Shown: one piece after another, positions 1 to 64,000 of the stretch
How positions within the stretch are numbered: position 1 is the stretch's first letter
How the letters are laid out: each line of letters starts with the position of its first letter
Origin: an uncultured bacterium
GTDB lineage: Bacteria > Bacillota > Clostridia > Christensenellales > CAG-917
NCBI GenBank assembly: GCA_949432885.1
Contig: CASQXY010000005.1
Location: 25,619-89,618 of the forward strand
Reading direction: 5' to 3'
DNA: 64,000 nt
Position numbers and translations under genes: made by a program
The notes under the pieces: generated by a model
What the model was told of the DNA's origin: nothing
Database searches by the model: none
Seen by the model: only the letters and a program-made list of their open reading frames with translations

Positions 1-857
1 CGCGCACGTCGGAATTGACCTGTAAAAATGATTTTGGAGACACCTTTGCATAAAACTGCCCCAAATTCTGCTTTTCCTCCCTGCCGTATATCAATTTTAC
101 GTCGCGCAGAATAACGTTGTCCGCCTTGGTATTTTCGGATATATAAAGAGTGAATTTTTCAAAGCGTAATTTCAATCGTCTGATAAGCTCCTCGCAATGC
201 GGAAGTCTGTTCCCGTTTATAACGAAAGTCACGGACATAGCGTCTAACTTTCGCGCAACAAGATGTCTCAAAAGTCCTCTTTTCGTATCTTCGCTATAAA
301 CAGAGACGGCAAATTCGTTTGCCCATTCAGTGACGATTTTTATTAAGTCCGCCGCCCATTGTCCGTGCAGAGGGCAGTATTTTATAGGCACTACGCGATG
401 CGATTTTTTCTGATAGAAACCCAGCGAAATGCGCCTGCTTCTGCTGTTATATGCAAACGGCAGCGAAAGCTTATTGCGGTATTCCCAGTTATTCAGTCTC
501 ACGGGGACAGGGACTTCGATATCTATATTGCCGAATTTTTTAAGCGCTACCTTTACGCAGTCCCGTTTGCAGGAAAGCTGAAGCGGAGTCGACATATGCT
601 GCATATCGCAGCCGCCGCATTCGCCGAAGTAAGGACACAGCGGTTTTGTCCTGTCCTCCGACGGATTTATGACCTCGACAAGCTCCCCGAACGCGCAGTC
701 CTTTTTGACATAATTCACACGCACGCGCACTTTTTCGCCCTTTATTGCGTAAGGGACAAACACGGGTATGCCGCCGAATTTGACAATACCCTCTCCGTCG
801 CTTCCGAAATCCGCGACAATGCCCTCGATAATATCGCCGACAATCAAATCCGTCATA
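1..857 (-). CDS. 23S rRNA (uracil-5-)-methyltransferase, RlmD/RumA family; N-terminal ~285 aa only, 3' end runs off the left edge
   Basis: Not in the ORF track because it is open at the window edge. Hand translation from the ATG at 857 gives MTDLIVGDIIEGIVADFGSDGEGIVKFGGIPVFVPYAIKGEKVRVRV (TRAM-like domain). It is followed by CPYFGECGGCDMQH, the Fe-S cysteine cluster typical of RumA-type methyltransferases. Confidence 0.75.
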
Positions 858-921
858 ACTCCCAAAACAATCGTTCAGTCACGTATATCAACAAATACTT
901 TGCGCAAAAAAGGCAATAAAA

Positions 922-961
922 ACGGTTATGCCGCGGGCATAAGACAGCAAGGCATAACCGT
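922..961 (-). terminator. Intrinsic terminator downstream of pfk
   Basis: ACGGTTATGCC (922-932) pairs with GGCATAACCGT (951-961). On the minus strand the stem is followed by TTTTTATTGCCTTTTTT. Confidence 0.6.
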
Positions 962-968
962 CAACAGA

Positions 969-2216
969 TTACAGAACCGCGAAAACCTTTTTGAGCTTGG
1001 CAAATCTGGGCAAGCCATCTTCGAGAGGAGCTTTCGCGTCGCCTTGAATCAGAGGCAAAGCATACTCTATAAACTCGTCGCCGACGTACGAGCCGTCGTT
1101 TGTAATCCATTCGAGCGGCACTTTCTTTTCGGTGTTGGCGGCAAGTTCAAGAGGCATAAGCACATTTTTGCACACGTAGTTGCCCTTCTCGTCGTTCTCT
1201 CTCTTGAATATAACCATCTTATCAGTCTCGCCCTCGACAGCGCTTCTGACCGCAAACGCCCCTGCGTTAAACGCCTCTTCCACGTCCGTTTTGGAAGCGA
1301 GATGCGCTCCGCAGCGTTGCATGAGGCTGAGTTCTATCGGACGGACCTTTACGCCCAGTCTTTCTTTCACAATACCCGCAAGCGTCTGAGCAAGACCTCC
1401 GAGCTGTGCGTGTCCGAAAGTATCGTTTTGCGATACCGTGCATTCCGCGACATATTTACCCTCGGCATTTTTCAATCCCTCGGAGACCGCAACTATGCAC
1501 TTATTGTCGTTCTTCTCGCAAACGCCCTTGACGGATTCCACAAACTTATCGATGTCAAACGGAACTTCTGGAAGATAAATCAAATCCGCGCCGAGCCCCT
1601 TATAGCCCGCAAGCGCGGCGGCGGCTGTGAGCCAGCCTGCATTTCTGCCCATAATTTCAAGGATGCACACCTGTCCGAAGTTGTACACTTTGGCGTCGAG
1701 ATTGCATTCCATAATAGTATTCGCTATATACTTTGCCGCGCTGGCGTATCCGGGGCAGTGGTCAGTGCCGTAAAGGTCGTTGTCTATGGTCTTGGGCACG
1801 CCGATAACGTTGCACTCATACCCCACGGACTGCATATATTTGCTGACCTTATTGCACGTGTCCATGCTGTCGTTTCCGCCGTTGTAGAAGAAATAGCGGA
1901 TATTGTATTTCTTGAAAACTTCGAGTATACGTTTGTAGTCCGAATCGTCGACGTCCGCGTCTTTAAGTTTGTATCTCGCCGAGCCAAGCGCCGATGACGG
2001 CGTATATTTTAGCAATTCGATTTCCTTCGGGTCCTCCTTGGACATATCGAAAAATTTCTCATTGAGAATACCCACAATTCCGTGCTCCGCGCCGTAAACA
2101 GCGGTAATATTCCCCTGTCTCAACGCCTCCGTAAAAACGCCCGCCGCGCTGCTGTTGATGACGGAGGTAGGACCTCCGCTCTGACCGAACATACACGCGC
2201 CAACCAAATTTTTCAT
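969..2216 (-). CDS. pfkA: 6-phosphofructokinase, PfkA family (long clostridial/spirochaetal type; phosphoryl donor ATP or PPi uncertain)
   Basis: Motifs FGQSGGPTSVINSS, YNGGNDSMDT, GVPKTIDNDL and EIMGRNAGWL are present. The ATG at 2216 is preceded by GAAGGAG 8 nt upstream; the longer ORF start at 2237 has no SD. Confidence 0.9.
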   Translation of the reverse strand: MKNLVGACMFGQSGGPTSVINSSAAGVFTEALRQGNITAVYGAEHGIVGILNEKFFDMSKEDPKEIELLKYTPSSALGSARYKLKDADVDDSDYKRILEVFKKYNIRYFFYNGGNDSMDTCNKVSKYMQSVGYECNVIGVPKTIDNDLYGTDHCPGYASAAKYIANTIMECNLDAKVYNFGQVCILEIMGRNAGWLTAAAALAGYKGLGADLIYLPEVPFDIDKFVESVKGVCEKNDNKCIVAVSEGLKNAEGKYVAECTVSQNDTFGHAQLGGLAQTLAGIVKERLGVKVRPIELSLMQRCGAHLASKTDVEEAFNAGAFAVRSAVEGETDKMVIFKRENDEKGNYVCKNVLMPLELAANTEKKVPLEWITNDGSYVGDEFIEYALPLIQGDAKAPLEDGLPRFAKLKKVFAVL

Positions 2217-2412
2217 AAAACAAACTCCTTCCCGCACAGCGGTGATAATGCTATGGATATATAATAATATACAATCAATGTAAATTCAAGCGTATTTCCA
2301 ATTATTGTAACCGCGTTCTCCTCTGCACATTCGATATTAAAATTCTGACTAATTACATTATAAATCATTAGAAACGTTTGTTGCATTTGACAGATCATTA
2401 TGCTAAACAATG

Positions 2413-2524
2413 CTTGTCACACAATCTAAATATATTTTCCTAGTTGGACAACACGGCTACCTTTGGCAGTTCAGTGTATCCACCTATTTCGTGTTAGAAA
2501 ATTAGGATTAGATTGTGTGACAAC
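2413..2524. repeat. Perfect 16-bp inverted repeat (TTGTCACACAATCTAA / TTAGATTGTGTGACAA) enclosing 80 bp, with nested inner pairings
   Basis: Read directly from the sequence. Inner complementary pairs are TCCTA/TAGGA and AACACG/CGTGTT. It lies in the 407-bp AT-rich gap upstream of the lipoprotein gene. Confidence 0.7.
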
Positions 2525-2542
2525 ATTCGGATGCGCTGCTGC

Positions 2543-2570
2543 GTGCGTCACGAATGTGGCGCACTTTTTT
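2543..2570 (+). terminator. Intrinsic terminator-like hairpin inside the 5' leader of the lipoprotein gene
   Basis: GTGCGTC-acgaatgt-GGCGCAC forms 7 bp including one G-T pair, followed by TTTTTT. It sits 75 nt upstream of the ATG at 2645. Confidence 0.5.
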
Positions 2571-2644
2571 AATATAAAAAATTGCGATTGTTATGGATAA
2601 TGCGGCAAGCAAACAAAATCCGACCTTGCCGAATAGGAGGATAA

Positions 2645-3349
2645 ATGAAACACACAACGCGCAAACACATTAAAGCGATTCCGCTTTGCCTTATCGCTCT
2701 GCTGCTGACCGCCTTTATGCTCGTCTGCCTCGTAGCCTGCGGCGAAAACGACAACGGCACAACCCCCGGCGGAACGACTCTCGGCGATGGAGACGATACA
2801 CCGCAAACAGCTCAACTCGTAACACTTTTTGAAAAACTTATAGGATATACGCTTGCCAACGGGTCAGACAGCAACGAGATTATGCTTGGTTTAATTTACT
2901 ACAACGATAACGGTAATTCGTATGAAGAAATATCCGATTTTGGAGAAGGAATATTAGGATATATCGTATTAAGTTTAGAAAACGACGATACAAATTGTTA
3001 TGCATTTATTTATGAAAATAGTGCACAGGCTTCTTCCTGCTTAGATTCGGTTCAAGACTTTGCAGAGTACGTCTATCAATCTGAAAATCTCATAATTGCA
3101 GAAACCGTCGAGGGTTTTTATAACAGTACGCTCAATACAGCTTCTACAGAAGGTTCTATTTCCGTTGATGCGTTAAATTTTATTAAATCAAATTTGCAAT
3201 TAGCCATTGCCGATGATGTTAACAATTCGATAAATTTCTTAACCGTGGGTGAATATTTATCTTTTGAAAATGCCATATATCCTATCATAGGCAACTGCGA
3301 ATCTAGCTTTTATTATTGTTCTGATTCTGCAATATCAGCCGAGATATAG
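2645..3349 (+). CDS. Putative lipoprotein, unknown function
   Basis: Signal peptide with lipobox: MKHTTRKHIKAIPLCLIALLLTAFMLVCLVAC|GEND. Strong SD AGGAGGATAA lies before the ATG. Composition is low-GC. Confidence 0.7.
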   Translation: MKHTTRKHIKAIPLCLIALLLTAFMLVCLVACGENDNGTTPGGTTLGDGDDTPQTAQLVTLFEKLIGYTLANGSDSNEIMLGLIYYNDNGNSYEEISDFGEGILGYIVLSLENDDTNCYAFIYENSAQASSCLDSVQDFAEYVYQSENLIIAETVEGFYNSTLNTASTEGSISVDALNFIKSNLQLAIADDVNNSINFLTVGEYLSFENAIYPIIGNCESSFYYCSDSAISAEI

Positions 3350-3447
3350 AATATAAAAATAACAAAATAGACACATATTATTCTAGCGATAGTTATATTT
3401 CTGTTAAAGACGACGGTACGTATGCTTACTTTAAGGACAAAGCTACT

Positions 3448-4026
3448 ATGATTTTTGAAGAAGATGAAAGCGGAAAAGGATATTTGCTGTCCCGTTACCG
3501 CTTTGATACCGAAGAAGAGCGCAATCTTGTCATACCAGAACAATATAACGGCCAACCCGTTATAGGGTTATCTTCTTGGAATCTATCTGAGGTACTTATG
3601 GGAATAAAAAGTATTCATATTCCCAAAACGGTTATAAAGGGACTGCGTAATTTGCGCGGTAGCGGCGGTGCGAATATTGAACAAATCACTGTTGATGCAG
3701 AAACCCCCGCGTATCATATGTCCGGTAATTGCTTAATTGACACAGAAAGCAAAACATTGATATGCGGCTTTGGTAACAGCGTTATTCCGACAGACGGAAG
3801 CGTAACAAGTATAGCATATGGGGCATTTGTTTTTTGCGAGAATCTCATAAGTATAATAATTCCCGACAGCGTTATAACTATCGGTTCTCACACCTTTTAC
3901 GGTTGCTCAAATTTAAGCACAATTTACTGTATGGCAGAAAGTAAACCGGAAGGATGGGATAATTCTTGGTTGGAAGATTGCGAAGCCGAAGTAGTTTGGG
4001 GATACAATCCCTCGGACGATCAGTAA
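3448..4026 (+). CDS. BspA-type leucine-rich-repeat (LRR_5-like) protein, no signal peptide; possibly the 3' half of a split gene
   Basis: Repeats such as IPDSVITIGSHTFYGCSNLSTIY, VTSIAYGAFVFCENLISIIIP and LVIPEQYNGQPVIGL are present. The reading frame is open upstream to 3325 without any ATG/GTG/TTG. Confidence 0.7.
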   Translation: MIFEEDESGKGYLLSRYRFDTEEERNLVIPEQYNGQPVIGLSSWNLSEVLMGIKSIHIPKTVIKGLRNLRGSGGANIEQITVDAETPAYHMSGNCLIDTESKTLICGFGNSVIPTDGSVTSIAYGAFVFCENLISIIIPDSVITIGSHTFYGCSNLSTIYCMAESKPEGWDNSWLEDCEAEVVWGYNPSDDQ

Positions 4027-4054
4027 CAATTAAATTTATCACCAATCAAATCGC

Positions 4055-4081
4055 AAAATCCGCAGTTCATCTGCGGATTTT
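4055..4081. terminator. Bidirectional intrinsic terminator hairpin; an identical second copy lies at 4238-4264
   Basis: AAAATCCGCAG-ttcat-CTGCGGATTTT forms an 11-bp stem. The flanking A-run and T-run make it a terminator on either strand. It is 29 nt after the LRR gene stop. Confidence 0.75.
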
Positions 4082-4388
4082 GTACGTTAGCACGAAGCGC
4101 ACACCAAGCAAAACGTCGGGCGGAACATAGCAGGAGTTTACAACGTAGATTTGAATTGATAGCCAACAACGGTTTGCGCGGTAGCGAATCTAAAATCAAG
4201 CCGTCGCTATAAATACAGTAACTTTTAAGGCTTATATAAAATCCGCAGTTCATCTGCGGATTTTGTACGTTAGCACGAAGCGCACACCAAGCAAAACGTC
4301 GGGCGGAACATAGCAGGAGTTTACAACGTAGATTTGAATTGATAGCCAACAACGGTTTGCGCGGTAGCGAATCTAAAATCAAGCCGTC
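4055..4388. repeat. Tandem direct repeat: two identical 151-bp units (4055-4205 and 4238-4388) separated by a 32-bp spacer
   Basis: A base-by-base comparison shows the two copies are identical. Each unit is the terminator hairpin plus about 124 nt of unique sequence. Confidence 0.95.
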
Positions 4389-4444
4389 ACTTTGGCAATG
4401 CTTGCCTGCAAGCGTTGCCGTGTGACTTGCGCTGATTTTAGATT
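4370..4444. other. 75-nt extended near-perfect hairpin (27 bp in four helices)
   Basis: Pairings are AATCTAAAATCA (4370-4381)/TGATTTTAGATT (4433-4444), GTCAC (4386-4390)/GTGAC (4422-4426), GGCAA (4394-4398)/TTGCC (4415-4419) and GCTTG (4400-4404)/CAAGC (4409-4413), with loop CCTG. The hairpin overlaps the end of repeat copy 2 and the stop codon of the small minus-strand ORF. Confidence 0.8.
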
Positions 4445-4626
4445 GTATGGTTGCAGAAACAGTTTCTTCCGTCATCATCGTCGTTATCCGTCGATGGCAC
4501 GTTGGTTATAGTAAGCGCAAAGAGTATCGCAAGCATAACGATAGCTTCGCGGTTGCTTATCTCCCCGTCCGAGAAGAACGCCAGCATAACAATGAGTAAA
4601 AACAGATACCAGTTATCGTTGAACAT
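4438..4626 (-). CDS. Possible small (62 aa) membrane protein with an acidic/Cys C-terminal tail
   Basis: Sequence is MFNDNWYLFLLIVMLAFFSDGEISNREAIVMLAILFALTITNVPSTDNDDDDGRNCFCNHTI. It has two short hydrophobic segments and GGGTGG lies 4 nt before the ATG. It is divergent from the arsR-family gene. I recognise no homology. Confidence 0.3.
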   Translation of the reverse strand: MFNDNWYLFLLIVMLAFFSDGEISNREAIVMLAILFALTITNVPSTDNDDDDGRNCFCNHTI

Positions 4627-4768
4627 ATATCCACCCGTGATTTTTTATCAAAATATGAACTCGTATGCTCAAATGTGCAAATGCGCCGATAGAATCTATA
4701 TCCAAAATACCGAAAATATCGACAAAAGTTTTCAAAATCGGCGGAACGCTCCGTATTACAATACGGAT

Positions 4769-5101
4769 ATGGAAAACTTGATTGACAATGACAGCGAGGA
4801 AACCGTCGTTCGCTACATACCGCGCAACGCAACCCTTTACGCTCTTTCGGAGTTCTTTTCGGCGTGCAGCGACGTTACGAGAACAAAAATCATCTGCGCG
4901 CTTGCCATATCAGAAATGTGCGTGACCGATTTGAGCCGCATACTCGAAATCAATCAGACGACCTGCTCCCACCAGCTCAGGCTGCTCCGCGCGGCGGATA
5001 TAGTAAAGCAGCGCCGCGACGGCAAAATCATATACTATTCTCTAAAAAACCGCAAAATCGAGGACGTATTGCTCGCAGGCGTGGAATTTTTGGATTTATA
5101 A
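4769..5101 (+). CDS. ArsR/SmtB-family metalloregulatory transcription repressor
   Basis: The winged HTH is FFSACSDVTRTKIICALAISEMCVTDLSRILEINQTTCSHQLRLLRAADIVKQRRDGKIIYYSL, with the CVTDL motif at the alpha3 position. The start is set at the MENLIDN ATG (4769); the upstream part of the ORF-track ORF is antisense to the small ORF. An imperfect palindrome ATATGAAC-N8-GCTCAAAT at 4653-4676 is a possible operator. Confidence 0.8.
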   Translation: MENLIDNDSEETVVRYIPRNATLYALSEFFSACSDVTRTKIICALAISEMCVTDLSRILEINQTTCSHQLRLLRAADIVKQRRDGKIIYYSLKNRKIEDVLLAGVEFLDL

Positions 5102-5118
5102 ATATATATGTTCGACAT

Positions 5119-5154
5119 AAAAAAACGGCGGTCAATCATCACCGTCGTTTTTTT
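5119..5154. terminator. Bidirectional terminator between the convergent arsR-family and membrane-protein genes
   Basis: AAAAAAA-ACGGCGGT-caatcatc-ACCGTCGT-TTTTTTT. Confidence 0.7.
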
Positions 5155-5821
5155 CATTTCCGATAGCATTTTCTTCGTTCCCTAACCTATACTCTTCAAA
5201 CGGACTGTCCAAATCCGATGCACTGACTTCATCGTCATCGTCGTCGGGAAGGATAGGTCCGGCTTTATCTTTGGCGGGCGCGCGCAAAGCCTTTTCTATG
5301 AGCGGAATAAGTCTGGAATACACGAGTTGCAACACGTAGTCTATTGCAACAAGCGCAACGGTTCCGACAAGCGCCACCGCCCAGTATGAAATCTTCTCCA
5401 TTATCGCCGCGTCAATCATAATCGTGTGACAGACGAAGTACAAAAGCGCGAGCGCGCCGTTGATATAAACAATCTTGACTGGCAGGGCTATAAACCATTT
5501 CACCTTACGGTTGCACATTATGCCCGTAATGAGAGCCATAGGACCGAAGTACGCGACGTAACCTACGACTGTGTATATATCCCCTGCAATGACAAACCCA
5601 AGCGCGGCGGAGACTGCATACGCAAAAAATCCCGAAAGATAATACTTCCTTGTGAGCGGAACCATAATTGCAACGGACGCGGCAACGTAGAATGCGATTG
5701 TACTGAATCTTACAATCACACTCAGCCACACAAACAGCAACGCAATCGCCGCCGATATGCCCGAAAGAGCCAACCTGTATATGACGTCCTGTCGACTGGT
5801 TTTGTATTTTCGCTTTGTCAT
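5132..5821 (-). CDS. Polytopic membrane protein of unknown function with an acidic C-terminal tail
   Basis: There are about 6 hydrophobic segments and the C-terminus is PDDDDDEVSASDLDSPFEEY. I recognise no catalytic motif. Confidence 0.6.
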   Translation of the reverse strand: MTKRKYKTSRQDVIYRLALSGISAAIALLFVWLSVIVRFSTIAFYVAASVAIMVPLTRKYYLSGFFAYAVSAALGFVIAGDIYTVVGYVAYFGPMALITGIMCNRKVKWFIALPVKIVYINGALALLYFVCHTIMIDAAIMEKISYWAVALVGTVALVAIDYVLQLVYSRLIPLIEKALRAPAKDKAGPILPDDDDDEVSASDLDSPFEEYRLGNEENAIGNEKNDGDD

Positions 5822-5979
5822 TATTTAATTTGGTTTAATCTAGAATTACTAAAATTTATAAAACGCGAGATTTTGTTTATAGGCGCGAAAGAAGCGTTGT
5901 TGCAAACCGCCTACCGTACTTATCGTACACGACGGTGCGCAAACGTGCTTCTGACAATGTATATCACAAAATATCGCTT

Positions 5980-6624
5980 TTAGCAACAACGGATAAGGTC
6001 GCCGCCCATACACTCGCAACAGCAGTCCGCGCACCAAAGCGCCTGACATGCCGCGCAGCAGCCGTCGGTTGCGGAAGCCTGCTGTGAATAACTGCGCTCG
6101 GACGAGGTCGTCGTGGAATTGTTGGAATACACGCCTTGACTTCCTTCCTTATCATAAGGACGCGAACCGTCGATTTTCTTTTTCAGATTATCGAGAGCGC
6201 GGCGGTATTTCTCGTTGTCGGGCTCCATCTGCAAAGCGATTTCCAGTTGTTTTTTACTGTCGTTGAGCCAGTTTTTCTCATAAAAAACTATGGACTGGAA
6301 ATAATGCCATTCCGCTCCGCGATAGGAAATCCTGTCAAGCTCGCGTTGCGCTCTCTCGGGGTCTTTATCGCGTATAGCCTGCTTTACGCCCTCGTAGGAC
6401 GATTCGCCCTCTCCCGAAACGGTAGCGTTTTCATGGGACATTTCCATCGCCTGCTGATAAGCGCTGTCAAGCACCGCAAGCATTCGCGCCGCTTCCGCTC
6501 CGCTCTCGCCTTCGTCGAACACACGCTCTTGATAATACGCGCGCTTCTCCTTGTACGCCTCCAAAATCTCGTTCTGCGACGCATTCCTGTCCACGCCCAG
6601 AATCACAAACGGGTTAATTGGCAT
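5980..6624 (-). CDS. J-like domain protein lacking HPD, with a TPR-like middle region and a C-terminal cysteine string
   Basis: The N-terminus NPFVILGVDRNASQNEILEAYKEKRAYYQERVF aligns to J-domain helices I-II, but QER replaces HPD. The tail DGCCAACQALWCADCCCECMGGDLIRCC has 11 Cys in 28 residues. Confidence 0.7.
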   Translation of the reverse strand: MPINPFVILGVDRNASQNEILEAYKEKRAYYQERVFDEGESGAEAARMLAVLDSAYQQAMEMSHENATVSGEGESSYEGVKQAIRDKDPERAQRELDRISYRGAEWHYFQSIVFYEKNWLNDSKKQLEIALQMEPDNEKYRRALDNLKKKIDGSRPYDKEGSQGVYSNNSTTTSSERSYSQQASATDGCCAACQALWCADCCCECMGGDLIRCC

Positions 6625-7463
6625 TTTTCTTCTCCTTTGAGCAGACGCTCCATTTGCATTTTCAAGCCGAGATAAACCGTGTTGCTCAACACGCCTTCAT
6701 ACAGCTTGACGTCCATCATATTATAGCTCCCGACCAGCTTATTATAGGTAGAACCTAACAGAAACGCCAGTTCATCAGCGTTTTCCGCAAGATAATCTGC
6801 CTTTTTATCACATTTTCCATAATTTAGCAAAATCGGATTATATCGGTTTTTACGGCTGTCCTTCTCCACGTCGTCCACCGCGTCGAGCAGGTAAACCATG
6901 CGCCCGAGGTTGTACGTGAAATCGTCGATAACGCTGTCCGTATCCGCAAGCTCCCGCGTGATGTCCCGCATCAGCGAAGCAAAGCAGTCCGCAACCTTGT
7001 CTATACTGTCGCACCTTTCCTTTTCGAGCGCGTTGAGCCTTGCAAAGCTCTCCTTCATAAGCGCATTTATCTTCGGCAGTCTCCTCGCCGCGGCTCGCTT
7101 TCTCAAAGCAAGCCGCCATTTGATGAGTATCCTCGACTTTTTGCCGTCGGTCACGTCGTCCTCGGCGTTATAATAAACGAGCATCGCCGCAAGGTCCGCC
7201 ATTTTCAAAGACAGCTCGTCGGGTACCGCAATAACTTTTTTCCTGCCGTTGTATACGCACAGCTTTCTTTCAAACTTTATTTCACAATCGGTGATGCAGT
7301 GCAACAGCACGTTGTAAAAAGTTATATCGTAATTGGTGCAAAGTCTTGTAATCTGAGCCCCCGTCTTTGATAGCGCCTTGCAAAGTCCGCAATAGAAAGC
7401 CTGAAAGACATTGAAGTCTTTTATAAACATATTGTTTTTATCAGGTATAACGTATCCGAACAT
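6603..7463 (-). CDS. DUF5685-like protein (conserved clostridial unknown)
   Basis: The N-terminus is MFGYVIPDKNNMFIKDFNVFQAFYCGLCKAL, which I recall as the hallmark of DUF5685. It overlaps the downstream J-like gene by 22 nt. Confidence 0.6.
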   Translation of the reverse strand: MFGYVIPDKNNMFIKDFNVFQAFYCGLCKALSKTGAQITRLCTNYDITFYNVLLHCITDCEIKFERKLCVYNGRKKVIAVPDELSLKMADLAAMLVYYNAEDDVTDGKKSRILIKWRLALRKRAAARRLPKINALMKESFARLNALEKERCDSIDKVADCFASLMRDITRELADTDSVIDDFTYNLGRMVYLLDAVDDVEKDSRKNRYNPILLNYGKCDKKADYLAENADELAFLLGSTYNKLVGSYNMMDVKLYEGVLSNTVYLGLKMQMERLLKGEEKCQLTRL

Positions 7464-7588
7464 CGTTCACTCTTCTATTATTACTTTGCGCCCGTCATAT
7501 TAAACGGACGTTAAAGGGCAATTCGCCGCGGCGTTCAAAATGCGAACACAAAATCGCTCAAACCGAATTGAACTTCTCACTGTCGCAA

Positions 7589-8599
7589 TCAAAAGGACAC
7601 CAAGCCCACTTTCTTTTTGACCTTTCTCAAAGTGCGCTCCGCAAGATAGGCGGCGTTTTCCGCGCCCTTATTTGCGACTTTTGCGATATACTCCTTATCG
7701 GCGGCATATCTTTGGTATTCCTCTCGTATCGGCTTGAACTTAGCCGCGACCGCTTCGCCTACGGCAATTTTGAACGTACCGTATCCCTGCCCCGCGAACT
7801 CCTTCTCGACCTCGCCTACGGACTTGTTTTCAATCGCGGCATAAATATTGATGAGATTGGTTATTCCGGGCTTATCCTCTCTTGCGCAAATCTCGCTTCC
7901 GCTGTCGGTGACGGCGCGCTTGAAAAGGCGTACGATAGTAGCCTCGTCGTCGATAACGGACACAGTCGCGTTGCGGTCGGGGTCGGACTTGGACATTTTT
8001 GAAGTCGGGTCCTGCAAGGAGCATATCTTCGCTCCCGTGGTCGGAATATAGCCATCCGGCACCTTAAACGTATCGCCGTAGCGGTTGTTGAAACGTACAG
8101 CAATATCGCGCGTAAGCTCCAAATGCTGTTTCTGGTCTATTCCGACGGGAACAAGGTCGGATTGATAAAGCAGTATATCCGCAGCCATAAGCACGGGATA
8201 GTCCATAAGACCCATATTTATATTGTCCGCGTGCTTTGCGCTTTTGTCCTTAAACTGAGTCATCCTCGACGCTTCGCCGACGTATGTATTGCAGTTGAGA
8301 ATCCATTGAAGCTCTGCATGCTGTCTTACGTGCGATTGAAAATACATAATCGATTTATTCGGGTCGACGCCGCATGCGAGCAGCTGCGCAAAGAAACTGA
8401 GCGCAGTCTGTCTGAATTCGGACGGTTCCCGTCTTACTGTAAGCGCATGCATATCCGCTATGAAAAAAATTGAATCGAATTGCGACTGCATGTTATGCCA
8501 GTTTTTTACGGCTCCGAGATAATTGCCGAGAGTAATCGTACCAGTAGGCTGTATGCCGCTGAGTATGATTTTTTTACCTTGCGTCAGTTCGCTTTCCAT
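7589..8599 (-). CDS. trpS: Tryptophan--tRNA ligase
   Basis: Class I signatures are present: GIQPTGTITLGNYLGA (HIGH region) and KMSKSD, with overall TrpRS length and pattern. Confidence 0.95.
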   Translation of the reverse strand: MESELTQGKKIILSGIQPTGTITLGNYLGAVKNWHNMQSQFDSIFFIADMHALTVRREPSEFRQTALSFFAQLLACGVDPNKSIMYFQSHVRQHAELQWILNCNTYVGEASRMTQFKDKSAKHADNINMGLMDYPVLMAADILLYQSDLVPVGIDQKQHLELTRDIAVRFNNRYGDTFKVPDGYIPTTGAKICSLQDPTSKMSKSDPDRNATVSVIDDEATIVRLFKRAVTDSGSEICAREDKPGITNLINIYAAIENKSVGEVEKEFAGQGYGTFKIAVGEAVAAKFKPIREEYQRYAADKEYIAKVANKGAENAAYLAERTLRKVKKKVGLVSF

Positions 8600-8617
8600 A
8601 GCTTCAAACCTCCATAA

Positions 8618-10099
8618 TTATTTTAGTTTGCCTTCCGCAAACCTTAGCACCGCTTCTTTGACAGACGAGCGGTCTATCACAGTGTTATGTATTTCATCCG
8701 CCGTAAACAACTCCGACAAGCTGTCGGGGCATTCCAGCGCGGTGACTGATTGCAACTTTGCGATTGCCTTATAAGGGTCTTTTTCGTGACCGCCCAAAGC
8801 GTAAAACACGTCGGGGGCAAACTTAAAGGGACTTGCCGTAGACAGAATTACGGTGGGAGTATCGTCCTCCGTATCGCAGGAATAGTCGTTATACACGCTC
8901 GCAGCGACCGCGGTATGAGTATCCATAACGTAATCGTCCAAATCGAAGAAGGTGTTTATGGCGTCCTTGGTCTCCTCCTCGTCCGCCCAACCAGCCTCGA
9001 AGACGTCCGCGCGCACGGTTTCTGGCGCGAGCTCGAATTTACCCTCCGTCTTCAATTTGCCGTATAACTCTCTTACCAGCGCGTCGTCCCTTCCCGTCGC
9101 CTCGTAGATAAGCCTTTCAAGATTGCTTGAAATCAGAATATCCATAGACGGCGATGCAGTCTTGAAAAAATCTCTGTTAATGTCGTATTCGCCAGTATTG
9201 AAAAAGTCCGTCAGCACGTTGTTTGCGTTGGAAGCGATTATAAACTTTCCTACGGGCAAGCCCATTTTATATGCGTAATAACCTGCCAGCACATTCCCGA
9301 AATTACCCGTGGGAACAGCAAAATTAACTTTGTCTCCGACTTCGATTTCTCCGCTGTCCGCGAGGTCGCAATAAGCGGATATATAGTAAGCGATTTGTGG
9401 TACAAGCCTACCCAAGTTTATAGAATTGGCAGAGCTCATCCCATACCCCAACGCGGCAAGCTCCGCTTTAAGCTCATCGTCGTTGAAAGCGTCTTTGACG
9501 GCGGTCTGCGCGTCGTCGAAATTGCCTTTGATAGCGGCGACGTGCACGTTATCTCCCTCTTGTGTGACCATTTGCAGGCGTTGAGTCTCGCTCACACCCT
9601 TAGACGGATAAAACACGATAACCTCCGTGCCATCCACGTCCTTAAAGCCTTCCAGCGCGGCCTTTCCCGTATCGCCGCTGGTGGCGGTTAGTATGAGCGT
9701 TTTATCTTCGATTCCGAGATTACGTTTCGCCGCCGTAAGCAGATAAGGAAGAAGCGTAAGCGCCATATCCTTAAACGCGCAGGTCGGGCCGTGCCAAAGT
9801 TCGAGCATATACAGTCCGTCTTCGACCTTGACGACGGGGCAAGGGTCGCCGTCAAAGCGCTCATATGCTTTCTCGCAGTATTCGAGAAGCTCTTCGTAAT
9901 CAAAATCGTCTAAATACAGCGAAATTATTTTCGCCGCGCGTTCGGGATAACTCATCGAGATAAGCTCGTCTATATCCTCCGCGCTTAAAGTGGGGAAAGA
10001 CGACGGCACGAAAAGTCCGCCGTCGTCCGAAATACCTTTAAGTATAGCTTCGCTCGCCGATAACGCCTTATGTGCGTCGCGCGTGCTCGTATATATCAT
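8618..10099 (-). CDS. thrC: Threonine synthase (long form)
   Basis: MIYTSTRD at the N-terminus, the PLP-lysine motif TCAFKDMAL, and GNFGN. Confidence 0.92.
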   Translation of the reverse strand: MIYTSTRDAHKALSASEAILKGISDDGGLFVPSSFPTLSAEDIDELISMSYPERAAKIISLYLDDFDYEELLEYCEKAYERFDGDPCPVVKVEDGLYMLELWHGPTCAFKDMALTLLPYLLTAAKRNLGIEDKTLILTATSGDTGKAALEGFKDVDGTEVIVFYPSKGVSETQRLQMVTQEGDNVHVAAIKGNFDDAQTAVKDAFNDDELKAELAALGYGMSSANSINLGRLVPQIAYYISAYCDLADSGEIEVGDKVNFAVPTGNFGNVLAGYYAYKMGLPVGKFIIASNANNVLTDFFNTGEYDINRDFFKTASPSMDILISSNLERLIYEATGRDDALVRELYGKLKTEGKFELAPETVRADVFEAGWADEEETKDAINTFFDLDDYVMDTHTAVAASVYNDYSCDTEDDTPTVILSTASPFKFAPDVFYALGGHEKDPYKAIAKLQSVTALECPDSLSELFTADEIHNTVIDRSSVKEAVLRFAEGKLK

Positions 10100-10106
10100 A
10101 GAGACC

Positions 10107-10523
10107 TCAATACTTTCTCATAAACTCGGGGAAATTCGCCTCGTCCTCGCTTACTGTAAGCACGATTTTGGTTTCCGTTTGCTTCGCTATGGAATACATA
10201 TCCTCAAAGAAATCTTTCATTTCGTTGACGGTCCTGCAAAGAATCCTGTGCGCGCCGTCTATGTAGAGCGTTTCTATATCGTGATTGCCCGCAAGCAGAC
10301 CCTTGATAAAGCCTATAAGAGCCTCTTCCGAAATGCAATCCTGACCTTTTTTCAAGCATTTCGCGTTGACGATACGCACCTGCGGACGGATTGAAAACAT
10401 ATATCTGTCCGTATCCGTCAGAAATACTATATCGCCCTTAGCGCTACTAACGTTGGCGTTTGCCATATCGATAATTTTTTTAGTCTTGCCTGTTCCTTTT
10501 GCTCCGGTGATTAGTTGAATCAT
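10107..10523 (-). CDS. Small P-loop NTPase of unknown function
   Basis: Walker A ITGAKGTGKTKK and a Walker B-like IVFLTDTD. It is 138 aa and is the first gene of the thrC-trpS transcription unit. Confidence 0.6.
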   Translation of the reverse strand: MIQLITGAKGTGKTKKIIDMANANVSSAKGDIVFLTDTDRYMFSIRPQVRIVNAKCLKKGQDCISEEALIGFIKGLLAGNHDIETLYIDGAHRILCRTVNEMKDFFEDMYSIAKQTETKIVLTVSEDEANFPEFMRKY

Positions 10524-10687
10524 AAAGCACCTCCGTTGATTATATTTTATAAAATATACCGACCGATTTCAACCCTCATTTTTATATTTTGCAAAAAATT
10601 TTGATTGACGGTATATTTTACGGCAATATACGCCGTTTTTCGCATAAACGCCAAACTTTTGAAATATATATTTCGCGCGTTTCGCCC

Positions 10688-11776
10688 TTAATCGATATTT
10701 TCCAGCATCTTATTCTGAACCGCAATGCGCAGCGCTTCAATCATCTCGTCCATTTCGCCGAGCATAAACTTGTCCAGCGAGTAAAGCGTAAGTCCGATTC
10801 TGTGGTCGGTCACGCGGCCCTGCGGGAAGTTGTATGTACGTATACGCTCGCTCCTGTCGCCCGTGCCGACCTGCGCGCGGCGGTTTTCGGCATACTCCTT
10901 CTGCGCCTGAGACTGATAGTAGTCGTACACTCTCGATTTGAGCACCTTCATTGCTTTTTCCCTGTTCTTAATCTGGCTGCGCTCGTCCTGACACTCGACA
11001 ACTATGCCCGTAGGAAGATGCGTCATACGTATCGCGCTCTCCGTCTTGTTTACGTGCTGTCCTCCCGCGCCGCCCGAACGGTAGGTATCTACCTTTATGT
11101 CGTTCTCGTTGAGGTTGATTTCAACGTCCTGCACCTCGGGAAGCACCGCGACCGTCACCGTAGAGGTATGCACTCTTCCCTGCGACTCCGTCTCGGGAAC
11201 GCGCTGTACGCGATGCACGCCGCTCTCGTATTTGAGCTTGCCGTACGCGCCCTTGCCCGATATCATAAACACCAGCTCCTTCGCGCCTCCGAGCTCGGTA
11301 TAATTCATGTCCACTTCCTCAACCTTCCAGTTGTTGACGTCGGCATAATGGCGGTACATTTTCATAAGCTCCGTGCCGAACAAAGCCGCCTCGTCTCCGC
11401 CCGCGCCCGCGCGTATTTCCATAATTACGTTGTTATCCTCGTTCGGGTCCTTGGGAAGAAGGGATATTTTAATTTCTTCTACGTCCTTTTCCAGCATGGC
11501 GCGCAGGCTGTCGGCGTCCTGCTTTGCAAGGCTTTTCATTTCGGAATCCAATTCCGTAGCCATCATAACGTTGCAATCCTCGAAATCGCGCTTATGTTTC
11601 AAAAAGGTCTCATACTTTTCCACAATAGGCGCGAGGTCGGAATGCTCTTTTGACAGCGAGCGGAATCGCTCTTGATTGGCGATGACCTCGGGTTTTGTGA
11701 GAAGCACGTTTATAATTTCGTTATAACGCGCAGTAATTTTGTCGAGCTTGGAAATCAATCCGTCACTTATTTTCAT
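10688..11776 (-). CDS. prfA: Peptide chain release factor 1
   Basis: [13 protein letters not shown] (GGQ motif) and [17 protein letters not shown] (PxT-type tripeptide region of RF1). Confidence 0.95.
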
Positions 11777-13634
11777 TTTTTCTCCACACGCGAGCTATAC
11801 GCTCAACGCCCTCCATATCTTTATCTATCAGAATTTCAAACGAGTTGAAAATACATTTTATCGCTTCCGCTTGGTTTATCCCGAACTCCAAAAGCAGAAC
11901 TCCTCCCGCCGCCAGATGCGAATCCAGACATTTCTCGATACGCCTGTAAAAATCAAGTCCGTCGTTTCCTCCGTCGAGAGCGAGCGAGGGCTCGAAATTT
12001 TTCACCTTTTCGTCAAGGCTTTCTATATCCGCGGTTGGTATATAGGGCGGATTGGAAATTATCACGTCGTACACTCCGTCCGCGGCGCTCCACAAATCGC
12101 CGACGGCAAACTCCACGTCCGCGCCCTCGTTGAGGGCGTTCGCTCTCGCCACGTCCACCGCCGCGCCGCTTATATCCGTCGCAAGCACCTTGGCTCCCGT
12201 CTTTTTAGCGACTACGACCGCGATAGCTCCGCTTCCCGTGCACAAATCAAGCGCCTTCACCTCACGTCTGTCTTCCTGTCTGCATTTTATTTCCGCCAAA
12301 GCCTTTTCGACCAGCTCCTCAGTCTCGGGACGGGGAATGAGCACGTTTTGATTTACGGCGATTCTGACGCCGTAAAAATCGGCGTTGCCGAGCGCGTATT
12401 GAAGAGGCTTTCCGTCGGACATACGCTTGGCTATTTCCGTCGCACTGTCAAACTGAGCCTTAGTAAGCGTTTTTAGTTCAGAAAGCTCGCTCCTCTTCAC
12501 GCCCGTCGTCTCGGCTATAATCCAGTCTATATCCGCTTCGTCCGCGCATTTCGCCAAGCTCTCCAAGCGTTTACGCGCGACTCCGTACGGGACGTTTATA
12601 TCGAACTTACGCTCGGGAAGGTTCGGGTTTTCGTCCATTTCCATAACTGTTTTAAAAGCGACGAGCGAAACTTCCAGCATATCGTCAGTCGGTTCCTTTG
12701 TCGTAAGCTTTTGCAGAGCCATTCCGGGCGCGCGGAGAATACGCACAAGCAGACAGTCGCTCTTTGCGAGGAGTTTGAGTATCTCGTAGGAAGTGCCAGC
12801 GACGACAGGCAGGAACAACAGCTTGAATCCGAGTTTAATGAGCGCGTCGACTGCTTTTCTGCCGTCGAGAAGGCTGCACCGTTCCAGCATAAAATTGATG
12901 AGCACAAACACGATTATACTGACCGCCACCACAAAGAAGAGAAATGTAGTTCCGCAACGGCTGTGCTCGCGTCTCATTTTTTTCGCGTTTTCGACAGTGA
13001 GGTCGAGCCCGTGCTCGTAACAGCTTATCACCTTATGCTCCGCTCCGTGATACATAAACACTCTGCGCACGTCCTTCATAAGCGTGACGAGCAAAATGTA
13101 GCAAATGAAAATTACAAGCATAATCCCGCCTTCGATTAGGCTGTACCACAGGCTTTTGAGACCGCCCGCAGAAATTGACGGAATATTGTCGCAGATAAGG
13201 CTTGCAAGGAAGTTGGGCAAAAACACAAACAATCCGACCGCAAGCACGATTCCCAATATAACGGAAAACGCCATAAGCAGATTCATCGGATTGATTTTCA
13301 GCTTATCCGCCATCCACTTGTCGAGCTTGGACGGCTCGGCATAATCGCCGTACACCTCCGCGGAGCGCATGATTATGCCCGTACCCTGAAAAAGCTGCGA
13401 AACGAGGTTTACTACCCCTCTTATAAACGGAAGACGCAAAAACGCGTTCTTCTCCTTCGCGCTCTTGATATATTTGCTTTCAACGGTAATATCTCCGCTT
13501 GGGGCGCGCACAGCCGTAGCCATAGACCTCGCGCCCTTCATCATAACGCCTTCGAGGACGGCTTGACCGCCTATCGAAGTGCGTCTCACGGCTTTGCCGC
13601 TTTGCTTATTTTTTTTGTCTTTGCCGTCTGCCAT
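11763..13634 (-). CDS. prmC: Fusion protein: N-terminal DUF1385 membrane domain plus C-terminal release-factor glutamine N5-methyltransferase PrmC/HemK
   Basis: The N-terminal half has [26 protein letters not shown] and hydrophobic segments (DUF1385 pattern). The C-terminal half has [22 protein letters not shown] and IISNPPYI (NPPY methyltransferase). It is a single uninterrupted 623-aa ORF that overlaps prfA by 14 nt. Confidence 0.85.
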
Positions 13635-13716
13635 TTTGCACCGCGCTCCGAAAACCTAGCGGTTATGCGAAGCGAAAATTTATATAACGTCGGCGAATAT
13701 CAATCGTAAACGCCGT

Positions 13717-13754
13717 AAAAAATAGCAAAATGCAGACACGAAGCCGTGCCTGCA
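13717..13754 (-). terminator. Intrinsic terminator downstream of rpmE
   Basis: Minus strand reads TGCAGGCACG-gctt-CGTGTCTGCA followed by TTTTGCTATTTTTT. Confidence 0.7.
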
Positions 13755-13763
13755 TTCAATTTG

Positions 13764-13970
13764 TCAGTTGAGATTGTATCTCTTCTTGAACTTGTCAACG
13801 CGTCCGCCCGTATCGACCAACTTCTGCTTGCCCGTAAAATAGGGGTGGCACTTGGAGCAGATTTCAACTTTCATTTCGGTCACGTCTTTCGTAGTACCGG
13901 TCATAAAAGTATGTCCGCAAGCGCAGGTAACGGTCACGTCATGGTAATTAGGATGAATACCCTCTTTCAT
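13764..13970 (-). CDS. rpmE: 50S ribosomal protein L31 (Zn-ribbon type A)
   Basis: [22 protein letters not shown]...[12 protein letters not shown]. Confidence 0.97.
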
Positions 13971-14043
13971 TCTGGAACTCCTGTATTTCGTTTTTTTGCA
14001 CCCACATGCGCCATATTACGCATATATGATACAAAGTTTCTTT

Positions 14044-14072
14044 ATTATATACGCAAAAAACTCGGATGTCAA
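14044..14072 (-). promoter_or_regulatory. Sigma-70-type promoter for rpmE
   Basis: Minus strand reads TTGACA-17 nt-TATAAT, about 75 nt upstream of the rpmE ATG. Confidence 0.55.
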
Positions 14073-14096
14073 GGATTTGACGGGCAGGATTTTCCG

Positions 14097-14804
14097 CTAG
14101 TACAACTCTTTAAGCAGTCTGTCTCTGACTTTTGCGAGCCCGATATCGCCGAGACTCCTCTCGGACTGCGGCACGTCGATACTGCCTCTGTATGAAATTC
14201 GCACGGGACTGCCCGACAGCACAAAGTATTCGTCCGCAAGCAAAAGACATTCGTCAATCGCGTGCGTAACGAAAATGACCGTCCTGTTCTCTTTTCCGTT
14301 GAGCTGTACAAGCTGTCTTATCAACCTCGCTTTCAACGCGGTATCGAGAGCCTTGAAGGGTTCGTCGAGAAGCAGGACTTCGCTCGGATAAAGATACGCT
14401 CTCGCCATTGCGGCGCGCTGCGCCTGTCCCCCGCTGAGCATAGTCGGCAGTTTGCGGGCGCAATCCTCGATTTCAAGCAATTCAAGCATTTCGCGTATGC
14501 GGCGTTTGCGTTCGGTCTTATCATTGCAAACGGTCCGTAATATCAAATCTAGGTTTTTATACACCGAAATTGTAGGTATCAACCTGTCTTTCTGAAAAAT
14601 ATAACTAACGTTATCGCTAGGTTTTTCAATGCTTCCCTCATACTGTACAAGCCCTGCGACAGCATTCAGCAGCGTAGTTTTTCCGACTCCGCTTCCTCCC
14701 AGAATAACGTTTATTCTATGCTCTTTAAAGTCAGCAAAAAAGCCGTCCAGCACGACCTCTTCGCCGTATGATACGTTTAGATTCTTTATTATTACGCCCG
14801 GCAT
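14097..14804 (-). CDS. ABC transporter ATP-binding protein (NitT/TauT nitrate/sulfonate/taurine family)
   Basis: Walker A GGSGVGKTT, signature LSGGQAQR and Walker B LLLDEP. The ATG at 14804 has GGGAGG 8 nt upstream; the 14819 ORF start is GTG without an SD. Confidence 0.88.
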   Translation of the reverse strand: MPGVIIKNLNVSYGEEVVLDGFFADFKEHRINVILGGSGVGKTTLLNAVAGLVQYEGSIEKPSDNVSYIFQKDRLIPTISVYKNLDLILRTVCNDKTERKRRIREMLELLEIEDCARKLPTMLSGGQAQRAAMARAYLYPSEVLLLDEPFKALDTALKARLIRQLVQLNGKENRTVIFVTHAIDECLLLADEYFVLSGSPVRISYRGSIDVPQSERSLGDIGLAKVRDRLLKELY

Positions 14805-15577
14805 CTCAACGCCTCCCACAGCTTTTTAAGTCCCGATACAATGGCTTCCAGCACAAAACTGAACACGATTGCGACCAGCGTCCAAGCAAGCAGATAGCTC
14901 ACTTCAAACATCGCGTAAGCGACCTGTATATTGGAACCGATACTACGCGAAATGCTTGTCAGAATCTCGGCGGCTACGACCACTTTAAGGGTCAGCGACA
15001 GCGTAGACCGTCCCGTATCGAAAAGATTTTCCGCAATGCACGGCAGATAAATAAATCTTATTTTGTTCGCAGGGCTAACCTTATACAGCTTCGCCATTTT
15101 CAGCAGATCACCGTCCACCCCCGTAATCGCACTGTAAAAGGAGGAATACATTATGGGAAACGCAATCAAAAATCCTACGGCTATCGACATCGAGTCGTTG
15201 TTCATAAACGCATAAAGAATGAGTATGACCGCAACCGTAGGCGCGGCGCGCAGAACGGACACTATCGGCGACAGCACTCTGTGTATCGGGCTGCAAATTC
15301 CTGCGAGCGCCGCAAGCAAAAGCGCGAGCGCGAAAGAGGTAAAAAAGCATATGAATGTTCTCAGCAGGGTCGCAAGCACGTCCAGCCAAAAACCGCCCGT
15401 ATTCCCCAATCTGAAAAAAGAGTCCAGCACAACGTTCGGCATAGGCAGCACTAGCGGATTGTTTTTTATCTTTGCCGCAATAGCCCAAACCGCCAGCATC
15501 AACGAGAACGCCAGCAGCGGATAGAATATGTTGAGCGCGATACGCTTCGCAGTAGTCTTATCGGGCTTAAATTTCAT
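14792..15577 (-). CDS. ABC transporter permease (NitT/TauT family)
   Basis: Six hydrophobic segments and an EAA-like loop region. The ATG at 15577 is preceded by AAGGGA; the alternative upstream start at 15616 has no SD. Confidence 0.85.
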   Translation of the reverse strand: MKFKPDKTTAKRIALNIFYPLLAFSLMLAVWAIAAKIKNNPLVLPMPNVVLDSFFRLGNTGGFWLDVLATLLRTFICFFTSFALALLLAALAGICSPIHRVLSPIVSVLRAAPTVAVILILYAFMNNDSMSIAVGFLIAFPIMYSSFYSAITGVDGDLLKMAKLYKVSPANKIRFIYLPCIAENLFDTGRSTLSLTLKVVVAAEILTSISRSIGSNIQVAYAMFEVSYLLAWTLVAIVFSFVLEAIVSGLKKLWEALRCRA

Positions 15578-15625
15578 GCGTTTATTCCCTTTCGGAGGCG
15601 CTGCAATGCGCCTCATATCTTACTG

Positions 15626-16630
15626 TCAAAAGATTTGGCTAGCCGCAATGTCCCAGTTTATATCGTTTTGCTGGGGGTCTTTCGGCATAACGTTTTTGAG
15701 GAATGTGATAATTCTGCTCTTAGTAGTTTCGTCGAGCTTGGTTGCGTTAATTGCGCATCTGGGGATAGACGCAGCAGGGAAAACGGCGGACTTATACAGA
15801 TTCGCCTTTGCAAATTCAGAGACCGCCGACGCGTTCGTCGTAACCCACGCCTTGCTTGCCGCAAGCGCGTCGAACAGTGCGTTCATAAACGATGAATTCT
15901 CGGCAAGAGCGTCGCGCACAAACAGTCCCGCCTGCGGATAATTCTCACCGTTTGCGGAGGGATTCACATTCTTGTACGCGAGCTGTAAATTCATCTCTGC
16001 GTTTATTCCGAGTGCCTGTATGCTCTTGAACTGAGTGGCGGCAGGCTCTCCCACTACGGCAAAATCCGCGTTGTTCGCCGCAAGCAATTCCTTGGCCTCC
16101 GCGCCGTCTGCGACGTATTGGACAAGGACTTGATTCCCCGTCGGAGCGCCGCTTGTGATAAGCTCGATTCCGTTGTTCTTCATCACGTACCTGAATACGA
16201 GTCCCGGCACTCCGTTTATGCCGATACAGGCGATTCTCTTGCCTTTTATATCCTCGAAGGTTATATCGTTTCCGCCGTCCTTTTTGCCCACCATAAAGAG
16301 ACTGCCCTCGACGGCTATGCTCACGAGCTTATAGGGTGCGCCCGCCTTTATCTGCATTGCGCCGACGTTTACGGGCATAATCACGACATCCGACTTTTCC
16401 GAAGCCATCTCCGCCGCTATATTGGAGGAAGAAACCACCGCATAACTCATCTTTTCGCCTCCGATACTTCCGTTATCCGTGACGAGTCTCGCCATAGCGA
16501 GCGCGGGAGTTCCCTCTGGCGCGGTAAATCTCAATCCGTCGCTTTTATCACATGCCGAAAGACCTATCGACAGCGCGACTGCGACAGCTATTACGGATAC
16601 AACCGCAAGAAGTTTCAAAAACTTTTTCAT
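15626..16630 (-). CDS. ABC transporter substrate-binding lipoprotein (NMT1/THI5-like, NitT/TauT family)
   Basis: Lipobox MKKFLKLLAVVSVIAVAVALSIGLSAC|DK. Length and position are those of a family-3-type binding protein, upstream of the permease and ATPase. Confidence 0.8.
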   Translation of the reverse strand: MKKFLKLLAVVSVIAVAVALSIGLSACDKSDGLRFTAPEGTPALAMARLVTDNGSIGGEKMSYAVVSSSNIAAEMASEKSDVVIMPVNVGAMQIKAGAPYKLVSIAVEGSLFMVGKKDGGNDITFEDIKGKRIACIGINGVPGLVFRYVMKNNGIELITSGAPTGNQVLVQYVADGAEAKELLAANNADFAVVGEPAATQFKSIQALGINAEMNLQLAYKNVNPSANGENYPQAGLFVRDALAENSSFMNALFDALAASKAWVTTNASAVSEFAKANLYKSAVFPAASIPRCAINATKLDETTKSRIITFLKNVMPKDPQQNDINWDIAASQIF

Positions 16631-16730
16631 ATTACACCTCTGAGTATTTATTCGATATTTTTTATTGTCCGCTCATCAGTACGAGATTTACGCTTACGCA
16701 TATCGCGGACGTTTTATATAATACTTGCCA

Positions 16731-16982
16731 TTACTCGGTCAATTCAAAAGAAGTGAGCGCGGATTTCACGCACAAATCCCCGAACTGCCCCAGTCTCCCC
16801 GTGAGGGCGGAAATCCGTTCCTGCGCGCCCTCGACGATAAGAGCAATCGTATTCACTCCCTCGCGCGGCACGCCCATACGTCCGACGATAATATCCGAAA
16901 AGTCGCTCAGCGTCTTTTGCATCTCGACAACGACCGAACGCCCTCCCTTAACGACAATTCCGACAACACCGATCCTTTTCAT
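16731..16982 (-). CDS. Small ACT/NikR-C-like regulator resembling the TM1266 family (annotated elsewhere as iron-only hydrogenase system regulator)
   Basis: It is 83 aa. The pattern IGVVGIVV...IIGRMGVP...NTIALIVEG...ISALTGRLGQ...VKSA matches my recollection of TIGR03959/TM1266. SD AGGAGG lies upstream. Confidence 0.5.
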   Translation of the reverse strand: MKRIGVVGIVVKGGRSVVVEMQKTLSDFSDIIVGRMGVPREGVNTIALIVEGAQERISALTGRLGQFGDLCVKSALTSFELTE

Positions 16983-17025
16983 ATTACCTCCTACTGCCGT
17001 ACGGAAAGAATCCCGAAACAGAACG

Positions 17026-17060
17026 AAAAAACGCGCCGCCGTGCAAGACGACAGCGCGTT
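17026..17060 (-). terminator. Intrinsic terminator inside the 5' leader of the TM1266-like/ABC operon (attenuator candidate)
   Basis: Minus strand reads AACGCGCTGTCGT-cttgc-ACGGCGGCGCGTT followed by TTTTTT. It is 43 nt upstream of the operon ATG and about 120 nt downstream of a consensus promoter. Confidence 0.7.
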
Positions 17061-17183
17061 ATTATACGCAAAAAAACATGTCCGTCCTACACTCCGAACC
17101 CTGCCTCCGCACTTTCATCGTTTCGGTTTACACCTCCACTCCGACTTTACGCCGAGGCGTTCATCGTTTCCGATTTCGATTCT

Positions 17184-17212
17184 ATAATACGTTCGTTGCG
17201 TCTATATGTCAA
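17184..17212 (-). promoter_or_regulatory. Sigma-70-type promoter of the TM1266-like/ABC importer operon
   Basis: Minus strand reads TTGACA-17 nt-TATTAT. Confidence 0.55.
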
Positions 17213-17238
17213 GCGAAAGCGCGCAAACAAACTCTTGA

Positions 17239-19005
17239 TTACTCTCCCGCAATAAATCCCAAAAGCGCCACGATACCGGGCAGAGCGCTCTTTGTCATAA
17301 CGTCGGAATACGGTTTTGCTTCATCTTCGGATAAGGAAACCTTGACAAACTCCCAATTTGCAACCGTTATAAGCGAATTTCTGATTTCGCCGTCCTCATA
17401 ATATTCCGAGATAAACTCGTTTATATCGGCAGTCGCCTTGGGCATACACTCCGCAACGGTAAGATTGACCTTGCGCAATCCCTCCGTCATATAGTATTCG
17501 TACCATAGCGAGGTCTGTTGCACGGAATAAGGATTCCTAATATCGTAACTCTCGAAGGAACACAGATTCGCAATAAACAGCAAATCCGAAAGCTCCGCTT
17601 TGCCTACCGTATAGTCGTAATATTTCTGTTTAAGTTTTTCAAGATTGGGATTGAGGAAGAGCACGGTCGCAAAAATATCTCCGAGCGACTCGTTGTCGAT
17701 AATATCGGGGTGCGCCGCAAGCAGTCCCGTTTCCTCGTCGAAATCGTAAAGTATGGATTTGATATTGAGCGCGATATCCAGCGCGAAAAGAGGTATGGAT
17801 TTCTGAAAATCGTTCGCGCTGTTTTCTCCCGTAGACGTTATAATAGCTTTCAGCTCCGCCTGCGTATAGATATTCATAACTTCAAGCAGCACCTTGGCTG
17901 TAATTATACTCTTGTTTATACTCTTAGACGTACTGTTGAGGTTCTCGTCGATACTCGCCAGCTTGCGCAGTTCGGCAACGAATCCGTCCGACTTCACCAC
18001 GTTGCCGGCGGCGGTCGCTATGTCGCAAATCACGGGAATAACGTCCACAATCATAAACGCGTATTTGGCATATCTTACAATCTGCGAATACAGCGCGGAG
18101 TTTATCGTATCGTTATCGAATTTCTTTATTATCAAGTCCAGCGCGCGGTTGAGTTTTTCAAGCGATGTATCGTCGAGCGCACTTTTAAGATCGGAGACGT
18201 TCAACAGCAAGGTATCGACCAAAGTTGCGATTTCGCCGTTGCTTATATTATCAAGCGCTCCGCCACCGCCGAAAAGCGCGTCGAGCATATTGTCGCTGAT
18301 TCCCATCACAGACGTGTTGTAGGCAAACGCAGTAAGCTCGCCGAGAGGCTGTCTCGCGTCGGAAAACGCCGCGAGCATTTGCTCTCTTTCGGACGGAGTC
18401 GGGATATAAGTTGACTTTGCGGAGTTAAGATTGCCGATATAATTCCCCAGATTTGAATACGGCTTAACTCCTATTCCCGCAATACTTCGGATTTCGTTCA
18501 TCTCGGCTATCATATAGTCAATCGTACTGCCGCCCTTATCCACCAGCGCGTACAGGATATTATAAACCAAATTGGAAATATCGGTGGGCGTAAATCCGAC
18601 CTGTCTGACGAGCGCAATCAAAAGCTCCGCATTGGCGGAAAAGTTTTTTATAAGCGACTGTCCCTCATCCGATGACATTGCAGTTGCAAGTGCTTTCAGC
18701 TTCGCAGTCTGCAAATCGGACTCCGACAGCGTGTCGCAAACAAGCTGAGTCCAGCCCGCAGTAACCACATATTCGCCCGCGTCGTCCAAGGCGGCGATTT
18801 CCTCGTTTTTGAAATTTCCCTGCCAATGTGATTTTAAGCCGTGCAGAAAAGCCTGCTTGACGTCTGCTACGCTTTGCAGTCTTTCCTGTCTGTCGCGCTC
18901 CGCCGCGCTCGGACCTTTATTACAGGCAAAAAGCGCGCCCGCGCAGGCAAGTAAGACCAAAACCGCAAGCAATGCCGCGGCAATTTTTTGAAACGCGCTT
19001 TTCAT
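17239..19005 (-). CDS. Large lipoprotein of unknown function (588 aa), last gene of the MacB-type ABC operon
   Basis: Lipobox LLACAGALFAC|NKG. I recognise no catalytic motif. It starts 11 nt downstream of the FtsX permease gene. Confidence 0.65.
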   Translation of the reverse strand: MKSAFQKIAAALLAVLVLLACAGALFACNKGPSAAERDRQERLQSVADVKQAFLHGLKSHWQGNFKNEEIAALDDAGEYVVTAGWTQLVCDTLSESDLQTAKLKALATAMSSDEGQSLIKNFSANAELLIALVRQVGFTPTDISNLVYNILYALVDKGGSTIDYMIAEMNEIRSIAGIGVKPYSNLGNYIGNLNSAKSTYIPTPSEREQMLAAFSDARQPLGELTAFAYNTSVMGISDNMLDALFGGGGALDNISNGEIATLVDTLLLNVSDLKSALDDTSLEKLNRALDLIIKKFDNDTINSALYSQIVRYAKYAFMIVDVIPVICDIATAAGNVVKSDGFVAELRKLASIDENLNSTSKSINKSIITAKVLLEVMNIYTQAELKAIITSTGENSANDFQKSIPLFALDIALNIKSILYDFDEETGLLAAHPDIIDNESLGDIFATVLFLNPNLEKLKQKYYDYTVGKAELSDLLFIANLCSFESYDIRNPYSVQQTSLWYEYYMTEGLRKVNLTVAECMPKATADINEFISEYYEDGEIRNSLITVANWEFVKVSLSEDEAKPYSDVMTKSALPGIVALLGFIAGE

Positions 19006-19016
19006 ACGACCTCCTA

Positions 19017-21440
19017 CTAAGCTTTTTTGATAGTATAAGCTTTTTTATAATTTAATGCAACGGGCATCAAGGCATACGCGCCGCCCATAGCAAGTCCGAC
19101 CGCTGCCGCGACCCACGCTTCATACATGAATTCAAAATACAGTCCGAACAGTCTGAGCGCGTGAATAAGACACGATGTCAACAGCACTGACGCCGCAAAG
19201 GATATCGCAAAGGACAGCGCCGCAATCACGGAGTGCTCAAAAATCTCGGAACGCAGCAGCGCGCGCTTGGACATACCGGCATTGAGCAACGCGTTTCTCT
19301 GTTGCTTTGCCGAACCTCTTCCGATAAGAGTCGCCGCCGCCGTAACGGCAAAAATAAATATCGTAACCACGACCGCAAGCGTACCTATCAAATCAAACAC
19401 CGCGTTTGTGCTTTGCATATCCCATTTGTAGGCTGTAAGTACGTCCACCACATAATAATTCTTGTCCGCGAATTTTTCTCGGAGCTCGCTGACTGCGTTC
19501 CCGACGTCTCCCTGCGCGATAACCGCCACCGTATCCGCACCGACGGCAAAGCTATCGGAGATGACTTTTTCGGACATAACGATATAATTGCCAGAAAACA
19601 GCCGATGCTTCAACAGGCCTCCCACGGTAAACTCGCGGCTCCTGCCGTCTATTGTCAGAACGAGAGTATCTCCCTTATCGACGCCGTACAGCTCTTTTAG
19701 CGCGATATCGACAAAAATACACTCTTTATCCTCAAAAAGCGATGACAAAACCTCTTCTTTGGGCGTAATAAACTCAAAGTCTACAAGATTAAGCGCATTC
19801 TTGGAGCCTAGTATATTCATCGTTTTATTAAACCCGTCACCTGCCAGTTCTCCCTGCCTCCAAACTATTTTGGTTGCGAATTTAACTCCGTCGACCGCCT
19901 CGAAATCCGACGCGTCGACAGTAGACTGCACGTTGGTAACAAAGACCATATTTTCAAAATCGCTCAGATACTCCGTAAATATTCCCGTAGTCATAGACCA
20001 CGCCATAAACAGCAACATAGCGACAGTCATTCCGACGCCCATAATAGCGGCGGATTTCGCAAATCGGCCGTCACGCCTGATATTCACGCAAGCGGTTTTA
20101 ACAGCAGGACCCGCAACCTTCCCGACAGGTTTCGCCGTAGCTCTGAGAGCGCACGGCAGTCCCGTTCCGATAGCCGCAAACGTAAGTGCAAGACTAACAA
20201 CCGACATAACCGCCGTAGCTTTCGCAACAGTAAACTCGACGATAACGGAAATGACCGTAAGCGCCAAAAAAACCGGAAAAAGTATATTCAAAGTGCGGAC
20301 GCGCCTCACAGAGTTCAGTTGGTTCTGTCTGATAGTCCCTCTGAACGAGCGCAGTATAGGCAGAAGAGAACTGCCGACTGCCGAAACGAATCCAACAACC
20401 GCGGCGACGGTTAATCTCCATGCGGAAATTCCGAAAGCTATATTAGGCGACAGAGTCAATTTGAGAATGCCGACAAAAATACCCACCGCGAGTCCGCATC
20501 CTATCAGCGAACCCAAAAGCGCAAGAGAGGCGCTCTCCGCGATGAAAATACCCGCTATCTGCTTTCTCGTCGCGCCTATAACGGCATATTTGGAAATGAG
20601 CGAAATTTTCTCCTTTTCGCTCATCATAAACAACAGCACAATGACTGCGATACCGAGCATAAAGACCGCGGCGCCCGCAAGCACGACGGGCGCGCTCAGC
20701 GAGTTGGCTTGCTCCTTGATATATCCGCCGTCTCCCGTCCGTCTTATGAGCATCGTTTTGTAGGCGTCCATCTCGGATATGGTTTTCAAAAGGCCGTCAA
20801 TATCCGCGCCTTCCGCCGCCTTTACGTATATCTCGTTGCAAATACGCCTCGTCGTCACGTTTGCCAAGAGATGAGATATTCCCTCAATCCTACCCACAAA
20901 CAAAAACGGCGCGTCGCTGAGGAAATAGCCGCTCTTATCCGCGACGGCGCAAACGTAAAAGTAGGCGGTCTGTCTGTCCAGCTTCAACTCTATTCTGGAA
21001 CCGACGTCCAAGCCGAATCTCTCCGCGGCGGCAGAGGAAATAACTATATTATCGGAATTGACGTCAAGGGCCCGAGCGTCTCCGCGCAGAATGTCAAATT
21101 TCCGCAGCAACTGCGATTCGCCCTTATCGAAGCCTCTCATCTGCACGTATTCTCCGTCAAGCAGAGCGTACAAAGTAAGCGACGGGCACACAAATTCAAC
21201 ACCGTCGGCGTTGTTCAGCGGCTCGGCGACCTGCGTTATGCGGTCCGAAGAGGAATTGGTGGAAATAACAATATCGCTATTACCGGATACAGCCGTCTCT
21301 GTGGAATAAATATATTCGTACACCGCTCCGCCGAAAGACAGCATAGCAAAAATCATGGCAACAGAAACCGCAACGGCAATGACCGTCGCCGCCGCTCTTA
21401 ACGGCTTTGATAAAATATTTCTCAGCGCCAGTTTCAACAT
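19017..21440 (-). CDS. ABC transporter permease, FtsX/MacB type with two FtsX domains (807 aa)
   Basis: The N-terminal TM segment is followed by a large extracytoplasmic domain and a 3-TM bundle, and this arrangement is duplicated. It is adjacent to a MacB/LolD-like ATPase. Confidence 0.85.
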   Translation of the reverse strand: MLKLALRNILSKPLRAAATVIAVAVSVAMIFAMLSFGGAVYEYIYSTETAVSGNSDIVISTNSSSDRITQVAEPLNNADGVEFVCPSLTLYALLDGEYVQMRGFDKGESQLLRKFDILRGDARALDVNSDNIVISSAAAERFGLDVGSRIELKLDRQTAYFYVCAVADKSGYFLSDAPFLFVGRIEGISHLLANVTTRRICNEIYVKAAEGADIDGLLKTISEMDAYKTMLIRRTGDGGYIKEQANSLSAPVVLAGAAVFMLGIAVIVLLFMMSEKEKISLISKYAVIGATRKQIAGIFIAESASLALLGSLIGCGLAVGIFVGILKLTLSPNIAFGISAWRLTVAAVVGFVSAVGSSLLPILRSFRGTIRQNQLNSVRRVRTLNILFPVFLALTVISVIVEFTVAKATAVMSVVSLALTFAAIGTGLPCALRATAKPVGKVAGPAVKTACVNIRRDGRFAKSAAIMGVGMTVAMLLFMAWSMTTGIFTEYLSDFENMVFVTNVQSTVDASDFEAVDGVKFATKIVWRQGELAGDGFNKTMNILGSKNALNLVDFEFITPKEEVLSSLFEDKECIFVDIALKELYGVDKGDTLVLTIDGRSREFTVGGLLKHRLFSGNYIVMSEKVISDSFAVGADTVAVIAQGDVGNAVSELREKFADKNYYVVDVLTAYKWDMQSTNAVFDLIGTLAVVVTIFIFAVTAAATLIGRGSAKQQRNALLNAGMSKRALLRSEIFEHSVIAALSFAISFAASVLLTSCLIHALRLFGLYFEFMYEAWVAAAVGLAMGGAYALMPVALNYKKAYTIKKA

Positions 21441-21465
21441 AATCGACCCGCAGTAAAAAGCAAAG

Positions 21466-22125
21466 CTACTCCATTCTCACGATTCTGCTCGCATATTGCG
21501 CGTGCGCCTCGGAGTGCGTGACCATAACGAGAGCAACACCCTTATTCCTGTTTATATCAGCTAGCAGTTCCATAACCTGCCGTCCCCTCTCCTTGTCCAG
21601 ACTGCCCGTGGGCTCGTCAAGGAAAATCACCTTAGGAGAGGTGACAAGCGCTCTTGCGATAGCCGCGCGCTGCTGCTCTCCTCCGCTGAGCTGCCTCGGA
21701 AAGTTCTTCTGTCTGTCCGCAAGACCAAGATACTCCAAAATCTCGCTCACCCTATCTTTATACTCGCTCTCCTTGCGCTTATCGAGCATAAGAGGAAGAG
21801 TGACGTTTTCGTATACGGTCAGATTGGGCACGAGGTTGTCAAACTGATAAACAAAGGAAAAATCTCTCCTTCTCATAGCCGCAAGCGCTTCGTCGGAAAT
21901 CTCCGATATCTTCTGCCCGAGCAGTTCGACAGAACCGCTCGTCGGCTTGTCGATGCCTGCAAGGATATACAAAAGCGTCGATTTTCCAGAACCCGACTCG
22001 CCCAATATCGCAACGAACTCGCCCTCTTCCAAGGTGAAATCAACGCCCTTCAAAACCTCGGTGCTGACTTCCCCCGTAAGGAACGATTTTTTTATATTTT
22101 CCGCTTTAAGCACCACTTCCGGCAT
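21466..22125 (-). CDS. ABC transporter ATP-binding protein (MacB/LolD-like)
   Basis: GESGSGKSTLL, LSGGEQQRAAIARAL and IFLDEPTGSLD. Confidence 0.9.
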   Translation of the reverse strand: MPEVVLKAENIKKSFLTGEVSTEVLKGVDFTLEEGEFVAILGESGSGKSTLLYILAGIDKPTSGSVELLGQKISEISDEALAAMRRRDFSFVYQFDNLVPNLTVYENVTLPLMLDKRKESEYKDRVSEILEYLGLADRQKNFPRQLSGGEQQRAAIARALVTSPKVIFLDEPTGSLDKERGRQVMELLADINRNKGVALVMVTHSEAHAQYASRIVRME

Positions 22126-22273
22126 AAGCCCTCCGCAACCGCACGTTTCGCAACATCACGAAAGTCGGTATTATACGAAATATATTTGATTATACCACAC
22201 GCGCCTTGCATATACAACATCAAATATCTTGCCCGCGATTGCTTTAATGATGTCCGTATGCTATACTTTTTAT

Positions 22274-22867
22274 ATGAAAACTCCTTTGTACGGCACAGTG
22301 GATTATGAAATCGAAAGGTCGCGCACGACGGGCGTAAAGCCCCGTCTGCTTCTGCACGCGTGTTGCGGACCCTGCGCGGCAGGCACGCTATCTAATATCG
22401 CGGACCATTTTGATATTACGATTTTCTTCTATAACCCCAACATTATGCCGAAAGAGGAGTTTAACGTCAGATTAGACGCACTTAAACAGGTGGTTTCGCA
22501 TTTTAAAGGCATAAAGCTGATAGTTCCTAATCAAAGCGACGACGAATATCTGCAAAAGATAACGGGAATGGAAAATCTTCCCGAAGGAGGCGCCAGATGC
22601 AAGATATGCTTTAATCTGCGTCTGAATAAAACCGCCGAATTTCTTGCGGAGCACTCCGACGAATTTGACTTTTTCGCAACCACGCTGACTGTAAGCCCTA
22701 TGAAAGACGCGGCGCTCATCAATGAAATCGGAAACCTACTTGCAAATGCGCACGGAGTGAAATATCTCTCCTCCGATTTCAAAAAACGCGACGGCTATCT
22801 CCACTCCGTCAACATGTGCAAAGAGTGGGAAATATATCGGCAGCATTATTGCGGCTGTATGCTATAA
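22274..22867 (+). CDS. queH: Epoxyqueuosine reductase QueH (DUF208)
   Basis: LLLHACCGPCA, later CxxC, and YCGC near the C-terminus. The start is set at the MKTPLYG ATG (22274). Confidence 0.85.
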   Translation: MKTPLYGTVDYEIERSRTTGVKPRLLLHACCGPCAAGTLSNIADHFDITIFFYNPNIMPKEEFNVRLDALKQVVSHFKGIKLIVPNQSDDEYLQKITGMENLPEGGARCKICFNLRLNKTAEFLAEHSDEFDFFATTLTVSPMKDAALINEIGNLLANAHGVKYLSSDFKKRDGYLHSVNMCKEWEIYRQHYCGCML

Positions 22868-22890
22868 ATCATCTCGCAATCATTTCCGAC

Positions 22891-22925
22891 AAAAAAATGC
22901 GGCAGTCTTATTGCCGCATTTTAAG
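22891..22925. terminator. Bidirectional terminator between the convergent queH and NYN genes
   Basis: AAAAAA-ATGCGGCA-gtcttat-TGCCGCAT-TTTA. Confidence 0.65.
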
Positions 22926-22986
22926 TAAAACCGTTTATAGGAAAATCTCGCAAACATATAATTTACCAGCTTCCGCCTTGCTCGTT

Positions 22987-23763
22987 TCACTTCTTATTTC
23001 TGATGTAAAACACCTGCCCCGACTTTGCGTCGCCCTCGCCCTCCTGAAACGCTTTCACCTCGAAATCGAGCGCTTTAAGCAGGTTAGTCATTTTCTTATG
23101 ACCGTAGTTTCTGGTATCGAAATCGGAATACTTGTTTTGAAGCATAAGTCCCACAAGGCTTACCAGCACCCATCCGTCATCATCTGATTTTTCGTCTATT
23201 ATCTTGGTTATCGCTTTTTTGATTTCGTCGAGCGGCGTTTTGGAATCCTGCTCCTTCTCCTTCTTTGCGGCAGTCTTGCCGACCTTCTTAGGTTTTGCTT
23301 CGTTAGAGTCCGTCTCGTTTATCAAATCCACAAACTTAAACTTATTACATGCCGCGACAAAGGCTTTGGGGGTCTGTTGCTTTCCCATACCTATGACGTC
23401 CTTGCCCGATTCGCGCAATCTCGACGCAAGCTTTGTAAAATCGCTATCCGACGACACTAGACAGAAACCGTCCACGTCGCCGGTATACAGTATATCCATA
23501 GCGTCGATAATCATAGCGGAATCCGTCGAATTTTTGCCTTTCGTGTACGAATATTGTTGAATAGGCGAAATGGAATATTCAAGCAGTATTTCCTTCATAG
23601 ATTTGAGGTTTGGGCTTGTCCAATCTCCGTAAATTCTCTTATATGTTATAATACCCTCGTCCGTCATCTCGTCGAAAACGGTCTTGATATAATCCTTACT
23701 ATTGTTATCCGCGTCAATCAGAACAGCAAATTTTTTATCTCCGTATTTTTTATTATTATACAT
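22987..23763 (-). CDS. NYN (LabA-like PIN-fold) domain protein with C-terminal OST-HTH/LOTUS domain
   Basis: FAVLIDADN...YGDW...DSAMIIDAMD...FCLVSSDSDFTKLASRLRESGK, with a C-terminal GWVLVSLVGLMLQNKYSDFDTRNYGHKKMTNLLKAL. The ATG at 23763 has GGAGG upstream. Confidence 0.8.
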   Translation of the reverse strand: MYNNKKYGDKKFAVLIDADNNSKDYIKTVFDEMTDEGIITYKRIYGDWTSPNLKSMKEILLEYSISPIQQYSYTKGKNSTDSAMIIDAMDILYTGDVDGFCLVSSDSDFTKLASRLRESGKDVIGMGKQQTPKAFVAACNKFKFVDLINETDSNEAKPKKVGKTAAKKEKEQDSKTPLDEIKKAITKIIDEKSDDDGWVLVSLVGLMLQNKYSDFDTRNYGHKKMTNLLKALDFEVKAFQEGEGDAKSGQVFYIRNKK

Positions 23764-23801
23764 AATCCTCCAAAACAAATGCCGCCTTATAGCGACATTT
23801 A

Positions 23802-24437
23802 TCAGATATCTTCCGATTGAAGCATGGATTTGACTTTCATAAGTCTTGTCGTGGCGCCTCTCTCGTTTTCGTCGAGCTTCATTGTGATATACTTTATCGT
23901 CTCTTCGAGCTGAGGTATCATAACGTACTCCAACGCGTTTACGCGCCTGCGGTTGCGCTCGATTTCGTCCGCCAGCATATTGCAGGTCTTTTCCACCTCG
24001 GCAAGTTTAAGCAGTTTGGGAAGCAGAGCGGAAAGCGAAGCAACAGAACTGTCCAGTTCGCTCGTGACAGTAGCGAACGAATACGGATAAAGCTCCTGCC
24101 CCTCGCCCTTCGTAATTTCAAAAACGGGCACGTCTACGCTCATGATATTCTGCGACGATACTTCCAGTTGAACCTTGGTGCCGGGCAAAGCTATGGCCTC
24201 CTCGATAACCGTGTCCGACGAAACCGCGCGAGCAAGCATAAAAGTTTTGAGAGAGGCGGACAGCTCGTCCTCCACCTCCTCTCTAAGCCTTTTGTTTTCG
24301 CGGATATAGAGCATAAATCTGCGTATCATTTCGTCCGACTTATCTTTAAGCAGTTTATGCCCGCGAGTGGCTGTTTTAAGGCGGGTTTTAAGCCGTCTCA
24401 ATTCCATTCTCGTCGGATTTACGTTGAGCTTCGCCAT
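23802..24437 (-). CDS. ntpD: V-type ATP synthase subunit D
   Basis: [33 protein letters not shown] is a typical V/A-type D subunit N-terminus. Confidence 0.92.
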
Positions 24438-24438
24438 A

Positions 24439-25818
24439 TCAGCCCTCTTTTTTATCGAGGTACTTCTCGATATATTCGTCCCTTATTCGTTTCAGCTCGT
24501 TTCTCGGCAGAATTCTGAGCAGATTCCAGCCGAGTTCCAGGGTTTCTTCGATTGTACGGTTCGTCTCGAAGCCCTGCGAAACATATTGCTTTTCAAACTC
24601 GTCGGCAAACTCGGCAAACTTTTTATCGGTTTCCGTAAGCGCCGCGTCGCCGAGGATAGAGCTCAGCTCTTTCGCCTCTTTTCCCTGCGCATACGCGCTG
24701 AACAGTTGGTTCATCGTATCCGCATGGTCCTCTCTCGTCTTGCCTTTTCCGATACCTTTATCTTTAAGCCTTGACAGCGAAGGCATAACGTCGATAGGCG
24801 GAACTATTCCCTTTTTATACAGCTCGCGCGATATAATAATCTGACCTTCCGTAATATATCCCGTAAGGTCGGGTATAGGATGTGTTTTGTCGTCCTCGGG
24901 CATACTCAAAATCGGAATCTGCGTAATCGAACCTTTCTTTCCCACGATTCTTCCCGCGCGCTCGTACATGCCTGCAAGGTCGGTATACATATATCCGGGA
25001 TATCCTCTTCTGCCGGGCACTTCCTTTCTTGCCGCCGACACCTCGCGCAGAGCCTCCGCATAATTTGTGATATCGGTGGTTATAACAAGCACGTGCATGT
25101 CCTTTTCAAACGCGAGGTACTCCGCTGCGGTGAGCGCCATACGCGGAGTGGAGATACGTTCGACAGCAGGGTCGTTCGCAAGATTTATAAACATAACCGC
25201 GCGCTCTATCGCGCCGGTCTTTCTAAAATCGTTTATAAAGAAATCGGCTTCCTCGAAAGTTATGCCGACAGCGGCAAACACGACGGCAAACTTTGCGTCG
25301 CTGCCGAGGACCTTCGCCTGTCTCGCAATCTGCGCGGCAAGCTCCGCGTGAGGCATTCCCGACATAGAGAACACGGGCAGCTTCTGACCGCGCACAAGTG
25401 TATTAAGTCCGTCAATCGCGCTTATGCCAGTTTGTATAAACTCGTCGGGATAGTCTCTTGCGACGGGGTTTATGGGCATGCCGTTGATATCCATCTTTTT
25501 GTCGGGAATAATAGGAGCGCCTCCGTCTCTGGGTCTTCCCATGCCGTCGAAAACTCTTCCCAGCATATCCTCGCTCACGCCGAGCTCGATGCCGTGTCCA
25601 AGGAATCTCGCCTTAGACGATGACATCTTGATTCCCTGCGACGGCTCGAACAGCTGAACAAGCGCCTTATCTCTGTTGACTTCGAGCACCTTTCCGCTGC
25701 GCACCTCTCCGTTTGCCTGCTTAATTTCGACAAGCTCGTTGTAGGTCACGCCTTCAACGCCGTCGACAAGCATAAGCGGTCCGACAATTTCTCTTATGGT
25801 ATTGTATTCTTTAAGCAT
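24439..25818 (-). CDS. ntpB: V-type ATP synthase subunit B
   Basis: Full-length match to the V/A-type B pattern: [23 protein letters not shown]. Confidence 0.95.
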
Positions 25819-27602
25819 CAGAACTCCTCCCCGTCTCCGACAAGCTCGGACATTTCTCTCTTGATTTCGGCAAGAATATCGTCGAATTTCTCAGCTTCCG
25901 TTTCGGGAATATACTTCGCTCTGCCTATACGTTCGCGTACGGACAGTTCGAGAATATCTTCTATATCTACGTTCTTCCCAAGGGCTTCGCCTGCCAGTCT
26001 GTCGAAGGTGAGTATGAGCCTCATCATATACTGCTGCTTAGCAAGAGACGTGTATGTATCCACCTCGTGGAAAGCGTTTTGGTGCAGATAGTCTTCTCTT
26101 ATCGACTTTGCCGTCTCCATGGTAAGCCTGTTGGCGGGAGAGAGCGCGTCCATACCGACGAGCCGAACTATTTCGTCCAACTGCGCCTCCTCCTGCAATA
26201 TGCGCATACACGCTTTGCGCAGAGACACCCATTCCTCTCCTACGTTATCGTTATACCAGTCGCCGAGCCTGTCCGCATAAAGCGAATAGCTCGAAATCCA
26301 ATCCACAGCGGGGAAATGACGCTTATACGCAAGCGCCGCGCTAAGTCCCCAAAATACCTTGACTATGCGAAGCGTAGCCTGCGCTACGGGTTCGGACAAA
26401 TCGCCTCCGGGAGGCGACACCGCGCCTATCGCGGTTATGGACCCTGTCCTATCGCCGTCTCCGAGCACCTTCACAACGCCCGCTCTTTCATAAAATTCCG
26501 CAAGGCGCGAGCTGAGGTAAGCGGGATATCCTTCCTCGCCGGGCATCTCTTCGAGACGTCCCGACATTTCTCTAAGCGCCTCCGCCCAACGCGAGGTGGA
26601 GTCCGCCATGATAGCCACAGAATATCCCATATCTCTGAAATATTCCGCAATAGTGATACCTGTATAAATGGAAGCCTCTCGCGCCGCGACGGGCATATCC
26701 GAAGTATTTGCAATAAGCACCGTCCTCTTCATAAGCGGCTGTCCGCTTCTTGGGTCGATAAGTGCGGGGAATTCGTTGAGAACGTCCGTCATCTCGTTGC
26801 CGCGCTCACCGCAGCCGACGTACACGATGATATCCGCGTCCGCCCATTTGGCAAGCTGGTGCTGTACGACGGTCTTTCCGCTTCCGAAAGGACCCGGGAC
26901 CGCCGCAACGCCGCCCTTTGCGATTGGAAACAGCGTGTCAATGACTCTCTGCCCCGTAACGAGCGGAGTAAGCGGAGACAGCTTCTCCTTATAAGGTCTG
27001 CCCTTACGGACGGGCCATTTTTGAAGCATGGTTATATTCTTATCGCCGCTTTCGGTTTTTACGACCGCAATCGTATTGTCCACCGTAAACATGCCCGAAG
27101 AGATATCCTTAATCACGCCGCTTATTCCGTACGGAATCATTATCTTATGCGAAATCAATACGTTTTCCTGCACCGTACCTATCACACAGCCGCCGCTTAC
27201 GCTCGCGCCCTTCTCGATACATGGCACAAACTCCCACTGCTTTTCATGGTCTACGGCAGGAAGATAAACTCCTCTTTCGATACGGTCGCCTGCAATTTCT
27301 TTCAGCTTTGCAAGCGGACGCTGTATTCCGTCGTAAATTCCCTCAATAAGTCCGGGGGCGAGCTCCACCGACAGCGGTTCACCCGTAGAAACGACGTCCT
27401 CGTCGGGTCCCAGTCCGCTTGTCTCCTCATAAACCTGAATGGAAGCGCGGTCGCCTCTAAGTTCTATAATTTCGCCGATTAGCTGTTTGTCGCTGACCTT
27501 AACGACGTCGTACATTTTGCTATCGGCCATACCTTCCGCAACGATGAGCGGTCCGGATACTTTTACGATTTTTCCAGTTTCCATATCAATCCTCTTTGCC
27601 AA
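25818..27602 (-). CDS. ntpA: V-type ATP synthase catalytic subunit A
   Basis: Walker [10 protein letters not shown], the non-homologous insert region, and [10 protein letters not shown]. Confidence 0.96.
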
Positions 27603-27912
27603 ACAGCACGTCCGCGCCGATTGCCTTTTCCACGTTGGCGTTTATACCTTTGAGTCCGAGGTGCATATTGCCCTCCGCCGACGGGATAGGTACAATGACG
27701 GGATACGCGCGCGATTTATATCTTTTTATATACGTCTCCGCTTGAATCGCCACTTTTTCGGTAACGAATATGACGGAATACTTCCTTGCAAGGGTATGCA
27801 CCGTTTCCCGCGCTTCGATTTCGCCCTCAACGGGAAACACGTCGACGCCTATCGCTTTAAACGCCAACACGGAATCCTTATCTCCGACAACCGCGACAGT
27901 ACCCTCACGCAT
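27586..27912 (-). CDS. V-type ATP synthase subunit F
   Basis: [26 protein letters not shown] is a typical F-subunit N-terminus. I prefer the ATG at 27912 over the GTG at 27921. Confidence 0.85.
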
Positions 27913-28861
27913 AAATTTCACGCATCCTTTCTTTGATTTGAGCCTGTTCGACGCCGTTTTTTATGCCAGCGACGGACAGCTTCGCCACCAATATCTGCGT
28001 AACCTTCGTCAGATAAAACGCAACTATCGGCGCAACGCCGAACAAGTCGTTTTTGTTATCCTTCCACATTTTGAGCAGAGCGTTGTCCCACTCCGCCTCA
28101 AATGCCACAAGATTGCCGTCTTCCAAGGCTTTCTCTACGGACTGAGCGTAAACGGTGCCCTTGCATTTCTCTTTGAGAGCCTCCGCGCCCGATTCGTATA
28201 TGAGCGGCAAATCCGAAAGCTCGCCGCCTGCGATAAAACCATCTTCAAAATAGTTTTTCGGAAGTCCGAGCCGACAACATCTCAAAAACGCGCCGATATT
28301 CATAACGTCGACCTTACGCTCGAAATATTCGCGCATAATCTTTCCGCCCTTCTTAATCGAAACAAATACGTACTTAAACAAAGCCTTATCCGCAACTGCG
28401 TCCGCATTATGCGGCGAAGTCCCGTTCAGCGCTTTAAGCTCCGTTATCGCTTCGGCGAACGGTTCGGGAATATCGCGCGCGGTTTCCTGTTCCAGCCAAC
28501 ACTTTATCTCGCCAGCCTCATAAAGACCGTTCGGCGCGGTTGCGGGTTCTTTGCCCGTAATCATGCTTTTATACATCAATTTGAGGTTGAGAAAGTCGTA
28601 TTGCGCAAGAAACGCGTTAAGCGCGCCGTCCACGTTAAACTCGCGCAAAAACGCGGCGGCTCTTTCCTCTTCATAGGCGAACAACGCGTCAAAGTCGCCT
28701 TCCTTCACGGAAGCCCCCGCGCCGAAGCCCATATCGAGCAACGCTCTGTACGCCTGTTCCGCATTGGTACATTCAAGCAGTCTCGCAACCGACTGCGCGG
28801 TAAACAGCGAAGACTCCATACACTTGACTCTGGCGTTTTGATATACGAACTTATCGGACAT
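27905..28861 (-). CDS. ntpC: V-type ATP synthase subunit C (d-type)
   Basis: Its size (318 aa), helical composition and operon position between E and F fit subunit C. Confidence 0.8.
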   Translation of the reverse strand: MSDKFVYQNARVKCMESSLFTAQSVARLLECTNAEQAYRALLDMGFGAGASVKEGDFDALFAYEEERAAAFLREFNVDGALNAFLAQYDFLNLKLMYKSMITGKEPATAPNGLYEAGEIKCWLEQETARDIPEPFAEAITELKALNGTSPHNADAVADKALFKYVFVSIKKGGKIMREYFERKVDVMNIGAFLRCCRLGLPKNYFEDGFIAGGELSDLPLIYESGAEALKEKCKGTVYAQSVEKALEDGNLVAFEAEWDNALLKMWKDNKNDLFGVAPIVAFYLTKVTQILVAKLSVAGIKNGVEQAQIKERMREIYA

Positions 28862-29434
28862 TTATGCGAACAATTCCTTTGCTATCTGCGTTTCGACGCT
28901 ATCGCGCAACAGCGCGATTTCCGACTCGAAAGTGAAATTTTTATCCACTCCGCCGCCGCTTAACATCATGCCGTCAAACTCGCCCGATTGGTCGGATAGA
29001 GAGAGCGTAATGCTCATTTTCTTTGCAACGGCGTTTATATCGGCGGCCGTCAACAGTCCTTTCTGCCTCTTTCCAAGCGTAACGACGTCCCCGTCCTCCG
29101 CTTCGGCAAGCATACCCAAAAGCAGTTTTTTAAGTTCGGTTCTATCATGCGCAAGCAGTTTTTCGAGCGCGGAGGAAAACACTCCGTCCAGAATCCTCTG
29201 TTTAGCGGCGAGTCTGAGTTTTTTCGCGTCGAGCTCCGCAACGGTTTTGGCGCGCGCCGCAATATCCGCCGCCGCCTTTTCCGTTTCGTTCTTAAAGCCG
29301 TAGTAGTACGTCTTGCACTGCTCGGCGGCTTGGGCGATAATATCGTCGGCTTTATCCTTTTGCTCCTCGATAAAAGAGTTTGCGCGTATCTCGGCGTCCG
29401 ATATGATTTTTTGTATGATTGCTTCCTTGCTCAT
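28862..29434 (-). CDS. ntpE: V-type ATP synthase subunit E
   Basis: Coiled-coil N-terminus ISDAEIRANSFIEEQKDKADDI, 190 aa, and the expected operon position. Confidence 0.8.
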   Translation of the reverse strand: MSKEAIIQKIISDAEIRANSFIEEQKDKADDIIAQAAEQCKTYYYGFKNETEKAAADIAARAKTVAELDAKKLRLAAKQRILDGVFSSALEKLLAHDRTELKKLLLGMLAEAEDGDVVTLGKRQKGLLTAADINAVAKKMSITLSLSDQSGEFDGMMLSGGGVDKNFTFESEIALLRDSVETQIAKELFA

Positions 29435-29437
29435 AAT

Positions 29438-29926
<489 letters not shown>

Positions 29927-31960
29927 CTACCTCCTAACGTCGAGATAAGTGTATTTTGTATTCGTTCCGTAGGGCATGAACACGTGTCCGCCGCCCTCGT
30001 AGAATTTTCCGTAAAATTCGATATACTGCAATCTGCAATTATGCACGTACGCGCCGAGCGTGGAAATCGCAATATTGAAAATATGACCCACAAGGAAAAT
30101 CGGCACGCACAATATATAGCCAATCGCCGCAACTCCTGCGGGGAAGAATCCTATAACGACCTGACAAATCTGATTTACTACGAGAGCAACGACGCTTCCC
30201 GAAAGTCCCAGTCCGAACAGACGCGCATAAGACAGTATATCCGAAATAATATTCACCCCGTCGTACAGCTTTCCGAAACCGCCGAAAAACCCGAGGATTT
30301 TCTTTTTACCCTTTTTGCCGCGTATTCCAGTAAGCACAAGCAGGAACGCACCCAGCGCAGTAACCGCAATTCCGATATACTTCACCCATGCGGCGTTCTT
30401 TGCGAAAAGCAGACCGACGACAAGCACGATTATACCCGCAAAAATGAGATACCAAGTTCCCACCTCGCAAAGCGCGTCCATAACTTTTCCGCGCTTTATC
30501 ATATTGACTGCGTTCAAAAACATGCCGACGAGAATATGCAAAAATCCTAGCCCGAAAGAAATGCCGAGCATAATTATCGGGCTGTTGCCTTCAAGAGGAT
30601 TGAGCAGTTGCAGTTTTTCTAGGAATGTTCCGTCGATAGCCAATCCAAACCAGCCTCCGAAAATCACGCCCCAAATAATCGTACTTATGCCGCCCATGCC
30701 GACTATAAGCAGCAGTCTTCCCTTGCCGGGGACGGGCTTTTTGATGAAATACGCCGCAAGACCGCCTATGGCGAGCAAAATTCCGTACGCCGCGTCCGCA
30801 ACCATCATTCCGAAGAACAGGAAATAGAAGAAGGACATAACGGGATTGGGGTCCAAATCCTTGCGGTAGTTCGGAACGCTGTACATATTTGTAACGTCTT
30901 GATAAGGCTCCACGATTTTGGAATTTCTGACGTATGTAGGCACGATTTCCCCATCCTCGGGGTCTCTGAACTCATACAAAAAAGCGTCCGACGTACTGTC
31001 CAGCGTCTCTTGCAGACTCTTCTCGAATTCGGCGGGATACCATGCTTCGAGCACAAAGCATTCATTTGTAGCGGCAAAGCCGTCAAGCGCCGTGTACGTT
31101 GCGATTCTCACAAGATAATAGTCGTAAAGAGTCTTGAAGTCCGCCACAAACATCTGCTTTACAAGTGCGCGTGTGATAAGCTCGCAATACTCCTCGTCCA
31201 AAGCTGCGATTTGCTCTTGCAGGTCTTGAATCGCCTGCTTCGGGGACTTGTCGCTTTCGCACGAAATCGGCGTATAATCCGCGGATTGCAAAAATGCAAT
31301 CAGATTATCCTTCTCGTTTACGTGCGCTATCGCTATAAACGGCTGAGTTTTTGCGCACTCGCCGAAAGTCCGTATAAATATCAGTTCGTTTTCTTGTGAA
31401 AATCTATCAAGCTCCGCAATCTTTTGGGACGGAACGGAGCCTATAACGACAGTCGTTTTCTGCGTATCCTTATAAAAATCATAAGGCATTTTCAAGCTCG
31501 CGTACTGCTCGTGCAAAAGTATTTCGTCGCGTATTTTGGTCTTTAATGCTGAAATTTCCTTTTCTCGGGAAGCGATTTCCTCCAAATTCTCCACATGCGC
31601 CATAAGCTCGACCTCGCGGCTTCCGACAGCCTCGAACTCGTCGTATCCTATCGTCGCAATAGAGCTTACGGAGGGGGTTTTCAAATCGGTAAAAAGATAA
31701 GGGGTTTCGGATTTGGCGGTCTTCTTTGCCAAAGCCAGCGCGGCTCTCTTCTGCTCCTTCAAAAAATCGAATGCGAATCTGATTCTGGAAATATTGAGAT
31801 TGAGTTTTTCGGTCGAAGCGGAATTATCCAAACGCGACGTATCCTCGATATCCCGCGTCTTGCAAATCTCCACACTCTTGGTCTTGTGCAGAGCCTCGAA
31901 CAGCCTCTCTCTGTTTCTGCGGTGCCCTATGAGCACCAATTTTTTCATTTCGACAATCAT
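29927..31960 (-). CDS. ntpI: V-type ATP synthase subunit I (a-type stator)
   Basis: It is 677 aa, with an N-terminal cytoplasmic coiled-coil domain and a C-terminal polytopic domain containing SYARLFGLGL (conserved Arg). Confidence 0.92.
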   Translation of the reverse strand: MIVEMKKLVLIGHRRNRERLFEALHKTKSVEICKTRDIEDTSRLDNSASTEKLNLNISRIRFAFDFLKEQKRAALALAKKTAKSETPYLFTDLKTPSVSSIATIGYDEFEAVGSREVELMAHVENLEEIASREKEISALKTKIRDEILLHEQYASLKMPYDFYKDTQKTTVVIGSVPSQKIAELDRFSQENELIFIRTFGECAKTQPFIAIAHVNEKDNLIAFLQSADYTPISCESDKSPKQAIQDLQEQIAALDEEYCELITRALVKQMFVADFKTLYDYYLVRIATYTALDGFAATNECFVLEAWYPAEFEKSLQETLDSTSDAFLYEFRDPEDGEIVPTYVRNSKIVEPYQDVTNMYSVPNYRKDLDPNPVMSFFYFLFFGMMVADAAYGILLAIGGLAAYFIKKPVPGKGRLLLIVGMGGISTIIWGVIFGGWFGLAIDGTFLEKLQLLNPLEGNSPIIMLGISFGLGFLHILVGMFLNAVNMIKRGKVMDALCEVGTWYLIFAGIIVLVVGLLFAKNAAWVKYIGIAVTALGAFLLVLTGIRGKKGKKKILGFFGGFGKLYDGVNIISDILSYARLFGLGLSGSVVALVVNQICQVVIGFFPAGVAAIGYILCVPIFLVGHIFNIAISTLGAYVHNCRLQYIEFYGKFYEGGGHVFMPYGTNTKYTYLDVRR

Positions 31961-31998
31961 TTCAGAATCTAAGTATTACAACAGCCTTATTATTGGTC

Positions 31999-32331
31999 TT
32001 AATCATCGCGGACGCCGTATTTGGCAAGCAAAGCGGCGACTACGCCCTCCGCCGCGCCGTCGGCCGCGGATTGCTTTTCCTCAATAAGCTTGGAGGCGTC
32101 CTCCTCTCCCTTTGCGAGAATCTGCGCATATTTTTCGTCCGCAACGCGGCGGGCTTCGTCAAGCGCAGTCTTTCTCTGCTCCTTACACTCCTGCATAGTG
32201 AGTTTTTTCTGTTTCTCGGCGTCGGACTCTGCGTCAAGCACAATCTGCTTACCCTGACGGTAAGCGTCTTTCTGCATTTGCTCGGCTCTTAGCTCCGCCT
32301 CTCTGATTTCCTTTATCGCGGTCTCTATCAT
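31999..32331 (-). CDS. V-type ATP synthase peripheral-stalk subunit (G/H-like; equivalent position to E. hirae NtpF)
   Basis: A 110-aa charged coiled-coil protein: IKEIREAELRAEQMQKDAYRQGKQIVLDAESDAEKQKK. It is the first ATPase gene of the operon. Confidence 0.7.
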   Translation of the reverse strand: MIETAIKEIREAELRAEQMQKDAYRQGKQIVLDAESDAEKQKKLTMQECKEQRKTALDEARRVADEKYAQILAKGEEDASKLIEEKQSAADGAAEGVVAALLAKYGVRDD

Positions 32332-32777
32332 CCTCTGTCCTCTTCGATATCCGCAATCATATCCAGACGTCTCTGATGTCTTCCGCCTTCATATTCCGCG
32401 GTATACCAAACTCTCACGATTTCCTCCGCCTCGTCCTCGGATATAACTCTTCCGCCGAGCGCGATTACATTTGCATTGTTATGGTTTTTGGTCAGCTTTG
32501 CCATATAGGGATTGGTGACGACTGCGGCCCTTATACCTTTGACCTTATTGGCGGCGATTGAAATCCCGATGCCCGTTCCGCACATAATCACTCCGACCTC
32601 GCATTCACCGGAAGCCACAGCGCGCGCGACTTTCTCTCCGTATACGGGATAGTCGACGGAGCTGTCGTCATAGCAGCCGAAATCAACGACCTCCGCGCCG
32701 AGGGCTTCGAGAGTTTTCACAACTCTGTCTTTAAGCACAAATCCGCCGTGGTCACAACCAACCGCAACCTTCGTCAT
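32328..32777 (-). CDS. rpiB: Ribose-5-phosphate isomerase B
   Basis: VAVGCDHGGFVLK and MCGTGIGISIAANK. Its stop overlaps the next gene's start as ATGA. Confidence 0.93.
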   Translation of the reverse strand: MTKVAVGCDHGGFVLKDRVVKTLEALGAEVVDFGCYDDSSVDYPVYGEKVARAVASGECEVGVIMCGTGIGISIAANKVKGIRAAVVTNPYMAKLTKNHNNANVIALGGRVISEDEAEEIVRVWYTAEYEGGRHQRRLDMIADIEEDRG

Positions 32778-32980
32778 ATCAATCTCCGAAATTCTTTTTT
32801 AAAATTATACACCTGTACGCTACAAAAATCAACTTTAATTTGTTTTGGGTTTATTTTTAAAGTAATACGAAATGGCGCAATATATCGAATAATAAGTATT
32901 TTAGGCATAGTGATTGGGTTTTGCGCAAAGCCGAAACGGGCGTTATAAGTAATTCACGCGCCGCTGTATTCATAAGCTTT

Positions 32981-33021
32981 CAAGCATAAAGCGCGCCCCG
33001 CATTTTTGAAACGCGGGGCGC
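32981..33021 (-). terminator. Intrinsic terminator downstream of the giant surface-protein gene
   Basis: Minus strand reads GCGCCCCGC-11 nt loop-GCGGGGCGC followed by GCTTTATGCTT. Confidence 0.55.
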
Positions 33022-33062
33022 TGTAAACCGATTTGCATTTACTCAATCAATTTGAAATTAGC

Positions 33063-36000
33063 TTACATCATCTTTTTGAGCTTGGCTTTTTTGACTGCGA
33101 GTCCGATAAACGTCACCGCAAGCGTTGCAGCCAAAGCGCAGCAGCCTACCGCAATCAGTATCACAGCCCAACTCGGCAATCTGTTTGCGTTAAGGTCGAC
33201 AAACACCAGCGCGCCGAGGAAATCCGTCGTATATTTCAGTCTGCCGTCCTGCGTGAGCTCGTAATCGGCGAGACGTTCGAGTCCGCCCGAGGAGTTGACC
33301 GTGTATATTGCGATTCCGTCAAGATTCTTGATATTCTCGGGCAGGCAAACGTCAACCGCAACGGTCGTTCCGTTCAGGCTCACGATGCTGTTTCCGTAAT
33401 ACAGAGACAATCTTATGAGAGCGGCAATCGACGCGTTTTTGTCGATAAACGGCATATACTTGTCAACCTTCGACCAAAGCTCCATATCGTTTGCGGTTGC
33501 GGTATCGTCATACACCTCATGCGCGACAACTTTGTTTGCGACTATATCCTTGCTCAGTTCCAGCGTTGCGTTAGACGACGAGACGTTTGTCGTAGTAAGT
33601 TCCAGCATACCTCCGCCGCCCACAATATTGTAGTTGTTCGCGTTTATTCCGCTTGCCGTAATAGCCACATTGAACAGATATCTGCCCGAAGAAGTTATTT
33701 CGCTTGCATATACGAGACTTGTATCCTGCGCTTTAATAACAACTGCGGAGGGCGTGTCGTTTGCCATCGACACGGCATAATTTATATGATAAGTCTTATT
33801 CGTGTCATACACAGCTCCGAGAATGAGACTTCCGTCGGATGCCGTAGCCACCTTATAATCTCCGCGGTCTATTGTGACGTTTACTATCGCTCTTACAATC
33901 GTAAACGTACCCGTCGCAACCTCGTTTTCGTCGTAATTGGGGTTGTTGACCTTAAAGGAATCCTTCAACGAGACTCTGACCTGATACGTACCCGCGTCTC
34001 TCATCTCGTCAACCTTCTCGAACTTACCGTTTGACGTCTGTCTGAAATACTCGATATTCGCGTCTTCCTTTCTTATATTGAGTCCCTCTCTGACGAGATA
34101 CGTAATCATACTGTCGGCGCCGGACACCGTGTATTCAAATTTCTCACCGTCATAATACTTGGAGCTGTTTCTGACATTCAGCTGAGGACTTGCCTTCGCA
34201 ACGGCGACGGTCACGGGAGAGGAACTCTTCCACATAGCCTTATAACCGTGCGAGCCGCTCTCAATGGGTCTTTCGACGACTATATAACCAGTATAGCTGC
34301 CTGCGTTTATCGCTCGAGTCGGATAATTGTTCTCGTCGAGCATATAAATATCGTCGCCTGCCTTGACGGCGCCTATAAGCGCACTACCCGTAAGATTGCT
34401 TCCGTCATAAGTTAAGTTAAACGTATTGTCGGAAGACGGAGTGCCCAGCGACACGTCCGAAATGCTCGGCAGAACGATATCCACCACCGAAGCGCCCGTC
34501 GTGAGACCGAATCCGTCGTATGTGGTAATCAGCGCGTCGTTTACGATTTCAACGACTCCGCCGAGATGAATGTTATAGTTTGCAATCACTTCGGAGTAAT
34601 CGGCAATGCCGTCGGGAGTCGTGAAGTATATCACGTAAACCTCATTGTCTTTTAGTTTTGCGGATATGACGGGATACTGCTCGATAGGAGTAATTGTTTT
34701 CGTTTCCTTATCATACACACCGATTTTCGCAACGGGGATGTAATTGCGTCCGAACACCGAAACGGGAGATTCGGATGTTGCGATACCATCGTTGCCATTG
34801 CTGTCGAGATAGCGGAAAGATATTTTCTTTTGCAGCTCCTTTTGCATCTCCTCTGCGCTCGCGTACACCTGCGTATAAACAGCGCCGTCTGTCGCCACGA
34901 ACAAATCCTTTGCAATGACGGTAATCGTTGCATTTTCCGCTCCGTCCTTGTATTCGGGCAGGAAGGTATAGTTGACCGCAGCGCCGCCTGTAAGCACAAA
35001 CTTAGCGGAGGTATTTGCCGACGGCTTGGAAACCGTAAACTTGGCTTTTGCGGTCGGAAGCTCGCTTATGCTTGACAGCATTATGAAATACTCGATGTTT
35101 GCTATATCCGTGATTTCGCTGGGGATATAACCGTCGCCGTCCTTGACAAACACGTTAAGATTGGGATTAGACTTGTAATCATCGTCCTTATATCCCATCA
35201 TTTCCGCGTAATTCGCAAACGACATAAACAAACCGCCGTTCCACAGATCGAGGTCGTATTTCTTTTCCTCATAGGTGCGGGAAGCTCCGTCTGCAAGCAC
35301 TTTGTTTCCGAGCACTCTGTACGTAATATCTCCCTCGACCAAATTGGTATTTTCGCCGTACACTACCGTGCCGTCTTTGAGGTTGCTTATAATCGTACGT
35401 TTTTTGATTTTGCCCCTTATTTTCGCCGTCATGGAGGTATCGTCGATTATATAGTTGGCGGATTCGTCGCCCTTGATACCCTGCGCCGTAAAGACGACGT
35501 AATTCGCGGTGGTATTCGCTTTGTCGAATTCCCCTACGATATTGCGGATTTCCACCTTGCCTCTATCCGCTTCCACGACGCCCGAGATACTTCCCTCTTC
35601 ATAATAGAAGTCCACGTCTCTCACGCCGAAGAACTTTGAAGTGCCGTCAAACATCTTTTCAAACGCCTGCGACCCGTCTATCATCTTGATTCCCGCGGAT
35701 GAAATATACACGTTCTTACGCTCGACGCGTCCCGTCCCTTTGACGTACGTTACCGAAGGCATATTGCCGCTTATCGAGCCTTTATATTCGGAATCGACGG
35801 CACAAACCTCCTTTCCGTTGAAAACGTATCTTCCGACGATTGCTCCGCTCGTCATAGCTTCGGAGTCTGGCGCCGCAAGCGCGGAATCGACGTCGATATA
35901 CTTATTCGCGGTGGGAAGCGGATAATAATAAGTCACGTCATTGCCGTCCTTATTTCCGTCGTACGCCTCGTTATAATACATCTTGCCTTCGATAGAATAC

Positions 36001-39000
36001 GCGATATAGCCGTCGCCCGCATAAGTCTTCACGGCGTTGGTGAGCTGATAGTTGACTATTCCCCTGTTGCTGTGGAGCACGGGATTGTAAATCGCTCCCC
36101 GTTTATCCGTTACGACTGGAGTCTCGCCGCTATTGTCGTATTCGACGTTCTTATCAAGGTAATATGCGCCTCCCGTAGCGAGCACCGCGTATGCGCCCTT
36201 TTCTCCGTCAAAGATTCCGTCCGTGGTAATATCGTGGGCATTGCTAGGAATTTTCGCCGAGCCGTCGTAGGTCTTGACGCCGAGATTGGCGGTAACTCCT
36301 ATGGGTCTCGGCAGTATGCTTGCGATACGTCTTTCCTTATACTCTTCGAGTACGTAGTTCTTGATATAAACTTCTCCGTCTTTGGAAGTGGCGATAAGGC
36401 TCGTGTTCCCGATTTGAACGGTGACGTTATCGCTGACTATGCTCTTTGCAAACAGACCTTCCGCAATAACTTTTATATGTTTTTCGTGTCCTTGAACGAC
36501 CTCCGTACCGCGCAAATCCACGTTAATATCGGCGTCTCTTGTGCCGTCATAGACCTTTTCTTTGACGAAAACGTTATTAGGCAGCAGCTTAATGCTGTTC
36601 TTTTTGACCATAAACGCGCCGCGCATCTCAAAGTCGTCTATAACGCCGTCGGCAACGCTTCCGACCCGCACATATTCGCCTCCCGAATACCTTTCGCCGT
36701 AAATCTCGTAGTTTCCGAGATACTTGGTCGAGCCGCTTTCCGCGATTTGCAGACCGATAACCATAACGTTGTGCATTATTACGTTTCCTTCTGCGTCAAA
36801 CGCGACGTTCATATCGAGGTTTCCGTAGGAGGAAAGCTTATATTCGGGCGTGCCTACGATTACGAACTGCGCCAATTCGGCAGCGAGCTCCTCGGAATAT
36901 TCGAGGGTTGTCAGAGGTCCTCCCTCATTCGCCGCGTAAGGCACATCGTAAGTTCCGTCGTAAACCTTATACTCGTTAAATATGCCCTGCTCGTCCCTTT
37001 CGCCGAATCTGATATTGGGCAGGAGCTTGGCTCTTGAAATATTGACCGTCTTGGCATTGTCCGCGAAATAATGCTTGTTCAGCGCGTCGATATCGATAAT
37101 ATAGTTGTTGCTTTTCAGCTTGGAATCCGTATTTCCGTCTCCGACCGCCGCAAACGCAATCGCGTGGTCGCCCGCGCCGTAGTTATTCCCGTCAATATAC
37201 GCCATAAGCGTAAGACCGACCGTCGCCTCGTCCTCGCCCTCCGCCAATGCTGAATCCGCAAACACGAACTGCGTATTGACAATCGGAGTTGCGTTGTACG
37301 CTCTGTTCACGGGAGTTATGCTATCAAACGAATTCAGTCCGAGCACTCTTTTGGTAATGGACGCCGACACGTTTCTAAGCGTAATCTTAATGCCCTCGAC
37401 CCCGTTTACAAGCGTCGCTTCCACCGTCACGGACGGGTCGTTATAATCGGAATTTTCGATGTTATTGATGATTTCCAGTCCGCTCGCACCCTTAATGGGG
37501 AAGAACAATACGATTTCGCCTATCATATGCGAATCGCTCACCGTCGACTTGGGATAAGAAACACCTTCCACTATGGACACGTTTCCGTCCTTCCAGATAT
37601 TGAACAGCGTCGTCGTGCCGTAGCCGTTGTCGTCGGTATAATCCCTTATGGAGACTGCGTTCATATCCAATCTGACGGTGTTGTCGTATTGCTTGGTTAT
37701 GGTGAAATCCGACTTACGCACAGCGACCGAACCCGTATATATTTGGATATGTACTGTATTACTTATATCGGTATTATTATTTATATAATATATAATAACG
37801 CTGACGGCATCGGAAATCTGCGCGTGTTCCACCTTAGCCGAGCCGTCAAAAAGCTCCGCGGTAGTGCTGGTATTGTCGATATATTCGAGCTTATAGTTGT
37901 TTTTCTGATTTCCGTCGAGTCGGATATTCGTAATTATAATGCCTACGTCGGTGGGCTGTTCGATGGAGCCCTCTTCGGTATAATTGGCAACTATGGCGAG
38001 CTTGACGTCGTCCTGAGCGCGCGCGAGGTCTCCCGAAATATCGTACGGCACGACCTTTCCGTAGCTTACGTTCACGAAGCCCGTATACGACCTGCTCACG
38101 CCGACGAATTTCGCGGCGTCAAGGTCGATTGACTTCTGCAACACGTAGAAGCGCGCGTCCTTGTCTATGTCCGTAACAATCGTAAAGTTGGAATTATCGC
38201 AGCCGAACGCGTTTCTCTCCGCATAGCCGTAATACCATCCGTCCGTGCCGTAAATAATGCCGTTGTCATCCGTCGCGTCGCTGTATTGTCCCGCAATGAC
38301 GGAGAGATTTCCGCTCTTTGCAAACTGACCTCTTGCAAATTCGCCCTTAATCTGCGCCAAAATAGTCTGATATGAAATTCCCGCAAAGGAACCGTCGCTT
38401 GCAATCGGCTTTCCGCCGACGGAAACGATTTCAAAGCCTATTCCGTAAACGGATTCCGCGTCTCCGTACACCTTATATTGCGTTTGACTTGTGGGTCTGA
38501 CCACAATAGGAGCCGCCGTAATCGTAATATTGAAGGACTCCACGAGCACGGAATATCCGTCCAACGCCGTGCCGTCCTTAGACAAACGGGCCTCCGAAAT
38601 GCTTATCTGATGAGAACCGACGGGGATATAAGCTCCGAAGTCGATGTTCCTGAGCGTGAGCGACCAATCGATATTATCGAAATCCACTCCGAACTCGGGC
38701 AGACTGTCCTCCGACGAAAGCTCGAACTTATCTGCGATATCCGCAAAATTCAGAAGTCCGTCCGTCCACTGAGTTCCGAACACAAACGAAATCGTCTCGT
38801 TGTTCTTCATCCTGACGAAGATTGCGCTTCCCGAAGCGAAGCCTATGATATAAATCATGTCGTCGCCGAGCGCAAATTCGAGATTGCGCGTATTTGCGGA
38901 AGAGTCCAAATGCACTTCATGCCACACCCAAGAGCTGTATTTATCAGGCATAGGCAATGTCGGAGCGACCGTTTCCGAAGAAAGCGACAATTTTCCTGCA

Positions 39001-42000
39001 AGACACGCGCTTATTTCGTTTTGAATTTTATCGCTCAAAGCGCCGTCCGCGCCCGTAAGTCTGTAAACGGGAACAATAGCCGACGGGTCGTAGGACGCGC
39101 CTGCCGGCAGGATGGTTTCGCCTCCGCTCACGTCGAGCGTCACCCTTCTTCTTAGGATATTGAATTTCTGCGTATTCTGCGCCGAGAGACTGAAATTCCC
39201 GCTGATATTAAACAGCTTGGTATCCACGATATAATCGTAGCCGTCTCCCGCTGACACGTTTTCGGTAGCGTCGCTGAGCTCGCGGCTTATTCCGCCGCCT
39301 CTGCCGATATCGAACAGATAATAATCCGTGCCGTTCAAAGAACCGAGTTCATCATGCAGAGAATAGCCGCTGAAAATATCCTTTACGATTTTCTCCACGG
39401 TGTAGGACGAACCCCAGCTCGTAAACCAATCGAACTGCGTGGAATCCACTCCGAACATATACGAAGTGGGCTCGTTGTCGCCGTAGTATTTTGACTGCGC
39501 CCAAGTGGAAATGCTTACGGGGCGCTTTGTGACGACGTGACTGTTTCCCTCGAACGTAACCTTATAGTTTTCGCTTATCGAGAAAGGCGTATCATAAGTG
39601 ATTTCATACTCGCCGACGTCGAGCATGCTGTTCTTCCAGCCGCTGATTCCTTTCAACGTAAGCGAGCCGACAAGCACCTCGCCCATAAGCGCGCCGTCAG
39701 CGGGATTGAAGCCGACCGACTCGTACTCCAACTGAATTTTCGCGCCGTACATACTTTGAGTGGGCTTTGCGGTTATAGTCACTTCGCCCTGTCTTATTTC
39801 CACTTCGATGGTACAGTTTTCAAAGGTCTGAATATTGGCGCTTGAAGTATAGTTTTCCGTCACGTAGCTGTCGTCGTGCTGCGGAATATAAATCCTCACT
39901 TTGTACGTACCCAGCGTAATAGCTTGGAAATACACGGGATTGCTCAGCTCGGGATTTTCGTTATAACCCTCCGCAAGCGTTATATCCGAGGTAGGATTGC
40001 CTTCTATATCCTTATAGAGCTCGTTGCCGTCCTCGTCCACGTATCTGAATATGAAGCGTCCCTTGGAGTCGGAGTCGCTGTAACTGAGCGGAATGACCGC
40101 GGCTTTGGAATTATAATGAAGCGTGACTTTATTGTTTGCGATGTTAATTACGTCGTATTTCACGACCTTCCTGTGCGAGAACGTGAATTTCGTTCTGGAA
40201 TCGAGCGCCCCGAGGTCGACGTTGCTGTCAATCGTATACGTAAGCGTATTGTACGGCTCGAAGCCGATAATTCCGCTATAATCCGCTGCGCCGTCGCCCA
40301 GTCTCCATCCGTTTCTGGGATTATAGTTTTCAAGGAGAGTAAACGGTTCGCCGTTATTGCCCGTCTTTGTAAACAGATAAGGCACGTAGCCCGTAGACAG
40401 CGTAAGGTCAAACGTAACGGTTTCGCCGCGTTTGTAAGACGTCACGCCGCTCTCGGTCCCCTTCCTCTGCGCGATTGACGCGGTTTTGCTCTGCAGCTGC
40501 GCATTAGCGCGCACCTCTGAGGTTATGTTATAATTCTGAGCGTCCGCGAGAATGTACTGTATAGAAATATCCGAACAGTTGCCCGCTTGGTCGACAGCCC
40601 ATATGTAAACTACGCGCATGCCCGCGTTTCTGACGGCAATCAAATCTATGGCCAAATCCAGCATAGCGTCCGCGCCTACGCCGTCCGCAAGCCCGAAGTT
40701 GCTCTTCCAAGCGTCGTCGCCGTAAACAAAGCTCCTGTATTTGGACTCGATTATATCCTGTCCGTTTTCCCAAAGCGCGGAAAGGTCGCTTTCCGTTCTT
40801 ACGTATTTGACGCCGTAATAAATTTTGAGACCGTTCTTGTACGCGTCGATATTGAGTATAGAATCGTTGAAGACCGCACTTGCCGTAATGCTGTACTCTT
40901 GCGTATACCATTTTCTGATTATTCTCGACCAGCTGTACCCGTTCGCGCCGTCTACGAGAGAGAGGCTGCTGTCGTCGTTGACCGTCTCTTGCAGATAGTC
41001 GTGAAGTACGACGGGCATATTGGGATTGTTTCTGTCAATAAGGATATTGACCTCTCCCCAGTCTTCGTTTACGTTCTTCCATACGGTATTCTGATTATCC
41101 TCATCCGCCGCGATTTCGTCGGGACCGGCATATATTCCCGTATATGCGGTGAACTCCGTCAGCCAAGCGACCGTCGGATACGCGTCTCCGACCTTCCCCT
41201 GGAAAGTGAATATAAGCTCCGCTCCCAGATTGCTTCCCAGCGAGGTCGCGTTATACGTAACGGTAACCTGCGTATTTCCCGTTCTTGATACGACGGTAAA
41301 CGTTTTGGAAGTCGCAGACATATCGACCGTAGTGCCGTCGTACCATCCGAAAGGATTTCCGCCGTTGTTGACGTCGTCTCTGTTGACAACGACCATAAAG
41401 CGGTTGGACGGGTTGGCGTTATCGTTGAAAAGTATGGTATTTCCCGAGATATTAATCTTATCGAACACAAGCTTGAGCGTAGCTTCGCCCGTCGCCCAGA
41501 TCTTTCCGTTTTCCGCAAACGGAATATTGACAGTATTTCCGCCCTTGTTGAAGCTGAACTCTACGTTATATTCGGGTCTCTCGCAGTCGACCTTCATATA
41601 GAAAGATTTCGTCGACGGACTTATATTGCCCGCCGCGTCCATTGCGTAGAAAGTAAACTGATAGTAGCCCGAACCCGAAACCTCGCCTAAATCGGCGGGA
41701 TTTCCCGCGCTGTATCCCGAAAGCCCGTAGCCTTTGGCTTTACCTGTCGTAAAATCGAACTCGAAATTGAACTTATTATCTTTTCCGAAGCCTATCGGAA
41801 TTAGCCGTTTATATTTCTGATCGGTCGCGCTGCCCAACACGCTCGCAGCGGTCGGCACAGTCAGCCCCGACGTGTCGGAGGAATAATTCGCCTTCTTCAC
41901 CGCGTAAAACCAAAGCATAGGCGAGCTGTTCGCGTTACCGTACGGATTGGAGTTCACAGAGCCCGATACGTCGACTTCCATGGAAACTTGGGTATCCTTA

Positions 42001-43679
42001 TACCACGGCGCACTGTTGAAATTTCCCGCGCTTGTTGTCAGAAACGGATACTCCGCGGAATCTATCTTAAAATTAGACGTATATGCTACGCTGCTTGGAA
42101 CGGTCGTATCTATACCCGCAAACGTCGTGGAAACGCTCGTTTCCATTCCGCCGAAATCGGAAACTGTAACGGAGACCTCTGCGTTCTTTTGCATGTACAG
42201 CGTTACGACGACCTGATTTCTCGACGCTTTTACAACCATCGCATAGCCGTATGTACCTATTTTTTTATAAACCGTTTTCGACGCACTGTTATAATCCGTG
42301 CCCGCAACGCCGTAAATGTTAAACGTACTGGAAGACGACCCGACGGAAACCTTCACTGTTTTTATGCCTGACACCATAGTATTCAGATTCCAGTTGCTAT
42401 ATGTAGACGAATACCTCGACAGCCATGATGTTCCGTTTCTGAGATAAGAACCTATGCCGGCATAGTCGCTGGGAGTAGTAAATTTCGACGAAGAATATGA
42501 ATAATCATATGCGTCGTTAAACTGCAACGACGCCGTTTTATAATAATCGTACTTACTATCTTCCGCAGTGCTAATAGTGCCTAAACTCTTTGATGTATAA
42601 GAATTAAGCTGTGCGCCGCCCTTGCCTGCGGTGACCTTATCCAGCGAATAGTCAAGGTCTTTGTCCAATCCCGCGTAATAGATCGGAAGACTTGTATTAG
42701 TTGTAATCTTGGGGATATAAGTTTCGGTTGCGCCGCTTACAAATTGCTTGGTGAGTATGGGGGCCGCGCCGTCGTTAAAGAAACGACTTGAACTGTCCGC
42801 TTTGGGGGAATATGTAACGGTGAATGCAATTTTGATATCGCTTATGGTCATTCTTCGGGTGACCTCTCCCGAAGTCGTCAATGTTCCCCACTTCATACCG
42901 AATCCCAAAGCGAGAATAGGATTCTCTTTTGCCAACGTAATCTCTTGACTTATGCTATGATTGCTAGCCTCGGCGTCCTGATCCCAAGGCTTGGAATAAC
43001 TACCCAAATTGCTGTTGACCGTACTGACTCTGACCTTAGCCGCGGAGTTTTCCAAACCAAAATAGACAGTTCCTTTTTTATGACCCGTTCCTGCCAACCA
43101 TCCATCGTTTTTCGCCACGTTAGATGTCGTAAGCTTAGCGGTAACCGTTGCCTTTATGGTAAAGCCGTCATTGTTTAGGAGCTTTATCATAAAATCACTT
43201 AGTCTATAATTAATTGCCATAGCGGCGGTATACGACAGCTTTGATTCTTTTACGCCCCAGCTGAATTTGCCCGCGTCAGCGCTTGAATTGCCTTCTGTCA
43301 AATACAGTTTGACTTCGCCTTGCGTGCTCGGCTTATACACCTCCATATTCGCCGCGGAAGCCTGTACCCCCGAGAGGTCCGCGGTAGCCGACCATGACGA
43401 CGTTTCGGTGCCTGCTCCGATAAACGCAGTACTGCCCGATTTCAAATCTGAGGCCTTCAAACTGCCCTGTATGGGGTCAGAAGCGCCCAAAGTACTCTCA
43501 TCTCTTGTCGCGGGATTATCCAAATCAGTTCCTGCGGATGCGATAGGTGCAAAAACAGTGCCGCCGTACGCGTCAAGCGACATAACCGTAGTGAAAACCA
43601 CGGCGAAACACACCAACAGCATAATCAGCCACGCTGCGTTTTTAAGCGACTTTTTCGCAAACAATTTGCCATTTCTCAT
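33063..43679 (-). CDS. Giant (3,538 aa) cell-surface adhesin-like protein with YDG-type and MBG/YGX-type repeat domains, an N-terminal signal/anchor and a C-terminal TM tail anchor
   Basis: A single uninterrupted 10.6-kb ORF. The N-terminus is MRNGKLFAKKSLKNAAWLIMLLVCFAVVFTTV. Recurrent motifs include KVYDGTYDV, EKVYDGTRDA, VKTYDGSAKI, KMFDGTSKF, KYYDGEKFE, KVYGDAESVYG and KYYGDNEPT. The C-terminus is LPSWAVILIAVGCCALAATLAVTFIGLAVKKAKLKKMM. Confidence 0.85.
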   Translation of the reverse strand: MRNGKLFAKKSLKNAAWLIMLLVCFAVVFTTVMSLDAYGGTVFAPIASAGTDLDNPATRDESTLGASDPIQGSLKASDLKSGSTAFIGAGTETSSWSATADLSGVQASAANMEVYKPSTQGEVKLYLTEGNSSADAGKFSWGVKESKLSYTAAMAINYRLSDFMIKLLNNDGFTIKATVTAKLTTSNVAKNDGWLAGTGHKKGTVYFGLENSAAKVRVSTVNSNLGSYSKPWDQDAEASNHSISQEITLAKENPILALGFGMKWGTLTTSGEVTRRMTISDIKIAFTVTYSPKADSSSRFFNDGAAPILTKQFVSGATETYIPKITTNTSLPIYYAGLDKDLDYSLDKVTAGKGGAQLNSYTSKSLGTISTAEDSKYDYYKTASLQFNDAYDYSYSSSKFTTPSDYAGIGSYLRNGTSWLSRYSSTYSNWNLNTMVSGIKTVKVSVGSSSSTFNIYGVAGTDYNSASKTVYKKIGTYGYAMVVKASRNQVVVTLYMQKNAEVSVTVSDFGGMETSVSTTFAGIDTTVPSSVAYTSNFKIDSAEYPFLTTSAGNFNSAPWYKDTQVSMEVDVSGSVNSNPYGNANSSPMLWFYAVKKANYSSDTSGLTVPTAASVLGSATDQKYKRLIPIGFGKDNKFNFEFDFTTGKAKGYGLSGYSAGNPADLGEVSGSGYYQFTFYAMDAAGNISPSTKSFYMKVDCERPEYNVEFSFNKGGNTVNIPFAENGKIWATGEATLKLVFDKINISGNTILFNDNANPSNRFMVVVNRDDVNNGGNPFGWYDGTTVDMSATSKTFTVVSRTGNTQVTVTYNATSLGSNLGAELIFTFQGKVGDAYPTVAWLTEFTAYTGIYAGPDEIAADEDNQNTVWKNVNEDWGEVNILIDRNNPNMPVVLHDYLQETVNDDSSLSLVDGANGYSWSRIIRKWYTQEYSITASAVFNDSILNIDAYKNGLKIYYGVKYVRTESDLSALWENGQDIIESKYRSFVYGDDAWKSNFGLADGVGADAMLDLAIDLIAVRNAGMRVVYIWAVDQAGNCSDISIQYILADAQNYNITSEVRANAQLQSKTASIAQRKGTESGVTSYKRGETVTFDLTLSTGYVPYLFTKTGNNGEPFTLLENYNPRNGWRLGDGAADYSGIIGFEPYNTLTYTIDSNVDLGALDSRTKFTFSHRKVVKYDVINIANNKVTLHYNSKAAVIPLSYSDSDSKGRFIFRYVDEDGNELYKDIEGNPTSDITLAEGYNENPELSNPVYFQAITLGTYKVRIYIPQHDDSYVTENYTSSANIQTFENCTIEVEIRQGEVTITAKPTQSMYGAKIQLEYESVGFNPADGALMGEVLVGSLTLKGISGWKNSMLDVGEYEITYDTPFSISENYKVTFEGNSHVVTKRPVSISTWAQSKYYGDNEPTSYMFGVDSTQFDWFTSWGSSYTVEKIVKDIFSGYSLHDELGSLNGTDYYLFDIGRGGGISRELSDATENVSAGDGYDYIVDTKLFNISGNFSLSAQNTQKFNILRRRVTLDVSGGETILPAGASYDPSAIVPVYRLTGADGALSDKIQNEISACLAGKLSLSSETVAPTLPMPDKYSSWVWHEVHLDSSANTRNLEFALGDDMIYIIGFASGSAIFVRMKNNETISFVFGTQWTDGLLNFADIADKFELSSEDSLPEFGVDFDNIDWSLTLRNIDFGAYIPVGSHQISISEARLSKDGTALDGYSVLVESFNITITAAPIVVRPTSQTQYKVYGDAESVYGIGFEIVSVGGKPIASDGSFAGISYQTILAQIKGEFARGQFAKSGNLSVIAGQYSDATDDNGIIYGTDGWYYGYAERNAFGCDNSNFTIVTDIDKDARFYVLQKSIDLDAAKFVGVSRSYTGFVNVSYGKVVPYDISGDLARAQDDVKLAIVANYTEEGSIEQPTDVGIIITNIRLDGNQKNNYKLEYIDNTSTTAELFDGSAKVEHAQISDAVSVIIYYINNNTDISNTVHIQIYTGSVAVRKSDFTITKQYDNTVRLDMNAVSIRDYTDDNGYGTTTLFNIWKDGNVSIVEGVSYPKSTVSDSHMIGEIVLFFPIKGASGLEIINNIENSDYNDPSVTVEATLVNGVEGIKITLRNVSASITKRVLGLNSFDSITPVNRAYNATPIVNTQFVFADSALAEGEDEATVGLTLMAYIDGNNYGAGDHAIAFAAVGDGNTDSKLKSNNYIIDIDALNKHYFADNAKTVNISRAKLLPNIRFGERDEQGIFNEYKVYDGTYDVPYAANEGGPLTTLEYSEELAAELAQFVIVGTPEYKLSSYGNLDMNVAFDAEGNVIMHNVMVIGLQIAESGSTKYLGNYEIYGERYSGGEYVRVGSVADGVIDDFEMRGAFMVKKNSIKLLPNNVFVKEKVYDGTRDADINVDLRGTEVVQGHEKHIKVIAEGLFAKSIVSDNVTVQIGNTSLIATSKDGEVYIKNYVLEEYKERRIASILPRPIGVTANLGVKTYDGSAKIPSNAHDITTDGIFDGEKGAYAVLATGGAYYLDKNVEYDNSGETPVVTDKRGAIYNPVLHSNRGIVNYQLTNAVKTYAGDGYIAYSIEGKMYYNEAYDGNKDGNDVTYYYPLPTANKYIDVDSALAAPDSEAMTSGAIVGRYVFNGKEVCAVDSEYKGSISGNMPSVTYVKGTGRVERKNVYISSAGIKMIDGSQAFEKMFDGTSKFFGVRDVDFYYEEGSISGVVEADRGKVEIRNIVGEFDKANTTANYVVFTAQGIKGDESANYIIDDTSMTAKIRGKIKKRTIISNLKDGTVVYGENTNLVEGDITYRVLGNKVLADGASRTYEEKKYDLDLWNGGLFMSFANYAEMMGYKDDDYKSNPNLNVFVKDGDGYIPSEITDIANIEYFIMLSSISELPTAKAKFTVSKPSANTSAKFVLTGGAAVNYTFLPEYKDGAENATITVIAKDLFVATDGAVYTQVYASAEEMQKELQKKISFRYLDSNGNDGIATSESPVSVFGRNYIPVAKIGVYDKETKTITPIEQYPVISAKLKDNEVYVIYFTTPDGIADYSEVIANYNIHLGGVVEIVNDALITTYDGFGLTTGASVVDIVLPSISDVSLGTPSSDNTFNLTYDGSNLTGSALIGAVKAGDDIYMLDENNYPTRAINAGSYTGYIVVERPIESGSHGYKAMWKSSSPVTVAVAKASPQLNVRNSSKYYDGEKFEYTVSGADSMITYLVREGLNIRKEDANIEYFRQTSNGKFEKVDEMRDAGTYQVRVSLKDSFKVNNPNYDENEVATGTFTIVRAIVNVTIDRGDYKVATASDGSLILGAVYDTNKTYHINYAVSMANDTPSAVVIKAQDTSLVYASEITSSGRYLFNVAITASGINANNYNIVGGGGMLELTTTNVSSSNATLELSKDIVANKVVAHEVYDDTATANDMELWSKVDKYMPFIDKNASIAALIRLSLYYGNSIVSLNGTTVAVDVCLPENIKNLDGIAIYTVNSSGGLERLADYELTQDGRLKYTTDFLGALVFVDLNANRLPSWAVILIAVGCCALAATLAVTFIGLAVKKAKLKKMM

Positions 43680-44127
43680 AATCTACCCCCGATATCTCCT
43701 GCCCCCAAGAGATAATCGCTATTCCAATTTGTGCGCCCCGCCCGTCTCAGCTGGCGCCGACGGAGTTAAGGCATGCATTTCCTGCGCGTATGCGCGTGTA
43801 TAGGCTCACGCGTACGCGATATTTATGCACTATTATATTACACTGGATAAATCGGATATGTCAATATCCAATTTTTTCAAACAGCGCATTTTAATGCTTT
43901 TCATATGTCGTGCCAAACTCAAAAATCAATATTTTCGGCATTCTAATTGGGTAAAATTAAAAACGTATGATGCGTTTTTCAATGGCGCGCGGTAAGTATT
44001 GCAAACAACTTTCGCCCGTCCTCATCAGATGTATCCAACGCGCTCGGAATAGAATATATCAAGATTTACTAAATAAAACGGTCTGCATCAAACTATTATT
44101 ACAAAAACCGCGGTATTGAGGTAAGAA

Positions 44128-44180
44128 CACGGAAAGGCGCTTTTGCGAACAGCCCGATAAAGACTGTAAGCAAAAGCGCC
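44128..44180 (-). terminator. Probable terminator downstream of the PEPCK gene
   Basis: Minus strand reads GGCGCTTTTGC-23 nt-GCAAAAGCGCC followed by TTTCC. The T-tract is weak. Confidence 0.4.
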
Positions 44181-44212
44181 TCCAAAACAGTTATTCGTTC
44201 AATAACGCGGTT

Positions 44213-45979
44213 TTACAGACGGGCTTTCAAACCGTCAAGCTCTGCCCTCAACTCCTTAGGCAGTTTATCGCCGAATTTGGAGTAGAACTCTTCTATGCCT
44301 TCCGCGTCCTGCGCCCAAAGCTCTTTATCGATTGTGAGCAGGTTTGCGATATCGTCCGCGGTCATATCCAGACCTTCTATATTGATATCGTTGGGGTCCG
44401 GGACGTAGCCGATAGGCGTTTCCACAGCGTTTGCGGTGCCTTCTGTACGGCGGATAATCCAGTCGAGCACGCGGAGGTTGTCGCCGAAGCCCGGCCATAG
44501 GAAGTGACCCTCGTCGTCCGTTCTGAACCAGTTGACGTTGAAGATTTTGGGCTGATGCGAAGTTTTTGTACCCATTTCAATCCAGTGCGCGAAGTATTCC
44601 GCCATATTGTAGCCGCAGAAAGGAAGCATCGCCATAGGGTCGCGCCTTACGACGCCCACTGCGCCGCTCGCCGCCGCCGTAGTCTCGGAAGCCATGATGG
44701 AGCCTACAAACACGCCGTGGTTCCAGTCTCTTGCCTCGTAAACGAGCGGAGCGGTCTTTGCGCGTCTGCCGCCGAATACGATTGCGTCAAGCGGAACGCC
44801 CTGCGGATTTTCAAATTCGGAGGACAGGCACGGGCAGTTGACTGCGGGCGCGGTAAATCTGCTGTTGGGATGCGCGCCCTTGACGCCTTCCGCCTGTTCC
44901 TTCTCTCCCCAAGGATTGCCCTGCCAGTCGATAGCATTCTTAGGCGGATTTTTATCAAGACCTTCCCACCACACGGTGTTATTTTCTAGGTTATGGCAGA
45001 CGTTGGTGAAAATCGCGTTCTTTCTCGTGGAAGCGAGCGCGTTGGGGTTGGATTTCGCATTAGTACCGGGAGCGACGCCGAAGAATCCGTTTTCGGGATT
45101 GATAGCGTACAGTCTTCCGTCCGCGCCCACTCTAATCCAAGCGATATCGTCGCCGACGGTGTGGACCTTATACCCCTTCTTCGCAAACTCCTCGGGAGGA
45201 ATAAGCATAGCAAGGTTGGTCTTTCCGCAAGCGGAGGGGAAAGCCGCCGCGATATATTTCGTCTCGCCGTTGGGCTTTTCGAGCCCGAGAATGAGCATAT
45301 GCTCCGCCATCCAGCCCTCATGCCAGCCCTGATACGAAGCTATACGAAGCGCGAAGCACTTTTTGCCGAGCAAAACGTTTCCGCCGTATGCGGAGTTGAC
45401 GGACATAATGGTATTATCTTCGGGGAATTGGCAAATATATCTCTTTTCCGCGTCGACGTCCGCCTTAGCGTGCAGACCGCGCACGAAGTCGCAGCTTGTG
45501 CCGAGGCTGTCGAGAACGCGCTGACCGACTCTGGTCATAATCGCCATATTGAGCACGACGTAGATAGAGTCCGTAAGCTCGATTCCGATTTTGGAGAAAG
45601 GAGAGCCGACCGCGCCCATCGAATAGGGGATGACATACATCGTCCTGCCCTTCATAGCGCCGCGATAAATCTCTTTGAGCATCGCGTACGCCTCGTCCTT
45701 CTGCATCCAGTTGTTGGTGGGACCTGCCGTCTCCTTCTTTTCGGTACAGATAAAAGTCCTGCCCTCGACGCGAGCGACGTCATTGGGGAGCGTGCGGTGC
45801 AGATAGCAACCGGGCAACAGTTCCTCATTGAGCTTCACCATTTCGCCCGTAGACACGGCTTCCTTGCGCAGAGCTTCGAGCTGTTCCTCGCTGCCGTCAA
45901 TCAAAACGACCTTATCGGGGCAGCAAAGCTGAACGCTTTCGTCAACAAATTTTTCAACGCCTTTGCTGAGAAATTGCAT
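44213..45979 (-). CDS. pckG: Phosphoenolpyruvate carboxykinase (GTP)
   Basis: GPTNNWM, FPSACGKTN, and the GTP-PEPCK pattern WMAEHMLILG. The ATG at 45979 has AGGAGG upstream; the 41-codon N-terminal extension in the ORF track has no SD. Confidence 0.93.
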   Translation of the reverse strand: MQFLSKGVEKFVDESVQLCCPDKVVLIDGSEEQLEALRKEAVSTGEMVKLNEELLPGCYLHRTLPNDVARVEGRTFICTEKKETAGPTNNWMQKDEAYAMLKEIYRGAMKGRTMYVIPYSMGAVGSPFSKIGIELTDSIYVVLNMAIMTRVGQRVLDSLGTSCDFVRGLHAKADVDAEKRYICQFPEDNTIMSVNSAYGGNVLLGKKCFALRIASYQGWHEGWMAEHMLILGLEKPNGETKYIAAAFPSACGKTNLAMLIPPEEFAKKGYKVHTVGDDIAWIRVGADGRLYAINPENGFFGVAPGTNAKSNPNALASTRKNAIFTNVCHNLENNTVWWEGLDKNPPKNAIDWQGNPWGEKEQAEGVKGAHPNSRFTAPAVNCPCLSSEFENPQGVPLDAIVFGGRRAKTAPLVYEARDWNHGVFVGSIMASETTAAASGAVGVVRRDPMAMLPFCGYNMAEYFAHWIEMGTKTSHQPKIFNVNWFRTDDEGHFLWPGFGDNLRVLDWIIRRTEGTANAVETPIGYVPDPNDINIEGLDMTADDIANLLTIDKELWAQDAEGIEEFYSKFGDKLPKELRAELDGLKARL

Positions 45980-46325
45980 AAATACCTCCTGTGGATTCCA
46001 CATTATTATTTGGGATTTTACGGCTAAGACCCGACGAACGGGAGCGCGCTGCGTCATTCTGCCGCAGAACAGTCTATTTGCCGTACGCACAAAATGATAC
46101 AATAATTGAAAACCGATGTCAATATATTTGAATGTTTGCAGTAATGTCGATATATTTTAATTATCTATAAATAGCCGTCCGCAGCGCCGAAAGCGCAGTC
46201 GCGCAAAAACCTCCCCAAACGGCTGTTTCTGCGAAAATTCGACGGCATATCAAAATTTCCGCGTATTTGAGCAAAGTGCTTGAAAAAAGCGCGAATATCC
46301 TGTATGATTGTTCTTTGCAGACGCT

Positions 46326-46871
46326 ATGGAAAACGTGATTGATTCCACAACTGAAAAAAAACGCCTTGACAGTCGGGAACAGAAGCTCGTCATACTTTTC
46401 GTATTTGAAAAAATGGCGGTTCCGCTCTCCGAAGCGACGGTGCTCGACATATGCACCTCTGACAATAATTGGCTCGACTATATGGATTGCAAGCAGTTTT
46501 TGGCGGAGCTCATCGACACCAACCTGCTCTACCACGTGCCGAAGGCGAATACGCTCAACATCACGCAGGACGGCGTGGGGTGTCTCAGTATGTTCTACGC
46601 GCGCATTCCCACCTCGATACGCGAAGAGATTCAAGCGTACGTGACAAAAAACCGCATGCGTTTCCGCAAAAAACAGGCGTATTTCTGCGACTATATGAAA
46701 AATCCGGACGGCACCTACAACGTGATTATGCGTATAGACAACGACACTTCCACCCTATTGGAGCTGAAAATGGTCGTATCCAACCGTCAGCATGCCATGT
46801 ACATATACAAGAATTGGATAGACAAGGCCGCGGGCGTCTATACTCTGCTTCACGAGCAGCTTATCGAATAG
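46326..46871 (+). CDS. DUF4364-like protein (putative winged-helix regulator)
   Basis: QKLVILFVFEKMAVPLSEATVLDICTSDNNWLDYMDCKQFLAELIDTNLLY matches my recollection of the DUF4364 N-terminal wHTH. The start is uncertain (ATG 46326 or TTG 46308). Confidence 0.5.
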   Translation: MENVIDSTTEKKRLDSREQKLVILFVFEKMAVPLSEATVLDICTSDNNWLDYMDCKQFLAELIDTNLLYHVPKANTLNITQDGVGCLSMFYARIPTSIREEIQAYVTKNRMRFRKKQAYFCDYMKNPDGTYNVIMRIDNDTSTLLELKMVVSNRQHAMYIYKNWIDKAAGVYTLLHEQLIE

Positions 46872-46997
46872 CGTCCTTTTTCCGCGAATTTTGATTATAC
46901 AAAAGACGGTTCATCACGCATTTATGCCGATAGATGCCGCAAAAAGTCGATTTTTGTTTTATCAATAGCGTAACGTGACGGGGAGAATGGTTCCTTA

Positions 46998-47981
46998 ATG
47001 AAAAACGTTCTTATGATTGCAACGGGCGGCACAATCGCCTCCAAAAACGACGGCTCGGGACTTACTCCCGCGCTCACCTCCGAGGAACTTCTCGCCTGCG
47101 TGCCGGAAATCGCGGATATATGCCGCGTGACCACCGTTCAGCCCTTCAACCTCGACAGCACCAATCTCAGCCCCGACCATTGGCTGAAAATAGCGAAAAT
47201 CATTGAAACTCGCTATGCCGATTTCGACGGATTTGTCATAACTCACGGCACCGACACAATGGCGTACACCGCCGCTGCGCTTTCCTATCTTTTGCAGAAT
47301 TCACCAAAACCCGTAGTCCTCACAGGCTCGCAGAAATCCGCATATCTGCGCGACACCGACGCGCGCAAAAACCTGTCCGACGCGTTTGCGTTCTGCGCCG
47401 ACGACAGTGCAAACGGCGTGCATATCGTCTTCGACGGCAACGTCATACTTGGTACACGCGCAAAAAAAACGCGCACTCACAGCTACAACGCGTTCACAAG
47501 CGTGGATTTCCCAAACGTCGCCATAATCCGCGACGGAAAGCCCTTTTATTACATAAAAAGCCAATGCGCCGAGCCTAAATTTTACGGCAGTCTAAACGAC
47601 GGCGTATTCGTACTCAAAATGATTCCGGGGCTCAAACCCGATATATTCGACTATCTCGACGGTCACTGCGAGGGGCTTGTTATCGAGTCTTTCGGTTCGG
47701 GCGGACTGCCCGATTACGGCGACGGCGAGTTTTTCAAACGCTTGAAACACTTTTTATCTCTCGGCAAGACTGCCGTACTCACCACGCAGGTAGAGCGCGA
47801 AGGCAGCGCGCTCGACAAGTACGAGGTCGGACGTAAGCTCTTGAAGTGCGGTCGCGTTTTGGAAGCCCACTGTATGACCCTCGAAGCCACCGTCGCAAAG
47901 CTTATGTGGATACTCTCCTTCGCAAACGGCGACGATATAGAAAGGCTGTTCTACACCCCCGTCGGCAACGACATCTTCTAA
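46998..47981 (+). CDS. ansA: L-asparaginase, type I (cytoplasmic)
   Basis: VLMIATGGTIAS and ITHGTDTMAYTAAAL. Confidence 0.9.
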   Translation: MKNVLMIATGGTIASKNDGSGLTPALTSEELLACVPEIADICRVTTVQPFNLDSTNLSPDHWLKIAKIIETRYADFDGFVITHGTDTMAYTAAALSYLLQNSPKPVVLTGSQKSAYLRDTDARKNLSDAFAFCADDSANGVHIVFDGNVILGTRAKKTRTHSYNAFTSVDFPNVAIIRDGKPFYYIKSQCAEPKFYGSLNDGVFVLKMIPGLKPDIFDYLDGHCEGLVIESFGSGGLPDYGDGEFFKRLKHFLSLGKTAVLTTQVEREGSALDKYEVGRKLLKCGRVLEAHCMTLEATVAKLMWILSFANGDDIERLFYTPVGNDIF

Positions 47982-47983
47982 CA

Positions 47984-48115
47984 CACTTCGTGTGTCTGAT
48001 TCTTCCGACGCACCTTTTCAAGTTATCGCCTCAATGCTCGCACTTCGTGTGTCCGACTCTTCCGACATACCTTTTCAAGTTATCGCCTCAATACGCATAC
48101 TTCGTGTGTTCTTTT
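47984..48115. repeat. 57-bp tandem repeat, about 2.3 copies (starts at 47984, 48041 and 48098)
   Basis: The unit is CACTTCGTGTGTCYGAYTCTTCCGACRYACCTTTTCAAGTTATCGCCTCAAT..., with a few substitutions between copies. It lies in the gap between convergent ansA and aroQ. Confidence 0.9.
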
Positions 48116-48170
48116 GATAAATTACAAAAAAAATTAACACAAATAAACAAAATTTTCCAGTACGGCATAA

Positions 48171-48196
48171 AAGAAAAAAGCCGAAGCAGGTCGGCT
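48171..48196 (-). terminator. Intrinsic terminator downstream of aroQ (end of the aro operon)
   Basis: Minus strand reads AGCCGA-cctgct-TCGGCT followed by TTTTTCTT. Confidence 0.6.
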
Positions 48197-48202
48197 TGAT
48201 TT

Positions 48203-48631
48203 TCAGTTTTTCGACAGGTATTCGATAGCCTCTTTGTAGCCCTCGAAGCCCTTTCCGCAAATCGTCTTTTGCGCCGCCAGCGATAAGTATGAAACGTGGC
48301 GGAACTCCTCTCTTGCCATTATATCGGTGAGGTGCACCTCGACTGTGGGAATATCCACGGATTTGAGCGCGTCGAGTATGGCGATTGAGGTATGCGTATA
48401 CGCTCCCGCGTTTATAACTATCCCGTCATAACTTCCAAATGCGCGCTGTATCGCCGTAACGATATCGCCCTCTCTGTTGGACTGTATTACAGTTGTTTTT
48501 ACGCCGATTTCCTTTGCGCAGGATTTTATATATTTCACAAGCTCCGCATAGGACTTTTTCCCGTACTTGTCAGGCTCGCGTATGCCGAGCATATTGAGGT
48601 TTACTCCGTTGATTACAAGGATTTTTTTCAT
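48203..48631 (-). CDS. aroQ: 3-dehydroquinate dehydratase, type II
   Basis: ILVINGVNLNMLGIREPDKYG and HISN-like region HLTDIMAREEFR. Confidence 0.93.
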   Translation of the reverse strand: MKKILVINGVNLNMLGIREPDKYGKKSYAELVKYIKSCAKEIGVKTTVIQSNREGDIVTAIQRAFGSYDGIVINAGAYTHTSIAILDALKSVDIPTVEVHLTDIMAREEFRHVSYLSLAAQKTICGKGFEGYKEAIEYLSKN

Positions 48632-49905
48632 ATTTCTCTCCCGATACTTTCCTCGAACGCAGCTATAACGCTATCGACCGCGCACTCGATTTTATCGTTA
48701 TTTTCAATCTCGACATCCGATGCCTGCATATAAAGCGGATATCTCGCGCCCGCAAGCCTCTTCACCTCGTCGAGGCTCTTGGAAAGCGGTCTGCCCGCCC
48801 TTGCGAGCTTATTTACGTCTCTGCTTATCGCCGCGCAAAAGCCGTTCGCCTTGAAAAAGAACCTGTTTCTCTCGTCGAGCACCGCGCCGCCGCCAGTCGC
48901 AATCACAGCTCCGAGTTTAAGACACGCCTTTTCAACCTCTCTTCGCTCTATTTCACGGAAATACGCCTCTCCGTCCTCCGCAAATATTTCGGGTATAGAC
49001 CTCCCCTCCGCTTTCTCGATTTCGCAGTCCGTGTCGACAAACTCTTTCCCGAGCTTTTTTGCAACCGATTTCCCGATTGTGGACTTTCCGCAGCCCGCCA
49101 TGCCGACGAGCACGATATTCGTTCTTTCGCGTATCAACGCCCTTGCCGCGCGCAAGGTTTTGTCCTCATCCGCGATTTGTCCCCCGACCTCAGACTGAAA
49201 AAGGTTGTGCGCAAGGCGCGCCTGCTCCACGAGCATATTCAGTCCGTTTGCGGCTTTCAGCCCCCTTTCTCTCGCGTCCCGCACAAGCAGGGTTTCGAGC
49301 GGATTGTAAATACAATCAAACACGCTTTCCAGTTTTGAATACTTCTTTATATTGAGAGGCTTTGCGTACGCATTCGGCGACATCCCGACGGGGGTCGTGT
49401 TGATTATCACCTGCGTATCCTGCAAATCGTAGCAGCTTTCGTAGTTGCACTCCCCGCTTCGGGATACGACGTTTACGCTCGCCGCGCCGGAAGTCGCGCA
49501 CAGATTTTTCGCAGTCTGACAGGTGCCGCCGCTTCCCAAAATGAGGATGTTTCTGCCACTAAGCTCTATGCCCGCCTTTCTCATAGCGTATTCCATTCCG
49601 CCTATATCCGTATTATATCCGACCAGTCTATCCCCGACCCTTACGACGGTGTTGACCGCGCCAATTTTCTCCGCTTCTTCGGACAGGCTATCCAGCATAG
49701 GAATTATGTCGCGCTTGTACGGAATCGTAACGTTGTAGCCCGCGTATTCTCCGCTTCTCACAAACACCGCAAGCGCGCCAGCGTCCGCAAGCTCTCTGAC
49801 GCCGTATCCGTCTCTTCCCAAAAGCGCGTGAATGCGCGGAGACAGCGTATGCGGCAGGCTCTTTCCGACAAGGCAGTATTTATTTCCGGATACGCCGCCC
49901 ATCAA
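48628..49905 (-). CDS. aroE: Bifunctional shikimate dehydrogenase / shikimate kinase (AroE-AroK fusion)
   Basis: The N-terminal half has GKSLPHTLSPRIH, NVTIPYK and ILGSGGT (SDH). The C-terminal 170 aa has IVLVGMAGCGKSTIGKSVAKKLGKEFVDTD (shikimate kinase P-loop). Confidence 0.88.
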   Translation of the reverse strand: MMGGVSGNKYCLVGKSLPHTLSPRIHALLGRDGYGVRELADAGALAVFVRSGEYAGYNVTIPYKRDIIPMLDSLSEEAEKIGAVNTVVRVGDRLVGYNTDIGGMEYAMRKAGIELSGRNILILGSGGTCQTAKNLCATSGAASVNVVSRSGECNYESCYDLQDTQVIINTTPVGMSPNAYAKPLNIKKYSKLESVFDCIYNPLETLLVRDARERGLKAANGLNMLVEQARLAHNLFQSEVGGQIADEDKTLRAARALIRERTNIVLVGMAGCGKSTIGKSVAKKLGKEFVDTDCEIEKAEGRSIPEIFAEDGEAYFREIERREVEKACLKLGAVIATGGGAVLDERNRFFFKANGFCAAISRDVNKLARAGRPLSKSLDEVKRLAGARYPLYMQASDVEIENNDKIECAVDSVIAAFEESIGREI

Positions 49906-51041
49906 AGCTCCTCGTACGCTCCTAGGAAGGAGAAATTCTCCGCCTTGGTCGCTATTTCCGCAATAAGATTCTGCACGCGCGTATCGCGCACGTCCGCGTC
50001 GAAATCGAAGTAGAAATTAAACTCGAACGGGCTGTCGGGTATGGGACGCGATTCCAGCTTGGTGAGGTTCAGCCCGAGCGCGGAAAATCTGTTGAGAAGT
50101 CTGTTCAGACTTCCGGCCTCGTGAGCGAGATTTGCGGTTATGCTTATCCTGTTCGCGCCCTCGTACACGCGCAGCTGTTTGGATATCACAATGAAGCGAG
50201 TATAATTGTTGTTGCTGTCGTTCACTCCCGCTTTAAGCGTTTTAAGTCCGTAAATATCCGCGCATTCCTTGGAGGATATGCACGCGATATCGTCCCTGCC
50301 GCTCTCGGCGACAATCTTCGCCGCGACCGCCGTATTGTCGCATCTCGTGATTTTGACGTCGCCGAGCTTTGCAATCAGCTCAGCGCACTGCGACAGCGCT
50401 TGGTCGTGGGAAACGATTTCCTTTACGCCGCTCAGCTCCGTTTCCTTTCTTGCAAGCAGATAGTGCTTCACTCTCAGCTTTATACCGCGCACGATACAGA
50501 ATTTATGTTTGAGCATTAGGTCATAAACGCCGATTACGCTCCCCACCGTACTGTTTTCGACGGGCAGAACTCCGAACTCGCAAAAGCCCTTTTCCACCGC
50601 AGAAAAAACGCCGTCCCAGTTACGGAAGCATGAAATGGACGGAATCTCAAACATCTTTTCCGCCGCTATACAGCTATATGCTCCGGGTATACCCTGACAC
50701 GCTACGCTCGCCTGAATCGGGAAAGGCTTCACGCCGTTTGCAAGCGCGGCGCGTATTTCGTCCTTTATCGGGGACTTGCAATCCATCACGCCGTACTGAT
50801 ACGCCTTGCTCGTCTCAAACAGAGTGCCGAAGACCTGCTTCGCATACAGTTTGAGTTCGTTCGGCATAGTCGCTGCAACCCTGCTCACGATTTGTTTCTC
50901 CCTTTCGACGTTCTCGACAGGCAATCCGTTTTCCGTCTTATCTTTGGCAACGTCAAGCGCAAGCTCCATACGCTTTACGTACAGCTTCGCAATCTCGTCA
51001 TCGATTTCGTCGATACGTTTTCTCACGTCCTGCAAATTCAT
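49902..51041 (-). CDS. pheA: Bifunctional chorismate mutase / prephenate dehydratase (P-protein, with C-terminal ACT)
   Basis: The CM helix is LQDVRKRIDEIDDEIAKLYVKRMELA. The PDT domain has ACQGIPGAYS and LPVENSTVGSV. The ACT region is ESRP. The ATG at 51041 has GAGGTGA upstream. Confidence 0.9.
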   Translation of the reverse strand: MNLQDVRKRIDEIDDEIAKLYVKRMELALDVAKDKTENGLPVENVEREKQIVSRVAATMPNELKLYAKQVFGTLFETSKAYQYGVMDCKSPIKDEIRAALANGVKPFPIQASVACQGIPGAYSCIAAEKMFEIPSISCFRNWDGVFSAVEKGFCEFGVLPVENSTVGSVIGVYDLMLKHKFCIVRGIKLRVKHYLLARKETELSGVKEIVSHDQALSQCAELIAKLGDVKITRCDNTAVAAKIVAESGRDDIACISSKECADIYGLKTLKAGVNDSNNNYTRFIVISKQLRVYEGANRISITANLAHEAGSLNRLLNRFSALGLNLTKLESRPIPDSPFEFNFYFDFDADVRDTRVQNLIAEIATKAENFSFLGAYEEL

Positions 51042-51122
51042 ATTCTCACCTCTATTTGACGCAAAATCAGAGTTTATCTGTTGATTTTGCACCATAATCA
51101 TTTGATTTGGTATTTCTTATAC

Positions 51123-52250
51123 CTATTTTATGTAAAGCTCTATGGCGTCTCTTATCTTCAAAGCCTCGTCGAGAAGCGCGAGCGCGACCGCGCTCTCCAC
51201 GCACGGCACCGCTCTCACCGCAATGCAGGAATCGTGCCTGCCCTTTATGCTGAGCTCGCATTCTTTCAATTCGGAAAGATTAACGGAGCGCTGAGGCTTT
51301 GATATCGACGGCGTAGGACGGAAAGCGACGGAAAGCGTGACCGCCATTCCGTTGGATATGCCTCCGTTTATTCCTCCACTCCTGTTTGTAAGAGTGCGCA
51401 CGCTTCCGTTTTCAAGAGTAAAGCAATCGTTCGCTCCGCTTCCCCGCATTTGCGAAAGTTCAAAGCCGCTTCCGAACTCCACCCCCTTCACCGCCGGTAC
51501 GGCGTAAACGGAATATGCGATCTTGCTCTCCAAGCCCTCGAACAGCGCGTCTCCGAACAAGCCCGCTTCGAGACCGCTCACAACGCATTCCACCACTCCG
51601 CCCACACTGTCGCCATCCGCGGCGGATACGCGAATCTCCTCCGTCAAGCGCTCGCGCGCGCTCTCGTCCAGCAAGGGTAAATCGCTGTCTTTTATACGAG
51701 CTTCGTCCTCCTCGCTCACTCCGCGCAAAGCGACGTCCGTCGAGGTCTTATAGCTCGCGCCCTGCGCTCCGCCAACGCTTGCGAGGTATGCGCACACGCG
51801 TATGCCCATGGTCTTTAAAAGCTCTTCCGCTATGCCTCCCGCTATGCAAAGAGGCGCGGTAAGCCTTCCCGAAAACCTTCCTCCGCCCGTTGAGATTTTC
51901 CCGTCCTTCGCGTATGCGGCATAATCCGCGTGCGAAGGTCTCGGCACGCATGCAACGCCGTCATAATCCTTAGGTCTGACGTTGCCGTTCTTTATGCGGA
52001 TATCGATTGTGCCGTCAACGGCGTAGCCCTCTTCCGCTCGTTTCAGTCCGCTTATTATGACGGGCTCGTCCTCTTCCTTTCTAGGCGTAGCCCAAACACC
52101 TCCGCGGCTCTTTCTCCTATCCAGCATGCGTTCGGCATCTTTCAAAGTAAGCTCAGTTCCGCGCGGAAGACCGCCCATTCTCACGCCTATCTCCTCGGCA
52201 TGGGACTCGCCGAATATTTCGATTTCCAATTTCTCGAAATTTGATTTCAT
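51123..52250 (-). CDS. aroC: Chorismate synthase
   Basis: FGESHAEEIGVRMGGLP, RPSHADY, GGRFSGR and GSGF. The start is set at the MKSNFEK ATG (52250); the 64-codon upstream extension is Arg-rich and overlaps aroA. Confidence 0.88.
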   Translation of the reverse strand: MKSNFEKLEIEIFGESHAEEIGVRMGGLPRGTELTLKDAERMLDRRKSRGGVWATPRKEEDEPVIISGLKRAEEGYAVDGTIDIRIKNGNVRPKDYDGVACVPRPSHADYAAYAKDGKISTGGGRFSGRLTAPLCIAGGIAEELLKTMGIRVCAYLASVGGAQGASYKTSTDVALRGVSEEDEARIKDSDLPLLDESARERLTEEIRVSAADGDSVGGVVECVVSGLEAGLFGDALFEGLESKIAYSVYAVPAVKGVEFGSGFELSQMRGSGANDCFTLENGSVRTLTNRSGGINGGISNGMAVTLSVAFRPTPSISKPQRSVNLSELKECELSIKGRHDSCIAVRAVPCVESAVALALLDEALKIRDAIELYIK

Positions 52251-52273
52251 ATCAGTACCGTCCTTATATCGCT

Positions 52274-53584
52274 TCAATCGATGTCGATATCCGCGCCCAA
52301 GCCTTTTACGTGCTCGATAAACGTCGGATAGGACTTGTTTATACACTCCGCTCCTTCGACAACGCTTTCGCCCTCCGTACAAAGAGCGTCGACAATAGCG
52401 CTCATAGCCATACGGTGGTCGCAAAAGCCGCTCGTCCTGCACGCTCCGTGCCGTCCGCCGTATATCGTCAGCACGTTGCCGCAGTACTCCGTCCTTATCC
52501 CGAAATCCGCAAGCATACTCATGACCGCCGCCAGTCTGTCGCTCTCCTTATCTCGGAGTCTGTCCACGCCGGCGATATGCGAAACTCCGTCCGCAAAGGA
52601 AAGCGCCGTCGCCATAATCGGCACTAAATCGGGGCAATGTCTGCAATCGAAGTCTATCGCGCGAAGTGCGCTCTTTCTTGCGATTACGCAGTCCTCCGAA
52701 ACGGAAATAGCCGCACCCGCTTCGCGCAGCAGCTCTACGACAACCCTGTCGCCCTGCCGCGAATGGGGATTGAGACCGTGCGCTTGCACTTCTCCCGTCA
52801 AAACTCCCAGCGCGAGCATGAAAGCGGCGGAAGACCAGTCACCCTCGACCTCCAAACTCTCGGGCGAATCGTACGCCTGATTTCCCTCGACGTAAAATCC
52901 GTCTTGCTCCTTTCGGATTCGTATTCCGAAGTCCTCAAGCACTCCTAGTGTAATATCCACGTAATTCGCAGACACAAGCTCTCCGCATATTCGTATACGG
53001 CTGTCGCCGTCGAGCAAAGGGAGCGCCATAAGCAGTCCCGTTATATACTGCGAGCTTACGCCTCCGTCTATTGTGTACAAGCCTGCCGTAAGTCTGCCCG
53101 AAACGCGCATAGGAAGCTGGGCTTCGCCCGTCCTATCAAACCTAGCGCCGTGCTCTTGCAGACAGTCCGTAAGTCCGCATATGGGTCTGTCTTTCAGTCT
53201 GCCTTCTCCCGTAATCACGCACTCGAAACCGAGAGCGCACGCAACGGGCAGCAAAAATCTTAAAGTTGAACCGCTCTCTCCCGCATTGAGCAAAGGCAGG
53301 GCGCATACGTCTTCCGCCGAGGATTTGCAAGCTCCGCAATTTGAACCGTTTTCGCAGGTCGCTTCGCCGCTTCCGCCGCCGCAAAGTCCGCGTCTGTACG
53401 CGCCTATTTTAGCCGACATAATTTTCAAACAGCTTTCTGTCGCCGCAGTATCCTTTCCGCCGTTTTCGAGCGTCATAAAATTACCCGAAAGAGCCGCGGC
53501 AATCATCATTCTGTGCGCCACGGACTTCGACGGAGGAATTTCAACGCTTCCGCATATTCGGGATTTTTTCACTCTTACATTCAT
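52274..53584 (-). CDS. aroA: 3-phosphoshikimate 1-carboxyvinyltransferase (EPSP synthase)
   Basis: PPSKSVAHRM, NAGESGSTLRFL, RLKDRP and DHRMAMS. Confidence 0.92.
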   Translation of the reverse strand: MNVRVKKSRICGSVEIPPSKSVAHRMMIAAALSGNFMTLENGGKDTAATESCLKIMSAKIGAYRRGLCGGGSGEATCENGSNCGACKSSAEDVCALPLLNAGESGSTLRFLLPVACALGFECVITGEGRLKDRPICGLTDCLQEHGARFDRTGEAQLPMRVSGRLTAGLYTIDGGVSSQYITGLLMALPLLDGDSRIRICGELVSANYVDITLGVLEDFGIRIRKEQDGFYVEGNQAYDSPESLEVEGDWSSAAFMLALGVLTGEVQAHGLNPHSRQGDRVVVELLREAGAAISVSEDCVIARKSALRAIDFDCRHCPDLVPIMATALSFADGVSHIAGVDRLRDKESDRLAAVMSMLADFGIRTEYCGNVLTIYGGRHGACRTSGFCDHRMAMSAIVDALCTEGESVVEGAECINKSYPTFIEHVKGLGADIDID

Positions 53585-53597
53585 AAACCCACGTTTA

Positions 53598-54641
53598 TCA
53601 TACGTTAATGTATCTTTTAAACTCGTTTATCGTCATTTTCTCGATTACGCAGCGTCCTATACCTTTATACAGAATTACGGAAATGCCGTCATTCCCCTCC
53701 GCCTTTTTGTCGAGCGCGAAATCGTCGGATATTTTGAGTTTTTCACATGACAGCCGCATCCCGTACTTATCCAGCAAGGACAGAATTCCGTCATAATCCG
53801 CACCGCCGATATCTCCGTGCTCCTTAGCGGCGCGCACCATAATCTCTATTCCGTTTGCAACGGCGACTCCGTGAGGAATTCGGAAATCACTCGCCTTTTC
53901 TATCGCGTGTCCGACGGTATGCCCGAAGTTGAGCAGTTTGCGCTTGCCGCCCTCCCTTTCGTCGGCGACGACTATATCCGCCTTGTACTTCGCGCAAAGC
54001 TCCGTAAACTCGCCGATATTTTCTTTGAGGTTTCCTTTGAGAATTTCCAGTATTCTTCCGCCCGAAAGGCACGCGTATTTTATCCCTTCGCCTATGCCGT
54101 TTTTCCATTCGTACTCCGGCAGAGTTTCAAGCGTCAGCTCGTCGACGACAACGGCTTTGGGCTGCCAAAATGCCCCGAGCAGGTTTTTACCCTGCGGCAA
54201 ATCCACGCCCGTCTTGCCGCCTATCGAGCTGTCAATCATTGCGAGCAAAGAGGTGGGCGCCTGCACTATATTTATTCCGCGCATATAAGTCGCCGCGGCA
54301 AAGCCCGCGAGGTCTCCGACAACTCCGCCGCCGAGAGCGACAACGACGTCAGTGCGTTTGAATCCGCAATTCGCAAGCATTCCGATTAAGGCAAAATAAC
54401 TCTCGGGCGTTTTGGATTTTTCCCCCGCAGGAATGACGTGTACAAACGGCTGTATTCCCTCCGCCGAAAGCGAAGCGGATACTCTTTCTCCGTAATGCCC
54501 GCGCACGTTTGTATCTGTCACGACAAGCGCCTTTTCCGCACGGGGAGAACGCTCCTTCACAATCTCGCCCGCGCGGTCTATTCCGCCTCGCGCAAAGATA
54601 ATCGGATATGCGGGATTTAGCTTCACAATATACTCTTTCAT
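53598..54641 (-). CDS. aroB: 3-dehydroquinate synthase
   Basis: ALGGGVVGDLAGFAA, GGKTGVDL and FGHTVGHAIE. The ATG at 54641 overlaps the tyrA stop as ATGA and has AAGGA 9 nt upstream. Confidence 0.92.
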   Translation of the reverse strand: MKEYIVKLNPAYPIIFARGGIDRAGEIVKERSPRAEKALVVTDTNVRGHYGERVSASLSAEGIQPFVHVIPAGEKSKTPESYFALIGMLANCGFKRTDVVVALGGGVVGDLAGFAAATYMRGINIVQAPTSLLAMIDSSIGGKTGVDLPQGKNLLGAFWQPKAVVVDELTLETLPEYEWKNGIGEGIKYACLSGGRILEILKGNLKENIGEFTELCAKYKADIVVADEREGGKRKLLNFGHTVGHAIEKASDFRIPHGVAVANGIEIMVRAAKEHGDIGGADYDGILSLLDKYGMRLSCEKLKISDDFALDKKAEGNDGISVILYKGIGRCVIEKMTINEFKRYINV

Positions 54642-55492
54642 TGTTTCCATTCCTTTTCCGCTTTTTCGGACTCCGTTTTGCACCGAGTGGAACGCATGAG
54701 AAACTCGCGCAAAGCGCTTTCATCCTTATCCGCCAAATACTTTCTAAGCTCCGCAAACCTTGACATAATATCGTCGATACAGGATATCAAATTGTCGCCG
54801 TTTTCCAGAAACAGCTCCGTCCACATATCGGCGTCCAACCTAGCCACGCGCGTCAAATCCTTGAAGCTCCCTGCGGAGTATCCCGCGTGCGCGGACGAAA
54901 GCGGATTCTGCACGTAACAGCCCGAAGTCGCGTGCGCGAGCTGAGAGGTATATGCAATCATTCTGTCATGCTCTTCCGCTCCGGCATATTGAATACCCCT
55001 CGCGCCGACGTCCGTAAACATATCTGTCACAATTTGGCGCCTAAGCGAATCGCAATTTACGTTGACGATTATGACATACGCGTCCGCGAACAAATCTGGC
55101 GTGGAGTTGTCATAACCGCCGAACTCCTTCCCTGCCATGGGGTGTACAGATATAAAGTGCAAATTCGGACAGTATTCCGCAATCTCGCGCATGCCGTCTG
55201 CGACAAATCTTTTTACGCCGCAGATATCAGCAACAATAGCCCCGTCTTTAAGCCTAGGGCATATCCTGCGCATCTCGTCAATCGCGGCTTTGGGCCGCAA
55301 AGCGAATACGACCATATCCACCGTTTTGAAATCGCCGTCTGCAAGCGCGCGGGTGAACGCTTTATCGGCGGAAGCCTTTTCGAGCACGCACACGTCCATA
55401 TCCAAGCCGTATACCTCGTGCGAAGTATACTTCATCAGCGCCTTTGCAAGCGACGCGCCCATAAGCCCCATTCCGACAATGCCTATTTTCAT
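54638..55492 (-). CDS. tyrA: Prephenate dehydrogenase
   Basis: MKIGIVGMGLMGASLAKAL (Rossmann fold), HPMAG and GSFKDLTRVA. Confidence 0.9.
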   Translation of the reverse strand: MKIGIVGMGLMGASLAKALMKYTSHEVYGLDMDVCVLEKASADKAFTRALADGDFKTVDMVVFALRPKAAIDEMRRICPRLKDGAIVADICGVKRFVADGMREIAEYCPNLHFISVHPMAGKEFGGYDNSTPDLFADAYVIIVNVNCDSLRRQIVTDMFTDVGARGIQYAGAEEHDRMIAYTSQLAHATSGCYVQNPLSSAHAGYSAGSFKDLTRVARLDADMWTELFLENGDNLISCIDDIMSRFAELRKYLADKDESALREFLMRSTRCKTESEKAEKEWKQ

Positions 55493-56505
55493 CAGTCAAG
55501 CTCCTTTCCCACAACGGGCAGCATCCTGCCGACGCAATCCACCACGTCCGCAAACTGTTCGGGACGAAGTGACTGCGCTCCGTCGCACAGCGCGTGCGGC
55601 GGGTCGTTGTGCACCTCTATGATAAGGCCGTCCGCGCCCGCTCCGACCGCGGCGAGGCTCATGGGCTTTACGAATCTGGAAATACCGAGCGCGTGGGAGG
55701 GGTCGACGATTACGGGCAAGTGCGTGCGCTCCCTGAGCACGGGGATAGCGGACAAATCCAGCGTATTTCTCGTATACGTCTCGTAAGTCCTTATGCCGCG
55801 CTCGCAGAGTATGACGTTGGGGTTGCCCTCCGACATAATGTACTCCGCGCTCATAAGCCACTCCTCGACGGTCGCGGCAATTCCGCGCTTCAAGAGGATG
55901 GGCGTTTTCAGCTTTCCGAGCTTTTTGAGCAAGTCGAAGTTCTGCATATTGCGCGCCCCGACCTGCATAACGTCAACGCCCTCGAAATCGTCTATATGCT
56001 CCTCGCTCATAATCTCGGTGACTATGGGCATTCCCGTCTCCGCCTTCGCCTTTTTAAGCAGTTTCAAACCGTCAACACCCATTCCCTGAAAGGAATAGGG
56101 AGAGGTGCGCGGCTTAAACGCTCCGCCGCGAAGCAGAGTCGCGCCCGCCCTTTTGACGGCCTCTGCGACATCGATAATCTGCTTTTCGCTCTCGATGGAG
56201 CACGGACCCGCTATAATCTGAAAATGCCCTCCGCCGAACTTATGTCCGCCCACGTCGATAACGGAATCCTGCGGATGAAACTTGCGGTTTACGTTTTTGT
56301 AGGGCTCCTGCACTCTCGTCACATTCTCCACGATATCGAGAGTACGCACAAGGTCTATATCCACCTTGGACGTATCGCCCACAAGCCCGACTATGGTGGA
56401 GTTTTCGCCCTCGCTGATATGCACGCCGAGCCCCAGCCCCTTTATCCAATTGATAAGATTGTCAACCTGCGTTTTTTCCTGATTTTTTTTGATTACGACT
56501 ATCAT
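55492..56505 (-). CDS. aroF: 3-deoxy-7-phosphoheptulonate (DAHP) synthase, type I-beta with N-terminal ferredoxin-like regulatory domain
   Basis: IAGPCSIES, GATLLRGGAFKPRTSPYSFQG and IVDPSHA. There is a 65-aa N-terminal extension as in the Thermotoga-type enzyme. SD GAAGAGGA lies upstream. Confidence 0.92.
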   Translation of the reverse strand: MIVVIKKNQEKTQVDNLINWIKGLGLGVHISEGENSTIVGLVGDTSKVDIDLVRTLDIVENVTRVQEPYKNVNRKFHPQDSVIDVGGHKFGGGHFQIIAGPCSIESEKQIIDVAEAVKRAGATLLRGGAFKPRTSPYSFQGMGVDGLKLLKKAKAETGMPIVTEIMSEEHIDDFEGVDVMQVGARNMQNFDLLKKLGKLKTPILLKRGIAATVEEWLMSAEYIMSEGNPNVILCERGIRTYETYTRNTLDLSAIPVLRERTHLPVIVDPSHALGISRFVKPMSLAAVGAGADGLIIEVHNDPPHALCDGAQSLRPEQFADVVDCVGRMLPVVGKELD

Positions 56506-56598
56506 ATATCCTCTTCGCGCAATAACGCGCTTTTTTGTCTTTATTTATAGATAATATAACATTAAGTATATTATCGCAAGAAAAGAGCGTCTTATTAT

Positions 56599-56625
56599 AA
56601 AAAAACCGACACCGTTAGGTGTCGG
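56599..56625 (-). terminator. Intrinsic terminator within the aro operon leader (attenuator)
   Basis: Minus strand reads CCGACACC-taac-GGTGTCGG followed by TTTTTTT, 94 nt upstream of the aroF ATG. Confidence 0.8.
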
Positions 56626-56658
56626 GACTATCCGCTTTTTCCGCACACCTGAACGCAA

Positions 56659-56718
56659 CTACGCTTTGTAGCCGAAGTAAAAGTAAAATGCGAAAAACTT
56701 GTTGAATTTCTTTTCCAT
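56659..56718 (-). CDS. Candidate aro operon leader peptide MEKKFNKFFAFYFYFGYKA (19 aa, 6 Phe + 3 Tyr)
   Basis: Hand translation gives ATG GAA AAG AAA TTC AAC AAG TTT TTC GCA TTT TAC TTT TAC TTC GGC TAC AAA GCG TAG. It is too short for the ORF track. It lies between a promoter-like element and the attenuator terminator. Confidence 0.65.
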   Translation of the reverse strand: MEKKFNKFFAFYFYFGYKA

Positions 56719-56724
56719 ACGATA

Positions 56725-56753
56725 AGTGTACAGTCAGCCGCGCCTTTTGTCAA
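56725..56753 (-). promoter_or_regulatory. Candidate promoter of the aro operon
   Basis: Minus strand reads TTGACA-17 nt-TACACT. The -10 element ends 6 nt before the leader ATG. Confidence 0.45.
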
Positions 56754-56814
56754 CACGAAATTTGAGCATTATCCGCGTTCGGCATAAAAACTATACTCGG
56801 CTTGCGCTCATTCG

Positions 56815-56843
56815 TTGACATGCTAAATACTCGGTCATATAAT
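56815..56843 (+). promoter_or_regulatory. Sigma-70-type promoter of the FMN-riboswitch/ribU unit
   Basis: TTGACA-17 nt-TATAAT, 14 nt upstream of the riboswitch. Confidence 0.6.
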
Positions 56844-56856
56844 TCTTATATCAAAA

Positions 56857-56976
56857 TTCTTTGGATAGGGGAAACCCAACCGGTGGTAATGCCGCAATGC
56901 GGACGAGCCCAACAGCCCCAACAGCCGATATGGTGAGATTCCATAGCCGCCTGTCAAGTCAGACTGGGAAAGAGTT
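56857..56976 (+). promoter_or_regulatory. FMN riboswitch (RFN element)
   Basis: TTCTTTGGATAGGGGAAACCCAACCGGTGGTA...GAGCCCAACAGC...GATATGGTGAGATTCCATAGCCGCCTGTCAAGTCAGACTGGGAAAGAG matches the RFN consensus blocks (AGGG-GAAA-CCC, ACCGGYGGTA, AGCCC, GGTGAnATTCC, AGCCGACAGT-AAGTCnGGA, GGGAAAGA). Confidence 0.85.
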
Positions 56977-57081
56977 TGTCATAAACGCCTGCCTACGCGC
57001 AAGGGTATTTTCGTATTGCATACGCAAGCAGTATGCAAATCCTTACATATCCAAACGCCGACTTTGCGTTATGCCATTCTT

Positions 57082-57107
57082 TCTCCGCCGAAAACGGAGA
57101 TTTTTTT
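57082..57107 (+). terminator. Riboswitch expression platform: terminator hairpin that also sequesters the SD
   Basis: TCTCCG-ccgaaaa-CGGAGA followed by TTTTTTT, immediately before the ATG at 57108. The 3' arm contains the only SD (GGAGA). Confidence 0.7.
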
Positions 57108-57740
57108 ATGAAGGAACAAAGCAGAAAAAAAGCAACCTCACACGTTTCACAAAAAGCCTTGCGCTTTACGACAAGAGCCGTCGCCTACACTGCGCTGATG
57201 ACGGCGCTCGTATACGTGGGCACGCTCGTAGGATATTCGGGCAACCTTTTTTACTTCAACCTAGGAGACTCGGTTATCCTCATCGCCGCGGCGCTTTTGG
57301 GACCCGTATCGGGTGCGATTGCCGGAGGGCTCGGCGCATTCCTCGGCGATTTGACGGTTTATCCTGTCACAATGCTGTTCACACTCGCGATAAAGTTTAT
57401 CGAAGGACTTGCGGCGGGTTTGCTGTTCAGGATAATTTACAAAAAATACGACAAATGCGTCTGCGTTCCCGAAGATGAGCGCGGAGCGGACTATCCCCTG
57501 CTCAAACGCAAGGCGGATGTTCTGAAAATCGTTTTCTCCTGCCTCGCGGGACTCCTGTCGACGGCGATAATGTTCGTAGGATATTTCATTTGCCAGACCT
57601 TTATGTACGGCACGTACGCGGGCGCGATTGTCGCGCTTCCTTTCGACGTAGCGCAGGGTGTGATTTCAACCGCAGTCGCAATTCTGTGCTTATACGCTCT
57701 GAAACTCGAAAATTTCAGATATAAACTCAAAAACAAATAG
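57108..57740 (+). CDS. ribU: ECF transporter S component, riboflavin-type (RibU-like)
   Basis: A 210-aa protein with 5-6 TM segments, preceded by an FMN riboswitch: TALMTALVYVGTLV, NLGDSVILIAAALLGPVSGAIAGGLGAFLGDL. The start is set at the MKEQSRKK ATG. Confidence 0.75.
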   Translation: MKEQSRKKATSHVSQKALRFTTRAVAYTALMTALVYVGTLVGYSGNLFYFNLGDSVILIAAALLGPVSGAIAGGLGAFLGDLTVYPVTMLFTLAIKFIEGLAAGLLFRIIYKKYDKCVCVPEDERGADYPLLKRKADVLKIVFSCLAGLLSTAIMFVGYFICQTFMYGTYAGAIVALPFDVAQGVISTAVAILCLYALKLENFRYKLKNK

Positions 57741-57812
57741 GAAGCCCGAAGACCTCCTATTTACAAACTGTATTACGTTTTATAATTATAACGCTATAAT
57801 CGTCTTGCCGAT

Positions 57813-58343
57813 TTATTTCGCCGTGCCGTAAACGCTTCCTCCATTGCGGTCTACGGCTACTATGAGCGGAAAATCTTCTATGCAAAATTTATATATCGCC
57901 TCCGTGCCAAGCTCGGGATAAGCAATAAGCTCCGAGTGCTTTATACAGTCGGCGTACATTGCGCCCGCACCGCCTATCGCCGCGAAATACACTCCGCCGT
58001 TTCTCCCGATAGCGCGATACACTTCTTCGTTTCTGTCTCCCTTGCCTATGCTCGCGGCAAGCCCGCTGTCATAAAGCGAGGGAGCGTATTTATCCATTCT
58101 CATAGCGGTAGTCGGACCTGCGGAAATAGGTTCGCCGTCCTTGAAGCACGCGCCTACGTAATATATCGCCTGTCCGTCAAGAGGAATGGGCAACTCCGCT
58201 TTGCTTGCTAACCCCTCGAAAAGTCTTTTATGCGCCGCGTCTCTCGCGGTGTATATAGTGCCTGAGAGCAGAACTCTGTCCCCCGCCCGTAATGAAGCCA
58301 GCTCATTTCTGTCAAACGGCGCGTTTACTCTTTTCCAATCCAT
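57813..58343 (-). CDS. Class I (Fe-S) fumarate hydratase, beta subunit (C-terminal domain type)
   Basis: LRAGDRVLLSGTIYTARDAAHKRL, GPTTAMRMD and AIGGAGA. Confidence 0.88.
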   Translation of the reverse strand: MDWKRVNAPFDRNELASLRAGDRVLLSGTIYTARDAAHKRLFEGLASKAELPIPLDGQAIYYVGACFKDGEPISAGPTTAMRMDKYAPSLYDSGLAASIGKGDRNEEVYRAIGRNGGVYFAAIGGAGAMYADCIKHSELIAYPELGTEAIYKFCIEDFPLIVAVDRNGGSVYGTAK

Positions 58344-58403
58344 AATCCTTCCCTTTTATGCCGCCTCCTCGGCAATACGTTTGTCAACGCAAGTATGGCA
58401 TAA

Positions 58404-59240
58404 TCACAGCGCGGTTTTTGCGACCCTCACCGCGTTGCACTGTATATTCACCGCGACGGGAAGCGCCGATATATGCGTGGGATATTTCCCGATATGAACC
58501 GCAAACGCCGTCGTGTCGCCCGAAAAGCCCTGTGCTCCTATTCCGAGCGCATTTATCTCTGATAGCAGCTCACTTTCTAGCGCGGCGAGTGTTTCGTCCT
58601 CGCTGGGCGCGCCCACCTCTCTTAGCAGCTGTTCCTTTGCGGTGAGCATAGCCTTTTCCGCCGTGCCGCCTATCCCGACGCCGACCACAATGGGCGGACA
58701 GGGGTTGGAGCCCGCCGCCTTCACCGCTTCGACAACGCAACGCTTTACGCCGTCCATCCCCTCGGACGGGGTGAGCATATACAGCTTGGACATATTCTCG
58801 CTTCCGAAGCCCTTAGGCATAAACGCGATTTCAAGCCCGTCTCCGCCCACAATCTCAACGTGCAGAACCGCGGGAGTATTGTCCCCCGTGTTCACTCTCG
58901 TAATCGGGTCGAGCACGCTCGCGCGGTAGCCGTGCCTTGCATATCCGCGGCGTACGCCTTCGCCGACGGCGTCCGAAAGCGTTCCGCCCTCGATATGCAC
59001 GTCCTGTCCGAGCCTGACAAATACGACCGCCATGCCCGTGTCCTGACAGACGGGAAGCCCTCTCCGCTTCGCCACCTCGGCGTTTTCGAGGAGAGTTTGA
59101 AGCGCGAACTTCGCATTTTCGTTGCGTTCCTTTTCGTATGCGGCTCTCATCGCTCCGACGCATGACGGCGTAAGCGCGCCGCAAGCCTCCGTAAGCGAGC
59201 ACACAGCTTCTGAGATTTTTTCGCAGTTTATAGTTTTCAT
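58404..59240 (-). CDS. Class I (Fe-S) fumarate hydratase, alpha subunit (N-terminal domain type)
   Basis: PVCQDTGMAVVFV, GFGSENMS and CPPIVVGVGIGGTAE. The start is set at the MKTINCEK ATG (59240). Confidence 0.88.
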   Translation of the reverse strand: MKTINCEKISEAVCSLTEACGALTPSCVGAMRAAYEKERNENAKFALQTLLENAEVAKRRGLPVCQDTGMAVVFVRLGQDVHIEGGTLSDAVGEGVRRGYARHGYRASVLDPITRVNTGDNTPAVLHVEIVGGDGLEIAFMPKGFGSENMSKLYMLTPSEGMDGVKRCVVEAVKAAGSNPCPPIVVGVGIGGTAEKAMLTAKEQLLREVGAPSEDETLAALESELLSEINALGIGAQGFSGDTTAFAVHIGKYPTHISALPVAVNIQCNAVRVAKTAL

Positions 59241-59397
59241 ATTCGATATTATACCTCTTTTGCCGCCGATTTTCAATACATTTTGCGCACACGGTTGTCT
59301 TACGGCGCGCTTTGTAGTAAACTTATCCTTAATCAAAGCTATATTTATGCCGCCGAAATGTTCACAATCCGCACGGCATAAAACTCACGGAGAAAGC

Positions 59398-60567
59398 ATG
59401 GACTATCAAAAAACTTCGCTTGAAAAGCATTATGAATGGCGCGGAAAGCTGGAAGTGACCGCACGCGCAAAGGTGAACGACAAGGACGCTCTGTCCCTTG
59501 CGTACACGCCGGGAGTCGCAGCGCCCTGTCTCGCCATAAAGGACAACCCCTCGCTGTCCTATTCACTTACGCGTCGCTGGAATACGGTGGCGGTGATTAC
59601 GGACGGTTCCGCCGTGCTCGGTCTCGGCAATATAGGTCCGCTCGCAGGGATGCCCGTCATGGAAGGCAAATGCGTTCTGTTTAAGGAATTTGCGGATATC
59701 GACGCAATCCCCATATGCCTCGACACTCAAGACGTGGACGAAATCGTGGCGGCTATACGCGCAATATCTCCCAGCTTCGGAGGGATTAACCTAGAAGATA
59801 TTTCCGCCCCGAGATGCTTCGAGGTGGAACGCAGGCTCAAAGAGCTCTGCGATATTCCAGTCTTTCACGACGACCAGCACGGCACGGCAATCGTACTCGT
59901 TGCCGCGCTTAAAAACGCACTTAAACTTGTCAAAAAGCCTATTTCAACCGCGCGTTTAGTCATAAACGGCGCGGGAAGCGCAGGAATTGCAATCGCGCAG
60001 TTTCTGCTGAATATAGGCGCAAAAGACATTGTGGTTTGCGACAGACTCGGCATAATCGAAGACTGCTGCAGCTTCAATCCCGCTCAACGCGAGCTTGCAA
60101 ACCGCACCAATCCGCGCAAGGTGCGCGGCACGCTTGCGGATGCGGTACGAGGAGCGGACGCCTTCATTGGCGTAAGCGTAAAGGACGCGCTTTCGCAAGA
60201 AATGGTGCGCAGTATGGCAAGCGAGGCGATTGTGTTCGCAATGGCGAATCCGTCTCCCGAAATCATGCCAGACAAGGCGCTAGAAGCGGGAGCGAGAATT
60301 GTCGCTACGGGCAGGAGCGACCTGCCCAATCAAATAAACAACGTACTCGCTTTCCCGGGAATTTTCAGAGGCGCGCTGGATGTGCGCGCAAGTGTGATAA
60401 ACGAGCATATGAAAATCGCCGCCTCCGAAGCGCTCGCCTCTCTTGTAAGCGACGTGGAGCTCTGCGACACCTATATTCTTCCCAAAGCATTCGACGGCAG
60501 AGTTGCCGCCGCGGTGGCGAAAGCCGTTGCGGACGCGGCGCGCGCCGACGGAGTCGCAAAAATTTGA
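59398..60567 (+). CDS. maeB: NAD(P)-dependent malic enzyme (short, about 390 aa form)
   Basis: [49 protein letters not shown] and [12 protein letters not shown]. The ATG at 59398 has GGAGA upstream; the 92-codon extension in the ORF track overlaps the fumarase gene on the other strand. Confidence 0.92.
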
Positions 60568-60582
60568 GTTTTGCAATTATAT

Positions 60583-60615
60583 AAAAAGGCGACGGATTTT
60601 TCCGTCGCCTTTTTA
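60583..60615. terminator. Bidirectional terminator between the convergent malic-enzyme and HAD genes
   Basis: AAAA-AGGCGACGGA-tttt-TCCGTCGCCT-TTTTA (10-bp stem). Confidence 0.8.
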
Positions 60616-60723
60616 TAAATATTATATCACGCATTTAATATCGCAAACGCAAATCGCGTCTTACCCTACCGCAAAGAAATCCTAAACAAAAACAGCTTGC
60701 ACAAGCTATTCCTTCACGTCTGT

Positions 60724-61413
60724 TTACAGACCGAGCATAGCCGCCAGCTCGCTTACGCCGTGCGCGACGGCAGCAGCCCCGTTGGCTTTCAGGAACTCCT
60801 CCGTCTTATATCCGTAGCTTACGCTTATACACGGTACGCCTGCGTTTTTAGCCGCGATTATGTCAGTATCTCCGTCCCCGACAAAGACCGCCTCATCTGC
60901 GCGAACTTTGAGGCGCGAAAGCGCGTCGAGTATCATATCGGGCGCAGGCTTCAAACGCACGCCCTCCCTGTCGCCTATCGCAACGTCTATAAGACCGCCG
61001 AATTTACTCTCGACAAGTTTTTCCACCGCAAGCTCTATCTTGTTGGACACCACTGCGGTAGCAACTCCATGCTCGCGCAAGCCTTCAAGCAATCGCATTA
61101 TCCCTTCGTACGGCGCAGTGTTATCCTCGCCGTGTACAATATAGTACTCCGCAAATCTGTCGGTGACGGCACTTATCGCGCCTTCGATTTCGCGCCTATC
61201 GCCGCTCGCCTCCGCCGCCTGCCGTATATCCGCAGGCAACGCCAGCTCTATAAGACGGGAGAGCCCCGCGCCTATATATGAGCGCACTTCGTCGAGAGTA
61301 TGCTCGGGATATCCGCACGCCGCAAGAGAGAAATTGAGCGCGTCTCTCAAATCGCAAAGTGTATCCAGAAGCGTGCCGTCCATATCAAAAATAACTGCTT
61401 TGTATCTGACCAT
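60724..61413 (-). CDS. HAD-superfamily phosphatase (phosphoglycolate phosphatase/PpaX-like)
   Basis: Motif I FDMDGTLLDT, motif II VVSNK and motif IV VGDGDTD. Confidence 0.85.
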   Translation of the reverse strand: MVRYKAVIFDMDGTLLDTLCDLRDALNFSLAACGYPEHTLDEVRSYIGAGLSRLIELALPADIRQAAEASGDRREIEGAISAVTDRFAEYYIVHGEDNTAPYEGIMRLLEGLREHGVATAVVSNKIELAVEKLVESKFGGLIDVAIGDREGVRLKPAPDMILDALSRLKVRADEAVFVGDGDTDIIAAKNAGVPCISVSYGYKTEEFLKANGAAAVAHGVSELAAMLGL

Positions 61414-61469
61414 AGTATAATTATACCATTTACGACATATTCGTCAACAATGCGGCATATTTTTTGTAG

Positions 61470-62813
61470 ATGAAAAAGGCGCTGAAAATCACCTTTCTGT
61501 ATATCGGCACAGCGATAGGCGCAGGCTTTTCCTCCGGTAAGGAAATCGCGTTGTTTTTCGGGGACTGCTCTCCTTTGAACGTGGCGGTTTCCTCCGTGTT
61601 TATGTCCTTGCTTTGCGCGCTGTTTCTTATTGCGGGCAAGCACTCGCTTATGCCGAAAAACAAGCTGATGGGATGTTGCATATTCCTCTCCGCAGGCATA
61701 TCCCTCTGCTCCATGCTGGCAGGCGGCGAATACGTGCTGCACTCTTTGAGCGGCATTCCCATGCTCGGACTGATTATGGCGATTGCGGGCGGAATAATCG
61801 TCGTGTCGGGCATAGAAAAAATCAAGCTGTTAAACTCTGTCGTAGTGCCGCTTATTATACTTAGCATTTTTATAATATTTCTCAAACTCGACCCACAGAA
61901 TCATTCGGCGGGATTCTCGATTGCAAAGCCTATACTTTACAGCGGACTCGACGTACTGCTCGGCGGCGTTATAATCTCGGAAGAAGGCAAAAAAATGAGT
62001 CATAAAGAAATTCTGCTTTCGTGCTCTTTCATTTGTATTTGTCTGTTTGCAATATTGTTTATGTTGCAAACGGTGGTTTTATCTGACGAATTGCACTCAT
62101 CAATGCCCGTTTTGGCAGTTGCGGAAAAATTCAATCTCAAAGTCGTTTGCGGAATCCTCATAGCGGGCGCTATATTCACAACGCTTGTCTCCTCTCTCAA
62201 AATACTCTCCGACCGCATCATCGAAACAGCGGTAAAACTGCGCCCGGCAATCGGGGTCAAGGACAAGCTCGGCAAATCTATCGTAGTTTTCTTTTGCATT
62301 CTGATAGCCTTCCCGATAAGTTTCCTCGGCTTTGACAATATTGTCGACACAATGTATCCCTTCATAAGCTGGTGCGGCGTTGCGCTGACTGCGTTTGTTA
62401 TCCTGAAACTTATCGTAAAAGGCATATTCAAAGCGGCTTTTGCGATAAAGAGGAAAAAGCGCTCGAAATCTATGAACGAATCCTCCGCAAATACAAAAGC
62501 CGCCGAAAACGGCGGCTGCGTAAGCGCGGAAACGGAATGCGAAGTCACTCGGATACGTGAAGATTACGACAGGAGCACTCGCCGCTATGACGGCAATGCC
62601 CGTCTTCATGATTATGACAGCCGCAGTCGTCGTGACCGCAGTGCTCGCCGCCGTGATTGTGACAGCCGCAGTCGTCGCAATCGTCCTCATGGTTATAACC
62701 GCGACAAGTCTCGCCCTGACTGTGACAGTCGTCCTCGCTCTCGTCGTCGGACTCGGGATTCAAAATATCTTCAAACGGAGATTTGCGGTCGTCGGGCTCG
62801 TCCAAGCCTTTGA
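61470..62813 (+). CDS. YkvI-family membrane protein with a roughly 100-aa Arg/Ser/Asp-rich C-terminal extension
   Basis: The N-terminus ITFLYIGTAIGAGFSSGKEIALFF resembles B. subtilis YkvI. About 10 TM segments end near residue 335. The frame then stays open to 62813, antisense to the tail of the convergent gene. Confidence 0.7.
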   Translation: MKKALKITFLYIGTAIGAGFSSGKEIALFFGDCSPLNVAVSSVFMSLLCALFLIAGKHSLMPKNKLMGCCIFLSAGISLCSMLAGGEYVLHSLSGIPMLGLIMAIAGGIIVVSGIEKIKLLNSVVVPLIILSIFIIFLKLDPQNHSAGFSIAKPILYSGLDVLLGGVIISEEGKKMSHKEILLSCSFICICLFAILFMLQTVVLSDELHSSMPVLAVAEKFNLKVVCGILIAGAIFTTLVSSLKILSDRIIETAVKLRPAIGVKDKLGKSIVVFFCILIAFPISFLGFDNIVDTMYPFISWCGVALTAFVILKLIVKGIFKAAFAIKRKKRSKSMNESSANTKAAENGGCVSAETECEVTRIREDYDRSTRRYDGNARLHDYDSRSRRDRSARRRDCDSRSRRNRPHGYNRDKSRPDCDSRPRSRRRTRDSKYLQTEICGRRARPSL

Positions 62814-63270
62814 GATATCGATATAACGGGTCGTCGGTGAAATCCTGCTTCAAATCGAAGTCGCCGCCGAGCTCTTCCACGGCGTTTCGTATCTCCATAT
62901 ACTCGTTGTAATTCGGCTCGTACTCCTCGCAGAAATTTTTCAGAATTTCTACGCCCTTTTCGTCGCCGTAGCTGCCTATAAGACGCGCGAACAGCGCCAC
63001 GTCTTCGCCCTTGTAAAGATAACCGACCAATCCCATAAAGATTGCCTTTCTGCCCTTGTACTGCGCGAGCACCTCCATTAGCATTTTGCCCGTATCTCCG
63101 TCTAGCGAATAGGATTTTTCAAGCATATCGTCCACGATAGGCTCGCAGTCCTCCAAAAGGTACTCGTACGCTTCCAACCTGTCGTGATACGGCAATTCCT
63201 CGTCGAGCATTCTGTCTAGCATAGTCAGCATACAATCTCTGTTTTTTTCCTCAATCATCGTCGTCTCCAA
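62545..63270 (-). CDS. Unknown acidic protein with a His/Cys/Asp-rich repeat tail (putative metal-binding)
   Basis: The tail is DDCHSQGETCRGYNHEDDCDDCGCHNHGGEHCGHDDCGCHNHEDGHCRHSGECSC and contains a 15-aa tandem repeat beginning DDCGCHNH. I recognise no domain in the N-terminal 150 aa. Confidence 0.6.
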   Translation of the reverse strand: METTMIEEKNRDCMLTMLDRMLDEELPYHDRLEAYEYLLEDCEPIVDDMLEKSYSLDGDTGKMLMEVLAQYKGRKAIFMGLVGYLYKGEDVALFARLIGSYGDEKGVEILKNFCEEYEPNYNEYMEIRNAVEELGGDFDLKQDFTDDPLYRYLKGLDEPDDRKSPFEDILNPESDDESEDDCHSQGETCRGYNHEDDCDDCGCHNHGGEHCGHDDCGCHNHEDGHCRHSGECSCRNLHVSE

Positions 63271-63985
63271 ACAAAATTTTGCAATACTTGTCGAACAGCC
63301 GCGCGTTCAGCCCGTAACGGGAAATGATGGCTTCGCGGGATTCGTCCTCGCCGTATATGCCGTAAAGCAGCGCGCCTGCAAGCGCCCCTTCGTCTCTGAC
63401 GGAACGCAGTTTCTCCTGCTTTTCCTTAAAAAACAGCAGCTTGCCGTCCTCTTCGCACGCAATCGAATCCAAAAGGTTCGTAAGCTGTTCCAGATAAAAA
63501 TTAGGCTCCTCGTCTGTTAGGACAATATCCATAAAGGCAAGGTCCACCGCAAGTTTCAATGCGCCCGTCATACAGCCGTACGCGTCGGGCAGAAGCGCGT
63601 CAATATGCTTGAATCTGTCCTGCGCGACTATATCGAAAACTATCCGACTGTTTTCATGATTACGCGCTCCGCCGCGCACCGTAACATCGAGAAGGGAGGA
63701 CAAAAGCATCGAGACCGCCTTATACGACAAGCCTCCCGTCACCAAGCATCCGCCGTACGCGTCGGCGGCGAACGGTTCGCTTTGAATTTTTGCTATAAGC
63801 GCGCCCGAGAACGCTGTGTTGCCCGTTTTTACCGTCTGTCTGAAAAGATACTGAAAGTTTTCAAACTCGACGTACTCTTTCCGATAAAACGCGGCAAGCT
63901 CCTCGCTCGACATAAGCAAAACATGCCGAACGCGGTCGAACAACACGTCTCTGCCGCCGTCTGGCATATTTAGGCTGTATTCCAC
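63251..63985 (-). CDS. Hypothetical protein (244 aa), overlaps the downstream His/Cys-tail gene by 20 nt
   Basis: A long ORF with normal composition that ends in DDDD. I recognise no motif. Confidence 0.55.
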   Translation of the reverse strand: MEYSLNMPDGGRDVLFDRVRHVLLMSSEELAAFYRKEYVEFENFQYLFRQTVKTGNTAFSGALIAKIQSEPFAADAYGGCLVTGGLSYKAVSMLLSSLLDVTVRGGARNHENSRIVFDIVAQDRFKHIDALLPDAYGCMTGALKLAVDLAFMDIVLTDEEPNFYLEQLTNLLDSIACEEDGKLLFFKEKQEKLRSVRDEGALAGALLYGIYGEDESREAIISRYGLNARLFDKYCKILFGDDDD

Positions 63986-64000
63986 CTTGTCGGGATTCTG

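Follow-up and report, generated by a model that had tools for sequence, protein, structure and literature searches.

The locus studied here raises the question of whether a short open reading frame crowded with codons for aromatic amino acids governs the aromatic biosynthesis operon that follows it and, if so, by which mechanism. Control of aromatic genes in Firmicutes is generally ascribed to T-boxes and TRAP. In the window, i.e., the whole 64,000-nucleotide stretch of DNA that was analyzed, the operon occupies positions 48203-56505 of the minus strand and consists, according to Pfam matches and ORF layout, of aroF (56505-55492), tyrA, aroB, aroA, aroC, pheA, an aroE/aroK fusion, and aroQ. 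The eight products were identified by Pfam as DAHP synthase, prephenate dehydrogenase, DHQ synthase, EPSP synthase, chorismate synthase, CM-PDT-ACT, shikimate dehydrogenase/kinase, and type II dehydroquinase, respectively, and a terminator-like hairpin with a T-run directly after aroQ (48178-48197, minus strand) marks the end of the operon. No trp genes were found among the Pfam matches of the downstream genes from aroF to aroQ, in agreement with a first-pass annotation of this DNA, which had described an operon containing pheA and tyrA and lacking trp genes. The operon covers the common shikimate pathway together with exactly the Phe and Tyr branches, and this content matches the codons of the leader.

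We propose that expression of the aroF–aroQ operon is set by a ribosome-mediated (leader-peptide) attenuator, which would respond to the availability of charged tRNA-Phe and tRNA-Tyr; the probability that we assign to this reading is about 0.82. The first-pass annotation had pointed to such a mechanism, and every one of its coordinates and sequences proved to be correct, base for base. Its structural claims stood for the most part, with the amendments described below.

The leader ORF and its candidate promoter

The leader ORF is located on the minus strand at 56659-56718, 153 nt upstream of aroF and on the same strand, and encodes MEKKFNKFFAFYFYFGYKA in 19 codons followed by TAG. From 56718 to 56659, the codons read ATG GAA AAG AAA TTC AAC AAG TTT TTC GCA TTT TAC TTT TAC TTC GGC TAC AAA GCG TAG. 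Codons 8-17 (56668-56697, minus strand) form the putative regulatory run FFAFYFYFGY with five Phe and three Tyr codons, i.e., eight aromatic residues out of ten, and the leader contains no Trp codon. When ORFs of 8-45 codons were surveyed on both strands of the 64-kb window, no other had at least seven aromatic residues out of ten, and ten block-shuffled versions of the window contained no ORF with at least eight of ten. The ATG is the sole plausible start, since no ATG, GTG, or TTG is present between it and the in-frame TGA located 18 nt upstream.

A promoter scan identified a candidate promoter, P1, immediately before the ORF (56725-56753, minus strand; 10 of 12 positions), in which the -35 element TTGACA (56753-56748) and the -10 element TACACT (56730-56725) are separated by a 17-nt spacer. 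The end of the -10 element lies 6 nt (tatcgt) from the leader ATG, which is not preceded by an SD, the best anti-SD duplex being +0.7 kcal/mol. The A of this ATG (56718) is the predicted transcription start, and the mRNA would be leaderless if transcription begins there.

The possibility of a leaderless start, raised already in the first-pass annotation, gains support from comparison within the clade of the window. The arrangement TTGACA-17-TAnnnT-6/7 nt-ATG, without an SD, is present in all ten distinct clade sequences, with a gap between the -10 element and the ATG of 6 nt (7 nt in one), and the spacer sequences have diverged. Anti-SD energies in the clade lie between -5.5 and +2.4 kcal/mol, with all such matches falling in promoter DNA. 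Since this promoter-ATG spacing without an SD is kept in ten relatives, it supports leaderless translation as the probable mode of initiation for the leader ORF of the clade. If this is true, transcription and translation would begin at the same nucleotide, and the ribosome and RNA polymerase would be coupled from the first base, in what would be a minimal attenuator. What counts against a leaderless start is that leaderless mRNAs look rare in Clostridia, as judged from C. difficile alone, the only species of the class with mapped starts that was considered, in which six such mRNAs are known. Leaderless leader peptides have been reported in Deinococcus deserti (PMC4007540), and leaderless polycysteine sORFs have been reported in mycobacteria (10.1101/834739). 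These sensory uORFs resemble the element of the window in having no SD, in being rich in codons for the product of the downstream genes, and, as predicted for the window, in being placed at the 5' end of the transcript. However, they occur in phyla with abundant leaderless mRNAs, whereas the leaderless start in the window is predicted from promoter geometry alone, and the mycobacterial sORFs act on translation by RBS sequestering instead of through an intrinsic terminator.

Proposed attenuator RNA and mechanism

The leader RNA comprises four segments and a U-tract, all on the minus strand. Segment 1, UUUUUCGCAU..ACUU (56681-56697), lies inside the Phe/Tyr codons and pairs with segment 2 in the MFE and centroid folds. 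Segment 2, AGGUGUGCGGAAAA (56637-56650), begins 8 nt past the stop codon (spacer 56658-56651) and has segment 1 or segment 3 as alternative partners according to the folds, the pair counts, and inverted repeat I5; its pairing with segment 3 constitutes the antiterminator, of which the 5' arm is AGGTGTGCGG at 56650-56641 and the partner CCCGACACCT at 56626-56617. Segment 3, CCGACACCU (56617-56625), serves both as the 3' arm of the antiterminator and as the 5' arm of the terminator. Segment 4, GGUGUCGG (56613-56606), followed by the U7 tract (56605-56599; 56599-56613 in total), forms with segment 3 an intrinsic terminator of -13.7 kcal/mol, which reads CCGACACC(56625-56618)-TAAC-GGTGTCGG(56613-56606)-T7(56605-56599) and contains eight pairs, six of them G-C, in a terminator scan. 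An inverted-repeat finder independently recovered the arms of the terminator (I6) as well as those of the antiterminator (I5, 56617-56627 with 56640-56650), and the fold of the leader has a z-score of -3.4 relative to 200 shuffles, none of which was as good.

Folding reproduced the mutually exclusive antiterminator and terminator that had been described previously; however, the earlier description missed a strong 1:2 hairpin (56697-56681 with AGGUGUGCGGAAAA at 56650-56637), the addition of which completes the classical four-segment design. The fold obtained is that of a full four-segment attenuator, with the U-tract present. In the free leader RNA, the combination of the 1:2 and 3:4 hairpins is the minimum-energy state (-35.5 kcal/mol). 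When a ribosome footprint was placed on the aromatic codons and segment 4 had not yet been made, all eight bases of the terminator 5' arm paired upstream at -11 to -15 kcal/mol. A ribosome at the stop codon had been claimed to cover the antiterminator arm, and this is partly correct: the antiterminator is weakened from -11.1 to -6.4 kcal/mol but not abolished, and because segment 2 begins 8 nt beyond the stop codon, no more than about two bases at the start of the arm are masked. The same folding pattern was obtained in eight of nine clade members. At about -11 kcal/mol, the antiterminator is less stable than the terminator (-13.7 kcal/mol), so that on these modeled energies it must win kinetically. 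The locus combines a short leader ORF, a cluster of cognate codons, an intrinsic terminator, an antiterminator that shares a strand with it, and a 1:2 hairpin over the regulatory codons, i.e., the sequence and structural features that characterize a leader-peptide attenuator.

The analysis shows the features of the sequence and the alternative folds predicted for it, together with the conservation of both; the transcription start site, translation of the ORF, ribosome stalling, and the physiological response are inferred, and the switch could operate as follows. Transcription would start from P1, with the A of the leader ATG as its probable first nucleotide, and translation would be initiated on the leaderless 5'-AUG. 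If either Phe-tRNA or Tyr-tRNA runs short, the ribosome would stall in codons 8-17 and cover segment 1, leaving segment 2 free to pair with segment 3 once the latter has been transcribed; the resulting antiterminator would hold the 5' arm of the terminator, and RNA polymerase would read through into aroF. When Phe and Tyr are plentiful, the ribosome would get to the UAG, clip the start of segment 2, and then be released, so that segment 2 would be masked in part, or drawn back by segment 1 into the 1:2 hairpin, and the 3:4 terminator would end transcription at the U7 near 56599. Termination under these conditions probably relies also on re-formation of the 1:2 hairpin after ribosome release, since the ribosome at the stop codon weakens the antiterminator without abolishing it. 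In the absence of translation, the default would be termination, because the 1:2 and 3:4 hairpins together are the state of lowest energy for the untranslated RNA.

Conservation of the RNA structure within the clade

The structure was compared in nine distinct clade members, the AroF proteins of which are 82-97% identical to that of the window. All three helices are kept, with 85-93% of cells paired vs 27-53% when the arms were slid, and the mutual exclusivity of the two hairpins is conserved as well. For the terminator, 93% of cells are paired and two pairs show compensatory changes (A-U to G-C and C-G to U-A). The 1:2 hairpin is 90% paired (35-50% when slid) and includes four pairs with changes on both sides, and its covariation score was matched by only 2 of 500 shuffles. 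The antiterminator is 85% paired vs 31-53% when slid, a value that is an underestimate, since the MAFFT alignment places the antiterminator arm of one sequence (L001) one base out of register; folded with RNAfold, L001 has an antiterminator that is shifted but longer (13 bp). The compensatory changes anticipated in both hairpins are present in the terminator; the antiterminator displays one double change (A-U to C-G), and among these nine related sequences its covariation is not above the shuffle control. The substitutions found in segment 3 are all A to G or C to U, and each of the substituted bases still pairs with both segments 2 and 4.

A generic test on 46 diverse loci, in which the terminator 5' arm was fixed and the upstream RNA was shuffled, gave a mean energy z-score of -0.5; the paired fraction of the terminator arm was 0.68 in the stalled state, 0.37 for a ribosome on the stop codon, and 0.52 after the upstream RNA had been shuffled. 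As this test discriminates weakly, the clade alignment is relied on for the antiterminator. A covariance model built from the nine clade leaders (R1) recovered the clade at 74-123 bits and yielded weak matches, often correctly placed, among other aroF leaders (17-30 bits, E 4e-4 to 1). Thus, the architecture is common to the wider set of aroF leaders, for which no homology of the RNA itself can be demonstrated.

Leader ORFs in other lineages

Of ~150 related loci, about half have a mini-ORF rich in Phe and Tyr upstream of aroF, which supports the Phe/Tyr leader peptide of the first-pass annotation. With the 300 nt upstream of aroF as the search region, a mini-ORF in which at least seven of ten residues are aromatic was found in 40 of 79 species-level genome loci, compared to 0/79 in antisense and 1/395 in shuffled sequences, and 40 of 72 metagenome loci had a mini-ORF score of at least 6. 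The metagenome scan with AroF gave no relative closer than 72% identity, and close relatives were collected through a protein search, which gave roughly 100 AroF clusters at 75% identity or more, and through their contigs. In some of the close relatives (AroF 87-92% identical), the leader is missing altogether.

The leader peptides of the relatives diverge in sequence and length and share their composition. In the best 10-residue windows of 80 distinct peptides, Phe and Tyr occur almost equally often (F 291, Y 290, W 7), and both synonymous codons are used for each (TTT 247, TTC 44, TAC 163, TAT 127). Aromatic residues number 588 in the frame of the ORF, compared to 141 and 115 in the remaining frames. 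A composition that is kept, combined with a peptide sequence that is free, is the signature of a codon sensor and not of a functional peptide. Since an SD at -6 kcal/mol or better precedes the mini-ORF in most relatives (56 of 87, all from other clades), their ORFs are likely to be translated. In nearly all relatives with a mini-ORF, an intrinsic terminator is located 15-55 nt past the stop codon, before aroF.

Alternative explanations

AT-rich intergenic DNA commonly has short ORFs and hairpins, and the leader could in principle be a functionless chance ORF beside an unrelated terminator. The probability of this is negligible: nothing comparable is present in the rest of the window or in the shuffles, the sense counts in relatives greatly exceed the antisense and shuffled controls, and the fold z-score of -3.4 is accompanied by three conserved helices, and the comparative data have effectively refuted it already. 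A different proposition is that of an independent small gene for a trans-acting sRNA or small hydrophobic peptide, in which case aroF would be transcribed mainly from a promoter-like element downstream and the link to aromatic supply would be indirect or absent. The promoter, a transcript of ~120 nt, and the terminator do make up a complete unit, and the attenuator RNA rnTrpL and the leader peptide peTrpL of Sinorhizobium are known to act in trans. Furthermore, the promoter scan, the inverted-repeat search, and the comparison of relatives revealed an AT-rich promoter-like element, TTGCGA-17-TATTAT, between the terminator and aroF (56550-56579, minus strand), which is overlapped by a perfect inverted repeat, GATAATATA-N8-TATATTATC, and could represent a second promoter or an operator; it might drive transcription that bypasses the attenuator. 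However, this element, kept in three clade members (L168, L169, and L171) and partly in a fourth (L163), is absent in four others (L001, L002, L174, and L175) that nevertheless have the leader. In addition, about half of ~150 diverse loci have the unit directly upstream of aroF and in the orientation of that gene, the composition of the peptide is conserved and its sequence is not, and an antiterminator competing with the terminator is conserved. An independent small gene is thus considered unlikely, although a role in trans could exist on top of the role in cis.

The same RNA switch might also be operated by a factor acting in trans, either an RNA-binding protein that recognizes the UUU/UAC repeats in a TRAP-like manner or an uncharged tRNA, with the ORF being incidental. 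The U/A/C-rich repeats offer a possible binding motif, and T-box or protein-mediated antitermination is common for aromatic genes in Firmicutes, including the aroF T-boxes of two Erysipelotrichaceae loci. Against this, neither a T-box nor any other Rfam family was found at this locus, even at E up to 10, and the aromatic run always lies inside a frame with a start and a stop codon. That frame is preceded by an SD in the majority of relatives examined, and the promoter sits exactly at the ATG in the clade of the window. The aromatic codons are concentrated in the ORF frame, both Phe and both Tyr synonymous codons are used, and the peptide sequence is free apart from its composition. We therefore regard control by a trans-acting factor as very improbable.

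Implications for aromatic control in Clostridia

The ribosome-mediated attenuator proposed for the window would use a known mechanism, that of E. coli pheL and C. glutamicum aroR, and belong to a family in gut Clostridia that appears to be undescribed; the literature searched contained no description of a Phe/Tyr leader family upstream of aroF in Clostridia. On a broader scale, we see even odds that dual-sensing Phe/Tyr leader attenuators are the main control of the aroF operon among the Clostridia of gut and rumen (including Oscillospiraceae, Acutalibacteraceae, Lachnospiraceae, and relatives), with the clade of the window being leaderless; such attenuators may also explain the premature termination event in the aroF 5' UTR of C. 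difficile, which has remained unexplained. Hundreds of genomes of gut, rumen, and termite-gut Clostridia would thereby gain a regulatory feature in intergenic DNA that is now blank, and the evidence for classical leader-peptide attenuation outside Proteobacteria and Actinobacteria would grow. The geometry of a promoter placed at the ATG would provide a natural test case for leaderless translation in Clostridia, and the cis element, if responsive to Phe and Tyr, could be used as a biosensor part. Aromatic amino acids from gut Clostridia feed host-relevant metabolites. The conceptual gain is modest because the mechanism itself is textbook knowledge.

Relation to known systems

The E. coli pheL-pheA attenuator, which is the Rfam family Phe_leader (RF01859) and has a leader peptide of 15 residues, resembles the element of the window in its short ORF with dense aromatic codons, its 1:2/2:3/3:4 design, its intrinsic terminator, and, as proposed for the window, its control of a chorismate mutase-prephenate dehydratase gene through the supply of charged tRNA. 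However, pheL contains Phe codons only, has an SD-led start, serves a single gene, and belongs to gamma-proteobacteria, whereas the clostridial element uses Phe and Tyr equally, precedes the common pathway and both branches, has no SD, and is not matched by the Rfam model.

The closest functional precedent, as judged by description, is the aroR leader of C. glutamicum, which encodes Phe-Tyr-Phe and has been shown experimentally to attenuate the aroF operon (Neshat et al. 2014, in PMC11802643). Ribosome stalling on this leader raises transcription, and a response to Phe but not to Tyr is reported (PMC11802643). Both elements consist of a leader peptide with Phe/Tyr codons directly upstream of the DAHP synthase gene; aroR differs in being actinobacterial and in having only the Phe-Tyr-Phe triplet, compared to eight aromatic residues of ten in the window and equal use of Phe and Tyr in the family. 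Likewise, uORFC-13-1 of Acholeplasma is a predicted uORF found exclusively upstream of aroF, for which the same mechanism has been proposed (Brewer et al. 2021, PMC8632094). It shares the promoter boxes, the Phe-coding U-runs, and the adjacent intrinsic terminator. However, it has an RBS, at least one Phe codon, and 24 representatives that come only from Acholeplasma and environmental sequences; the element of the window, set apart from it by description, has no RBS, a long F/Y run, and a wider set of counterparts across Clostridia.

Database searches matched none of the known leader families to this element. A cmscan against Rfam 15 of positions 54000-60000 at E up to 10 returned no leader family, including Phe_leader (RF01859) and T-box (RF00230), and neither a leader family nor a T-box was detected in the whole window at the gathering score. 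In eleven relatives scanned at E up to 1, nothing was found over the leader, and the scans took in 31 related loci overall. A CRISPR-DR33 match (E = 0.5) on the strand opposite the terminator was attributed to chance. In a search that took peptides of at least 20 residues, the leader peptides of ten relatives (20-37 aa) had no match in NCBIfam and Pfam at E up to 10.

The lack of a T-box core noted in the first-pass annotation was confirmed by Rfam, for which two Erysipelotrichaceae loci (L059 and L076) served as positive controls, with T-boxes of 124-125 bits upstream of aroF. These T-boxes occupy the same position as the clostridial leader, likewise decide between a terminator and an antiterminator, and take tRNA charging as their signal; however, a T-box senses uncharged tRNA by RNA-tRNA contact and requires no translation. 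Since orthologous aroF genes in neighboring lineages use either device, the T-box and the leader peptide appear to be interchangeable.

Leader organization and chance controls

The element 5' of the aroF operon is best described as a predicted Phe/Tyr-sensing leader-peptide transcription attenuator. On the minus strand, a promoter matching at 10 of 12 positions in a pattern scan (-35 TTGACA, 56753-56748; 17-nt spacer; -10 TACACT, 56730-56725) is followed by tatcgt and the leader ORF (56718-56659), which reads ATG GAA AAG AAA TTC AAC AAG TTT TTC GCA TTT TAC TTT TAC TTC GGC TAC AAA GCG TAG and encodes MEKKFNKFFAFYFYFGYKA. Beyond the stop codon lie ttgcgttc, AGGTGTGCGG (56650-56641), aaaaagcggatagt, and the terminator CCGACACC-taac-GGTGTCGG (56625-56606), for which the scan reports eight pairs, six of them G-C, and a T-run (T7, 56605-56599); an AT-rich gap of 93 nt then leads to the aroF ATG at 56505. 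Since no ATG, GTG, or TTG occurs between the leader ATG and an in-frame TGA 18 nt 5' of it, the ATG at 56718 is the sole plausible start. All coordinates of the first-pass annotation proved correct on re-reading the sequence, and its statement that this ATG lacks a Shine-Dalgarno (SD) sequence holds, the best anti-SD duplex being +0.7 kcal/mol.

When all ORFs 8-45 codons long were compared across the two strands of the 64-kb window, seven or more aromatic residues per 10 occurred in the leader ORF alone; the runner-up has six, and none with at least eight appeared in ten block-shuffled windows. The predicted folding energy of the leader RNA is -37.6 kcal/mol, versus -26.5 +/- 3.2 kcal/mol for its shuffles (z = -3.4), and 0 of 200 shuffles were as good.

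Alternative RNA structures

In the predicted folds, segment 1 (UUUUUCGCAU...ACUU, 56697-56681), located inside the Phe/Tyr codons, forms a 14 bp helix with segment 2, the antiterminator 5' arm (AGGUGUGCGGAAAA, 56650-56637); a small inner hairpin of this 1:2 structure contains the stop codon. The alternative partner of segment 2 is segment 3 (CCGACACCU, 56625-56617), through 9 bp with one bulged G (-11.1 kcal/mol), and the terminator (-13.7 kcal/mol) has segment 3 as its 5' arm. Two inverted repeats found independently of folding by an inverted-repeat search, I5 and I6, agree with the antiterminator and terminator arms. The ribosome footprint was imposed as a hard folding constraint, the blocked stretch reaching 13 nt beyond the first A-site nucleotide. 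The free RNA folds into the 1:2 hairpin plus the terminator (-35.5 kcal/mol); with a ribosome on an aromatic codon and segment 4 unmade, 8 of 8 terminator-arm bases enter the antiterminator (-11 to -15 kcal/mol).

The attenuator reading of the first-pass annotation is supported with two amendments. Its antiterminator and terminator are reproduced by folding, and the 1:2 hairpin, which it had missed, has to be added to its two-hairpin switch. Its proposal that a ribosome at the stop codon covers the antiterminator arm stands in part: the antiterminator is weakened to -6.4 kcal/mol, but just about two bases of segment 2 are masked by a terminating ribosome because the stop codon lies 8 nt from that segment. 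Re-formation of the 1:2 hairpin after ribosome release would be a more robust route to termination, which is the same classical logic as in trp and pheL. As modeled, the leader structure is a complete four-segment attenuator.

Structural conservation in the clade

A protein search returned many AroF clusters at 75-100% identity, whose contigs gave 17 loci; together with the related loci L001 and L002, these provided nine distinct leaders alignable with that of the window (AroF 80-97% identical), and the more distant L177 was kept as a tenth clade sequence. The following pair counts come from nine related sequences only, with a structure taken from a member of the alignment itself. In the terminator, 93% of cells are paired, compared with 27-50% when the 3' partner is slid by 1-3 columns, and there are two double (compensatory) changes (A-U to G-C in L163, C-G to U-A in L175). 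The antiterminator is paired in 85% of cells (31-53% slid), with one double change (A-U to C-G in L163) and several U-A to U-G changes, its covariation over the nine sequences not rising above the shuffle control. The 1:2 hairpin is paired in 90% (35-50% slid), and four of its pairs show double changes, with a covariation score matched by 2 of 500 shuffles. Substitutions in segment 3 are all A to G or C to U; each either still finds a U or G opposite it in segments 2 and 4, or is compensated in segment 4 and forms a wobble with segment 2. Under ribosome masking, 8 of 9 clade leaders fold into the same three states, and the antiterminator of L001 is shifted but longer (13 bp).

A covariance model built from the nine leaders (R1) scores clade members at 74-123 bits and other aroF leaders at 17-30 bits; thus, the wider set shares the architecture, and RNA-level homology is not demonstrable for it. 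Two clade leaders are dominated by Tyr, L177 (644-769, MINQILATEYYYYYYCLNKKQ) and L175 (574-700, MKTMIFTKKSSAYYYYEGYAS), and the balance of Phe and Tyr sensing would therefore shift between species. The leader has been wholly lost in two sets of close relatives, whose AroF is 87% and 92% identical. At L165, L166, and L173 (upstream of 801), which have no F/Y ORF, a fumarase C-terminal gene lies directly 5', replacing ribU, and the 194 nt available for L167 contain another terminator-like hairpin (CACAC...GTGTG-T7) and no aromatic ORF.

Leader peptides in wider relatives

For a genome scan of AroF relatives with one genome per species, the best 80 loci (58-83% identity) were kept, and the 300 nt 5' of aroF were searched on the sense strand. 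Mini-ORFs with at least 7/10 aromatic residues were found at 40 of 79 loci from this set and those with at least 5/10 at 55, versus 0 and 7 of 79 on the antisense strand and 1 and 23 of 395 shuffles; F/Y-rich mini-ORFs thus recur at about half of the related loci. A metagenome scan gave mini-ORFs with at least 6/10 at 40 of 72 loci. The peptides (e.g., MKKFFFTATYFYYYFCFFFTSNSSLCC, MLCKTNATAYSFFYFYFYFNEK, MFAFAYFYFYFYFKV..., MINQILATEYYYYYYCLNKKQ) vary in length and sequence, and composition is the conserved property. The best 10-residue windows of 80 distinct peptides contain 291 F, 290 Y, and 7 W, encoded for F and Y by TTT (247), TTC (44), TAC (163), and TAT (127), and aromatic residues number 588 in the ORF frame versus 141 and 115 in the alternative frames. 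An SD (-6 kcal/mol or lower) is present for 56 of 87 mini-ORFs, and an intrinsic terminator lies 15-55 nt 3' of the mini-ORF, ahead of aroF, in nearly all. Judged from sequence, such a pattern marks a codon sensor and not a functional peptide or a protein-binding RNA repeat.

The hosts, as labelled, are mostly Clostridia (Oscillospiraceae, Acutalibacteraceae, Lachnospiraceae, Angelakisella, Pseudoflavonifractor, Lawsonibacter, Anaerovoracaceae), with a few MAGs labelled Lentisphaerae or Kiritimatiellae. In two Erysipelotrichaceae MAGs, the orthologous aroF is instead directly preceded by a full T-box (L059 2232-2465, L076 2213-2442; 124-125 bits), so the T-box search had its positive control; a T-box in one lineage and an F/Y leader in others at the same position looks like sensor exchange. 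Weaker mini-ORFs mixing Y, W, and F (e.g., MRHNIRASYVTYYGWTRFMSAGFAQVA) lie 5' of aroF at L064, L077, and L061, labelled among them as Bacteroides sp. CAG:927, Barnesiella, and one Oscillospiraceae MAG; these may be attenuators of another type, one that includes Trp.

Probable leaderless start

TTGACA, exactly 17 nt, TAnnnT, and then ATG after 6 nt (7 nt in L002) recur in 10 of 10 distinct clade sequences, none of which has an SD, and the spacer and gap sequences differ among them; for L168 and L169, the exact spacing is obtained from an additional ATG-AAT, in frame and 5' of the first-picked ATG. At sigma-70-type promoters, transcription usually starts about 7 nt 3' of the -10 hexamer, and the predicted start therefore falls on the A of the leader ATG. 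This conserved geometry favors the leaderless start that the first-pass annotation had considered possible, and translation from a leaderless mRNA is probable for the clade of the window. Because other clades use SD-led starts, the arrangement is a clade-specific variant. Leaderless leader peptides have been predicted in Deinococcus deserti (14 cases; PMC4007540), and polycysteine leaderless sORFs were shown experimentally in mycobacteria (10.1101/834739); in C. difficile, the sole Clostridia species with mapped starts, just six leaderless mRNAs are reported.

Relation to known systems

The proposed mechanism matches that of E. coli pheL-pheA. The closest precedent is C. glutamicum aroR-aroF, in which Phe limitation was shown to raise transcription of the aroF operon through a Phe-Tyr-Phe leader peptide (PMC11802643). 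A predicted uORF motif 5' of aroF in Acholeplasma, uORFC-13-1, combines Phe codons with a terminator (PMC8632094), and among Firmicutes the first leader peptides noted were those for His in bacilli. No matching family was found for the leader in Rfam 15, or for the leader peptides of ten relatives in NCBIfam and Pfam, and in the literature searched no F/Y leader is described for Clostridia; the family is widespread there and apparently unannotated. A transcriptome map of C. difficile 630 records premature termination in an aroF 5' UTR "lacking similarity to conserved riboregulators", which might be a member. The mechanism itself is no surprise to specialists; worth reporting are how widely the family occurs in Firmicutes, that it uses Phe and Tyr codons equally, and that the leaderless geometry is conserved.

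Operon and neighborhood

Eight tightly packed genes follow the leader on the same strand: aroF (DAHP synthase with a ferredoxin-like regulatory domain), tyrA (prephenate dehydrogenase), aroB (3-dehydroquinate synthase), aroA (EPSP synthase), aroC (chorismate synthase), pheA (chorismate mutase-prephenate dehydratase-ACT), aroE/K (shikimate dehydrogenase/kinase fusion), and aroQ (type II dehydroquinase). The operon therefore makes chorismate, Phe, and Tyr and contains no trp genes, bearing out the earlier claim of Phe and Tyr branches without trp; no Trp codon occurs in the leader, although chorismate from the operon also feeds Trp. Directly 3' of aroQ, the terminator-like hairpin AAGCCGACCTGCTTCGGCTT (48178-48197) marks the end of the operon; its T-run is on the minus strand, the scan lists the plus strand too, and it may terminate transcription in both directions.

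Between the terminator and aroF, a conserved, promoter-like AT-rich element (TTGCGA-17-TATTAT, 56550-56579, minus strand) overlaps a perfect 9-bp inverted repeat, GATAATATA-N8-TATATTATC. It could be a second promoter bypassing the attenuator or a transcription-factor operator; similar sequence occurs in L168, L169, L171, and partly L163, and is absent from the clade members L001, L002, L174, and L175.

Upstream and divergent, an FMN riboswitch (56852-56979, plus strand; 64.5 bits, E = 2.4e-13, slightly below the gathering score of 66.2) has its own perfect promoter (TTGACA-17-TATAAT, 56815-56843) and terminator (57082-57100), both on the plus strand, and precedes a gene for an ECF riboflavin transporter S component, which probably starts at an internal ATG near 57108, not at the ORF start 57033. 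The leader promoter consequently sits in a divergent intergenic region, unfed by any upstream gene, a layout shared by several relatives. Proteins identical to AroF occur in the MAGs GCA_949447015.1 and GCA_948818175.1.
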